Positions 1 through 62,421 of a DNA stretch of 62,421 nucleotides are shown piece after piece. Position 1 is the stretch's first letter. Each line of letters opens with the position of its first letter. The stretch spans positions 72,417,260 through 72,479,680 of the forward strand of contig NC_068982.1 in the NCBI RefSeq assembly GCF_001194135.2, given 5' to 3'. A program made the translations under genes and the position numbers. The DNA comes from Octopus bimaculoides. Its lineage: Eukaryota. A model generated the notes under the pieces. That model was not told where the DNA came from. It saw only the letters and a list, made by a program, of their open reading frames with translations, and did no database searches.

Positions 1-340
1 GCACATAAGATGTACCATCTTGAGCGTGAGCGTTGCCAGTACCGCCTGACTGGCCTTTGTAGGGTTTTCGAGCGAGATCGTTGCCAGTGCCCCTGGACTG
101 GCTCTTGTGCGGGTGGCACATAAAATACACCATTTCGAGCGTGGCAGTTTTCGTGCGGGTGACACGTAAAAACACCCACTACACTCTCTGAGTGGTTGGC
201 GTTAGGAAGGGCATCCAGCTGTAGAAACTCTGCCAAATTAGATTGGAGCCTGGTGTTGCCATCCGGTTTCACCAGTCCTCAATCAAATCGTCCAACCCAT
301 GCTAGCATGGAAAGCGGACGTTAAACGATGATGTTGATGC
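1..340 (+). mobile_element. RTE 3'UTR copy with internal tandem modules and (GAT)n tail
   Basis: Same modules and terminus (GGAAGGGCATCCAGCTGTAGAAAC...CCAACCCATGCTAGCATGGAAAGCGGACGTTAAAC-GATGAT) as 52349-52869. Confidence 0.85.
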
Positions 341-414
341 CTTTAGTCGAATGAATTATTATTGTTACTGTTATTATTATTATTGTTGTTGTTGTTGTTG
401 TTGCTGTTATTATT

Positions 415-630
415 AAGGTGGCGAGTTGGCAGAATCAGTAGCACGCCGGGCAAAATGCTTAGCGGTATTTCATCTGCCTCTACATTCTGAGTTCAAATTC
501 CCCCGATGTTGACTTGGCCTTTCATTCTTTCGAAAAATTAAGTACTAGTGAAACACTAACGTAATCAACTAGTCCCCTCCTCACAAATTTCAGGCATTTT
601 GCCTATAGCAGAAAAGATTATTATTAGAGT
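415..630 (+). mobile_element. SINE family B (AAGGYGGYGAGYTGGCAGAAT head, (ATT)n tail)
   Basis: Recurrent unit of about 215 bp with a GAGTTCAAATTC B-box-like motif. Further single copies lie at about 21845-22050(+), 28245-28460(-), 37801-38028(+) and 60618-60830(-). Confidence 0.8.
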
Positions 631-957
631 GTGACTGTTATCGAATGAACAATATTTTGACATTTCGTGTGTCTTACACAAGTTTTAAATAATCATTTCA
701 ATTTTCTTCAGTTTGGTAATATTTTGAACTTGTGGAAAAGTGTTGAAATAGTGTTCATTCGATAACAGTCTCACTCTTCTTAGTGTTTTTTTACCTTCTG
801 GAGGAGTAACATCAATCCTTTATTATTATTATTATTATTGTTATTATTATAAAAAATAATTCCATGAGCATGTGGAATTGTTACCACAATGGGTACTGTG
901 CTTAGCGATATTTTTTCTTGCCCTCAATGGTCTGAGTTCAAATTCCATCAAGGTTAG

Positions 958-1245
958 ATCATCATCGTTTAACGTCTGCTTTCTATGCTAGCATGGGTTG
1001 GATGATTTGACTGAGGACTGGTGAAACCCGATGGCTACACCAGGCTCCAATCTGATTTAGCAGAGTTTCTACAGCTGGATGCCCTTCCTAACGCCAACCA
1101 CTCCGAGAGTGTAGTGGATGCTTTTACGTGCCACCCGGCATGAAGGCCAGTCAGGAGGTACTGGCAACAGCCACGCTCAAAATGGTGTATTTTATGTGCC
1201 ACCCGCACAAGAGCCAGTCCAGGGGCACTGGCAATGATCTCGCGG
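958..1245 (-). mobile_element. RTE 3'UTR copy
   Basis: Reverse complement of the same terminal module, with an ATCATCATC tail at about 958-967. Confidence 0.85.
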
Positions 1246-3129
1246 TATTAATGGATGTTTAACTGAGAGTTGTTTATCAATTTTGACTACTGACAAAGTT
1301 GATTGAGGTGTGTGGGTATTTCTGTGTATTTGGTGGGGAGGTGATAGAAAGAGAAGAACGAATGGCAGTTAGAAGGATATGGAGGTGTGTGTATGGTGAT
1401 GTTAGACTTATTTTGCTATTTGAGTATGCAGATGTCAAGATGAGTAGTACAGTTCTTTGGTTTGACCTTATTCACAGTAGGTCCCTCCTCAATTAATTCA
1501 GAAGTAGTCGGATCAGTAGGTGCAGCCATCACAACCATTCAGTTATTGGAGTTCATTGCCTGAGGTGACAAATACTTTCTTAAAATATATATAAAATTTC
1601 AAATCAACTCTTGTAAGTCTCTTCTTTAATATAATATGGACTTTAAATATAATATGAGCCAGGCTCTTTGCTTTGCTTCCCCCTTTCATCATTACTTTCT
1701 GCCCTGAAAATAAGCCTATCTTGTCTTTTCATGATCATTTTATATTTCATTTGATGAAAGCTTTTAGCTTCTTGAAGATCCATATATCTCGTACTTCTCA
1801 TAAATTCGTATATTTCACCTCATGAAAGTTATGCAGTTCACTCATTCGTCATGATGGCTACCACTTCTACTGGCCAGTTCCAAACTTCCAGTTGTTGCCC
1901 CATACAAATATTTCAACACGTCTGCTTTGTTTCTCATTTGCTGTTCTCTGGGCTATTACAATCATACTCCCCTGTGTTAAATGATAAGAAATGTTCAGAT
2001 AAGCTCAAATTTGTTTTCCTTGTTTCTTATTTATGTCATTCTATTAAATCATACTTGCATTTCACCACATTACATCGTGTTTAATTTAATTTCATGTTGG
2101 GGCACTGCCTTAAAGAATTTTTACTCAGATGCATTGACCCCAGTACTTATTTTTTAAGGCCTAATACTTATTCTATTGTTTTTTGTTTTTTCTGAACCAC
2201 TAAATTACAGGGATGAAAACACACCAGCACCAGTTATCAAGCAGTGGGACGGGAGCACAAACAGATATACATACACACACATATATATAATCATGGTCTT
2301 CTTTCAATTTCCATCTACCAGATCCACTCACAAGGCTTTGGTCAGTCTGGGGATATAGTAAAAGACACTTGCTCAGGGTGTAATGCATTAGGACTGAACT
2401 CAGAACTACGTTCTTACCACACAGCCATGCCTTTCTCATGATAATTTGCATATCTTGTCCAATGAAAGTTGTTTTGCTTGATGAAATATCTTGTCTTTCT
2501 CATAAATTTGCATATTTTGTCTCATAAAAGTTATCCGCCTTGCTTGCCCACACTGTGCCCACCCATTCCCCACTACCTCACCTACATCAGCACCCTGTCA
2601 ACGACAGTGATATAAAAGGCTTAGCTAACACCCGTTGGTCAGAAATGTAAGTGAATTATGGATACTTACCAGTTAAGTAATCACTTATTTACATTTTGTA
2701 TAAACAATGGTTGTGTACTACACCCTTTCTCTGGTAGATGCAGCAAGTGTGAAGCGAATGAATAATGGCAAATTAAATGTGGGAGTAAACTGATATGATA
2801 TGCCTGCAGGCAAGCATCCATGCAAACCTTTTCAGGTGCTGAATGCTGTCCATCACCCCAATGTTTCTGTTCACTTTTGTCACTACATCTGCAGCCTTTG
2901 AGTTTGTACATTGAGAGATAGGTCTAGTGAGATTGTTGAGGTGCTACAACTGAGTCGTATGTGTGTTGCCCTCAAGAAATAAGGTGGAAGGGAGCCTAAG
3001 CAAGGTTGTTCACAAAGAATGTAGGTGTAAAATCTCTTTTGAAGCCAATAATGATGGGGTAGGGTATGGGCATATTTTTAACTGAGAAATGGGTGGCTAA
3101 GGTGATTGAGGTAATCAGAGTGTGTGATA

Positions 3130-4900
3130 GGATACTTATGCTTATACTAGTCTTGCAAAGTAGAACAGCAACTATTATTTCTGTCTATGCTTCTCAATTG
3201 GGACTGTGAAATAACAAAACGATTGATTTTATGATACCTTTTAAGTGTCTTTTTCATATGTGCATGGCAACTATGGGAATTAGTTCCTGAAATGAGGAGG
3301 GAACGGCTATTGGAGTTTTGCGATGCAAATGATTTAATGATCTGCAACACTAACTTCAGGAAACCAGCCAGTTACTTGATCACCTATCACTCTGGTGGCC
3401 ACACAAGCCAGATTGACAATATACCCACAGAAAGCAGGATAGGTAATTGTTCATAAGTGTAAAGACCTTCTCCAAGTATTCCTCAACATAGGTTAGTCAT
3501 TAGCAAACCAGGCTGGAAATGCAAGATGTGGAAGCTTTGAATAGTCAGAGATTTAGAGATGTCTTAATTGAAGCATTTGTGGAAGAGGAGGAAAGGAGAG
3601 AAAAACATATAATGTAGAAGACAACTTGAAGTTCCTATGGGACAACTCAATGAGGGCCACAGATCAAATTTGTGGCTGGTGTAAAGTCCAAACCAAATCT
3701 AGTGTGATATGGTTATAGAACAGTGTAGTAGATTGAGCTATAAGCACAAAGAAGGCCTGAAAGAGTTGAAGTAGTAGAGAACAATGTCAGGTAGCTAAAG
3801 AGAAGCTTGACAATAGGTATATTTAATTAGGGAAGAAGCAGGAAGGAAGAAGTTTGCCAATGTTCTGCAATGTGAAGACCAGAGGCTTGAGGCATTCAAG
3901 ACTGCAAGACAACGTGTCACAGAAAATTGTGATGTAGGAGAGAAATGTGTTTGGATGGATGATGATACACCTACACTTAAGGATTCTGCCAAAAAGGAAG
4001 CATGGATGAAAGGCTGCTTAATCTAGAGAATACACGAGAGGAGAGTTTTCCTAATGTGGACCCAACTGAGGGACCAGCTATTTGAATTTGCAGCAGTATA
4101 ATAGATAAAGCAATTAAGGATATGGAGACAGGGAAAGCCCCTGGCCCATCAAGAATTATGGCTGAGATGCTTGAAATAACTGGCAGAGTGAGATATAGCC
4201 TAGCCATCCGTTTAGTAAATCAGATTGTCCAGGAAGGGGTCATATCCAGTGATTGGTGTAGCAGCATTATTGTCAACCGCTACAACAATGAAGACGATGC
4301 CTTAGAAGTAATTACAGAGATATCATATTGCAGGACCAGGTCATGAAAGTTATGAGTGGCTGGTGCTAGTTGTCCAAGCCACTTACAGGGATGCTGTCAA
4401 TAAGGTGAAAGTCAGCAATGGGTATGGCAATGAATTTAGTGTGCAGGTAGTTCACAAAGGCTGAGTTCTCAGCCTTCTCTTGTTTATCATAGACCTCCTG
4501 GCCCTGACAGAGGAATTTAAGGCTGATTGCCTATGGGAGCTTCTTTATACTGATGATCTTGTTCTTATAGCTAAATTTCTAGTAGAATTAGGGAAGAAAT
4601 TTCAGGTGTGGAAGCTGGTACTAGAATGGAAGGGTCTTAGAGTTAAATTAGGAAGGAACAAAATACTAGTAAGCATAAAACCAGACAAATTACTAAGCCT
4701 TTCAAGGAAATGGCCCTGCTTGATATGTTCAAAAGATGTGGGTAGAAATTCCATACAGGGTACCCAGTACAAACTATGGATACATAAGAGGTGCAGTAGA
4801 ATCACAGAAAGGAGTCTTAGTGTGTGACAGATGTGCAAGAACAATAAGCACTAAGAATACACAGGAAATAGATTTCCTCAAATGCCTATAGGGATTCTTA
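3130..4900 (+). mobile_element. Decayed RTE-clade LINE (end of APE domain, RT, PHD-like finger), internally deleted
   Basis: Broken frames give RLLEFCDANDLMICNTNFRKP, GKAPGPS...WCSSIIV, LLYTDDLVL (YADD box) and WPCLICSKDVGRNSI...WIHKRCS, with many stops and frameshifts. Confidence 0.85.
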
Positions 4901-4920
4901 GAGGTTACCTAGGAGGCCGA

Positions 4921-5306
4921 GTGGAGGTGCAATGGCCCAGTGGTTAGGGCAGCAGACTCGCGGTCGTAGGATCGTGGTTTCGATTCCCAGACCAGGCATT
5001 GTGAGTGTTTATTGAGCGAAAACACCTAAAAGCTCCACGAGGCTCCGGCAGGGGATGGTGGTGAACCCTGCTGTACTCTTTCACCACAACTTTCTCTCAC
5101 TCTTACTTCCTGTTTCTGTTGTGCCTGCAATTCAAAGGGTCAGCCTTGTCACACTGTGTCACGCCGAATATCCCCAAGAACTACGTTAAGGGTACACGTG
5201 TCTGTGGAGTGCTCAGCCACTTGCACGTTAATTTCACGAGCAGGCTGTTCCGTTGATCGGATCAACTGGAACCCTCGACGTCATAAGCGATGGAGTGCCA
5301 ACAACA
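4921..5306 (+). mobile_element. Young tRNA-derived SINE (family A) with (CAA)n tail, inserted in the RTE fossil
   Basis: A box TGGCCCAGTGG and B-box-like GGTTTCGATTCC. TSD ACCTAGGAGGCC at 4907-4918 and 5307-5318. A near-identical inverted copy lies at 11330-11715. Confidence 0.9.
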
Positions 5307-6279
5307 ACCTAGGAGGCCAAATTGGACATTAAAACAATGATAATGATGATGATGAAAAGCAGGTTGTCCAAAAATAGATGTACAATATACTTTAAAATCT
5401 ATCACATTTATCTCAAAACAAATATGTTGTCACAATAATCATCCTAATCCCTTACTACTGCAATATATATATTTTTTTAAAATTACAGATAATAATCAGC
5501 AAATTGGGAAAAAAAATCAATGGTAACACAGTTTTCTTTGATTGGAAGATCAATTTTTGCCATCGCCATCACTGTGTACTATAACTATTCAGTTTAATGT
5601 ACTTTGACCACACTTGACCATGTACTACACCATAGGAAGATACTGTGGCCTAACATACCTATAGTCCTTTGGCTGAAACAAATAAAAGCAAAATTATACT
5701 CATCTGAATTTCCATAACATTTAATTACCTTAAATCCAAATTGTTTCACCACCACCATTGTTTTAACATCCACTTTGCCATGCTCACATGGTTTGGACAG
5801 ATTTTGCTGAGGCAGATTTACTATGGCCACATGGTCTTCCTGTTGTCTACTGTCATGTTTCCAATTGATAATATTCCCCCATGACTATACATGTTTTCAT
5901 GGAAGATTGGAAACAAAAGAACACTGCTTCTATGAAGGTGACACCCACAACTATCATGGGATATCAAGACAAGAAGACACTATCTCTCTCTCTATCACAC
6001 ATATACATAATGGGTTTCTTTCAGTTTCCACATACCAAATCCACTCACAAGTTATTGGTCAGTCTGGAGCTACAGTAGGATACTTGCTCAAGGTGCCATG
6101 TAGTGGGATTGAACCTGGAACCATATGATTGGAAAACAAGCTTCTTAATCACACAGCCACACTAGCACCATTTGTAAGTAGATACAAATGTTAGGCTAGT
6201 TTAAATACTATTGTGTATAAGACTTGCCCACGACAATAGAACTGAGATCCTAAGACCAAGGCGCCTCATAAAAAACATT

Positions 6280-6480
6280 GGTGTGAGTGCTGGTGCCACA
6301 TAAAAAGCACCAAGTACACTATGTAAAGTGGTTAGCATTAGAAAGGGCATCCAATTGCAGAAACCAAGCCAAAACAGATTATGGAACCTGATGCAGCTTC
6401 TGGCCTAAACAATTCCTGCCAAGCCATTCATCCCATGCCAGCATGGAAAACAGATGTTAAATGTTAATGATGATGATGGT
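6280..6480 (+). mobile_element. Diverged RTE 3'UTR copy
   Basis: GGGCATCCA...CCCATGCCAGCATGGAAAACAGATGTTAAATG-(ATG)n. Similar older copies lie at about 12260-12450, 26770-26870, 41350-41505 and 48640-48810. Confidence 0.7.
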
Positions 6481-7282
6481 ATATGTGCATGTGTGCTGGG
6501 CTTCCATACAGTTTCTGTCTACCCGTTCCACTTACAGGGCACCTGCATATGGTATCACGCACTGGGACTGAATTTGAGACAACATGACAATCACTGAGGT
6601 ATCATGTTCAGGAGCAATGCTGAACTCGCAGCCCCACTCCCAGTTCAGTCATTCTTACAGTTTTCTAACATTTCGTTCTTCCATGGTTTTGAGTGCAAAC
6701 TAAGCTGTGTCACATCCTGATGTCAGTATGACCTCAATGACTTTGTTTGTTAACCTCGCATGTGCACATGTCAAGGCATTGTTATATAAAGAATGCAAAT
6801 GCTAATGTCCTGTACATACCCTGAAACAAAATGCTAATTCATTAGACACAAAACTAGTAAGATGTTATTACAATCAGTGCTTCTGGTAACATTGAAAAGT
6901 ATGGATGTCTTGAATGATCAGTTTGGTTGGTGAAGACTTCAATTAAATGGGAAAGACCACAGCCAAAACGAGGAAAATAATTTGTCATGTTTCAAACAGA
7001 GAAACTATTAGAACATTGATACCTTAAACACTTTCTGGTACTTGTAGTTATTACAACTCATGGTTATTTCTTCCAACTCTGTATCATTACCCACAAACCA
7101 CTATGAAATATAATAATACAGGAATTGTCACAGAGGTAACAATAGATCCAAACGACCCCTTGAGAATGCCTTAAGAATAGTACAACACCCATTATTGGAA
7201 ATCAATGTCTTAGAGGACAGCAAGAACATGTGACCAAATAATTAAAGATCTCAGCAGAATATTTATTTCTATCATTGTTATT

Positions 7283-7732
7283 AAGCTGGTGAACTGACAG
7301 AATAGCTAGCCTGCAGGACAATATGCTTTGTAACATTTTGTATGTCTTTATGTACTGAGTTCAAATTCCACTGAGGTTGATTTTGCTTTTGATCCTTTTG
7401 GGGTCGATGAAATAAGTGCCAGTTCGAACACTAGGGTTGATTTAATTGACTTAGCCCCATCCCCAAACCTGCTGGCCTTGCCAAAATTTGAAACCATTAT
7501 TATTAAAGTGGTGAACTAACAGAATAGTTAGCATGTTGGACATTATGCTTCGCAGCATTTTGTCTGTCTGTATGTTTTGAGTTCAAATTCCGAGGTTGAG
7601 TTTGCCTTTTATCCTTTTGAAGTTGATGCAATAAGTACCACTTGAGTACTGGGGTCAATATAATTGACTAGCTCCCTCCTTACAAATTTCAGGCCTTGTG
7701 CCTCTAGTAGAAGAGATTATTATTATTATATG
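7283..7732 (+). mobile_element. Head-to-tail dimer of SINE family B
   Basis: Two units joined through ATTATTATTA at about 7496-7505. Confidence 0.75.
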
Positions 7733-9709
7733 CCATTATCTGAAGGACAATAAAAGAGCTCACTTGGCAATCATGAATTACCAAAATTAATGTATACTGA
7801 AATGGCTGAATGGGTATGCAGTTTGTTTCATCACCATGTAGCTTCATGTTCAATCCTACTGCATAGCATCTTGGGCAAGTATTTTTTTCTCCTTTACAAT
7901 AGCTTCAAACTGACCAATGTTTTGTAAGTGAAACTGATGGGTGGAAACTGTACTGAAGCCTGTTGTATGTGGTGATTGTTTACATTGTGTATGTCCTTGT
8001 ATGAAATGGAGTACAGGGATGATATCATGTTTACATTCACTGTAAACATGACAGTTCTGCACCTGTTGAGATCAACAGACTAAAACAATCCTTCATTTGA
8101 TAAACAGGCACAGGTTGGTGACAGGAAAGACACACAAGAGTAAGATATTGCCTCAATAAGTCTTTATCTAACCCATGTCAGCATAGAAAAATGGACATAA
8201 ATTAAACAAATGCTTCAAACACAAATTATGCACACACCTTCACCACACTAACTTTATTTATGACTAAATTTTTTTATTTTAAAGTCTTTGGATTTCTATA
8301 TCTTGAATGTTGGAAAATGTTGAATCTTATGAAATTGCCTGAAAAGGAAATTTAAGAGAATGTTTGGTTTTTCATTTCCAAATTTATGGCAGAACGAAAT
8401 AAAGCAAGAACTAGGAAATTGCATTTTTCCTAAATATATCTTGGTTGTTGTACGTCATTACATCATATTATAGAAAGGTAATTGTGTTATTTTCCACTTC
8501 ATGCCATAGTTCACAAATTTTAAAATATCATTTTATCAAATAAATCTTAAAATCTTCACATAATTTGTAAATTATCATTTAATGTCCATGTTCCATGCTA
8601 GCATCAGTTGTAGGGTTTGACAGGATCCATGAGGTTTGAGGATTGTGTCATACCCCATCTAGTGTGACATGGTTTTATATATTGGCATGTCCTACTTAAT
8701 GGCAACTACATTACAATACTTTCTTCATGCCACCAGCACTTGTGAGCTTGCTAGGTTTATGTTAGAAGAGGGGTTAAAGTACAAGAGAAAGGAGAAGTTT
8801 CTTACTGTAGAGGAGTCTTAGAACAACATGATATGTGTGAAAAACCTCTGAGTAATGCAAGTGAGGAGTTATATAAAAATATGTAAGGTGATGTCAATAA
8901 ATGAAAACAAAGAGAAAAGATTGCATAACTTTGCACAAGAGTCTAACGGTTCTATAATATTTCAGGAAAGATTCCTCTTTTCAAACAGAAGAAAGGGAAT
9001 AATTCTCAAATGGCTTGCCAGTAATGATACACTTCTCTGAACTCTTTAATTATTTCCTTTTATCTACTTGAAAAGGGGATTCTTTTCCAAAATATTATAT
9101 GATCATTAAACAACCTAATGTAAGGTAATACAATATTATAGTACTGTAATTTCCTTGAAGCATTGCAATGTGTAAATGATATAATTTCAAGAAGACCTTC
9201 AAGTAATGCCATGAGTGTAAGTATCTATGTGCCTGTGTGGATGTTTATGGCTTTCATGCCAAATGAAAGCACTAAACTAAAAATCAGCTGCACTTGTTCA
9301 TATTACCTGCCAAAAGAAAAGAAAAAGAAAGAAAATTTGTCTGGCTCGGCACTTTTTGAAGATGTGTAGAATAAAAAGTCCCTGGGGAAATAGGCAAAGA
9401 TTAGTGACAGGAAGGGTATCCAGCTGTTAAAAACAATGCCTTGATAATAAGTACTCAACTAACACATGCTAGTATTAAAAAAATTAGCATAATATAAACA
9501 AAATCTAAAATGGCAGTTGATAGATAAATAGTTTTTTGGGGGGAAAAAAAGTAATAACAATAACTGATTGCAGAACTTTGGTTGTTGGTGAAAACCAAAC
9601 TTGAACTTACCTGGATTCAAACTGAGAGCATTACATTACTAAATACAGCGTGTCATTTACCTCTGTTGCTCTACCAATTCGGGCATTCCACTAATAATGG
9701 TTTCAAATT

Positions 9710-10117
9710 TTGGCACAAGGACAGGCAATTTTAGAGGAAAGAGTAAGTCAATTACATTGATCCCTAGTATTTGACTGGTATTTTATTTATAGACTTTGAA
9801 AGGATCAAAGGCAAAGTTGGCTATCTGAAGAACTGGATGCTGTTAAGCACTTTGTCTGACGAGCAAACGACTCAGCCAGCTTGCCACCTTAATAATACTA
9901 ATAATCCTTTCTAAGACTACGAGCACAAGGCCTGAATTTTGGGGGAAGGAGCTAATTGATTACATCAACCCCAGTGCTCAACTGGTACTTTTATTGACCA
10001 CAAAAGAATGAAAGGCAAAGTTTACCTCAGTGGGATTTGAACACAGAATGTAAAGAATCATAAGAACTACAAAGCATATTGTCTGACATGTCAACAATTC
10101 TGCCAGCTTGCTACCTT
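9710..10117 (-). mobile_element. Head-to-tail dimer of SINE family B
   Basis: Two reverse units joined through AATAATACTAATAAT at about 9891-9905. Confidence 0.75.
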
Positions 10118-11070
10118 TATCATCATCATCATCATTTAGCGTCTGTTGTCCATGCTGGCATGGGTTGGATGGTTTGACCAGGGCTGGTAAGCTGAGGGGC
10201 TGCACCAGACTCTAGTCTGATTAGCATGGTTTCTATGGCTGAATGCCTTTCCTAACACCAACCACTCCAAGAGTGTAATGGGTATTTTTTATGTGCCAGG
10301 TGCATGACACCAGTATCTGCCACAACTATGATTTCACTTGGTTTGATGGGTCTTCTACTCAAGCATGGCATGTTATCAAAGGTTTTGGTTGTTTGTCAGT
10401 GCCTCCCTGCGACCCAATGCTCAAAAGGTGCTTGTTATGTGTCTCTGGCACAGATGCTAGTTATGCAACACCAGCATTGGCCACATTGCCTCTGTGAGGC
10501 CCAACACTTAAAAGGTGCTTTTTACATGCCAGTTATGTGACACCACCATTGGCCATGACTATAATCTCACTTGGCTTGATAGTTCCTCTCAAGCACAGCA
10601 TATTGCACATCCAGCAAACACATATCCTTGGCAGCCACAGCCCATGTTTCACTGCTGTGTAGCAAAGCTGTTAGCACACAGGCATCGTACAATCTACCTT
10701 TCATTCTGAGGGAGGTCTGCCAACAAAGGTAGGAGCTCTCTGAACTTTTCCCAGCTTATTCTTATTCTCACAGCATCCACCTCTACTACAAACTTGGCCA
10801 CCAAGATAATGGAAGCTATCAACTAGCTCTAGCTTACCCTACTGACATTTGATGGAGACTATTTTCTGTACAATTTTAGTGTTTATCGTACCTGTGCACC
10901 TTCAACACACAAAAACTATTTCCTCTGTTAATCTTCCTCTGACATTGCTGCACCTCTTATGTGTCCATAGCTTGTAGCAGGTTCATCTTATGGAATTTCT
11001 AACTACACCCTTGCTACAGATCAGGCAAGGCTGTTTACTTGAAGGGATTTGTGATTTGTCTGCTTACCAA
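10118..11070 (-). mobile_element. RTE LINE 3' fragment (PHD-like and post-RT region) joined to the 3'UTR with (GAT)n tail
   Basis: Minus-strand translation gives PCLICSKGVVRNSI...LWTHKRCS and VDSFHYLGGQV, followed by the shared 3'UTR module and an (ATC)n tail on the plus strand. Confidence 0.75.
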
Positions 11071-11329
11071 CTAAGTAAGACTTTGGTTTTTGCTTGGTTA
11101 ACCTTTCAATTCTAGACCTTGCTTCCACACCTGAAATTTCTTATTCCCTGCTGGTATAGGTTGGATGGCTTGATAGAATGTGATGTATGCAAGGACAGCA
11201 TCGAGCTCAAAACTCTGCTTTAGCATGGGTATTATGGTTGGATGTCCTTCCTAATTCCAACCACTTTACAGCATCGACTAGGTGCATTTTTTGTGTCACC
11301 TGCACTATTTAGGCTGCCATTCTGCTAAT

Positions 11330-11715
11330 TGTTGTTGTTGGCACTCCGTCACTTATGACGTCGAGGGTTCCAGTTGATCCGATCAATGGAACAGCTTGCT
11401 TGTGAAATTAACGTACAAGTGGCTGAGCACTCCACAGACACGTGTACCCTTAACGTAGTTCTCGGGGATATTCAGCATGACAGTGTGACAAGGCTGACCC
11501 TTTGAATTACAGGCACAACAGAAACAGGAAGTAAGAGTGAGAGAAAGTTGTGGTGAAAGAGTACAGCAGGGTTCGCCACCATCCCCTGCTGGAGCCTCAT
11601 GGAACTTTTAGGTGTTTTCGCTCAATAAACACTCACAACGCCCGGTCTGGGAATCGAAACCACGATCCTATGACCGCGAGTCCACTGCCCTAACCACTGG
11701 GCCATTGCGCCTCCA
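11330..11715 (-). mobile_element. Young tRNA-derived SINE (family A)
   Basis: Reverse complement of 4921-5306, with 13-bp TSD CCATTCTGCTAAT at 11317-11329 and 11716-11728. Confidence 0.9.
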
Positions 11716-13410
11716 CCATTCTGCTAATAATGGTTTCTTATTTAGGTACAAGGCCAACAACAATTTTTGAAGGTTGGAAGTTGGCTAGTTGATTACATCG
11801 ACACTGAAAGCTAAGTTGATCCTAGTGGGGTCAAGGTGGAACAAATAGAATAAGTCAATTTTTTCTAATACTCTAACAATTCTACCAATCTCACACCCCT
11901 GATGTTCTACAAGTTAGTTAATTAAATCTATACCAGTATATGACTAAGAAGCCTCAATAAGATACAATAAATATATCATAATCCAGGGTAGGGAGCTATG
12001 ACCCCTTCGAAATTATGTTAACATCTTGTAAATTAGAATAGTTACAAGCTATTTACATCTCGTTTTAGTAGGCAACCACATATTTTTGCATTTCACAAAC
12101 ACTGACATGAGCTTTTGAATGCACATTTACACACATCTGAAAATATATTAGACACTGAACCTTTCAGGTGAAATGACAAAGGACTGAAATATCTGGCACC
12201 CGGTTGTACTGAAGAGGTGTATCCTGCAGCAAAAGTGTCAAGACCGATCCTGCTGGTGGCATAAAGCACTAGTGGTGGTGCCATGTAAAAGCACTTGCTA
12301 CACGCAAAAAACTGTTGGTATCAGGAAGGGCATCCAGTTGTAGAAACCATATCAAATCAGACAGGAGCCTGGTGCAACCCCCACCCCCACTTTGGTCAAA
12401 CCATCCAACCCATGCTAGCATGGACAACAGATGTTAAATGATGATGATGAAACATGAAAATATCCTCTCTTTTACTTTTGCATACACACACACACACACA
12501 CACATGAAGATTTGCAACCTAGGTTAAGGTAACACACTCACAATCAATCACTAGGTTATCATCTTGATTCTCAGACTGGGCAGCACAACAATTCATTTCA
12601 CATTACTCCAATCCACTCGGACTGGTATCTTGTTCAAGGAGGATGTTAGAATCTAGGTTACGTAGGAGTTCTAGGACTTGAGACAGAGATGATCAAGGGC
12701 TTACCTTTACCTTTTTTACATAGACACATTTAGCTGAAATTATAATTCCTGCTCAATCAATGTACATACATGGAGAGGTGCAGACATAGGTTTGTGGTTA
12801 AGAACTTTGCTTCTCAATGTGGTTTTAGGTTCAGTCCAATGGCATAATGCCTTAGGCAAATGTCTTCTACTATACCTACTGGCCAACCAAAGCTTTGTGA
12901 ATAGAGTTGGTAGAAGAAAACTGAAAGTCCATCATGTGTGTATATATATGTGTTTGTGTGTGTGTTTGTGTCTTGTCTGGACATCACATAATAGTTGTGA
13001 ATGTATGCCACTGTCATACAAGCAATATCATCTGTTTCCAATATTCTGAGAGAAAATAAGTCTGGTCATGGGGAAATATTACTTTGCTTGGAACAGGCGA
13101 AGGGTTGGCAACATAAAGGGCAACCAGCTACAGACAATGTGCTTCAACAGATTCTGTTCAACCCATGTAGGCATGAAAAAATGGGCATTAAAAATGATGT
13201 GATGATGAGAAAGACACTTGCATAAATCCACAACATACAGACCTACAATGCATACATATATCAATACTAAATGCCCTCATTAATGAAAGCAGTAATTTAG
13301 CACGAAGCTATTTTAATTTATCATCACAATTCCTACAGCCGGTTGCTCAAACCTCACCTGTTCTCAAGCAAGCTAATATTTCCCCATGACCAGACATATT
13401 CTTGCAGAAT

Positions 13411-14537
13411 TTTTTATTTATTTACCAAGGCCTATTCCCCATAGGAAGGAGTAGCCACAAGACACATACCAGGCATTCCATTCATTTCCCAGCTCAAAGA
13501 GGTGAGCCCCGTCCTATGCTCAGGTCAAGGCATAGAAAGCAACCCCGAATATCAGCAGCAGGGCCTGACAGAATATGCTAGTTTACCTGCGCTGCATCAT
13601 GGTTCTGTACCTTTTTGAGCAACACCAATTCACTCATCCATCCACAAACACTCTCCAAGCTTTCCTATCATTAATAAGCTCTCCAACACCTCTAACCACC
13701 AAAGCTTTCCGCACTCCATCCATCCACACAAACTGAGGTCTGCCTCTGGTTCTGCTGCCTACCACTTCTGCCTTCATCACTCTCCTTACCATCCGCTCCT
13801 TGTCCATCCTCTCCATGTGGCCAAACCACCTCAACATTCCTCAATCCATTCTGGTAGATTTTCTCTCATTCCTACTCGCCTTCGCACCTCATTTTTCCAT
13901 GTCACACCAACCATAGCCCTCAAACATCTCATCTCAAACACATCTAGTCACCTCCTTTCCGCCTCTCTCAGACCCCAAGTCTCTGTACCATATAACATTT
14001 TTGGCACACTCATGCCCTCATACACACCTCTTTTCGCTTTCATACTCCACCTTTTATCTCTCAGCATATCTTTCACAAATCCAAGTGTCTTAATCCCCTC
14101 CCTCACTCTATATCCCACTTCTTTAGCCAACCCCCCACCACCGCACGTGACCCCAAGTACTTAAAGACACTCACCTCCTCTAACATCTCACCATTTATAC
14201 TCACATCCATCCTACCAGCCATTCCATCTCCCGAACATCGCATCACCTTACTCTTAGCTACATTCACTTTCAGTTTCCTCTTCTCACACACTCTTCCAAA
14301 CTCTACCACCAGTCTCCTCAGTTGCTCTTCCGAATCTGCCGCCAGCGCTGTATCATCAGCAAACAACAACTGACTCACCTGCCATTTATATCTATTTTCT
14401 GCCACCATTTGAGCTCCCCTGCCAAAAGTTGTAGCATTCGCCTCTCTTACCACGCCATCAATATATAGATTAAACAGCCACAGAGACATCACACAACCCT
14501 GTCTTAAACCCACCTTCACATCAAACCACTCACTCAC
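13411..14537 (-). mobile_element. 5'-truncated RTE LINE of a second lineage, well preserved, flanked by a TSD
   Basis: Translates to GLRQGCVMSLWLFN, QLLFADDTAL, KLKVNVAKSKVM, FKYLGS, MLYGTETW, LRWFGHMERM and RGRPQFVWMDGV. TSD TTCTTGCAGAAT at 13399-13410 and 14538-14549. The tail is TAAATAAATAAAAA. Confidence 0.92.
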
Positions 14538-14869
14538 TTCTTGCAGAATACTACAACTTAATGACACCGCTTATATGGCAGTGACACTCATTTACAACTT
14601 TCACATGAAGTCAAGACAAGGACATACATGCATATAAATACATATATACATATGCGTGTGTGTTTATGTAAAATATACATATATATATATATATATACAC
14701 ATGACTGGCTTCTTTTAGTTTCCATTTACCAAATCCATCCAAAAGGCTTTGGCTAGCTTGGGGTTATATTATAAGACATGCCATGCAGTGAGACTGATCT
14801 GAAACCATGTGTTTGGGAATTTAACTTCTCAATCATACAACCATGCCTGTGTCGATTTAATAACCAAGC

Positions 14870-15422
14870 AACAACTAAAAAGCATTCATAGAATTCTGTC
14901 TGAAAAACAAAACGAAACAAAGCAAAAAATGAGAGAGAGAGAGAGAGAGAAAACCACATTCTGCAAGGGATACTCAATGATAATGCAAAGAAGTACTGAA
15001 ACAAAACAACTGTAATAACAGACGGAGGAAACAAAAGAACTGATACCAATTTTGGTATTTTGGCATATGATGTATTTTTTATTTATTTTTCTTGTTTTTG
15101 TTCTGGTCTTTTTTTAAATCTTTTAACTTATTTTTTTTTTCTCTTTTAAACTCGTCTCAATAACAGTTTATTCTATAGTTTTTAGTTTTTTTTGTGTTTG
15201 TAAATATGAATCTGGTTGCTGTTCCTACTGGAGGTAAAGGGTTTTCGTTTTTTTTTTGTTTTTGAAAATTTTTTTTTAACATTTTTGTTGCTGTTCTTGG
15301 TGGTGTGGGTATTTTTTTTGTTGATAATCTCCTTGTGAGTCAGAGGAAGAAGAAAGGGGGGAAGAGAGTGGTTTGGGTTGTTTTTTTTTTGTTTGTTTTT
15401 GTTTTGTTTTTTGGTACCAATG
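14870..15422 (-). other. Possible 3' UTR (or intron start) downstream of the ORF
   Basis: A-rich low-complexity tract on the minus strand with no recognisable TE. AATAAA occurs on the minus strand at 15172-15167 and 15087-15082. Confidence 0.3.
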
Positions 15423-18400
15423 TTACTTACCAGAGTCTGTTTGACAAATCTGCACACTGGCAGTGTTAGCTAATGGGGAACTTTGAGTCTGATGTAACCG
15501 TTGGACAGTCTCCTCTAGGCTCCTGCAAGGTGACTTAGTCGGGCCAGATGCCAAGGGGTTACCAGGTCGTTTCAGAGACGGGTGTGAAAGAATAGAATTC
15601 AGCTGTGGTTCACTCAGTTTTTGAACGTCGGCCAAGCTTATTAAAGGTACAGCTGTCACATAGCTGCTGTCACCGCTGTTGTTGACCAGATTTCCACTTT
15701 TGGCTCTGTCCGATGCCACAGCAGAAGAATTGGTCACTGTAGCAGCAGTGGTGACAAGTGTTGGTGTGAGAGTTGGAGGTGCTCGGGGAGGAGATGCTGC
15801 TGCTGCTGTTGATGATGACGACGATGGGGAGAGTGCTGCTGTTGATGAAGCAGCTGCTGTGGAAGGACTTGTTGAAGACACTACCGACGACTGCGAGTAG
15901 GAAGATGTCTTTGGGGAAGTCGACAAAGTGCTGTCTTTCGGTCCGTTGCTCGATCCCGGCACTGGAGAGCCATCAGTTGCAGTGATGACCACCACAGACG
16001 ACTTTGTACTGCAATCGAGAACAACATCGTCACCGTCATTCTCCGCAATTACTGGTAGAGGAGTTGAAGACGATGGCGATGATGTAGTGGTACCAGATGC
16101 AGCTGAGAGAGGTGTGGATGATGTTGCTGTTGTGGTGGTGGTGGTGGTAGTAAGAGAGTTAGGGTTAGAAGGAAGGGAATTTAGAGAATCACTTTGGACC
16201 TTCTCAGTGTCAACAGTAGGAGTTTGTTGGACTGTATCACTAGCAGAGTTAGATGATACAGAAGCTGTGTCCTGTCCTTTGCAAAACATGTAAGTCAACT
16301 GTGGGAAGTGGCTTTCTAAGGTACCCAGCTTTATGATCTTATTGCACTTGAGAACAGAAACTGGAAGACTGTAGTACTGAATAAAAGCCTTTTCCTCTTC
16401 ATCAGTACAGGTCGTGAGAGGAACCTTCAGTACATTCTCTAGAGCAAATAGAAACTCATTCATGCTGCACTGTGGGTAGTACAACTTGCAGACGGCTTCT
16501 ACCAATGCATAAGAACCACTGCGGTTAGGTGAGTTAATGCATGATATACTTTTGCCACGCAAGAAAATGCTAGATATGTGCTGCACAAGGGCTGAATCCA
16601 TGGGCTTTGATACTGGCTGTTGAGGTTGTGAATCTCCTTGAACCGATCCTGTCGCTGTTGGAGTTGAAGATAAAGAATACGAAATCTGTTCAGCTGCTGA
16701 AGCTTGTTGTGAAGATGATTGCTGTTGTTGGGGTTGCTGTGAAGATGACGGCTGTTGGGAGACCTTATTGGTTGTCGGCACGGGCGACGATGAGGTGAGG
16801 TTGATGGGTTGCACACTGGATGCATGCAGCACCATAGAGTTGGCTGAGATACTGTTATGGTTTGAAGATCCGGAACCACTTGCTGCTGCTGCTGATGCTA
16901 TATTTTGGATGTTAGATGCCAATGTCCGAGAGTGAGATTTGTTGACACTACTACTCACCACCATGTTAGGACTGGGGACAGTAGAGTGGGCTGCTACGGC
17001 TTGGCTAGCAGAACTGGCTTCATTGGGCCGTGTCCACAGTCCAGCCACAGCAGTGCTTTGAGTGTCTGGAATGGAGAGCAACTGCTCGTATATACTTGGT
17101 GGATGGTGGCCTTGAGGCAATGATGGTGCTGTTGTGACAGGAATGTTGCTGATGGGATGGGGATATGATGCAGATGATACAGGCATACGTACAGATGAGT
17201 TGGCTTGAGTGTAGCGGGCTATGTTGGCATAGTTCCCAGGTAAAGAACTAACAACGGCGTTCCATGCCTGGGATTGGTGCTGACTGAGGGCGCTAAGGAT
17301 TGGTCCACTCGATGCATACATATTGGCCGGATTAGAAATAGATGGCGAGGGTAGCCTTGGTAGTTGGCTCACAAGGATATTTTGACTAGTTTGATGGGCA
17401 GATCTCTGGTGGATAACTGACTGACCACCAGTTGCCTGCGATACAATTGAAGGCAAGGATTGGGTAACAACATGTCCTTTTGTTAAAAAGCTTTTCAGTA
17501 CATGAAGAGGGTTATGTTGCTTTGATGTAGGCAGTTGGCTAGGGTTTGGCAAGCCATGCTGGTTAGGATTGGCCTGCTCAGATTGCAGCCGGCTATTTCC
17601 CAGTAGGGAATTGGAAGTACTAAAGTTTGCTCGTTGTTGTTGTTGTTGGAGTGATTGTTGTTCATTACTGCTGGGAACTTTCAAAGGTAGTTGTTGTTTG
17701 GCAAAATTTAGGAAGTTTGGGTTCAGTCCACTTGGAATGACTATATTTGGATTAATAAGATTGTTTGTCATGGGTGACCGAGTTGGGTTTCCTCGTGGAC
17801 TGGGATTTCTGGGATAGGGGGGCAATGCAGTATTAAATGGATGCATAGCTTGTGTACTTGACAGAGCTGAGGAAACTGAAATATGGGAAGGGAATGCACT
17901 TAAGTGCGGAGGAGGGGGAGAAGAAAAGTTTGAGTTTTTAGTAGGGTTACCACTGAAGTCTATATAGCGAGCATGTGTGAGAGGTTTGTCCTGGGGCAGA
18001 TCAATTATTAAAGGGTTGTGGTATGTCTTGATAGTATTCAGGCTTACCAGCTTGGTACTTTTGCAAAATGAGAAATTGAAACCAGCTACTTTGCATGTTT
18101 CGTTCAGCATGTCACACTCTATTTTCGTTGGAGGCTCACCAGTGATTTGATTATCAGCTAGTAGGCCAGCAGCATAGCGTATCACAGACAAAGGAACATA
18201 TTTTCCACCATTAGACCGTTCAACGTAGGGCGTGATGGTGTTGTTGATTTGCAGCCAGCCACAGTAGTCCATAAACTGAGGCCGGTCGGACTTGCGTGGC
18301 AACGACATATCATGTGCCCTGGTATCCTCTTGCTGGTCTTCAGTAGGAAAAGACTTTTTCACGATGTCGTGGAACTGCTCAAACTCCGCCATATTAACGA

Positions 18401-19106
18401 TTAAATCTTGTGTAGTAAACAGCTGTTTGCCATACTCATAGCTACAGTGAACTGTGTTTATTTCATTCAGAAGTTTGGCCTCGTGTTCAGTAATGAAGTA
18501 ACTTGTCAGAGGATCCCTCTTACCCAGCTCATCTGGGAACGAGTTTGGGTACCGGCTGAACAGTTTCACTTCCACTATGCGTACACTCACAAATTTTTTA
18601 TCCTCTCGAAATATGAAAGGAATGTTAATACCATCAATAGTGGTCCAACCGAAGACACCCTTAATACTGGAAATATCAATGCGTTTCTCCAGGGCTTCCA
18701 TGGCTTCTTCAGAGAGTTTGTCAGAAGACTTGGTGCTGGCCAAAGACTGTGTGTGGCTAGCAGCCACAGCGGCAGCTGGGTTGGCATAGCTGCTTGTGTT
18801 TGACGGCGACCGGCTAGACAACACATTGGAGGATGATCGTTGATGGTTGACTGGTGCCGCTAACCGACTGTTGGCGTTCTGTGAGGGTTGCTGTAACTGC
18901 GTTGATAGCGAACTGACACTTCCACCACTGCTACCACCGCCACTGCTACTGCTGCTGCTTGCATTATTATTATTATTATTGTTATTGTTGCTGTTGTTGT
19001 TGCTGCTACTGTCTCCACTTGGGGTATTACTGCAGGCTACAACAGCACTGCTGTCACTTTCATCTCTTGGTTCTGCCTTTATCTGAATCGGCATATTCGG
19101 GATAGC
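15423..19106 (-). CDS. Large coding exon of an uncharacterised, probably nuclear, low-complexity protein with three divergent Ski/Sno/Dachshund-like domains
   Basis: Uninterrupted 1229-codon frame with higher GC than its flanks. The track's 'start' (TTG at 19112) lies inside a splice acceptor (T-rich tract + TTGCAG|GCT), so the exon starts at 19106 and the first in-frame ATG is at 19094 (MPIQIKAEP). The frame ends TCTG|GTAAGT-AA, either a phase-1 donor at 15430 or a TAA stop at 15425-15423. Globular islands lie at about 18350-18660, 18020-18270 and 16285-16580. Confidence 0.93.
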   Translation of the reverse strand, partial: AIPNMPIQIKAEPRDESDSSAVVACSNTPSGDSSSNNNSNNNNNNNNNASSSSSSGGGSSGGSVSSLSTQLQQPSQNANSRLAAPVNHQRSSSNVLSSRSPSNTSSYANPAAAVAASHTQSLASTKSSDKLSEEAMEALEKRIDISSIKGVFGWTTIDGINIPFIFREDKKFVSVRIVEVKLFSRYPNSFPDELGKRDPLTSYFITEHEAKLLNEINTVHCSYEYGKQLFTTQDLIVNMAEFEQFHDIVKKSFPTEDQQEDTRAHDMSLPRKSDRPQFMDYCGWLQINNTITPYVERSNGGKYVPLSVIRYAAGLLADNQITGEPPTKIECDMLNETCKVAGFNFSFCKSTKLVSLNTIKTYHNPLIIDLPQDKPLTHARYIDFSGNPTKNSNFSSPPPPHLSAFPSHISVSSALSSTQAMHPFNTALPPYPRNPSPRGNPTRSPMTNNLINPNIVIPSGLNPNFLNFAKQQLPLKVPSSNEQQSLQQQQQRANFSTSNSLLGNSRLQSEQANPNQHGLPNPSQLPTSKQHNPLHVLKSFLTKGHVVTQSLPSIVSQATGGQSVIHQRSAHQTSQNILVSQLPRLPSPSISNPANMYASSGPILSALSQHQSQAWNAVVSSLPGNYANIARYTQANSSVRMPVSSASYPHPISNIPVTTAPSLPQGHHPPSIYEQLLSIPDTQSTAVAGLWTRPNEASSASQAVAAHSTVPSPNMVVSSSVNKSHSRTLASNIQNIASAAAASGSGSSNHNSISANSMVLHASSVQPINLTSSSPVPTTNKVSQQPSSSQQPQQQQSSSQQASAAEQISYSLSSTPTATGSVQGDSQPQQPVSKPMDSALVQHISSIFLRGKSISCINSPNRSGSYALVEAVCKLYYPQCSMNEFLFALENVLKVPLTTCTDEEEKAFIQYYSLPVSVLKCNKIIKLGTLESHFPQLTYMFCKGQDTASVSSNSASDTVQQTPTVDTEKVQSDSLNSLPSNPNSLTTTTTTTTATSSTPLSAASGTTTSSPSSSTPLPVIAENDGDDVVLDCSTKSSVVVITATDGSPVPGSSNGPKDSTLSTSPKTSSYSQSSVVSSTSPSTAAASSTAALSPSSSSSTAAAASPPRAPPTLTPTLVTTAATVTNSSAVASDRAKSGNLVNNSGDSSYVTAVPLISLADVQKLSEPQLNSILSHPSLKRPGNPLASGPTKSPCRSLEETVQRLHQTQSSPLANTASVQICQTDSGK
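15425..15430 (-). promoter_or_regulatory. Consensus 5' splice donor overlapping the last codons and stop of the ORF
   Basis: Minus strand TCTG|GTAAGT, a perfect GTAAGT. Confidence 0.6.
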
Positions 19107-19135
19107 CTGCAAATAAACAAAAAAATAAAACGTTT
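19107..19135 (-). promoter_or_regulatory. 3' splice acceptor of the large exon
   Basis: Minus strand reads ...AACGTTTTATTTTTTTGTTTATTTGCAG|GCTATC, with AG at 19108-19107. Confidence 0.85.
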
Positions 19136-20040
19136 CTATAAATGTTACTTAATATATTATCATTAAAATAATACTGAACATTAATTCAGATTCAAAAAAA
19201 TTAATCACGGCTGCAATAGGAGCTAGGTCTTAAAAGACTGTTTCAAGTACAAAGACAATAGTGCTATGAAGAGAAGTAGTTAAGATATTGCAATAAATTT
19301 CAACAGTTCTACTGATATCTTAATCCTGATTAAATTAAGACATCCTTATGGGAACAGAGTATACTTAGCTTTGTGTATGTGCACTTGAGACACAAAAACT
19401 GAGTCGACTCATTTTTGACAGTGGGGTACTTTCCATTGTTCCTATGATGGAGCACACACATTTTATTTTTACTAACCAATAGAAAGAGGTTGCTAAAACT
19501 GATTTGCATATGATTAACATGTTACATCACCAGAAAAAATTTAATATGTGCAGGGAGGGATAATATAGAAAATGGTTGTAAGAAGACAGTACCCAGAGGT
19601 AAATAATGAAAGTCCCTTTTGGGAAAGAATTACTTTAGACTAATTTTTATTAAGTTTAAATTTCCATGAATTGTTGAAGAACCACAACTGATAGAGACTC
19701 AAAGACTCCAAACTGACTGATACAGAGACAATAATGGGTAAACTTTCTAAGCTGCTACTCATGAGTGAAGTATGATTTCATAACTTGTAAACCATGCCTT
19801 GGCTGCTTGTTTTAGGTGTCTATGTCATCATAAGCAGATATAAACACCTTCTTGGACCTGCTACCCATGACCACCCTCGAGGATGTTATAACTAGAAAGA
19901 GAGAGGGCTGCATGAATAGTTAGCTAGCATTCATTTTCTGCTGAGTAGACTGGAATAAAGTGAAATGGAGTATTTTGCTCAAGAACACAATGCAGTGCCT
20001 GGTCCAGGAATCAAACGCATGACTACAATCACCTTAGCTG

Positions 20041-20275
20041 GCCATGTGCCTTTGTGTACAGTGAATGACATAATGCCCATGACAACGACAAATCTTCAGA
20101 AAATACATAAATGCAGATTGTTAGATAACTTGGTATGAAAAAGGTTGAGCAAGTGTTTGAAACATTAAACATCCTAGTTATTAGGCTGTGTGCCTTTGTA
20201 TAAAGTGAATGACATAATGCTCATGACAAAGACAGATCTTCAGAAAATACATAAATGCAGATTGTTAGATAACAA
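20041..20275. repeat. Direct repeat of about 88 bp, two copies
   Basis: GTGCCTTTGT..A.AGTGAATGACATAATGC.CATGACAA.GACA.ATCTTCAGAAAATACATAAATGCAGATTGTTAGATAAC at about 20041-20130 and 20186-20272. Confidence 0.9.
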
Positions 20276-20747
20276 CTCAGTTACTCAAGTAATGTAGCAG
20301 AACGACAGTGGGGAGGGAAGAAAATTCTCAGGGACATCAGCTGCATAAAATGCTATTAGTAAGGTAAACACTAACAGTTTCAATGATTTAAAGTTAAATG
20401 CATGTCTTCTCTAGCAATTCTAAACATTCTGGTTGCTCAGCACTTCTTTTTATTGAATTATGTTTTACAACTGCCCCATCCCACCCTTTTGCTTTGCAAA
20501 AGAAAATTATTTTAACCCTTTTTTAGTGTATTTCCCTCAGGCATCTGGCTGTAAAACAATGCCTCAAATTAAGCTTATATTCTGTTATCTTTTGATGAAA
20601 GATAATACAATTCCAATCTCCCATACTTGAGACACCAGGTTTTTTCATTAAGAACACACTTTTATTGCTAACAAACTCAGCAGTAATGAAATGTGTGCAT
20701 GTGTACACACACAATCAACCTACCATTGTTGTACCTTTATTAATTAA

Positions 20748-21095
20748 CCCTTTTGTGACCAAATTTCTAATGAAGTGCACAGGTCTAACTTTCATTTAAT
20801 CCTGGAAAATAATCAATAATTTAGGAAGAAGGTTAGTAAAATACCTAATTCTTCACTCCTATTAATTTGTATATTAATATTAACCCATTTTTTAAAAATG
20901 TATTTCTGTTGAAATACACTACTTTTGATTCAATTAATTTTGAAAGTAATGAAGAATTTAGTAAAATAATTTTGTCCTGATTAATCTGATGTTTGGAACA
21001 TAAATGAAGAGGAAATTTTGATGGGAGGTTTTGATTTAGATTACTTAAAAACAAGAAGTTTGTACCATAACTGGGGGCAGTTGATATGAGATGGG
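20748..21095 (-). mobile_element. Same MITE family, reverse orientation, with an extra terminal segment
   Basis: TTAACCC at 20744 and 20880 and GGGTTAA at 21093-21099. It shares GTATTTCAACAGAAAT and TTAATTGAA motifs. A single-unit copy lies at about 29837-30064. Confidence 0.6.
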
Positions 21096-21119
21096 TTAAG
21101 CCAGTGTTTGAAACATTAA

Positions 21120-21339
21120 CCTCTTAGCAATTATACTGGCCACGTCCAGCCCAAATACGCTATCTGTTTTATGTTGAAACCAGCGAGATCCAGCCTATCA
21201 CACCTACCTTTCAATATCATTATAAAATATACAATCACATCATCAAAATTTCAAAGTTATGAGATATTGCATGATTTATTAAAAACAATATGAATGAAAA
21301 AGCATTACACCATGACAGAATAATCTGAATGCTCAAAGG
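21120..21339 (+). mobile_element. Second TTAA-flanked MITE family
   Basis: TTAA|CCTCTTAGCA...TGCTCAAAGG|TTAA. Related inverted copies lie at about 25380-25592 and 51487-51700. Confidence 0.65.
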
Positions 21340-24198
21340 TTAAAGTTCATATGAAAAATTATTATTGAAGTCTTTTTCATCTAAACACAAGCTTTTCAAA
21401 ACAGTTTTGCATCAAAGAGCATGTGGTAGTCTCAGGTGGGTCAGTATTATATCTGTGCTTTGTTATCAAATGGGTCAACATATGTGTATTAATATCATAC
21501 ATTAAGTTTACTTTATACTTAAACAATAATTTCAATTCAAAGATACTACTACTTGACACAAGTTAAAAGTGAGAGGTGGTCATAAGTTTGGTATCTTTCA
21601 TTTTATCTCTCATTGTATGCTTAGATTAAGTGGATAAAATATCATCAGGTAGACTTAATGCTTGTCTTCATTTACTAATGCATCACCCCGCCTTGCCATC
21701 TGCTATTTCAAAATTTAAATATATTAATTTTAACGTATTTTTGATATATTTAACTTCAGTCAGAAGTTAGATTCAATGACTTTTACACAAAGAATGCTCA
21801 CATTATAATCCTTTATATTTATTATTATGCACATAATGTTGGGGTGGGGGAAGCTGGCAGAATCATTAGCATGCTGGACAAGATGCTGAGCAGCATTTCT
21901 TCCAGCTCTTTATGTTCTAGGTTCAATTCTGCTAAGGTAGACTTTGCCTTTTGGGGTAGATAAAATAAGTACCAGTTGAGTATTGGAGTTGTAACTAACT
22001 GGTCCACTCCCCAAAACTTTCAGACCTTGTGCTTATAATAGAAAGGATTATCATGCATAAAATGTATATATGCTTATACACACCCCTACTCATAAACACA
22101 TACAGGTGTGTGTATGTATCATCATTATTTTTGGTTTGCTTTCCGTATTTGCAAGTGTTGGACAATTCAACAAAATCCAATGAGTTGGAGAATAATATCC
22201 TACTCCAGTGTCTCAGTTTTTGTAGTTTCAGCAGCTGGATGCTCTCTCTGACACCAACCACTTTATTTGCTGACAATAAATGTTTTTCATATAACATACA
22301 GTTTCTCAAAGTGCAGGAGATTAACACATAACCCAAATACTAGCAAGAAACAACAGAAAAGTAATTCTAATATGGGTAAGTTGTTACAAGATATAAGACT
22401 GACAGCTGATTTGAATCACTAGAGTGATGGCCTATTTTGTTAAAAGTTTTGGTTTCAATTACTAAAGTGGCCCAAGAAAAGATACTTCTCCAGTTCCTCT
22501 CTGTAAACAGTGTTAGTATTGTTTATTGATGGATTTTACTTAAGCTTATAGTGTTGGGTGAAGGCATGTGGCATGGTGGCTAGGATGTTGCACTCACAAA
22601 TCCCAAGATTGTGGTTTTAATTTCTGGACAAGGCAGTGTACTGTGTTATTAAGCAAAACACTTCATTTCACAATACTCCAGTCCACTCATCTGTAAATGA
22701 ATAACCCTACAATGGACTGGGATTGTGTTCGGGAGAAGGTAGTGATTTGGGGCACTGGGTAATTGGCTCTATGGGTCTTAGTGCATGAGACAATAATGTC
22801 TGAGAGTTGATGATGATGATGAAAAAGTGGTGGGCTCACACTGGCTATACTTATGTTAAACCAACAGCCTGTTTAATCTTGTGGTTTTAAAAACTGAAAT
22901 AAGATCAAGTATGATATGAGATCATGTGGTAATAAAGACATGAGGGTTAGGGTAGAAAATGGGTAATAATAAAATTGGAGGCAGCTGCATAGAAACTGTT
23001 AAAAAACCCCTTTCCAAAAGAATCTTAGATATAATTTTACATCCACTCATTTACATTCAATCATTTTCTTTTTGCATGCCATTCCAAGGGGTGATGGAGA
23101 CCATGGACCACCATGCCCAAAGCCTTAAGATTCATGATTTTTCTTAGGAAAGATATAACAGTAGTTTCTTCTTGCCATCTTCCAGGTGATTTATAGTTTA
23201 CTCTGCTAGCTTCCAGTTCCCACTGAGCTTATCCCTGAAGCATAGGGCCTATTTAACTGTTAGGCAGGGAAACTGTTTCTCATGACACCAGGGCATGACC
23301 ACACATCGGTGGGCCTGTGTGACAGAGGCCAATCCCAACTCCAACCCTGCACACTTAGGTCATGGGACCATCTATTATGTGACCTGTAAGTGGGGCTTTT
23401 GATAGGCACTACAACCTCAGGCCAGGGAGTGGTAGTGATTCCACATTCCTCCAAACCCCAGCCTCACAAAAATGTAATTTGACTCTTTTTCCCAGGACAA
23501 AACTATGGTCAGATATTTTTTTGTTTTACTTATTTCAGTCATTAGACTGTGACCATGTCGGGGCACTGCCTTGAAGAATTTTATTTAGTCAAATGAATCA
23601 AACCCAGTACTTATTCTAGTGGTCTCTTTTACTGAATTGCTAAGTTACAGAGACAAACACACCAACATCGGTTGTCAAGAAGTGGTGCAAGGTAAAGACA
23701 GAGACACACACATATATATGATGGACTTCTGACAGTTTCTGTTTACCAAACCCATTTGATAATTGTGAATATTTGTAATATGAATTGTGTTTTAACAGAT
23801 AGTTATTTTTGTTTTGCTGCATTTTAAAATTCAATGCTTTTCTAGCATTAAACATAAGAAATATTAGGTACTCTGAACTTGACATGCTGACAAAATACAG
23901 TTCTTATGAAAGACCATTTGCCAATGGTTATAACATTGCACACACCAGCTCAGTACTTTTTACTTTATACTAACTCCATGGAACAAACAACTTTTTTGAA
24001 GCTTTCCACTGTTCACAATGTTATAATAACAATAATAATAATAATAATAATAATAAAAACAACCCACAGCACCCCGTATGACAGTGATAAGAAGCTTGAA
24101 AAATTGTGAAAGAATGCAAGAACATTTTCAAGAATATTCTAAGTTCATAAATATTTCTCTTCAGAATAGAAAATAAAATTCTACCCACCCCCTCTCAC

Positions 24199-24757
24199 CA
24201 ACCAACCAACCAACCGTCTTGCATTCTTTTTGCTTTTAAAGAGAAAAGAAATGAGAACCACAAACAGAGCTGTTTTTCTTTTGTTTTTTTTTCTTTGCTG
24301 TTGTTCAAGCAGGTGGAAATGATTGTTGATTTCCATTGCTTCTCCGATTCTATGCATTAATAATGATTCTTCACAGAAATAAAATTTACAAAAAAGCAAA
24401 AAGAAAGAAAGAAAGAAAAAAATTCTGGGTTTCCATTTCTTTTATTTTCATTTAACTTTCAAATATGTTCATAAAATGTAACTCAATTTCTATTTAAGTT
24501 AAAATTATCACCAATAATAATAATAATAATGATGATGATGATGATGATGATAATGATAATAATAATGATAATAATAATAATAATAGAAATAACAAGTGAA
24601 TAATAATTATTGCAATGACAGTAATTTAATGCTGCTACTATTATTGATAGTATTATTATTAGTATAAAAACAACAATAATCATAACCAAATGAAAAACAA
24701 AATAACTATTATATATATACATTATACATATCTACTCTTACTATAAAAAAACTTTAA

Positions 24758-24807
<50 letters not shown>

Positions 24808-24947
24808 AAGTTCTCTGAGAATTTTATTAACGGTAACACTATAGCACCATCAACAGCATCGAGCAAAGAATTTACATATCTTTTTACAGTTTCTAATAAG
24901 AATTTTTTTGATTCAAACTTTTAAGAAATTTTTCCTTTTTTTCTAAC
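24199..24947 (-). other. Candidate non-coding exon
   Basis: Acceptor CTTTTTTTGCAG|GTTAG at 24948 and possible donor TTG|GTGAGA at 24198. The TE-free low-complexity body contains poly-T and (TAT)n. Confidence 0.2.
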
Positions 24948-24969
24948 CTGCAAAAAAAAGTGAAACTGC

Positions 24970-25340
24970 ATAACCTAGTGATTAGGGCATTGCACTCGTG
25001 ATCTGAGGATCGTAATCTCGATTCCCAGACCAGGTAAAGCATTGTGTTCTTGAGCAAAATGACACTTCATTTCGCATTGCTTCAGTTCACTCAACCGTAA
25101 ATGAGTTCCAACAATAGCTGGGAAGTTAACCCTGTGACAGAGCAGTGTCCTGTTTAGTGGAGAGTTATTGATATTTCAGTGAAGGCTTAGTGGTTAGTGG
25201 TTAGAGTATTCAGCTCACAATTGTATGGTCATGAGTTCAATTCCTGGTAATGTGTTGTGTCCTTGAGCAAGACACTTTATTTCACATTGATCCAGTCCAC
25301 TCAACTGGCAAAAGTAAGCAGTACTTGTATTTCAAAGTGA
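24970..25340 (+). mobile_element. Tandem pair of a second CORE-like SINE family (family D)
   Basis: Two heads (AGTG(A/G)TTAG...TC(G/A)ATTCC) each followed by CTTGAGCAA...CACTT(C/T)ATTTC...CAGT(C/T)CACTCA. Others lie at about 22562-22750(+), 19880-20040(-) and 37240-37405(-). Confidence 0.6.
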
Positions 25341-27829
25341 GTAGTACTTCTATTCCAAATCTGAATGCTAAAGGCTTAACCGTTTAGCATTCACATTTCT
25401 GTCAGAAATAATGCTTATTTATTCACATTGTTTTGAATTAATCATGCATTATTTCATAGCTCCAAAATTTTGGTGTGATTGCATATTTTTCGAATGACAA
25501 TGTGGGTTAGGTGTGAGAAGCCTGATATGGCCAATTTGAACATGAAACAGGTAGAATATCTGGGCCAGATATGGCCAGTTTAAATGCTAAAAACTAATTT
25601 TATAGACACTTCTTTCAAAATTCCTATTTTGTTTTTCACACATTCACTTGTATAGGTTTGCAACAGCCACTCTCTGAGAGAACATGTTCCAGTGGGCAAA
25701 AACATGTTAAAATGTAAAACATTAGAGAAAGAAACCTAGCTATTTCTTGGCAATAATTACATCTGAAGCAAAATTGATTTCATAGATTCTTAAAATATTA
25801 GTGGGTCTCCAAAAAGTCTTATATGGACCCCCAGTTGAGAACATTGGTATAAAAGATGTATGGTTATAGACACACCTAAATTTCAGCAGTGCACATTCAG
25901 GAAAAAAAATGTTCTAGTGCATTAAAGCTTATGGGAGGCCCAACTTTACATATGCATACCCTGGCTTTTTGAGAACCTCTGTACTAAGTTGACGACATAA
26001 TCCCAGAGTTATTTTGAGCTAACATGGTTTATGACATTCCTGAAGAAGTTGCTGTTTTTGCTTTTGTGCTTTATGTCTAGTCATTACATGTAGAAATTCT
26101 ACAACAGGACATTGTAACGTCTCATTACTTGAACATTTTTAGATAAAAAAAAAAAAACACAAAAAAAACCCAACAACATTCCACTGAAATCTATCCATTC
26201 TACTTTCATTTTAAATTAGAATTTCTGTGTATGCGTGGGGGATGAGTGTGAGTGGCAATGAGACTTTGGCTTAGCAAAATAAATTTAAATTTGGGAAAAC
26301 TATAAACCTTCTTAAAAATAGCAACCAAATTTACTTCAAATCTTTGTACATGACTTAAGAAAGAAAGGACACATCAGATCATGTACCCTTTAATACGTTA
26401 AGCCTGCAGGGATGGGATGGCCAAGGCTGGAACTTTGTAAATCAGAGATAGATCTAATCTAGGGCTAAACAAAAACAACCTGCAGCAATAACGCAATCAA
26501 AACTAGGTTTTGCCATATGAACTTGTTTTTATTTTTCTTCCCATCCTTCTTTTGGGGACATGATAAACAGGAGAGTGGCAACTGATTGGTGTTGCTTGCC
26601 CTAACTGCTCATAAATGTTGCATTGATAGGTGCATCCATGCGCATGTGTGGATGTCGACATTCCATGGCTTTGCCTGTCACCATCTGAATGAATCAGTAA
26701 TATGCTGTTTACGTTCCTTGCTGGCATTACAATTGGTTGTTCTGTGCTTTCAAAGACATGACATGAGCAACAGGTAAGTGTTGGTGATGGGAGGAGCATC
26801 CAGCTACAAAATCTTGCCATACAAACCTAAGTCTCCCATCCAGTCTATGCTAGTCAGGAAAAACACATTTAATGAATTGAATAAAAAAATTTGTATTAAC
26901 ACAAACAAAATTTATAAGTGTGCTAATTTAATTTGAATCAATGGTTGGAGAATTGAGTGGAAAATTACACACACACAAGTGCGCACAAACACATGTATTT
27001 AGGCTTGTATCTTTTACTTGTTTCAGTTATTAGACTTCAGCCATGCTGGGGCACCACCTTGAATTTTTAGTTGAATGAATTGACCCGAGTACTTATTTTT
27101 AATAGATACATATGCACATAGATATATATATACATATAGATATATGACAGGCTTCTTTCAGTTTCTGTCTACAAAATCCACTCACAAGGCTTAGGTCAGC
27201 CCGAGGCTATAGTAGGAGACCCTTGCCCAAGGTGTCATACAGTGGGACTGAACCTGGAATCATGTGGTTGGGAAGCAAGCTTCTTATCACACAGCCATGC
27301 CTGCACCTATAAATACAATGGGCCTGGTACAGTTTCTGGCAACCATTTTTACGAACAAGGCATTAGTTGAACTGGGGCCATAATAGATGTTTGCCCAGGC
27401 TGACATGCAGTAAGACTGAACCTGAAACCACATGGTTGTGAAGCAAACTCCTTACCCACACACCCATGCCTGCACCAAAACACACTCTTCATTTTTTTCT
27501 TCTTTGATTGTTGTAAAGCTGTCTTCTTGTTGCCCCACACCCACCTCCAATTTTCTTAAAAAGAAAACATTCAAACTAAAGTTGAACTTCTGCCAAGAAT
27601 AATAAGTCTAGAAGATTAGATGCAGGTCTTATGCAGGTGTTTTGCGGGTTGCCATTAGCTGCTACATACATGCAGTTGCTGTTGTTCAGCCACAAGTTGT
27701 CCTGGATCAAGCTGTTCTACAGGGTTTTCCCCAAAGTCTGGACACAGAAGAAATCTCATTAACTATATTTTATATATATATTTTGTATATATCATATTTT
27801 ACCTATATATTTTTTACTCGATGAAAATC

Positions 27830-28072
27830 ACAGATACAACACTTGATGGAATGCATAAAGAGTGAATGAACTCAAATTGACAGCAAGGTGAAGTTATTGC
27901 ATCAAGTTCGCGTAAATCTTGCAAAGTGCATCGACTTTTGCATCACAAATGGTGAAAATCATATTGAAGATGTTATTTGTTAATATTCCAATTGAATAAA
28001 TTGTTGAAAATTTTATGTATATTTCTTGAAAAAATAGATTTTGTCTGTGGAACACCCTTTAGGAACACCCTG
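27830..28072 (+). mobile_element. 3' end of a Tc1/mariner-superfamily element (DD37D/maT-like terminus)
   Basis: C-terminal peptide ...CIDFCITNGENHIEDVIC* followed by the terminus GGAACACCCTG|TA. Confidence 0.5.
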
Positions 28073-28969
28073 TACAATCAAAGGAGTTCAATAAGTAGTG
28101 ATACTCCTACCCCCCCCTTTTTTAAATCTATTTTTCTATCTTAGTGTAGCTTGACCCTTTCAACAGCAACGTGTTTATGTCCACCTCTAAAGAAATTTTC
28201 AAATTTAGATAAAATCTTGGAATGAAATCTCTTTATTACATTATTGGTTTCAAATTTTGGCACAAGGCCTGCAATTTCGGGGGAAGGGGTAAGTTGATTA
28301 TATTGACCCCAGTGATCAACTGATACTAATTCTATTGACCCTTAAAGGATGAAAAGCAAAGACGACCCTGGTGGAATTTGAACTCAGAACATAAAAATGG
28401 ATGTAATGCCGCTATGCATTTTGCCCAAGCGTATTAACAATTCTGCCTGCTTGCTGCCTTTATTACATTATTACCATCATTTTAATGTCCACTTTTCCAT
28501 GCTTGTATGAGTCAGATAGAATTAGTTGAAACAGATTTTCTATAGAAGACTGAAAATGAGACAGACATACCACCTGTAATGGAAGTAATGGTCATAAAAA
28601 CTATCTTCTGATGTCAAGACAAGAAGACACACTCACATATATATGAAAGGCTTCAATCAGTTTTTGCTTCCCAAATCTACTTGCAGGCTTAGAGGTCAGC
28701 CTGGGGCGAGAGTAAAAGAAATTGCCCATGGTGCCATGCAGTAGGATTGAACCCAAAACCACATAGCTGGGAAGCAAGCTTCTTAGCCACTGTCAGTAGG
28801 TGCCCTCTATTATAGCCAAAGGCTGATTAAGACCTTGTGAGTGAAAGTGTAAACAGAGACTGAAGAAGCCCATCATGTGTGCGTGAGTGAGTTCATATTT
28901 CCTTTTGTTTTCATATGTGATGGCATCTGTGCCCAGCGATGCCTTTCTGGCACTTGTGCCCGCGGCATG

Positions 28970-29400
28970 TGTAAGGACTTTCAAGCGAGATCGTTGCCAG
29001 TGCCCCTGGACTGGCTCTTGTGCGGGTGGCACATAAAATACACCATTTTGAGCGTGGCTGCTGCCAGTACCGCCTGACTGGCCTTCATAGGATTTTCGAG
29101 CGAGATCGTTGCCAGTGCCCATGGACTGGCTCTTGTGCAGATGGCACATAAAATACACCATTTTGAGCGTGGCCGTTGCCAGTACCGCCTGATTGGCCTT
29201 CGTGCAGGTGACATGTAAAAGCACCCACTACACTCTCTGAGTGGTTGGCGTTAGGAAGGGCATCCAGCTGTAGAAATTCTGCCAAATCAGATTGGAGCCT
29301 GGTGTTGCCATCCGGTTTCACCAGTCCTCAGTCAAATCGTCCAACCCATGCTAGCATGGAAGGCGGACGTTAAACAATGATGATGATGATGATGATGATG
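28970..29400 (+). mobile_element. RTE 3'UTR copy with four internal modules
   Basis: Alternating GAGCGAGATCGTTGCCAGT and GAGCGTGGC(C/T)G(T/C)TGCCAGT units, then the terminal module and (GAT)n. Confidence 0.85.
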
Positions 29401-31403
29401 TGTGTATGCTCTGTAAGAAAAAGTTTCACTGCTCATAGGGACTGTAATGTTTGCTTAGAACAGTGCTCTGCAACTGGCATGCCATGGCACACTGGTCTGT
29501 CACAAGACGATGCTAGGTGTGCTGCAGTGTAACCCGAATATAATGTTTTTCCCTATACTTTTAGTTATATTTCTAGTTCAGGTTTGCTGCCGTATTTTGA
29601 AAAGAATATAAGTGTACCACAACTGGAAAAAAGGTTGCACAGCACTGGCTTAGAAGTCTACAGTGGCAGCATGTATATGCTTCTTGCAACATGTTGCATG
29701 CTGTTCTTTCATCATAATAGAGCTAATAGAAACAGGTGACCAGATATCATTCAGGAATGATATCTGGTCATAAAAAACTTCTACTCCAACTTGTAGTCTC
29801 ATCTGACCCATGCAAGCATGAAAAAGTTAATATTAACCTCTTTGCTACTATATTTCTGCTGAGCTAAAACTGCCTTTGTTTAAATTAACTCTGGAAATAA
29901 CAAAGAATTTCGTGTGAAATAATTCTGTTTTTCTTAAACTGATGTTTGCAACAGAAATTTACATAAAATTTTGTTAGAAAGTCTTTTTAATTTAGATATC
30001 TTTAAAACAGAAAGTTTGTATTATACAAGTAAGGGTGGTCTCAGGTGGGTTGGCATCAAGAGATTTAAAAGATGATGATAATTTATATGTGCATATGAGT
30101 GTATGTGTGTGTGCATGCACACACAAATATGCACATATATGCTAAGTACTAACAAGACTTACAGAATCTAAAAATCAACAAGGAACCAACCATAAACATT
30201 TATTTGGATTGGTCTTTATTCATAAGAACTCTAGAAGAATTTAATTGACCTTCAGAAGAAGCACAACAATAAAAGTACATTTCTCTTCATAATACATTGC
30301 CACACACACAAAAAAATTCCCATTTATTTACAAATTATTTTTAATGGTGGCACTGATAGTAGATAAAACTATAAATAGCAGCATGAAAAATATTGGGTAA
30401 AAAAAAAACTATTGGATTGGAAAAGAAACAAAAGCTGTCAATGCAACTGAAAGCCACAACTTCTGGGAACATGACAAGCATACTAACCATTACACAAAAA
30501 TAACCCTTTGAATTTTCCCCCCATTCATTTTAGAAGCTTTACTCTTAACTGAAAATTCCAAAATGGTTTTCTACTGACTACCACCACTGAGTTCCAATAC
30601 AATTAAATGTGTGTAAATCATCACTGTTTTAATGTCTACTTCTCCATGCTTGATAGAAATGTTCTATGGCCAAAGGCCATTCCTGTCCCCAACCGACTCC
30701 TGTTTCTAAGCAAAATAATATTTTCTTCATGACCAGACATGTTTCCTCAATTATCAAGTAACATCAAGATAAGAGACAATAATACACACACACACACACA
30801 CACACACAGATATATGATGTGCATCTTCCAGTTTCCCCCTACCAAATCTACTTACTTTGGTTAACCCGGGGCTATAGTAGAAGACACTAAGCCCAATGTG
30901 TCAGGCAGTGAGATTGAACCAGAAACTATGTGGGCAGAAAGCAAAATTCTTACCAAAAAACCATGCCTGCACTTAAAAACAATGTTAATTTAAAAAATAA
31001 CAATCAAAGATACAAAGAAATGAGATGGAGAAGTGGTTGGTTATATTAAAATATTCTGTTGCATTCAAAATTTATAAAACCATTAGCATCGTTTCAACAT
31101 TAGTCTTAGACTTATTGTCAGCTCTTCCGTAGAGACAGGAATCTTGATGTAATTGTGTATGTGTGCATCTACATATATGCAAGTGTGAGTGCATATGCAC
31201 AAATGTTTTGATACAACATATGCAGATATGTACAACAGGACCAGATATGTCAGTGTGGCTAAGAAATTTGCACTGCAATCTTATGGTTTCAGGTTCAAGC
31301 ATGGCACCTTGGGTTACAGAAAAGGTTATAACCTTTACTGATTAAAAATAATACTTTTACTTGCTTCTGTCTGGGGCACCGAGATATATAAATTATATAT
31401 ATA

Positions 31404-32369
31404 NNNNNNNNNNNNNNNNNNNNNNNNNNNNNNNNNNNNNNNNNNNNNNNNNNNNNNNNNNNNNNNNNNNNNNNNNNNNNNNNNNNNNNNNNNNNNNNNN
31501 NNNNNNNNNNNNNNNNNNNNNNNNNNNNNNNNNNNNNNNNNNNNNNNNNNNNNNNNNNNNNNNNNNNNNNNNNNNNNNNNNNNNNNNNNNNNNNNNNNNN
31601 NNNNNNNNNNNNNNNNNNNNNNNNNNNNNNNNNNNNNNNNNNNNNNNNNNNNNNNNNNNNNNNNNNNNNNNNNNNNNNNNNNNNNNNNNNNNNNNNNNNN
31701 NNNNNNNNNNNNNNNNNNNNNNNNNNNNNNNNNNNNNNNNNNNNNNNNNNNNNNNNNNNNNNNNNNNNNNNNNNNNNNNNNNNNNNNNNNNNNNNNNNNN
31801 NNNNNNNNNNNNNNNNNNNNNNNNNNNNNNNNNNNNNNNNNNNNNNNNNNNNNNNNNNNNNNNNNNNNNNNNNNNNNNNNNNNNNNNNNNNNNNNNNNNN
31901 NNNNNNNNNNNNNNNNNNNNNNNNNNNNNNNNNNNNNNNNNNNNNNNNNNNNNNNNNNNNNNNNNNNNNNNNNNNNNNNNNNNNNNNNNNNNNNNNNNNN
32001 NNNNNNNNNNNNNNNNNNNNNNNNNNNNNNNNNNNNNNNNNNNNNNNNNNNNNNNNNNNNNNNNNNNNNNNNNNNNNNNNNNNNNNNNNNNNNNNNNNNN
32101 NNNNNNNNNNNNNNNNNNNNNNNNNNNNNNNNNNNNNNNNNNNNNNNNNNNNNNNNNNNNNNNNNNNNNNNNNNNNNNNNNNNNNNNNNNNNNNNNNNNN
32201 NNNNNNNNNNNNNNNNNNNNNNNNNNNNNNNNNNNNNNNNNNNNNNNNNNNNNNNNNNNNNNNNNNNNNNNNNNNNNNNNNNNNNNNNNNNNNNNNNNNN
32301 NNNNNNNNNNNNNNNNNNNNNNNNNNNNNNNNNNNNNNNNNNNNNNNNNNNNNNNNNNNNNNNNNNNNN
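31404..32369. other. Assembly gap (N run)
   Basis: Ns. Confidence 1.
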
Positions 32370-32831
32370 GTGGTGATTAAGCTCTGCAGTAATTTTGGGA
32401 CCTGTAATTTTGTGACCCTTTCGAACAATTCACTTAAAGAGTCTGATAGTCCCTATCTGAAAGTTTTGGCTTTCTTCCAGAGTTTTGTTTTGATGAGGTT
32501 TTTCCCTCTCTCTCTCAAAGGCTGTCATTACTTTCAAGACAGTACTTCTTGATACACCAAACATTTCAGCTGTTTTCATTACGCTAGCGCCTGCCATACG
32601 AGCACCAACAATTTGACTTCTTTGAAAGTCTGATAGATCTGACATTTTAATGAATTTTAATTACCTTTTTCTGATGATATCTGAAATGAAACACCAATCT
32701 TAGCAAAACATATTAAGCAACACTAAAAATAAATCAAAAACAGAAATAAACAAGCTTTTGATGGTTTTATAGATATTTCAAAGTTATGATGCTATGATGC
32801 TAAGTGTTTCTATTATTTTGTCCAACCCCTG
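32370..32831 (-). mobile_element. 5' part of a Tc1-like transposon, truncated by the gap
   Basis: MSDLSDFQRSQIVGARMAGASVMKTAEMFGVSRSTV is a paired-like HTH. Terminus TA|CAGGGGTTGGACAAAATAATAGAAACAC ends at 32831. Confidence 0.8.
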
Positions 32832-32844
32832 TATGTATACATGC

Positions 32845-33165
32845 AAACAGAAAGCAAAAACTGAAGATTTTCAAACGGATAAGTATAAATATATAGATAT
32901 TTATATATTAATAGATAAAACAGAGTATAAATGGAGGCTTGATTTATTCAATGTTTATTTGCTTCCACTATTAGTTGCATATTTTGATGAACTACATCTA
33001 CAATGTTATGATGGACAGTTACTGGACTTGTAACACCTTACCTCCTCCCTCTTAATTTTCTCTGATGTTTGTACTCTGTGTGTTTCATCTATTAATATAT
33101 AAATATCTATATATTTATACTTAAATATTCATCGTTTGAAAATCTTCAGTTTTGCTTTCTTTCTG
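32845..33165. repeat. Imperfect long inverted repeat (foldback)
   Basis: CAGAAAGCAAAAACTGAAGATTTTCAAACG...TATTAATAGAT at about 32845-32930 is mirrored at about 33070-33165. Confidence 0.8.
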
Positions 33166-33209
33166 TTTTTTGTACTTCTTTTATTTTTCAAAATTACGAT
33201 AAACAAAGT

Positions 33210-34386
33210 TCTTTTTTAATCTAAAATATACTCTCCTTCATTTTCTACAATGCTCTTCCCATCTATCTGGTAGACCTGGAAGGCATCTCTTCCAAAATCC
33301 ACTTGTCCGTGACGGAAAATACTCCTCCAGTACTGTTCTAGCCTTGTCTACAGAATTCATATGTTTTCCATTCAAATGATTTTGAATACTGTGGAATAAA
33401 TGATAACCAGATGGAGCACAATGTCTGGTGAATATGGTGGATGGAGCATGGTTTCCCATTTAAACTGCTCCAGCTTTTGGAATGTCATCCTTGCTCCATG
33501 TGGCCAAGCATTATCCTGATGGTAGAACACCTTTCATCTTGAAACCAAAGATGGTTGTTTTTCTTCTATTGCTGACTTAAGCTGCTCAAGCTGCTTGCAG
33601 TAGATCTCCTTTGTTATCATTAGGTTTGGGTTTAAAAGTTCAAAGTGGACTAAACTTTTCATATCCCACCAAACAGATAACAACATCTTATGTGTGTGAA
33701 GACCTTCTTTAGCCTGGGGTGCCGGTGTTTCTTCTTTCCCTACCCGTTGTCTTTGGTGTTTGACATTTTTATAGAGAATCCATTTCTTGTCACCAGTCAT
33801 TATTCGGTCCAAAAAGGGTTCATTTGTGAGACGTGACAGCAAAGAAGAGTACGCATTGACCCAATTTGCTGACTTTTCTGATGTCACATAGGTGTCAGTG
33901 AATTGTTGAATGACCAAATCCAAGCTTCTCTGCCAGTTCCTCAACAGTTATGATGGGATTTTGTTCCACCAGGGTTTGCAAGACATTCTTGTTGAGCTCT
34001 ATAGATCTACCAGGATGAGGCTCATCTTCTAGGTTGTAGTTTCTGGCTTGGAATTTCTGGAACCCCCATTGACACTGGCTTATGCTTATTGTCCAATCTC
34101 CATATACTGCATTAATATTCCTCACACTTTCCCTTGCGTTGTTGCCTTTATTGAACTCATAAAGCAAAATATGCTGAATATGCTCCTTTGTCACTTCAAT
34201 TATAGCTTTGAAAAAATAACTGTTAAAATCGAACTGCACTCTTCAAAACTTGCACTAAGAATAAGAACCAAGGTAAAATTACTGCCTGCTTTTATAGTAA
34301 GTTGATGCAGGTAGTTTATCTCGTTTCCTCCGACATTTAGGTCATGCAATTGAAAAAAACCGTATTATTTATGGGATGACCCAATA
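33210..34386 (-). mobile_element. Decayed mariner transposon (DD34D, probably cecropia/Hsmar1-like)
   Basis: HILLYEF, LEDEPHPGR, RIMTGDKKWILY, LLSVWWD, YHQDNAWPH, APSGYHLF and LPDRW motifs. 5' TIR TATTGGGTCATCCCATAAA at about 34360-34386. No 3' TIR was found. Confidence 0.88.
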
Positions 34387-34989
34387 TAATTTGAGTATCA
34401 AACCCAAGCTGTTATATTTTAATTTAATAATTGCCTCCATATCTGCTCATCTAGATTTCTCTTATAGCTGGTCTTAACCCTCCAAAATTGGTCCCTTGCA
34501 AAGACATTGGAGTCTAAGTTTGAATCATTTGAGCGCTAATAAGTGTTTTCTATACTGAAAATCTCTGGATCACACACACTCATATTATGAGTTGTAATTA
34601 TCCTGTTTGAACTACCAAACCTACATATATATGTGTGTGTGCATGCACATCTATCTGTTTGTCTGTCTCTCCCTCTGTGTCAGAAATGGTGACATTTGTG
34701 CCTTCATAAACACATAAACTAAACATCATGCTCAGTGGTAATATGTGCAAAGACCAGTGGAATAAAAGAATTTTTAGGCCTTTCAACTGTACACACTGGT
34801 GCAGGCCAGGGTAAGAGTTTTGAAGAAGAATGGCTGTTGCAGATGCATTCAAGGTTTCCCTCTCTAGCTCACCACATCAGACGTTTATCCGAGGAAAAGG
34901 CTGCTGACTTAAATCAATTAAGCTTGGCCACAGTGTTATTGATGGTATTGCTGTCAAAACACAAAGGGGCAGAACATACATCACAAGGC

Positions 34990-36010
34990 GTCTTGCCCAA
35001 CCCCCTGCCCCTGCCACCACCGCTTAACATTCCTCGTTTGACATCCGCTCTCCATACTGCATGGGTTGGATGGTTTTGGCCAGCTGAGAGCTGTCCAAAT
35101 TCCAATTGTCTGTTGTGGTATGGTTTCTATGACCAGATGTCATTCCTAATGCCAACCACTTAACAAAGTGTGCTGGGTGATTTTTACGTGCCACTAGTTT
35201 ATGCAACACCAGCATGGGTGTGTTTATGCAACATCAACATGGGTGCTTTTTATGTGGCATCGACACCTGAAAGGAAAAGCCTGTATGTGTAGAAGACAGT
35301 GATTTTACTTAGCATGATGTGTCTTATCAAGTGCAGCAAGTTGCCATATCTCCTGGTCCCTTGTCATTTTTCAGTGAGGCCCAACATGTGAAGATCCTTT
35401 CTCACTATTTTGTCCCATGTCTTCCTAGGTCTACCCTGTCCTTAGGTACACTCCACAATAAGAGCATGGCACATCTTTATACAGCTGTCATCCATACACA
35501 TAACACGACCAAACTAGTGTAGTCTTCTCTCTTGTGCACAACATCTGATATCTCTTACACCCAGTTTTCCTCTTAAATCATTTACACTCTGTCATGTGTG
35601 CACACAGACATTACCCATCCAGAGGAGCACACTAGCTTCATGTCTTTCAAGCCTTTGCAAGTCCTCTGTAGTCAAAGCCCATGTTTCACTGCAATGTAAC
35701 ATAGCTGTACATACACAAGCATCATACATTCTGCCTTTCACTCAGAAGGAGAGGCCCTTAGTTACCAAGAAAGGTAAAAGCTCTCTAAACTTTGCCCAGC
35801 CTGTTCTTATTCTAGCAACTACACTTTCTCCTCTACTGCTAACTTGGTCTCTTAGGTAACAGATGCTACCTACTACTTCTATTGATCTCCTCAAGCATAT
35901 GAGGGAATATGTTGTCCATGCAATTTTAGTACTTATTGTACCAGCACATTTGCCAGACACAATGGCTATATTTTCCATCTTTGCTAATCCACTGCCTAGG
36001 CTAAGTACAT
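34990..36010 (-). mobile_element. Decayed RTE LINE 3' end (ORF C-terminus plus 3'UTR)
   Basis: ARIRTGWAKFRELLPFLVTKGLS, MLHCSETW and GRPRKTWD motifs, followed by the terminal module. Confidence 0.8.
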
Positions 36011-38746
36011 TTTTCATTGACCTTGTAACGATGAAAGAAAGTTGACCTTAGTGGGGTGAGAACTCAAAGCACAGAGTCACAACAAATGCTAGAAGGCATT
36101 CTATCTGATGTTCTAAAGGCTAATTACCTCCTTTCAGTTCACTTAATTAGCCTTTTCTGTCATTATCAAACAGTATTGCAGAGACTGCAAGTTAACCAAC
36201 TCTGCTGTGCTTGGGCTGTTTCCTGAAGCAAGTACTAAGTCCCAGGTACACTTACCACTTCTCCACTCATGGAAATGTCATAAATGAATGATAAGTATCC
36301 ATGGAGCCACAAGGGATGCAAGATATTGGTTAAGTATAATTGTATATAGCTGTAAATACAAACTATGAGGAGATGTAACTCCTTATTGTTTTAAAACAAT
36401 AGTGTTGAATATCTGAAAGTGTGTGTTATTAACTTGCAAAGAAAGCTCTCTTCAAATCTTTCCATAGGCAAAAATCTATAATGGGCCAACATGAAAACTA
36501 GTATAAGTAAACTTTAGTACACAACGATCATTACTCTGTCATAATGGTTGATAAAAAGATAATATAGACAAATATGAAGTGTGTCCTTTTGTATGATTTT
36601 ATCCCTTGAGATTCTGCAAGCAATTCTCATTCCATTTGACCTTTTGCAACAAGACATGAAATGAGATGTACAAACAGTTATGCATGTGCAGAGTTTAAAA
36701 AAAAAAAATATGTACAATGGTCCATACAGACATTTTATCACCATTATTTTTATCTTTTCCCTGTTCTACTCTGATCACCCCTGTCCTCTCTTCTAAAATA
36801 TGTGTAACTGTGTGGTTCTTATACAGTGAGAAACCTGTTCTGCTCTGGCTGGCTCTTTCCCTCATAATTCAACCCCTCATCTCCTAGCATAAAGCTGCCT
36901 TTCTTGAAGTTGGCAGTGTTGCAAGCTGCATGGTGGCATGGGAAAAAAAAGCACTCGTATATGCTGTGAAGTGGTTGGAATTAGGAAGGGCATTTAGCCC
37001 GCTAACCCATGCTAGTATGGAATAGAACATTAAATGATGATATTTTCTTTTAAACTTTTGAATAAGTAACGCATGCGCGCGCGTGCATGCCCCCTCCATG
37101 AATACCCCCTTCAGTCATGAATGACCATGGGATTACACCTAGAAAGTTCCCCTCCAAAGCCCAAGCCCGGGAAAGGTTGTTTATGGAAGACCAGCAGTCA
37201 CCCATGCATACCAGACTCCCCTCTCCATTCCACCAATGTCATCCAAGAGAAAGGCAAAGGCTGATACAATTTGGCACCAGTGATGTCACAACTCATTTCT
37301 ACAGCTAAGTGAACTGTTTTGCTTAAGGACACAACACACAGCCCTGTCCAGGAATCAAACACACAACCTCATGATTGTGAGCCTGATGCTCTAACCACTG
37401 AGCCATCCATCCATCCATACATCCATAAATAATTAACCAATGAACTATATTTAACACAAAGGGCTAAAGTTCCAGACTAATAAATATATGTATTGAACTT
37501 ACTAAACAGTTTGCTCAGTGCATTAGCATCAGACTTTAGGCACTTGAGTCACTGAAGCTTCTTGGTTAATAAAAATGTAAAAACTCTGTCTTATATACTG
37601 AATTAGTGTATCTCTCCCATTTGTAAAATTCACACACACAAACAAACAGATGTCTCAATAATATATTTATTTAACTGATGCAAGCATAGAAAACAGGGAT
37701 GTAGAATGAACAAATAATACACATACACACCATTTATTTACAAACCTGGTTTAAATATCTTTTCTCACTCCATTTATTATTATCATTATTATAATTATGA
37801 AGAAGGCGAACTGGCAGAATCGTCAGCATGTCAGGCGAAATGCTTAGAGGTATTTCACCCATCGCTATGTTTTGAGTTCAAATTCTGCCAAGGTCAATTT
37901 TGCCTTTCATCCTTTCGGGGTTGATAAATTTTAAGTACCAGTGAAACACTGCGGTTGATGTAGTCGACTATTTCCCTCCCCCAATTTTCAGGCCTTGTGC
38001 CAATAGTAAAAAGGATTATTATTATTCTTGGGTTAATACCAGTTACTTCTACTGCTGTTGATAGTACACAGGTCACAAGAAAAAAAAAATACATATTACT
38101 TTAATCATTGTACAAGTATATATTTTATTCAACGTTCCTTTGTGCAACTCTGTTCAATCAATTCCAGCTTGACCAAGCTTATACATGTTAGCAGATTTAC
38201 TGTTGGCTGTTCTTATGTATCAGAACTACTGTTTTGATAGGAGTGCGAAGGATGAATTTGGTAGTTGCAGCTGATGATGTGCAAAAACACAGAAATGCAT
38301 GCGTCCCACAATCTCATGACATCATTCATAGCCCAATGTGCTTTTACACATTATCTACGAGGAGAAAATTCTCCCAAGACTATTTTCATAGTGAAAAGTT
38401 TTTCCACGTTAAATATCATTGTACATGAATATAAAAAAAAATTATGACTAAAATAATTAAGGCTCTTCACTCCAAAAACAACAACAGCCAATTAAAATTA
38501 AGAAATATTTATATAAGTAATGTCTACTTCATCTTGTTTGATGATCTTAATCACCTCATACATAAGCAGAACTATAGTATAGAAGTATGTAATAAAATAT
38601 TTTCATAGGCAATGACACGAAAGGCAACCAATCTTGTATATAATGTGATTCTGTCTGAACTGAAACAAAAACACTACTGTATAATGTTTTGGTTTGCATC
38701 TATTTTTTTTCTTTCAGATTAGCAGTTTTGGGACAGATTTTTTTAA

Positions 38747-39123
38747 CCCTCTTGATACGAACCTGTACAAGACAGTTTCTGGTTCTATGATACAAACTTC
38801 CTGTTTCAAAGTGATTTAAATTAAAACCCTCCCTCCAAATTTCATGTGAATTTATGTTCCAAATACCAGCTTAATAATAACAACAGTTATTTTACTAAAT
38901 TCTTCAATATTTTCAAAATTAATTGAAACAAAGACTGTATCAACAGAAATATGGTAACAAAAGGTTTAAAGTGATCTAAATTAAAACCCTCCATCTGAAT
39001 TTCATGTGAATTTATGTTCCAAATACCAGCTTAATAATAACAACAGTTGTTTTATTAAATTCTTCAATGTTTTTGAAATTAATTGAAACAAAGGCAGTGT
39101 ACATCAATATGGTAACAAAAGGG
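38747..39123 (+). mobile_element. piggyBac-type MITE (TTAA|CCC...GGG|TTAA) with a duplicated 3' portion
   Basis: TTAA flanks at 38743-38746 and 39124-39127. A tandem unit of about 160 bp occupies about 38806-38966 and 38967-39123. Confidence 0.75.
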
Positions 39124-39639
39124 TTAATGACTTCTCTCATTAGAAGATTGCAAACAAACAACACTGAATGAATGGCAACCTTGATTTATAAACAGCACAT
39201 ACATACCAAGACACACATATATACACATGTATCATGGGCCACTTCCAGTTTCTGTGTATCAACTTTTCAATTTCACTCACATGGTATTGATTGACCTATG
39301 GCTATTGTAGAAGACATCAGTGGGAATGAACCCAGAATCATGTGGTTCCAATGCAAACTTTGTAACCATGAAACCATGTCTGTGCCTAAAACACACGCAG
39401 TGTCATAACTTTACAGGAACTCATACAAATGTTTGTATGTATATGTATATACCATTACCATTTAACATCATTTTTCCATGCTAGCATGGGTTGGTTGGTA
39501 TGTGTATGTGTGCCCCCATATGATGTTAAAGCAGAGGTTCACAGTTTATGATACTAGAATACTGACTGAAAGGGTAAGAGTACAAATGACATTATAGGTA
39601 CCAGTATTGTGACTATGAGAGCAAGACATGAATTAGTAT

Positions 39640-40022
39640 AGCGTGATCGTTGCCAGAGCAGCTGTCTGGCTTCCGTGCCGGTGGCACATAAATAGCACCA
39701 TTTGAGCGTGATCGTTACCAATGTCGCCTTCCTGGCACATGAAAAGACATTCGAGCGAGATTGTTGTTAGTGCCGATGGACTGGCTCCTGTGCAGGTGAC
39801 ACGTAAAATACACCATTTTGAGCGTGGCCGTTGCCAGTACACCCAGACTGGCCTTTGTGTCGGTGGCATGTAAAAGCACCCACTACACTCTCAGAGTGGT
39901 TGGTGTTAGGAAGGGCATCCAGCTGTAGAAACTCTGCCAAATCAGATTGGAGCCTGGTGTAGCCACCTGATCCACCAGTCCTCAGTCAAATCGTCCAACC
40001 CATGCTAGCATGGAAAGCGGAC
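39640..40022 (+). mobile_element. RTE 3'UTR copy with diverged internal modules
   Basis: Module array plus terminal module plus (GAT)n. Confidence 0.85.
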
Positions 40023-41055
40023 ATTAAACGATGATGATGATGACACTTTAGAGCTTTTCAAGTCCCTCATTCCTGCTTCACATTTGACAGAGATGTCAGT
40101 CAAAACCATTAAAAAATTTGTACCAATAATAAGTGCAGATCAGACTGTACATCCAATCTACAATACACACACACACATTATTTTAAGCATATCAGCCCAA
40201 AGGCTAAGAAAATAAAAAAAGAGGTCCAGTGTAATCAAAAATAAGTATCTACAGGAAATATAAAGAATTCTCATTCCAAGCTAAAAGTATATTTATAGAT
40301 ATGTTTTAAGAAAGAAAAGAAAAAAAACACCAAGAACAAAACAAAGAACTCAATTTCCTTTTCCTCTCCTCATTGATGCCACAGTCAGTCTTGCCTTTAT
40401 TTTTATGCACCAAGAAGTCATATTCTGTGCAGAAGATGCTGTCTACTTGGTTTACTAACCTTAATTTTTACAGTGTGATACTTAATCTTTAAGTTAGGGG
40501 ATCTACAGAGGCATAGATATTTACTACTACTGCTGCTGCTGCTAGCAACAGCAGCTGCACTGCTTCTACCACCACCACATAGAGTCTGTCTTCCATATTA
40601 GCATGGGTTGGGTGGTCTGACAGAATGTGAAAAGCCAGTGGCTCTGCACTGAGCTCCAGTATCAGTTTTGACAATTTCTATGGCCGGATGCCCTTGCTGA
40701 TACCAACCACTTTATACAGAGTATACTGGGTATTTTGTTGTTGTTGTTATGGCACTGGCACTAGTAAGGTTGTCAACTCACAAATTCTTAATATTTACGA
40801 AGTCTGAATATGGATTCCCAGTTTCATTTGTAATGCGACAATTAAAATTCTTTTTTTTTTTTGTTACAGTGACAAAAATTAGTTATGATAAATATTGTGT
40901 TGATTAGTTTAGTTTCATCAGATATACACCTTTCCCTGCATCCATTCAACTATATAAGCAGAAGAAATGTTGGAACCAGATATTACTCCAACTCACTTGA
41001 GGGTACTCTCCCTTTTCTGTTGTCTTACTTGGTGACAAAGAAGCATCCACTACAT

Positions 41056-41342
41056 CAATGTTTCCCAGCCTATTTTCCCCTAGTTCCAACTATAACTTTC
41101 CAGAAAAATGTATGCCTCACTGGTGGTTGGAAAAAAAACAACTTCATTTTTAATGTATTTTATCACAATTATTTATACAAAAGAATCTACTGGTAACTCT
41201 ATTAAGTACATTATTGACTAAGAAAAGAAAAAAGCAAATAACTTTAAAGAGAATCGTGTGCCTGGTGACTACAGTACCACACCCTACCACAATTTCCCCA
41301 GGCCCCACTAGTGGAGCATATGCTCCATGTTGGGAATCACTG
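41056..41342. mobile_element. hAT-like MITE
   Basis: Termini CAATGTTTCCCAGC and GTTGGGAATCACTG. The 8-bp flanks CACTACAT and AACTACAT match at 7 of 8 positions. Confidence 0.65.
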
Positions 41343-42699
41343 AACTACATGCTGTAAAGTGGTTGATATTATAAAAGGCATCCAGCTGTAGAAATGATGC
41401 CAAAGCAGACAGTGGAGCATGATGCAGCCCTGCATTTTGTCAGATCCCATCAAACCATCCAGCCTGTGTTAGCAAGGAAAAATGGATGATTAAATGATGA
41501 TGATGAAGGTTTGAAAAAAAAATTGTTTCACTCATAAGTTCAGGCATAGCTGTGTGGGTCCCTTTACAGTCACATGGTTTCAGATTCAGTCTCGCTGTGC
41601 AGCACCTGGGCCAAGTGTCTATTACTAATGCAAAGTAAATTATATAACATTATGCAAATCTGCGTTGTTACATAGCCACTCACTAAAGCGTAGATTTACA
41701 TTAAGTTATGTAACTTACTTTGCTTTGGTAATAAATAACCATGCTATTGAAATATGTGTAGTGGTGTTTTGAGCTATCCATTCTTTTTTTTTTTTGTTTA
41801 CTAAATGATACACTGAGTAATATGTACCAATTTTATACCATTGATACATACATACTCAGACCAGTAAACAACTGTTTAACTTTTGTAAGGACTGCCATAC
41901 TGACCAGATGAAGGATCTGAAACTTTTTTCTGGACTAATCTGTTAGCCAAAAGATACATGGGAGGTGCTTCCAAGTTAATTTGCCAAGATTTATTTGATC
42001 CCCATTGTATTATTTTAGCAATAAGAGATAGATGGTTTATAAGCCATTAAGCCCACCAAGTGAATAAAAGCTTTTATCTTCTATAATGCAGTTAGAGCTT
42101 ATCAACAGCTGGAAACCCATTAGTCTCAATGATAACCATGGCAAAATTTGAGCTTTTACAGAGAGTTAATGAAACAGAATTGCAGAGCCTCCTGCTGATG
42201 CTATGACCATTGAGAAAGTTGATAATTATTTATAGCAAGGTGGATTATATGTGAATTTTAGTGAGGTTTGCCAAGGACATAAAGCTGTATCAGATAGAGG
42301 ATATAATAAACTAGTAATCCTTTGGCTAGCAGCCATTCAACTTAGCAGCTAGTCATTAATCCTTCTGCAGGTAGAATGTTGGTTGCCAGTGGTACACAGG
42401 CAAAGCAATGACTTGGTTGTTTTTGCCATTGGTCAATGCCAGGTATTCTCTTATTGGCCGAGCATTAATGTCAAAAATTAACATGTTGAAGCATGGAAAG
42501 GTTAAAAGACATTTTGGTACAGTCATTTTGACACTGCCTTTTCCGAGTTACTGGCTTATTTGACATCTGATGTTTCCATATCTTATCCCTGGCCATGTCT
42601 TTCTATCCCTCCTCCCCTCATTCTGTTTACATATATGTAAATGCTTCTCTTTACGTGTAAGACCCATAACCCTGCAGCAGAAGTGTTAAGACTGATCCT

Positions 42700-43001
42700 T
42701 TTGGTGGTATAAAGCACTCATGGCAGTGTCACATAAAAGTGCCTGCGCGATGCCAGGTAAAAGTGCCCATGTGGCACCATGTAAAAGTGCCCATGTGGCA
42801 CCATGTAAAAGTGCCTGTGCAGTGCCATGTACAAGCACCCAGCACCCTCTGTAAAGTAGTTGGCATTAAGAAGGGCCACAGAAACCATGCCAAATCAAAC
42901 TGGAGCTTGGTGCTGCACACTGCTTTCCCAGCTTGCCTGCTCAGGTCATGCCGTCCAACCCATGCCAATATGGACAACGGATGTTAAATGATGATGATGA
43001 T
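42700..43001 (+). mobile_element. Older RTE 3'UTR variant with a short (about 21-bp) tandem unit
   Basis: GTGGCACCATGTAAAAGTGCCCAT-type repeats at about 42730-42840, then the terminal module and (GAT)n. Confidence 0.75.
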
Positions 43002-43287
43002 GTTCAATCAATAAATTGTAATCTCTCTCCCGCTTTTCATGTGAATGCGTGTTTGCTTCCAGAATCAGGGGGAAAAAAAGGCTGAAAGTCCAGTTAGTCA
43101 TGCCAAGCTGCACTTATCGTCTCATTGTCACTAGAGGGTCCCACTGCATGCTTTCTTGCAAAATTCCCATGATTTGCATACCATTATGACATATATTTAG
43201 AATGGTATATTTATAGATCTAAATGTTCAAAAGTAACATAGTAGCCCCTAATGCTTCATGTCAGTGTGTTCACGAAAGGCTCATTCT

Positions 43288-43517
43288 ATTTTTTAATACA
43301 AAACTTTATCCCATCTAACTGCTGTTTCTGCTTTCAATGTCCGACAGCACTGCCAAAGAAAATTCTGAGAATAATATTTGTTACATTCTATATGTTCCAA
43401 ATCGGATGTGCTATAGAATATGACGAATATTATTCTTAGAATTTTCTTTGGCAGTGCTGTTGGACATTAGAGGCAGAAACGGCTGTTAGATGGGCTAAAG
43501 GTTTGTATTAAAAAATA
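43288..43517. repeat. Near-perfect palindrome of about 230 bp (MITE-like hairpin)
   Basis: Arms at about 43288-43392 and 43412-43517, with a loop of about 19 nt. Confidence 0.88.
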
Positions 43518-43744
43518 AAAATCGATGGTAGTCAATTTGTTGTTGATCAAGAATTACTCCATTTCCTGCTTAATTTAAATTTGTTTCCTGATAAACTCTT
43601 GTTTATTTTTGATATTGCTTGTACCCTACGAGCATAATATGCTTGCATATGTATGCCCAGGGGTAACATAGGTAATTTATACTGGTAGTAAAACAGATAT
43701 TCTTATCCCTTAGCTGGTTATTCAAACCTCTAACTCTACTAACC

Positions 43745-44568
43745 TATATATAAGAAAAGGAAATGGAGAAATCGACAGATAGACATCAATTTATTAATAC
43801 AAATCCAAATATCGAATAATTAAATTAAATTAAAGATGTAATTGGATACAGTGAATTGAACATTTTGTCAGGGTTAGAAATTGACCAAAAAAAGGAATCA
43901 CATCCCAATAGATCGAGTGATCATTGTCGGAATCAACATTAAATTCAGATGCATGCGTGAGTGTAAATTAATGTTCTTAAAAAAAAAACAAAAAAAACGT
44001 TACTTGCGTATATGCTATTTTGTTTTATTATTTTTCTAATTTTATTTGTGTGCATGTTAATATATTTGAAAAGTAAAAGAACCCTAAGATTGGATAAACA
44101 ATAACTTCAATACAGTTAATGATAAGCAAAACAATTTATTCTTAAATTTTCGTTATTACTTGTGAGAATATGAATGCTAGTATAGCTTTTTAGCTACTTA
44201 AGAATTTTTCTAAGTCACTTAGTCATAACTGCCAGTTTTAATAATTAATCACTAATTTTTAATTTATATTATTTAAACTATAGTTATTGTTTACTGTTAA
44301 GAACACTAATATACACATGAACACACATCTGAATTTACTGTTGAATCTGACACTAATCACTCGATCCATTGAAATGGGATTCCTTTTTTTCAGTCAATTT
44401 CTAACCCTGATGAAATGTTCAATTCAGTGTATTCAAATTACATCTTAATTACATCTTTAATTCAATTTAATTATTTGATATTTGAATTCATTGAATATGG
44501 AAACAATTGTAGGTTATAAGAAATTGATGTCTATCTGTCGTTTTCTCCATTTTCTTTTCTTATATATA
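43745..44568. mobile_element. Foldback/MITE of about 820 bp with arms of about 180-210 bp ending in TATATATA
   Basis: TATATATAAGAAAAGGAAATGGAGAAATCGACAGATAGACATCAATTT...ATCGAGTGAT (43745-43922) is mirrored at about 44355-44568. Confidence 0.82.
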
Positions 44569-44720
44569 AATGACAATATACCCATCTGCATCAATGAGAA
44601 ACTAATATCTTTTTAATATTTCACTGATACATTGGATAAAACAGGGGAACTTGGATGCTAACATCCCTCTAAGAGGTATTTATATCCTTGCAATAATTAA
44701 TATATATATATATATATATA

Positions 44721-45038
44721 NNNNNNNNNNNNNNNNNNNNNNNNNNNNNNNNNNNNNNNNNNNNNNNNNNNNNNNNNNNNNNNNNNNNNNNNNNNNNNNN
44801 NNNNNNNNNNNNNNNNNNNNNNNNNNNNNNNNNNNNNNNNNNNNNNNNNNNNNNNNNNNNNNNNNNNNNNNNNNNNNNNNNNNNNNNNNNNNNNNNNNNN
44901 NNNNNNNNNNNNNNNNNNNNNNNNNNNNNNNNNNNNNNNNNNNNNNNNNNNNNNNNNNNNNNNNNNNNNNNNNNNNNNNNNNNNNNNNNNNNNNNNNNNN
45001 NNNNNNNNNNNNNNNNNNNNNNNNNNNNNNNNNNNNNN
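44721..45038. other. Assembly gap (N run) inside a (TA)n tract
   Basis: Ns flanked by (TA)n. Confidence 1.
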
Positions 45039-45069
<31 letters not shown>

Positions 45070-45329
45070 ACATGTCTCTTAAAGGATAGAGCTCAAAATC
45101 AATGCATTGAAGATACTTTATTGCAGCAACAATTATAATAACAGAAACAACCACAATAAGCCAAACCTATGCACATTTCAATAGGGTATCCCGGAAAAAT
45201 AAACCACATCATAAGATGTCTCGTAAAATATTGTAACAAATTACAACATATTACAAATTTCTGGATACTCCATCTCATCAGGGTCGCATTATTGCCATCA
45301 CCAATACTATTATTAGCAATAATACACAT

Positions 45330-45990
45330 CTCTACTTTGATGACGCCCCACAATTTCTGCAGTAGAGAAGCATAATATGCCCCATTAATTGTGGTGCCCT
45401 TTGCCAGAAAATCTATCATCACTACTCTGCACCGGTCACAAAAGACTGTGAGCATCACCTTGCCTGCTGAGGATTGGACACGAAACTTCTTTGGAGGGGG
45501 TGAGTTATCATGCTTCCATTGCTTCGAGTGGACTTTAGTCTCAGGTTCATAGTGATGGACCCATGTTTCATCCTGTGTGATAAGTCTGCCAAAAAAGTCC
45601 TCCTCGTTTCCTTGCACATTGCCTAAAGAACCTGGGAGCAATTGATTCTTTCTTGCTTCTGAAAAGGTGTGAGCATCCAGGGAATCCATTGTGCAAATAA
45701 CTTTCACATGTGCGGATGGTTGTGAACGATTTTTTCCATGGACTCTACACTTATCTCCACTTCTTAGGCTAGTTGCTGATGATCTTCCAAAATGGTAGCT
45801 TCCACTTTATGAATGGTGTCGTCCAGGAATGGGAGCAGTTTCCACTGATGTCTGACCACATTTGATATGGTGATACCAGTGCTTGACTACATCGTATGAT
45901 GGTGCATCATCACTATAAACTTTCATTTCATTGAAAGTCTCTTTTGGTGTATGACCTTTCAACTGCCTCCATTATAACACCATAGTCCAC
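45330..45990 (-). mobile_element. Decayed mariner fragment (probably irritans/Himar1-like)
   Basis: QWIPWMLT (WVPRxLT), RLITQDETWVHHYEPETK..SKQW, SAGKVMLTVF and GTTINGAYYASLL. Confidence 0.85.
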
Positions 45991-46189
45991 TTCAGTAGCT
46001 GTAAGAGACAAATGAATACTAGTGGAAAGCTCCAATTTACAATGTGATATGTATGATTATACCTGTTTGAGTTCTATTTCCTGCAATAACCGGAAGTGGG
46101 TCAGGGGAAATCTTTACAGAACACCCGATAGATCGCTGACCACTACATTTATATTTTTTTTCTCCTTGCTTCTCTCCTTATTTCTTTCT

Positions 46190-46319
46190 GTGTTCCTTTC
46201 AGTTGAAGAGCGTAGGCTCGAAACGTCAAAAACTTTCTCTATTCCCGAGTGTTAAACAAATACATCCATTTGTTGTTTACACCACCTATCTTCGTCTGTT
46301 GTTGTTTTCGTAAATTCTC

Positions 46320-46320
<1 letters not shown>
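46190..46320 (+). mobile_element. Penelope-like terminal repeat fragment carrying a minimal hammerhead-ribozyme-like motif
   Basis: CCTTT-CAGTT-GAA-GAGC-GTAG-GCTC-GAAA-C-GTC-AAAA at 46195-46231, ending at a (TA)n tract. Confidence 0.5.
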
Positions 46321-46371
<51 letters not shown>

Positions 46372-47089
46372 GTGTGTGTTTGTGTTTGTCCCCCACCACT
46401 GCTTAACAACAGATGGTGGTGTGTTTGTGTCCCTGTAAGTTGGCAGTTTGGCAAAAGAGATGAATAGAATAAGTACCAGGCTTAAAAAATAAGTACTGGG
46501 GTTGATTCATTCAACTACAAATTCAAGGTCATGCCCCAGCATGGCCACAGTCTAATAACTGAAACAAGTAAAAGATAAAAGATAGGGAAATATTACCTTA
46601 CTTGGAAAGAAGTGGGTTAGTGACAAGAAGGGCATCTGGCCCTAGAAAATTTGCCTTGATGAATTGTTCGAGCCATGTCACCATGGAAGAGTGGATGTTA
46701 AGAGGATGATGATGATGACTTGTTTAAAGATTTCGTCTTTTTTTATAGTTTCCTGTACATTATTCACCCACATCTCAAGGATTTAAAAAGAAAGGGAAGA
46801 TTACCTGCCCGCAAAACGGTTAATTCATTATCTTTTATTTTTTTACTCGTTTCAGTCATTAGGCTGCAGCCATGCTGGGGTACCATCTTGGAGAAATTTT
46901 AGTTGAACGAATCAATCTCAGAACTTATTTTTAAAGTCTGGCACTTATTCTATCAGTTTCTTTTGCCAAACTGCTAAGTTACAAGAACATAAACACACCA
47001 GCACTGGTTGTCAAGTGGTGGTGGTGGGGACAAAGAAAGACACACATACGAAAGTGGATTTGGTATAAGGAAACTGAAAGAAACCTATA

Positions 47090-47131
<42 letters not shown>

Positions 47132-47528
47132 TATGGGCTTCTTTCAGTTTCCATTTGGCATAAGGGAACTGAAAGAAGCTTATGGTGTATATATATACAT
47201 ATATATATACTATGGGCTTCTTTCAGTTTCCTTATACCAAATCCACTCACAAGGCTTTGGCCAGCTTGAGGCTAAAGTAGAAGACAGCTTATCAGTTTTT
47301 TTTCCCTCTTGAGCCCTAAGTCTGGTTATTCAATTTCTATAGTGTATAATAGACTGACACAACATTCTACACTGAACAGGATGCTGCCTCATTGCAGGGT
47401 TCTAAGCCAGCAATTTTGAGGAGAAAGGACAAGTTGATTACATTTATCCCAGTACTTGACTGGTACCCTTCTGACCCTAAATGGATGAAAGGCAAAGTTG
47501 ATCTGTGGGATTTGAACTTGGAATGTAA

Positions 47529-47932
47529 AGAGTGGCTGTGTGGTAAGTAGCTTGCTTACCAACCACATGGTTCCGGGTTCAGTCCCACTGCGTGGCACCT
47601 TGGGCAAGTGTCTTCTACTATAGCCTTGGGCCGACCAAAGCCTTGTGAGTGGATTTGGTAGACGGAAACTGAAAGAAGCCTGTCGTATATATGTATATAT
47701 GTGTATGTGTGTGTATATGTTTGCGTGTCTGTGTTTGTCCCCCCAACATCGCTTGACAACCGATGCTGGTGTGTTTACGTCCCCGTAACTTAGCGGTTCA
47801 GCAAAAGAGACCGATAGAATAAGTACTAGGCTTTCAAAGAATAAGTCCTGGGGTCGATTTGCTCGAATAAAGGTGGTGCTCCAGCATGGCCACAGTCAAA
47901 ATTACTGAAACAAGTAAAAGAGTAAAAGAGTA
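47529..47932 (+). mobile_element. Full-length tRNA-derived CORE-type SINE (family C, possibly octopus OR1/OR2-like) nested in a family-B SINE
   Basis: tRNA-like head GTGGCTGTGTGGTAAG...GGTTCAGTCCC, CORE-like GGCACCTTGGGCAAGTGTCTT, internal (TA/TG)n and a (GTAAAAGA)n tail. Other copies lie at about 2100-2430(-), 5950-6165(-), 12780-12960(+), 14680-14830(-), 23520-23760(-), 27005-27300(-), 30810-30970(-), 46350-46570(+), 46830-47290(-), 55290-55626(+) and 59860-60000(-). Confidence 0.8.
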
Positions 47933-48070
47933 TCTGGAAAAAAAATGCTGCTAAGCATTTTCTCTGATGTGTTAACAATTCTGCTAGCTCAGTTCCTTTA
48001 ATGCATTATAATGGAGAGAGGCTTATAAAATACAAAACCAAGAAGGAGATTAGTGAATCACTATACTTAC

Positions 48071-48194
48071 CACAGTGAAGATGAAAATCCAGAGCTGATC
48101 CAAGCATACGATAGATTGTTAACTACATTTGTAAGGGAGTGTCTTTTAGGAGTCCGATACCATGCGCCCCATTCATTTTTATTTGGAATCATTC
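48071..48194 (-). other. Candidate 124-nt internal exon (5'UTR or coding)
   Basis: Long T-rich tract ending TTTGTTTGTTGCCAG|GAATG and a perfect donor CTGTG|GTAAGT. The body is not repetitive and has one open frame (xMIPNKNEWGAWYRTPKRHSLTNVVNNLSYAWISSGFSSSL). Confidence 0.5.
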
Positions 48195-49329
48195 CTGGCA
48201 ACAAACAAAATACATAAATATAAACACAAAATATTAAAAAAATATTATAAAAAAAAAAATAGATGCTACACCTCATAGCATTCATTTACATGAATGCATT
48301 CTTCAGATACGACGCCAATAGAAATAATAATTATGTAGATGAAATAAATTAAAATGAAACAAATAAATGAATAAGTAAAATCCTCGTGCACCCTGTCACC
48401 ACCATCTTTATCTCCCTTTCAGTTTACCTCTACCCATCCTTGCATAATGCAGGGTAGCCATGTATCTCCTTTATAGCATGACATCTGCACTTGTCCCTCT
48501 AACATACTTTATTTAGCCTGGCATAAAACCACGTCGTTCAAATACATTCCCCACTCAGTCAAGGGTTTTTTTTCCTTCCACTTTATTTTGTCTTGCAAGT
48601 TACTTGGTAACCCCATTAATGCCAATGTCATGAAGAAAAAAAAAAAAAAGCACCCAGTACACACTGTAAAGTGTTTGGTGTGAAGAAGAAGAGCATCCAG
48701 CATTTCAAAGCTGACATGGGACCTGATGCAGCTCTGAAGCTTGTCGGACACTGTCAAACTGCTCAACCCATGTCAACATGGAAAGCAGACACTAGATGAT
48801 AACGATAATGATGGTGAATGAGAGCAGATATTTCAAAGATCAACAACAATAAATAAATAAATAAAATAAAAAATAAATATCTGACAGCAAACTGGCTCAA
48901 CTTATTGTCCAAACATTACTTCATAAAACAGAGGACAAGATAAACCTTATTTTTGGTAAAAGATGCTTTTGACTCTTGAGAAAATAACAAAACACATTAA
49001 GAAAATAGACTACAAAATCATAAACTTTAGTTTTATGTTTCTTTATAGCTACCAAGGCAGTAACTACAAAAAGGGATTACTAAGCAGATTTAATCCAATT
49101 CAGGCTATCTTACTACTGACACAAAATTTACTAAGTAGTAGTACAAGGCATTACAGAGCTACCAATGAGAAATTTCATTTCTTCTGTTAAGTGATAGAAA
49201 AAGAATAAACTAAGATACAAAATCTAGAGATAAGTGGTTTATTTTAAGCACAAGCTAAAAATAAAAACAAGCTCTCAATAAATAATATACATCATTTTAG
49301 TTTCCCGTCATTAAAGTTCATCTTTCAAC

Positions 49330-49370
49330 TATATATACACACACACACATATACACACATATATATATAT

Positions 49371-49429
<59 letters not shown>

Positions 49430-49450
49430 TATATATACATATATATAGAT
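49330..49450. repeat. Compound (TA)n/(CA)n microsatellite
   Basis: Read directly. Other (TA)n tracts lie at about 46321-46367, 47094-47130 and 62395-62421. Confidence 0.95.
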
Positions 49451-50358
49451 ATAATAATTTTTCCAGAGGATGTAGCAACCGTTACCAATATAGCATAAGA
49501 ACTTACCTTAGGAGATCATTAACTATATTTTCACTAAAATAATGTGAAATTTTTCTATGATAATTATAATGTTTGGCACACCAGGCCAGGTGCATGTCCT
49601 GTGGAATTAACAGTCATCAATCTTCAGCACAGGTGTAATGGTGAAATAAACATCAGAGATGCTTTTCCCACACAGAAGCTACAGGAGTCACTCAAGAGCT
49701 TTTCCAAGCTCTTCTAAATCTATTGTGATGCTGGAAACCCTTCTGTATTGTCAGCAGGTATCTCAGGATCACAAGCATTTTGCCACTTAACCTATAAACC
49801 TTATCTGAGTGGGGCACAGCAAGGACTGAGCTAGTCTTCACCTACAAAAGGGTTTCACTTGTGGTCTCTTATCAACCATAGCCATTTTGAGCTAGTTTCA
49901 GCTGCTGTTCCTGTTTCCTTGATGGCTTTCTTCAGTTGTCAGTGCACTGGCTTAGATAGAAAGCCGTGGCAGCTAAATTCAATGGGGAATGAGGCCACAT
50001 TCTGCACAAGGGCCTCATTGACTAAGTGCTGATATTTCAATTTTTTTACCAGGTAGCAAATATTGAGTTTGTCTTCCCAGGGTACTGCAAGTTTGACCAC
50101 AATGATTGTTTTTAGCATTTCTGTAGAGCAGGAACATGTCATGTTGGAGTAATGTTACCACTATCTCCTCTGAGAAGACAGATCTGCCCCTCAGGTTTAC
50201 TTGCATCTCCCAGCCTGAGGCTAAATGTAAAATAGAAAATGGTGTCCCCTTCCATTTGCCTTTACTTTGCGAGCCTTGTCACCTTTCTTTAGGAATATGA
50301 CACCCTTTGGTTGATATTAAGCCTTCACTCTTTGCAGATCAGTCCACTTGACAATTTC

Positions 50359-50929
50359 GGATCTTTTTTAAAACGGGGGCCACATTTTTCATTAATGTTT
50401 TATGTAGTGTTTTTTGTATGGAAAGACTTTCAAACTTCGTATACTTATTTATTTTGCGTTATAGAACAGAAAAATATTTTTGTATTCGAATTTATTTCAT
50501 GTAAAAATTGTCTTATTTCGATAATTTCAACCAATCACTGACGTCCATTCAGCCGATATACTTTAAGTGCCGACTACATAAACAAATGATTCTTCGTTTT
50601 ATTTGCTTTTTTCATTTTAAATTTGCTTTAACCCTAACCCTAACTCTAGGGTTAGGGTTAGGGTTAGGGTTAGGGTTAGGGTTAGGGTTAATTGTTTCAG
50701 AATCGTTTGTTTATGTAGTCGGCACTTAATGTATATCGGCTGAATGGACGTCAGTGATTGGTTGAAATTACAGAAATACAATAACTTTAACATGGAATAA
50801 TTTATCGATTTCTTTTTTTTTAAAGAAGACTAAGAGAAAAAGATGTTTTATATGACACATTCTACCAGTGTTCCAAGTTTCAAAGTGTTTCGTTAATGAA
50901 AAATGTGGCCCCCGTTTTAAAAAAGATCC
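50359..50929. mobile_element. Foldback MITE with 37-bp perfect TIRs and 8-bp TSD (Merlin-like by GG termini; hAT or P-like not excluded)
   Basis: TIR GGATCTTTTTTAAAACGGGGGCCACATTTTTCATTAA at 50359-50395 and 50893-50929. TSD ACAATTTC at 50351-50358 and 50930-50937. Inner inverted repeat at about 50522-50593 and 50699-50770. Confidence 0.92.
50629..50690. repeat. Telomere-type repeat core, (CCCTAA)2 then CTAGGG(TTAGGG)6
   Basis: Read directly at the centre of the MITE. Confidence 0.95.
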
Positions 50930-51829
50930 ACAATTTCTGCAAGAACCTTGTCATGACTCCCCTTGTATTGGCCTTTCCCTCCCAAAATGTGATTCAGAGT
51001 GCAAAGAGTTGTTCCACACTGCTTGTAAGATGAGTCTTTTTCTTTACTCCATATTTTTAAGGTTGTTTGGAAGGGATATGAACAATTTCTTAAAGCAATT
51101 ATAATAAATCTAACTAAACAGTTCTTTTTCTATACACCGTAATACCAAACAAACATTATGTGTAATTCATGTGACATACTGTTTTTCTGGAATTTCATAA
51201 TTCACAAACAAAAAGTGGAGAGCACATTATGTACAAATGCATGTTATATATGGATAAATACATTATTTTATTGACCTTGGAAAGATGAAAAGCAAAATCA
51301 ATCTTAGGCAGGATTTAAAATTCAAACATAAATGGGCCCAACTGTTTTTATTTAGTGCACTGTGACTCTGCCATTTATTGCTCTGAAGAAATCTGTAACC
51401 AAATGTCAGAAGAATACTCATGGCAGAAAAAAAGGTGACCAAAATACTTGACAAATAATTATGATAAACCTAAGAATGCTGGTTAACCCTTTGACATTCA
51501 GATTATTCTGTTAATGTAATAATGCTTAGTTATTCATATTGCTTTGAATTAATCATGACTTATCTTGTAGCTTCAAGATTTTGACAATGTAGAAGTTTAT
51601 GTTTAGAATAACACTGTAGGGTAAGTGTGAAGGGCCAGATCTGGCTACTTTGAACTTAAAGCAAGTAGAATATCTTGGCTGGATATGGATGGATTAAATG
51701 AAATGATATAAGATTTAGTGAGATATACCAAACAGTAGACTGGGCTAATCCATATCACTATGAATTAAAACAGTTGAAGAAATGATAGCGACAACATTAT
51801 ATCCAGGCCTTTCTTTCTCCAAATGCATT

Positions 51830-52310
51830 CTTTGGACTCACCTACAGCTTCCCCCTGTTCCTCTCTTACCATCCTATCTTCACTATCTCCAGATCTGGGA
51901 TGCTTTTGCAGCATTCATACTATTCTTCCTCTTCTCCCTACCTGTTATCTCTTTCTTCCTCATTGCCCTCATTGAACTCACCCTCTGCCTTATTTTCCCC
52001 ACACTGCCTCCTCAACACCTCTCATTTTTTCACTTTGTTCGCCTCCTCTGATCTGTTCCCATGACCACCACAACTCTCTTTCCTTTAATGATTGTCTCAA
52101 GATTTCTCTCCACCCTAGTCCCACGCTCCTTCCTGTTCCATTTCCTCCATACCTTCCATCCACATTCACCTTAACAATGAACAATAATTTCAGAACATCT
52201 CAAACACACCTGATCACCTTTTCATACTGTCCCCAACTTTTTTTCAATAACCCCTGATTCTAATCCCTTCTTGTTCCCTGCCCCATGGTCCCTGTATCAA
52301 GTTAACATTT
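51830..52310 (+). mobile_element. Highly decayed Penelope-like element fragment (RT thumb to GIY-YIG linker)
   Basis: FPLFLSYHP and DLFP*PPQLSF...SQDF resemble the PLE motifs IPLVLTYHP and IFPSPPL.AFRR..SLRD as I recall them. Confidence 0.4.
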
Positions 52311-52348
52311 TATAATCATTCTCTGATTATTAGTTTATGTCTTCCTGA

Positions 52349-52869
52349 AGAGGTAGGCCCAGGAAGACCTGGGCTGAGGTGGTGAGGCAAGACCTTCGTA
52401 CATTGGGCCTCACCGAGGCGATGACTACGGACCGAGACCTTTGGAAATGGGCTGTGCGTGAGAAGACCCGGCAAGCCAAGTAAGATCGTTGCCAGTGCCC
52501 CTGGACTGGTTCTTGTGCGGGTGGCACATGAGATGCACCATTTTGAGCGTGGCCGTTGCCAGTACCGCCTGACTGGCTCCTGTAGGATTTTCGAGCGAGA
52601 TCGTTGCCAGTGCCCCTGGACTGGCTTGTGCGGGTGGCACATAAAAGACACCATTTCGAGCGTGGCCGTTTTTGTGCGGGTGACACGTAAAAGCACCCAC
52701 TACACTCTCTGAGTGGTTGGCGTTAGGAAGGGCATCCAGCTGTAGAAACTCTGCCAAATCAGACTGGAGCCTGGTGTTGCCATCCGGTTTCACCAGTCCT
52801 CAGTCAAATCGTCCAACCCATGCTAGCATGGAAAGCGGACGTTAAACGATGATGATGATGATGATGATG
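52349..52869 (+). mobile_element. Young 5'-truncated RTE LINE: ORF C-terminus, stop, 3'UTR and tail
   Basis: Frame RGRPRKTWAEVVRQDLRTLGLTEAMTTDRDLWKWAVREKTRQAK ends at TAA 52481-52483 and is followed directly by the module array and (GAT)n. Confidence 0.9.
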
Positions 52870-53279
52870 TTAGTATGTTAAATCCTAATTCTAAAATGAT
52901 TACTGTAGAATTAATATTCATAATATCAGCTCATTTGTAGGATGTTCTAAGTCAATTTAAAACTGAATGAGAATTGTTATTTGGTATTATCTGGATTTAA
53001 GAGTTTCAGGTCTCTCTCTCTCTATATATATGGGCGTGTGTGTGTGTACATATAACTTCAAGTCTGAGCTTGTGAATGTAACTTATTACTGTTGGACATT
53101 CTTCTGAATGTCCAACAGTACTCCTCTAATGTGAGTTTCACTTAAGCTTTTGTAATCGAAGCTGAAGTATTTTACTCACTCAAGTAAAAGACAGGCAACT
53201 CAGCACTACCCCTTCATCCATATATTCAATGTTTGTTAGGGTGTTTTCTGGGAGCATTTTAAATCCTGGAAGTGTTTGG

Positions 53280-53750
53280 CAATAATAATAATAATAATAA
53301 TAATAATAAAGTAACAACAACAATGGTCCATTCTACTACAAGCACAAGGCCTAAAGTTTTGTAGAAAGGGGCTAGTTGATTACGTCAACCCCAGTATGCA
53401 ACTGGTACTTTATTTTATCAACCCCCGATAGGATGAAAGGCAAAGTTGCCATGTGAGGATTTGAACTTAACATGTGAAGAGCCAAAAGAAATGTTACTAA
53501 GCATTATGTCCAAATTACTACTACTACTAATAATAATAATAATAATAATCCTTTTTATTAAAGGCACAAGGCCTGAAATTTTGGGGGAGGGGACTAGCTG
53601 ATTACAACGACCACCAATGTTTCACTGGTATTTAATTTATCAGCCCCGAGAGGATGAAAGGCAAAGTCAACCTTGGCGGCATTTGAACTCAGACTCTAGC
53701 GATGGGTGAAATACTGCTATGCATTTTGCCTGCATGCTAACGATTCTGCC

Positions 53751-53782
<32 letters not shown>

Positions 53783-53965
53783 TGTTTCTTCTATAGGCAT
53801 ACAAGTTTGAAATTTTGAGGTGATGGGGTAGGCAGTTGATTACATCAAGTCTGAAAGGATGAAAGGTAAGGTTGATCCTGGTGGAATTCAAACTTAGAGC
53901 GTAAAGATGGACAAACTGCCATTAAGCATTTTGCCGAGCATGCTAATGATTCTACCAGCTCACTA
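53280..53965 (-). mobile_element. Head-to-tail trimer of SINE family B
   Basis: Units at about 53320-53510, 53549-53752 and 53785-53965, each separated by (AAT)n. Confidence 0.78.
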
Positions 53966-53971
53966 CCTACA

Positions 53972-53972
<1 letters not shown>

Positions 53973-54002
<30 letters not shown>

Positions 54003-54084
54003 AAGAAGAAGAAGAAGAAGAAGAAGAAGAAGAAGAAGAAGAAGAAGAAGGAGGAGGAGGAGGAGGAAGAGGAGGAAGAGGAGG
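53973..54084 (+). repeat. (AAG)n(GAG)n polypurine microsatellite
   Basis: Read directly. Confidence 0.95.
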
Positions 54085-55652
54085 TAGCTATGTTGATATC
54101 ACTCAAGCAGTTGAAAACTAATGGTGAGAAAAAGTAAAATTAGTAGAGTTTATTTATGAACTCAGGAGCAACACCAAATAACTGAAACAAGATACATTTT
54201 TCCATTTCAATTTTAATACTAAGCCTCCAAAACACTGAGTTACCTGAGGGGTTAAAGTACTTTAGCTCTGATTACAAAATTTAAGTAACACTCACATTAG
54301 AGGAGTACTGTTGCACATCCAGAAGAAGGTCATTAGACTGATTGGCAAAGTTCCACTTATTAATAAGTTACATTCACAAGCTCAGACTAGCAAGTCATAT
54401 ATACACACACACACACACACACAAATATATATATATACACACACACAGACACATTTTTTTTTATATAGCTACAACAATTGACTCTGTTCCTCTCAACTAG
54501 GAAATATGTTTATCACTGCCACCCAAGTTCATCAATCTCTTTCTTCTCTTGTCATTCCAATAGTGTCTTATGGACCGAAATACCACACGAAATATTTTGC
54601 CCAAATATGCCTCCCAAGACTGCTTGCAGGCTTCTGAAATTCTTTCCCCTACCAGTTCTTCTCACAGATGTTGACCTCCAACAAGAGAAAACCTTGTACT
54701 CCCCTCCCCTCCACTGACTAAAATAACAGAAAAGTAAAGTTGTCTCTCTTTGACACCAACTTATAAATATTGGTTTCTGCTGGCTGGGTAGAGAAATTTT
54801 GCTTGTACAAAGGAATGGACATAAGAAATTCATGTCCAGAGCAAGAAATTTTCTCCATGACAAAACACAGAGAATTGCTTTCTTACAGGTTTAAACATAT
54901 CTCAAGCATATTTAAATGGGTAACAAAAGTTTGTATTTATACACATCACTGCTTAGCGCTTTCACCCTGCATTTTATTTATGGTGAGCTGACAACTAATG
55001 CACTGTATAAATGACGAGAATATAATATGAGGGACCTGTTTCCCATTTGTCAGTTCATAGTATCTACCTTTCTGGTCAGTAGTGCCGAAGAGGAGATAAC
55101 CACTCCAAAATGCATGCATCCACCAGTCTGGTTTGAGAACGCTGCAAATGACTTGATGTGTTTACACCTGTCTGTTTATAGCAAGAAATTCTCTTCATGC
55201 CAAAATACAGTGAAGGACTTTCTTGTGGGTTCAAATATACCTCAAGTATATATATGAACTGGTAAGAAGTCTGTATTTAAACAAAGTTACAGGCTCAACT
55301 TTGTGGTAAGAAGCTTGCTTCCTAACCACATGGTTCTGGTTTTAGTCTCACTGCATGGCACCTTGAGCCTTAGGCTGACCAAAGCCTTGTGAGTGATCTT
55401 GGGAGACAGAAACTGAAAGAAGCCTGTAGTATATATATATTTATATGTGTATATCAATGTGCGTGTGACTTTGTGTTTGTGTTTGTCCCTCCATCACTGC
55501 TTGTTTGTGTGTTTTCCTCTCTGCAACTTAGCAGTTCAGCAAAAGAGTCTGATAGAATAAGTACTAAGGCAGTGTTCCAACATGGGTGCAGTCAAATGAC
55601 TGAAACAAGTAAAAGAATAAAAGAATACTTGTGTTTCTGGAGACAGAATTTA

Positions 55653-56032
55653 CCCTTTTGACACCAACCTGCCAAACATTGCCCTTGATTCTATGATACA
55701 TATATCCTGTTTTAAAATGATCAAAATTAAAACTCTCCATTAATATTTCATTTTAACTTATGCTACAGACACCAGCTTAATAATGACAATTATTTTATAA
55801 AAGTCATCATTTCCAAAATTAATGGAAACAAAGACAGTATATTTCAACAGAAATATGGTTCCAAAAGGGTTAAAGTGATCTAGATTAAAACTGTAATTAA
55901 TCTCATGCTAATTTACATTCCAAACATCAGCTAAATAATGACAAAGTTAATTTGCTAAATTCTTTATTATTTTCAAAATAAACTGAAACAGATACAATGT
56001 ATTTCAACAGAAATATGATTTTTAAAAAATGG
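55653..56032 (+). mobile_element. Same piggyBac-type MITE family, also with a duplicated 3' portion
   Basis: First GGG-TTAA end at 55867-55873, then AAGTGATCTAGATTAAAAC restarts the 3' portion, which ends GGTTAA at 56036. Confidence 0.7.
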
Positions 56033-56459
56033 TTAAGCAGTAAAAGACTGATCTAGAATTAATTGTTCAAAATCCAGTGAACTACTTCCTGTCAGACAAG
56101 AAACAATAACTAATCCACACCAACTATTTTTGAAATATTGCCTCTACACAATACTAATGGCACATTGAACACCAAAAACCTTGTCATAACACACGGCAAT
56201 GATGGTTACGACTGTTGTAGTTTGCCCAAGGATTTCACAATTAATGGACATTCCATTTGTGACTGTTTAGTCTTATGCAGGGAAAACAGGGTAAAGACTA
56301 GGGCCTATATCATCTGTGTTCATTTTCTAGGACAGCAGGATGGGATTTGAAGGAATTTTGCTGCTATTTCTAGCATGCCAAAAGGCCATACAGACGTCGG
56401 GCTTCCTTCCATTCTTGGTTCATTGTTGGGGTGCTCAGTGCTGGTCATGGATGAAATAG

Positions 56460-56558
56460 GTGGGTAGTTGCTGGTAGTAGTAAGAGGGGGGGGCGAGTAG
56501 GAGGTTAAATACAACAAAGGAACAGAGGAAATTAAATGCATAGCATTAACTGGAAGGG

Positions 56559-56594
<36 letters not shown>

Positions 56595-56956
56595 AAAACA
56601 GTTGTAGTGTGAGAGAGTAGAGAGAATGGCAGAATGAATGGAAAATGAAAGAGTAGAGATGAAAGTTTAAAGAAAGTCCATGAGGTAATTTCAAGACAAT
56701 GGTAGGATGGGGGGGTGAGAGAGAGAGATGTGAATATGGCATGTGAAAGGGGAAAGAGGCAGGGTTGAGAGACAATTAGAGAGGGAGTGACAGGAGATGG
56801 TAGAATAGGGGAGAGGAGGAAGAGGAGGAGTGCAATATAAAGGCAGAGAGAAGGAAGAGCAAGATAGTGGGAGAAAGTGGTGGTGAGGGAAGGAGGACTG
56901 AGAGAGAGAGAGGGAACCAAAGAAAAGTATTGGTGGGGAGGGGAATGTAAAGGGAG

Positions 56957-57010
<54 letters not shown>
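56460..57010. repeat. Purine-rich low-complexity tract with (GT)n, (GA)n, (CT)n and (TA)n
   Basis: Read directly. Confidence 0.85.
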
Positions 57011-57015
<5 letters not shown>

Positions 57016-57399
57016 GAAGAAATGGGAGACTAGATTAAAACTCACTCACACATCCACACATATAAGACATTTTCTGTAGAGCTGCCAAGAGGTGTACACA
57101 GTTAGAAACATGTCTGAACATAGAGGTCTGACCTAATTTTGAGACACTTACTTCCAGGCTCCAAATTCAGTACCCACCCTCCTCCTCCTCCTTCCACTTC
57201 CTGTCTTATTTTATCATCCACAATAGTAATAGACTATATTAAAATGAGCGTATGCATGTACGTAGGTACATATGTGTATATTTGTGTGTGTGTGTTGAGT
57301 GAAATATGGTTGCAAAACACATTCTTGGTTGATGATGATTTGGTAGAAAGTCTAAGACTTATAATGGTTTCACATTTTGGTACAAAGCCAGCAAAGCAA

Positions 57400-58650
57400 A
57401 GCTGACCTCGGCAAAGTTTGAACTCAGAACACAGCTAAGCATTTTTGCCCTATGTGCTAACAATACTGTCAAGTCATTGCCTAATGATGATAAGCATAAT
57501 AACAATAATAAAAATAATTTTTTTCTAATACAGGCACAAGGCCTGAAATTTTAGAGGAAGGAGTAGTTGATTACATCAACCCCAATACCTGACAAGTACT
57601 TTATTTTATCAACCCCGAAAGGATGAAAGGAACGTCAACCTCAAGAAGCATTGGAAGCCAGAATGTAAAATCAGAAGAAATGCTGCTAAGCATTTTGTTT
57701 GGAATGCTATTGACTGTACCAGCTCATAACAACAACAANNNNNNNNNNNNNNNNNNNNNNNNNNNNNNNNNNNNNNNNNNNNNNNNNNNNNNNNNNNNNN
57801 NNNNNNNNNNNNNNNNNNNNNNNNNNNNNNNNNNNNNNNNNNNNNNNNNNNNNNNNNNNNNNNNNNNNNNNNNNNNNNNNNNNNNNNNNNNNNNNNNNNN
57901 NNNNNNNNNNNNNNNNNNNNNNNNNNNNNNNNNNNNNNNNNNNNNNNNNNNNNNNNNNNNNNNNNNNNNNNNNNNCAGGCACAAGGCCTGAAATTTTAGA
58001 GGAAGGAGTAGTTGATTACATCAACCCCAATACCTGACAAGTACTTTATTTTATCAACCCCGAAAGGATGAAAGGAACGTCAACCTCAAGAAGCATTGGA
58101 AGCCAGAATGTAAAATCAGAAGAAATGCTGCTAAGCATTTTGTTTGGAATGCTATTGACTGTACCAGCTCATAACAACAACAACAACAACAATAATAACC
58201 CTTTCTACTATAGGCACAAGGCCTGAGATTTGGGGAATGGGGATAGTTGATTACATCGACACAGTACTCAACTGGTACTTATTTTACTGATCCTGAAAGG
58301 ATGAAAGACAAAGTTGACCTTGACAGCATTTGAACTCAGAACATAGCGATAGGCGAAATACCACTAAGCATTTCATCCAGCATGCTAACGATTCTGCCAG
58401 CTTGCCACCTTAATAATATTAATAATAATAATAATAATCCTTTCTACTATAGGCACAAGGCCTGAAATTTTGGGGGAAGGCTTTAGTTGATTACACGGAC
58501 CCCAGTGTTAAACAGGTACTTGTTTTATTGATCCCAAAAGGATGACAGGCAAAGCTGACCTTGGCGGAATATGAACTCAGAATGCTTAGCGAAATATCGC
58601 TAAGCATTTTGCTTGATGTGCTAAACAATTCTGCCAGTTCACTGCCCTGA
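57400..58650 (-). mobile_element. Array of SINE family B (one unit duplicated across the N gap)
   Basis: Units at about 57400-57480 (partial), 57520-57738, 57976-58183, 58196-58411 and 58436-58650, joined by (AAT/AAC)n. Confidence 0.75.
57739..57975. other. Assembly gap (N run)
   Basis: Ns. Confidence 1.
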
Positions 58651-58721
58651 AGGAGCAGATGGACAAGACTGTGCTGGTGGTTGCAAGTTTTACATTGAGA
58701 GTTCCAATATAATAATAATGC

Positions 58722-59286
58722 AGTACCAGGTAGTGGCTCTCATGGCTTCTGATCATAATTGGTTGGAAGTGTTAACATGTACATTGTTTTGTCTTGGTAT
58801 AAAAGATGGGCTACAGCAAATATTCTGCTTAATACCACAGATTTGCTTGTCAGTTGTTTGACCTTAACTAGTTGAGCATGGCCCTTGGTGGCTGACGATA
58901 TGTGCATCTCTGATCATGAGCAGAAGTAGTGGGGGAGCATCATAGCTGTGTGTTGAGAGGAATTCTTTGGGGTTTGAATAATTCACCTTTGGAAACATGG
59001 GTGTTTTGCTCAACATCCTTAAACAAACCTTATTCAGGGACCTTTTGAGCAGAATGGGCTACTTCACCTGAAGAAAATTCTGAGCCCCACTTGTCAGGTC
59101 ATGCGCTGTTTATCTTGATATGAGATCACCATGTCGCGTACATATGGTTGTGATGCATGTGCCTGGTGTACCCTTATCAGACGGGTAGTCATGATGGGTA
59201 TAAAGGGCTTCATATATTTTAATCCAGTGTCACTTTGATGGCATGCACTGCTCTCTCACTCAATAATAATAATAATAATAATAATA
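58722..59286 (+). mobile_element. Probable retroposon fragment with (AAT)n tail, family unassigned
   Basis: Higher-GC segment bracketed by (AAT)n on both sides. It is a single copy here. Confidence 0.35.
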
Positions 59287-60902
59287 GAGAAATGAAATGT
59301 ACTTGTGTAAAGGTATTGCATTTGCAATGTGAGTGAAGTAGGCACAATTGAGAATTGAAATTGAGTTAAATATTTTTAACATGGGAACTTTTTAAAAATG
59401 ATTTAATTAAGGGTAAAGGACCATACATGCTTCGAGACTGGTGGGTTTGATGTTTAATTTGAAAGTAGTCAGGTAAAATTCTGTAGGGAAATCATAGTGA
59501 GAATCATCCATTTACTGCCACGAAAAACCAGATTTAACCATAGTCTTAGGTATTCACTGGTAAATGATAGTTCTGAGGATGAAATATTGTAAAATAATAA
59601 GGAATAATGAAAAGGAGAAGAGTGCTTTGAATAAAAAGTTGTGCTGGGGTAAAATGTAACTTTCTAATTCAGATGTACAGTAACCACTGTACAAGTGTTA
59701 GAAAGCACGAGGAGCAGACACAGTAGATTGTTAGGTGAAGGTTTGTCTGTTAGTCAAGCAACCTTCTTTTGGATAAAGCCTAAAATGTATGTAAATGTAG
59801 TAGCTGTGCTGATTGTTCCGGGGGGGGGGGAGTATTTTTTAACTGAACAGTTTCTGACAACCAAATTCATTCAGAAGGCATTGACCAGTTGAGGGTCACA
59901 GCAGAAGACATTTGCCCAAGGTTCCACATGGTGGGATTGAACATAAAACCAGGTGGTTGCAAAGTGAGCTTCTCAACCACACAGCCCTGCTTGTGTCTCT
60001 ATGAACATTGAAATAAAATTAAATGTTTGAAGACAGAAACTTGTGCATACTTACAGGAAACAGCTACAGTATGAAAGTTAATGTTTAAGGATTTGGAAAA
60101 CCTAAAAGTTAAAGTATGACAAAGATGGATAATTCCATCGAGTATTTAGAATAAAAGATGAAGTGAGTCATAAAATGGTAATTTGACCAGTGCCATCCCA
60201 AAAATAAGTAAAGCAAATGGACTTGAATGTCCATACATACATACCCACATATATACTGACACCCACCCACAATCCATCCACAAAAACAAACACACTAAAA
60301 TTTAAAATAAAAAGATAAAAGCAATATGCTTAACCATTCACAATTTCACAGAATTCACATTGGGTCACACAAGCACTGCTGTGCATACTCTCTGTCTCTC
60401 TCTCTCTCTCTAAGACATTCTCGCATTTCCATAAATATAAATGTAGAAACTGTAAACTATGTAAGAGACCAGAGGCTACCAGCAGTAATGAGGGCATGTC
60501 ATTGATGAGCTCACAAACTTAGCTGATTGATTGACCAAATTATTTATCAAACAATAGATAATTAGTTAAATGGTTAACTACTTGATTAATGATAATAATA
60601 ATAATAATAATAATAATAATTCTTTCTACTAAAGTTACAAGGCCTGGAATTTGAGAGGAGGGGGATGGTTGATCACATCAACCCCAGTACTTGACTGGTA
60701 CATAATTTATCAAGCCTGAACGGATGAAAGGCAAAGTCGATCTTGGCAGAATCTGAATTCAGAACAAGAAGATGGATGAAATTCTGCTTAGCATCTTGCC
60801 CAGTGTGCTAATGATTCTGCCAGCTTGAATTAATTAATTATAATAATAAAGAAGTGAAATAAAACTAGTGTTTATTATTGGCATAATGACCTTCCCAAGA
60901 TA

Positions 60903-60935
<33 letters not shown>

Positions 60936-62421
60936 CAGTTTCAACACAATTTTACATCAAGAATCTTGCAAGGCAAATGCAAAAATGCAATAATATAATG
61001 CAAGAACATAAAATACATATTGAAATACTGTCAAGTATTTTTTGCAACAGGACTTTTACCTGTATTTCATTTTACTTTATTCCAAGGGAGGTATAAGATG
61101 TTTCGGTGACACTGATTTGATGCTGACTTATTTGTCATCAGACATTTTAATGTTTCTCTTGTTCTCCTCACCCCAATTTCTTTCTCTGTTTATGTGTAAA
61201 AGCATATTTCTTATTATTATGTGGACAAGGAGAGTGGAAGTGCTAATGCCAGTCATGTTCAATTAATAAATTCTAATGTCTCTCTCACTCTCTCTCTAAC
61301 TTATTCTATTTGCATGTGCATTTCTGTGTATGCATGCACATGTGTCAGTGTGTGTGTATGTTTGCCTCCAGTGTCAAAATGTACTATTGCCAAATCAGGC
61401 TGAATGTCCAGTCATTGCATCCAAACAGCTGTGCCAAATTCTGTTTCAAGGGACATGTATTCTGGGAACATGAGTCTGGCTTGATTTTACATCACAAGAC
61501 TATAGGGCTGAAACGATAACTGTAATATCATTTTGTTTGCTTCCTGCTGGTGATGGAAGAGAATGGTGCTTGACCACACACAGAAGAGCTGACAGAGATG
61601 GTAAACAGATTCTACTTTAAATCTTTATCAAAAATATAGCCTCTTTCATAAGACATAGCTGGATGTCTGCCAGATCACTGAGAACTCTAGCATGGCTGAG
61701 CAAAGTGTGATCAGTGAACTATATCAATATACACAGAGAAAAAAAACTGCTCTTTTATCTACAGTCAATGTCTTTTTAAAATTTTTTTTTGTATCACCAT
61801 TTTGGTAAGTTGGCACAGTCTTTTAGGTTTCTAAAAAAAAAAAAACCAAAAAAAACATTGATGTGGCAGGTCACTAAAACTTGGGTGTATTAGCTGTTAA
61901 TTTTCCTTTTTTTTTTCTTCTTAGTTGTCACAAAACTCAATAGAAACCAGAGATAAAGCAGAGTCAAAATAATCAGTATTCATGTGACATTGCACACATA
62001 GTTGTTGTTGTTTGGAGCCCCAGGTCAACAGTTGACCTGTGAATGAGCAGACCTATGATCAAAGATGTTCCATCCTGCACCTTTTTTTTTTAACCAGGTG
62101 TGTTTCTCAGACTACTTCATTCAATGTACCTCCTGGTAGTTCAAAGGAGATTTTGCTGTTATTTCTAACAAGTCTATATTAAATGTTTCATCATGTAGCG
62201 TAAACCCTGTAAAGATTTCTATTTTTTTCTTCCATAATCAATATTTGTAATGTTCTTGTGGAAACTTTGGTCATAAGCAAATACCTTTCTTATACACCAA
62301 TATATCTTTGTTATAAATAAATGTTGATTCCAATGCCAAGTCTCTGCCAATGCCTCTTATTTGCAGTGCAATGACAAGAGCTTTCTTTCTCTTTAGATAT
62401 ATATATATATATATATATATA

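Follow-up and report, generated by a model that had tools for sequence, protein, structure and literature searches.

Within the window, the whole stretch of 62,421 nucleotides of Octopus bimaculoides DNA analysed here, the locus is composed of a single minus-strand open reading frame of 1229 codons (15423..19112). The ATG at 19094 is the probable start codon, giving a protein of 1223 aa whose translation is identical to the deposited O. bimaculoides protein P0161. In GCA_001194135.2 (record CM046602.1) the locus is called as one 3672-nt gene. The orthologues of O. vulgaris and O. sinensis show 99.3% identity, with unchanged N- and C-termini. Regarding further exons, the reading frame remains open through a splice-acceptor-like junction upstream of the ATG (table 1), and this putative site implies at least one exon further upstream, either 5'UTR or alternative coding. 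The 'AIPNMPIQIKAEP' near the octopus start is similar to 'FLNMPVRMKPEP' of Haliotis, which is preceded there by an HMG-box sequence. At the other end, the predicted GTAAGT donor at the stop codon would, if used, allow an alternative C-terminus; the annotated orthologues all terminate in ...QTDSGK, that is, without sign of its use.

Table 1. Features of the locus, with positions counted from the first nucleotide of the window
Feature	Position	Strand	Remarks
Protein with three Dachshund-homology domains (DHDs), CDS	15423..19094	(-)	1223 aa; single coding exon called; TAA stop 15423..15425
Polypyrimidine tract + AG, splice-acceptor-like	19107..19130	(-)	12 nt 5' of ATG; ttttatttttttgtttatttgcag/GCT read directly
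N-terminal psi-K-x-E motif (I5-K6-A7-E8)	19071..19082	(-)	Matches SUMOylation consensus
D1, first divergent DHD	18339..18680	(-)	aa 139-252; helix alpha-3 carries family-invariant LLNEIN..H
D2, second divergent DHD, tandem duplicate of D1	17955..18281	(-)	aa 272-380
D3, third DHD	16269..16601	(-)	aa 832-942; AlphaFold2, Foldseek and profile evidence
C-terminal linear motif KRP..(P)xxK..[KR]xLEExVQ[RK]L	15495..15572	(-)	aa 1175-1200; basic NLS-like patch, then short helix-like motif
GTAAGT, consensus 5' splice donor	15425..15430	(-)	Overlaps stop codon; CTG/GTAAGTAA read directly

Protein architecture

The protein consists of three folded islands amid S/P/A/T/N/Q-rich sequence, with D1 and D2 in tandem towards the N-terminus and D3 towards the C-terminus. 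These are the three hydrophobic islands claimed by an earlier sequence-only reading, and they are real and lie where it had placed them. BLAST conservation beyond the genus Octopus is limited to aa ~125-385 and ~830-945, and after D1-D2 or D3 it reveals no conserved island, only short motifs. The other ~870 residues are rich in S (22%), P (10%), A (9%), T (8%), N (8%) and Q (7.5%), and the protein as a whole is mostly disordered (~70%).

The psi-KxE motif is the established SUMOylation consensus, and its occurrence at the octopus N-terminus marks a putative SUMO site. The related pattern M-x-[IV]-K-x-E was found towards the N-terminus of 11 family members, and in 10 of these it lies right at the terminus or a few residues away; in the Drosophila member, aa 33-36 read VKQE. 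For the C-terminal linear motif, whose basic patch may serve as a nuclear localisation signal, a regular expression gave 23 listed matches (three near-identical Octopus orthologues, 14 Haliotis isoforms or orthologues, one from Gigantopelta and five unnamed relatives), and the motif is also present in P0011. By these matches, the ..LEExVQRL element is confined to the molluscan and unnamed relatives in the family.

Fold assignment of the three islands

The DHD is an alpha/beta domain of ~100 residues with the element order b1-b2-b3-a1-a2-b4-a3-b5-a4, in which the b4-b5 'wing' contains alpha-3 as an insertion (PMC2944819). DSSP analysis of the AlphaFold2 (AF2) models found this order in D3, D1 and D2, except that alpha-2 is a short helix in D1 and has no clear counterpart in D2. 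The predicted structures support the assignment of all three islands to the DHD fold, an assignment to which sequence profiles contribute in the case of D3. We call these DHDs divergent because they fall below Pfam detection and lack the CLPQ groove motif. Neither the protein nor any single island matches Pfam PF02437 (Ski_Sno_DHD) at E<=10, a Pfam search of 50 D1-D2 orthologues did not find this family either, and the residues aligned with CLPQ read ALVEA in D3, VSVRI in D1 and VPLSV in D2. Of the residues in the SnoN groove, most are not conserved in D1-D3, and the 'LP....C' of the alpha-3/beta-5 loop is kept only in D3 of the octopus/Haliotis type. A DHD HMM run on 178 family proteins gave 40 weak matches, all 40 within D1, D2 or D3.

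D3 is the island closest to canonical DHDs. Its AF2 model (pLDDT 94.2, pTM 0.85) was compared with the PDB by Foldseek, and the 12 best matches are exclusively the DHDs of SnoN (3eq5), DACH1 (1l8r) and SKI (1sbx), with probability 1.00, TM 0.68-0.79 and rmsd 2.1-4.6 A; the first match after these has an E of 0.13. For the D1-D2 model, with pLDDT mostly >90 inside each domain, the top 12 are again all DHDs from the same three entries (TM 0.61-0.70), after which the probability falls to <=0.13. This match is to the joint model, the aligned member (D1 or D2) not being reported, and it extends to both domains through their mutual homology (99%). Structure prediction followed by Foldseek, a check that the sequence-only reading had proposed, thus placed DHDs in the top 12 for both models.

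The profile searches that it had also proposed gave a match to canonical DHDs for D3 and, in direct comparison, none for D1 and D2. By hhalign, D3 matches a DACH-dominated DHD profile over its full length (83.8%, E 8e-6, 83 columns), with a reversed control of 21% over 27 columns, and the D3 profile matches 1sbx, also full length, at E 0.58. Among 60 orthologous D3 sequences, nine match Pfam Ski_Sno_DHD weakly (best E 1.6e-4), and this is the sole Pfam family matched by more than one of them. D1 and D2 directly against the canonical DHD profile score <1%. On profile comparison D1 and D2 are clear duplicates of each other (99.1%, E 1.7e-18), and the GW..I start that they had been noted to have in common is confirmed. 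D2 aligns with D3 at 60-66% over about 79 columns, and a merged D1+D2 profile reaches 79% against D3 and 83% against D3+DHD (reversed controls <=1.3%). The assignment of D1 and D2 as probable DHDs rests on predicted structure and on this link through D3. The most conserved residues of D1 lie in alpha-1, alpha-3, the alpha-3/beta-5 loop and beta-5, elements that, alpha-3 excepted, line the groove in SnoN (PMC2944819).

The by-eye alignments of the sequence-only reading had used SKI and DACH1 sequences that agree with PDB chains 1sbx and 1l8r. The profile alignments reproduce its register for D3: LRGKSISC pairs with DACH 'LRGAKVAS' and SKI 'LEGETISC', and 'TCTDEEEKAFIQYYSLPVSVLKC' with DACH 'VCNVEQVRILRGLGAIQPGVNRC' and a 23-residue SKI segment. 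The D1 segments 'IDG' and 'EFEQFH' correspond, by way of D3, to DACH 'LRG' and 'DFETLY'. The proposed match of D2 TKLVS to DACH CKLIS is also recovered, but only as a weak local alignment.

Family and relation to named DHD genes

The D1-like segments that had been mentioned in unnamed invertebrate proteins belong to a large unnamed family, of which a D1-D2 profile search recovered 779 cluster representatives; D3 was found in about 110 of the 178 family proteins sampled. The named taxa comprise molluscs, annelids, a nemertean, a brachiopod, insects (including flies) and a crustacean, all of them protostomes. No characterised protein is among the named members, and the database labels are "uncharacterized" or, wrongly, "mucin". 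On this profile evidence the octopus protein is a member of a large, unnamed, protostome-wide family. Other members have, upstream of D1-D2, an HMG_box (E 3.6e-15; Haliotis) or a THAP domain (E 1.9e-20; one member). Both fusions could be gene-model artefacts.

The whole octopus protein matches no Pfam family at E<=10. Neither the SAND-like Smad4-binding domain (c-SKI_SMAD_bind, Pfam, E<=10) after a DHD nor the C-terminal PRC2 (SUZ12)-binding region of SKIDA1/EPOP (Pfam) was found, and a different O. bimaculoides protein, P0250, carries a canonical DACH-type DHD with 83% identity to that of DACH1. The absence of accessory-domain matches and the existence of P0250 support the conclusion, drawn from sequence comparison, that none of SKI, SnoN, SKOR, DACH and SKIDA1 is orthologous to the octopus protein. 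The identity of D1-D3 to 1l8r is 10-14%, far from the high DHD conservation that characterises the DACH family. The sequence-only reading had proposed a separate, multi-copy Ski/Dach-fold regulator family. Its separateness from the five named families agrees with these results, and the multi-copy fold is supported by structure prediction and Foldseek and, for D3, by independent sequence evidence; the 'regulator' part we infer. Its list of single-DHD families (SKI, SnoN, SKOR, DACH and SKIDA1) was incomplete, as DNTTIP1 adds a SKI/SNO/DAC-like domain (PMC11115230).

Proposed function and alternative explanations

The protein is probably nuclear: the HMG and THAP fusions of other members and the conserved psi-KxE and basic C-terminal motifs point to a nuclear or chromatin context. 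The most likely role is that of a co-regulator scaffold, and we have reasonable confidence in the full reading, in which a member of an unnamed protostome-wide family, with three divergent DHDs, acts as a multivalent scaffold for nuclear co-regulation. Each DHD would dock partners via its groove face (alpha-1, alpha-2, the alpha-3/beta-5 loop and beta-5), on the model of the SKI/SnoN DHDs, which bind N-CoR/SMRT among other factors. The disordered linkers, the N-terminal SUMO-consensus site and the C-terminal NLS-like motif may modulate activity and localisation, and targeting to DNA or chromatin could be achieved via partners or, in some lineages, by fused domains (the HMG box in Haliotis, THAP elsewhere). 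Net charge, although a crude proxy, is SKI/SnoN-like and not DACH-like, which would favour protein binding over DNA binding: D1/D2/D3 have about -1/+1/+1 (-3/0/0 in octopus), compared with -3 for SKI, -2 for SnoN and +3 for the DACH-dominated set.

The scaffold-only reading may be wrong, since the DHDs of DACH1/2 and SKIDA1 bind DNA sequence-specifically (PMC13538051). The protein itself could be a sequence-specific transcription factor, with one or more DHDs, for instance D1-D2 as a bipartite module, using a winged-helix-like face. We regard this, the main alternative, as unlikely. In its favour, DHDs are akin in structure to winged-helix domains (PMC2944819), HT-SELEX motifs exist for DACH1/2 and SKIDA1 (PMC13538051), a part in DNA recognition is attributed to the SKI/SNO/DAC-like domain of DNTTIP1 (PMC11115230), APSES and INI1 DNA-binding domains appear among the lower D3 Foldseek matches, and transcription factors commonly have DNA-binding domains in tandem. 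However, all three domains have a nearly neutral or an acidic charge where the DACH DHD is basic, D3 alpha-2 (NEFLFALENVL) is without the basic residues of DACH alpha-2, and among the seven human DHD proteins four yielded no motif (PMC13538051). The separate HMG or THAP domains added in some lineages would also be less needed if the DHDs bound DNA.

A generic fold likeness (winged helix, APSES, KilA-N-like) or an AlphaFold artefact, with islands that are not DHD homologues, is very improbable. It would account for the missing Pfam matches, the direct profile scores of D1 and D2, the modest Foldseek E-values (8e-4 to 1e-1) and the sequence identity to DHDs of 7-19%, but not for the DHD-specific alpha-3 insertion in the element order (PMC2944819), nor for the independent sequence evidence for D3 or the failing reversed-profile controls. 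Moreover, the 12 best matches of each model are all DHDs, with APSES and other winged-helix domains far lower (probability <=0.38, TM <=0.44).

We give still less credit to a divergent orthologue of a characterised DHD gene (SKI/SnoN, SKOR/fussel, DACH or SKIDA1), to which the common fold and the SKI-like 'ISC', 'CT' and 'LP...C' of D3 could point. The protein has three DHDs, not one, and in insects the family stands alongside dac, Snoo and fuss, as in the Drosophila gene set. The missing Pfam matches to the SKI Smad4-binding and SKIDA1/EPOP C-terminal regions and the separate P0250 are equally unfavourable, and SKIDA1 is reported to be vertebrate-born (PMC8864842). Finally, a secreted mucin, as suggested by the autonames 'mucin-5AC' and 'mucin-19' of orthologues, the S/T/P-rich composition and a weak low-complexity match to Mucin-2, can be dismissed with near certainty, as the N-terminus (MPIQIKAEPRDESD) reads as hydrophilic and without a signal-peptide-like segment, Pfam shows no VWD, cysteine-knot or other mucin domains, tandem (PTS) repeats were not found in 15400..19200, and conservation is restricted to DHD folds as known from nuclear regulators.

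Significance

Both TGF-beta/BMP signalling and the retinal-determination network have Ski/Sno/Dach proteins as central co-regulators, and to our knowledge the superfamily has hitherto been regarded as a few families with one DHD each. A conserved three-DHD family, found from octopus to Drosophila and unseen by Pfam, enlarges it, points to an apparently unstudied fly gene that is genetically tractable, and corrects the recurrent misannotation as 'mucin-5AC' or 'mucin-19'. The highly divergent DHD sequences may help to find the features behind DNA versus protein binding, a question reportedly reopened by the 2026 Codebook results. A bolder proposal, which we put forward as speculation with the odds well against it, is that the family represents hitherto unrecognised, ancient, at least protostome-wide developmental transcription regulators, in which D1-D2 would be a new kind of bipartite DNA/chromatin reader and D3 would recruit co-repressors. 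If true, it would rank with SKI/SKOR and DACH as a third major Ski/Dach branch, and the apparently unstudied Drosophila member would open it to genetics.

Comparison with known systems

The DHD of SKI and SnoN is a protein-docking module (N-CoR, others) of a nuclear co-repressor. The octopus domains have the alpha/beta fold and element order in common with the DHDs of SKI and SnoN (SKIL) (1sbx, 3eq5; PF02437). In the structural comparison these stand closest to D3 (TM <=0.79, rmsd 2.1 A) as well as to the D1-D2 model (TM <=0.70). The charge is acidic to neutral in both, and D3 retains 'G.SISC', 'C(T/N)' and 'LP....C' in register. In contrast, SKI and SnoN have one DHD and not three, their SAND-like Smad4-binding domain and coiled coil are absent from the octopus protein, and their CLPQ groove motif is replaced by LVEA in D3, VSVR in D1 and VPLS in D2. 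Unlike the SKI/SnoN DHDs, the octopus domains are below Pfam detection, and they lie in a protein that is about 70% disordered.

The DHD of DACH1/2 and Drosophila Dachshund (1l8r) also has the fold in common, with TM 0.71-0.72 for D3 and 0.62-0.64 for the D1-D2 model, and the octopus protein may resemble these nuclear developmental regulators in its role. However, DACH has a basic (+3), DNA-binding DHD (PMC13538051), whereas octopus D1-D3 are not basic. SKIDA1 is, like the octopus protein, long and largely disordered with a DHD as its main folded module, in its case N-terminal. It differs in having a single DHD, an EPOP-shared C-terminal PRC2-binding region that the octopus protein lacks, and a reported origin in vertebrates (PMC8864842), a distribution unlike that of the octopus protein. 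DNTTIP1, a subunit of MiDAC, differs in its single copy, dimerisation domain and AT-hook, and is absent from the 50 best Foldseek matches, both for D3 and for the D1-D2 model. Its C-terminal SKI/SNO/DAC-like domain nevertheless provides a precedent for a highly divergent DHD-like domain outside Pfam's classic five families, and one that operates within an HDAC co-repressor complex (PMC11115230).

Gene structure and product

The tri-DHD gene, named for the three Dachshund-homology domains (DHD) of its product, is read from a minus-strand open reading frame of 1229 codons. Directly upstream of this ORF lies a polypyrimidine tract followed by AG (…tttttttgtttatttgcag/GCT), and its first ATG, at 19094, gives a predicted N-terminus, MPIQIKAEP…, that resembles the starts of relatives (MQTMQIKAE, MTMQVKEE). 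The 1223-aa product is identical to a deposited protein (P0161), for which the Octopus bimaculoides assembly GCA_001194135.2 has one gene call of 3672 nt on CM046602.1; orthologues in O. vulgaris and O. sinensis, autonamed "mucin-5AC", are 99.3% identical to it. The stop codon sits within a perfect 5' splice-donor consensus, CTG/GTAAGTAA, and for this reason an alternatively spliced isoform with another C-terminus is possible; the annotated orthologues all terminate at this stop codon.

Positions in the window of the tri-DHD gene, its domains and neighbouring features
Feature	Position	Strand	Remarks
ORF, 1229 codons	15423..19112	minus	ORF reading of the window
Stop codon within splice-donor consensus	15423..15431	minus	
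D1	18339..18680	minus	aa 139-252
D2	17955..18281	minus	aa 272-380
D3	16269..16601	minus	aa 832-942
Poly-Asn tract	18960..19010	minus	aa ~32-44
Poly-Thr tract	about 16125..16150	minus	aa ~982-989
RVT_1 reverse transcriptase ORF fragment	14106..14567	minus	E 3.6e-15, profile positions 112-203 of 205
Mariner-type Transposase_1 ORF fragment, partial DDE domain	45102..45707	minus	E 1.1e-14; adjoins an assembly gap

Conservation beyond the genus Octopus (BLAST) is confined to aa ~125-385 and ~830-945, and the three islands D1, D2 and D3 agree in position with those proposed in a sequence-only reading. The remaining 870 residues are rich in S/P/A/T/N/Q. Tandem Repeats Finder found no tandem repeats in the ORF, so these low-complexity regions are not repeat arrays. 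The disordered regions include a poly-Asn and a poly-Thr tract, and the three N-terminal indels that distinguish O. bimaculoides from O. vulgaris all fall within homopolymeric-type sequence. The plus-strand GC skew reaches its window maximum (+0.30) at 16001..18000, which reflects the C-rich coding strand and is consistent with an S/P/T/A/Q-rich disordered middle.

Regarding mobile elements, the RVT_1 fragment, which lies about 0.9 kb downstream of the tri-DHD stop codon, is the remnant of a truncated retrotransposon, and a transposase fragment was also identified. Assembly gaps (runs of N, seen as X stretches in translations) occur at about 31.35-32.4 kb and about 44.7-45.1 kb; an upstream tri-DHD exon within them would be invisible in the window sequence.

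Three divergent Dachshund-homology domains

At E<=10, Pfam gave no match for the whole protein, for any single island or for the D1-D2 block, and sequence searches of the PDB (phmmer and the D1-D2 profile) returned no significant match, only low-complexity or chance ones such as Mucin-2, kinesin and the Ku70 SAP domain. When 60 diverse D3 orthologues were scanned singly, PF02437 (Ski_Sno_DHD) was the sole Pfam family matched by more than one of them (9/60, best E 1.6e-4). The D3 profile also matched the whole length of 1sbx, the SKI DHD chain (E 0.58). Against a DHD profile built from PDB-verified DACH1, SKI and SnoN sequences and 120 PF02437-annotated proteins, D3 aligned with hhalign at 83.8% probability (E 8e-6, 83 columns), the reversed control reaching 21% over 27 columns. 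With filters switched off, a DHD HMM gave 40 weak domain matches on the 178 family proteins, three in D1, two in D2 and 35 in D3, and none in the remaining half of the residues.

By profile alignment (99.1%, E 1.7e-18) D1 and D2 are unambiguously duplicates of each other. Taken singly, each fell below 1%, not significant, against the DHD profile, which is DACH-dominated (Neff 2.6) and of limited sensitivity; 50 D1-D2 orthologues gave no Ski_Sno match in Pfam, and no family was matched by more than one member. D2, over its full length, aligned with D3 at 60-66%, and merging D1 and D2 gave 79% against D3 (E 1.5e-5, 91 columns) and 83% against a merged D3 and DHD profile, with reversed controls for these merged comparisons at 1.3% or less. 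The registers to SKI and DACH that had been drawn by eye in the sequence-only reading were reproduced by these profile alignments.

Predicted structures, compared with the PDB by Foldseek, extend the assignment to the tandem. The D3 model (60-sequence alignment; pLDDT 94.2, pTM 0.85) has solved DHDs exclusively as its best 12 matches, all with probability 1.00, among them SnoN 3eq5 (E 8e-4, TM 0.79, rmsd 2.1 A over 94 columns), DACH1 1l8r (TM 0.72) and SKI 1sbx (TM 0.70). The next match has E 0.13, and weaker ones include APSES and INI1 winged-helix domains. In the D1-D2 model (50 sequences) both domains are mostly above pLDDT 90 and joined by a disordered linker; the best 12 matches are the DHD entries already seen with D3 (probability 0.99-1.00, TM 0.61-0.70, with D1 or D2 as the aligned domain not distinguished), and later ones have probability 0.13 or less. 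The resemblance to DACH1 and SKI proposed earlier is also seen in the models. DSSP gives the order β1-β2-β3-α1-α2-β4-α3-β5-α4 for D1 and D3, and the same for D2, in which α2 is not clearly formed; this order agrees with the published DHD topology, which places α3 within the wing (PMC2944819).

Because D1-D3 conserve neither the canonical CLPQ motif nor most of the groove residues of SnoN, they were assigned to the DHD fold superfamily as divergent members, outside Pfam family PF02437.

Family range and identity

The D1-D2 query found ten unnamed homologues, and a trimmed profile built from them, searched exhaustively against 1.84 billion representatives, recovered 779 proteins at E<=1e-3, of which 306 reach E<=1e-30. 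Of the best 150 of the 779, all but one match over one stretch only, in most cases close to the N-terminus. D3 is present in about 110 of 178 sampled family proteins (local jackhmmer), nearly always towards the C-terminus. The named members belong to Octopus, Haliotis, Gigantopelta, Mytilus, Solemya, Owenia, Paralvinella, Tubulanus and Lingula, and further to Anopheles, Drosophila mauritiana and Idotea; each is annotated as "uncharacterized", "hypothetical" or "mucin-like". Conservation of the D1-D2…D3 architecture therefore extends across protostomes at the least. D. mauritiana XP_033172440 alone represents Drosophila among the sequences recovered.

Known identities were rejected. Pfam shows neither the Smad4-binding domain expected of SKI, SnoN or SKOR nor the C-terminal region of SKIDA1/EPOP, and PMC8864842 describes SKIDA1 as vertebrate-born. 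A separate O. bimaculoides protein (P0250) is of the canonical DACH type, with a DHD 83% identical to that of DACH1. A mucin is dismissed by the lack of a signal-peptide-like N-terminus, mucin domains and PTS repeats; the names "mucin-5AC" and "mucin-19" on CAI9717586.1 and XP_029650706.1 (Octopus) and XP_033172440.1 (Drosophila mauritiana) are low-complexity artefacts, the conserved parts of those proteins being DHD folds without mucin domains.

No description of this family, of a multi-DHD protein or of a named fly orthologue was found in the literature (the D. melanogaster orthologue may have been studied under a different name); the "dac chromatin domain", an apparent match, is irrelevant. 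The DHD fold is already known, no Pfam model exists for D1 or D2, and the database names are uninformative throughout; the triple-DHD architecture and the family appear undescribed, and structure-based resources may already flag the domains.

Proposed function

Some relatives carry a further, DNA-binding domain at the N-terminus, ahead of D1-D2: a bona fide HMG_box (E 3.6e-15) in Haliotis long isoforms (P0016 and others, aa ~11-115) and THAP domains in another relative, P0152 (aa 7-83, E 1.9e-20). By these fusions the DHD cassette is placed in the context of DNA or chromatin. In the window, tblastn with the Haliotis N-terminus found no HMG-box exon, and the exon-junction region alone matched, weakly. 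Two further conserved features, an N-terminal ψKxE SUMO-consensus motif and, at the C-terminus, a basic motif with LEExVQRL after it, fit a nuclear regulator.

Two modes of action are known for DHDs, protein docking and DNA binding. The main alternative to the scaffold reading favoured below is that the protein binds DNA directly. HT-SELEX motifs were obtained for DACH1, DACH2 and SKIDA1, and for none of the other four human DHD proteins (PMC13538051). Against this, D1-D3 are not basic, and α2 of D3 has no basic residue. The DHDs of SKI and SnoN are protein-docking modules for N-CoR and other partners, and SKI and SnoN themselves bind no DNA (PMC2944819). The invariant positions of D1 are VR.vE on α1, LLNEIN..H on α3, the G and F of the α3-β5 loop and DL.V on β5; most of them map to elements lining the conserved groove of SnoN. 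Because of these groove positions, the composition of α2 in D3 and the near-neutral to acidic charge, a protein-docking mode is favoured, and the tri-DHD protein would most readily be read as a multivalent nuclear co-regulator scaffold. The family median net charges of D1, D2 and D3 are -1, +1 and +1 (octopus -3, 0 and 0), compared with -3 for SKI, -2 for SnoN and +3 for the DACH-dominated DHD set; in being acidic to neutral, the three domains resemble SKI and SnoN, unlike the DACH-dominated set.
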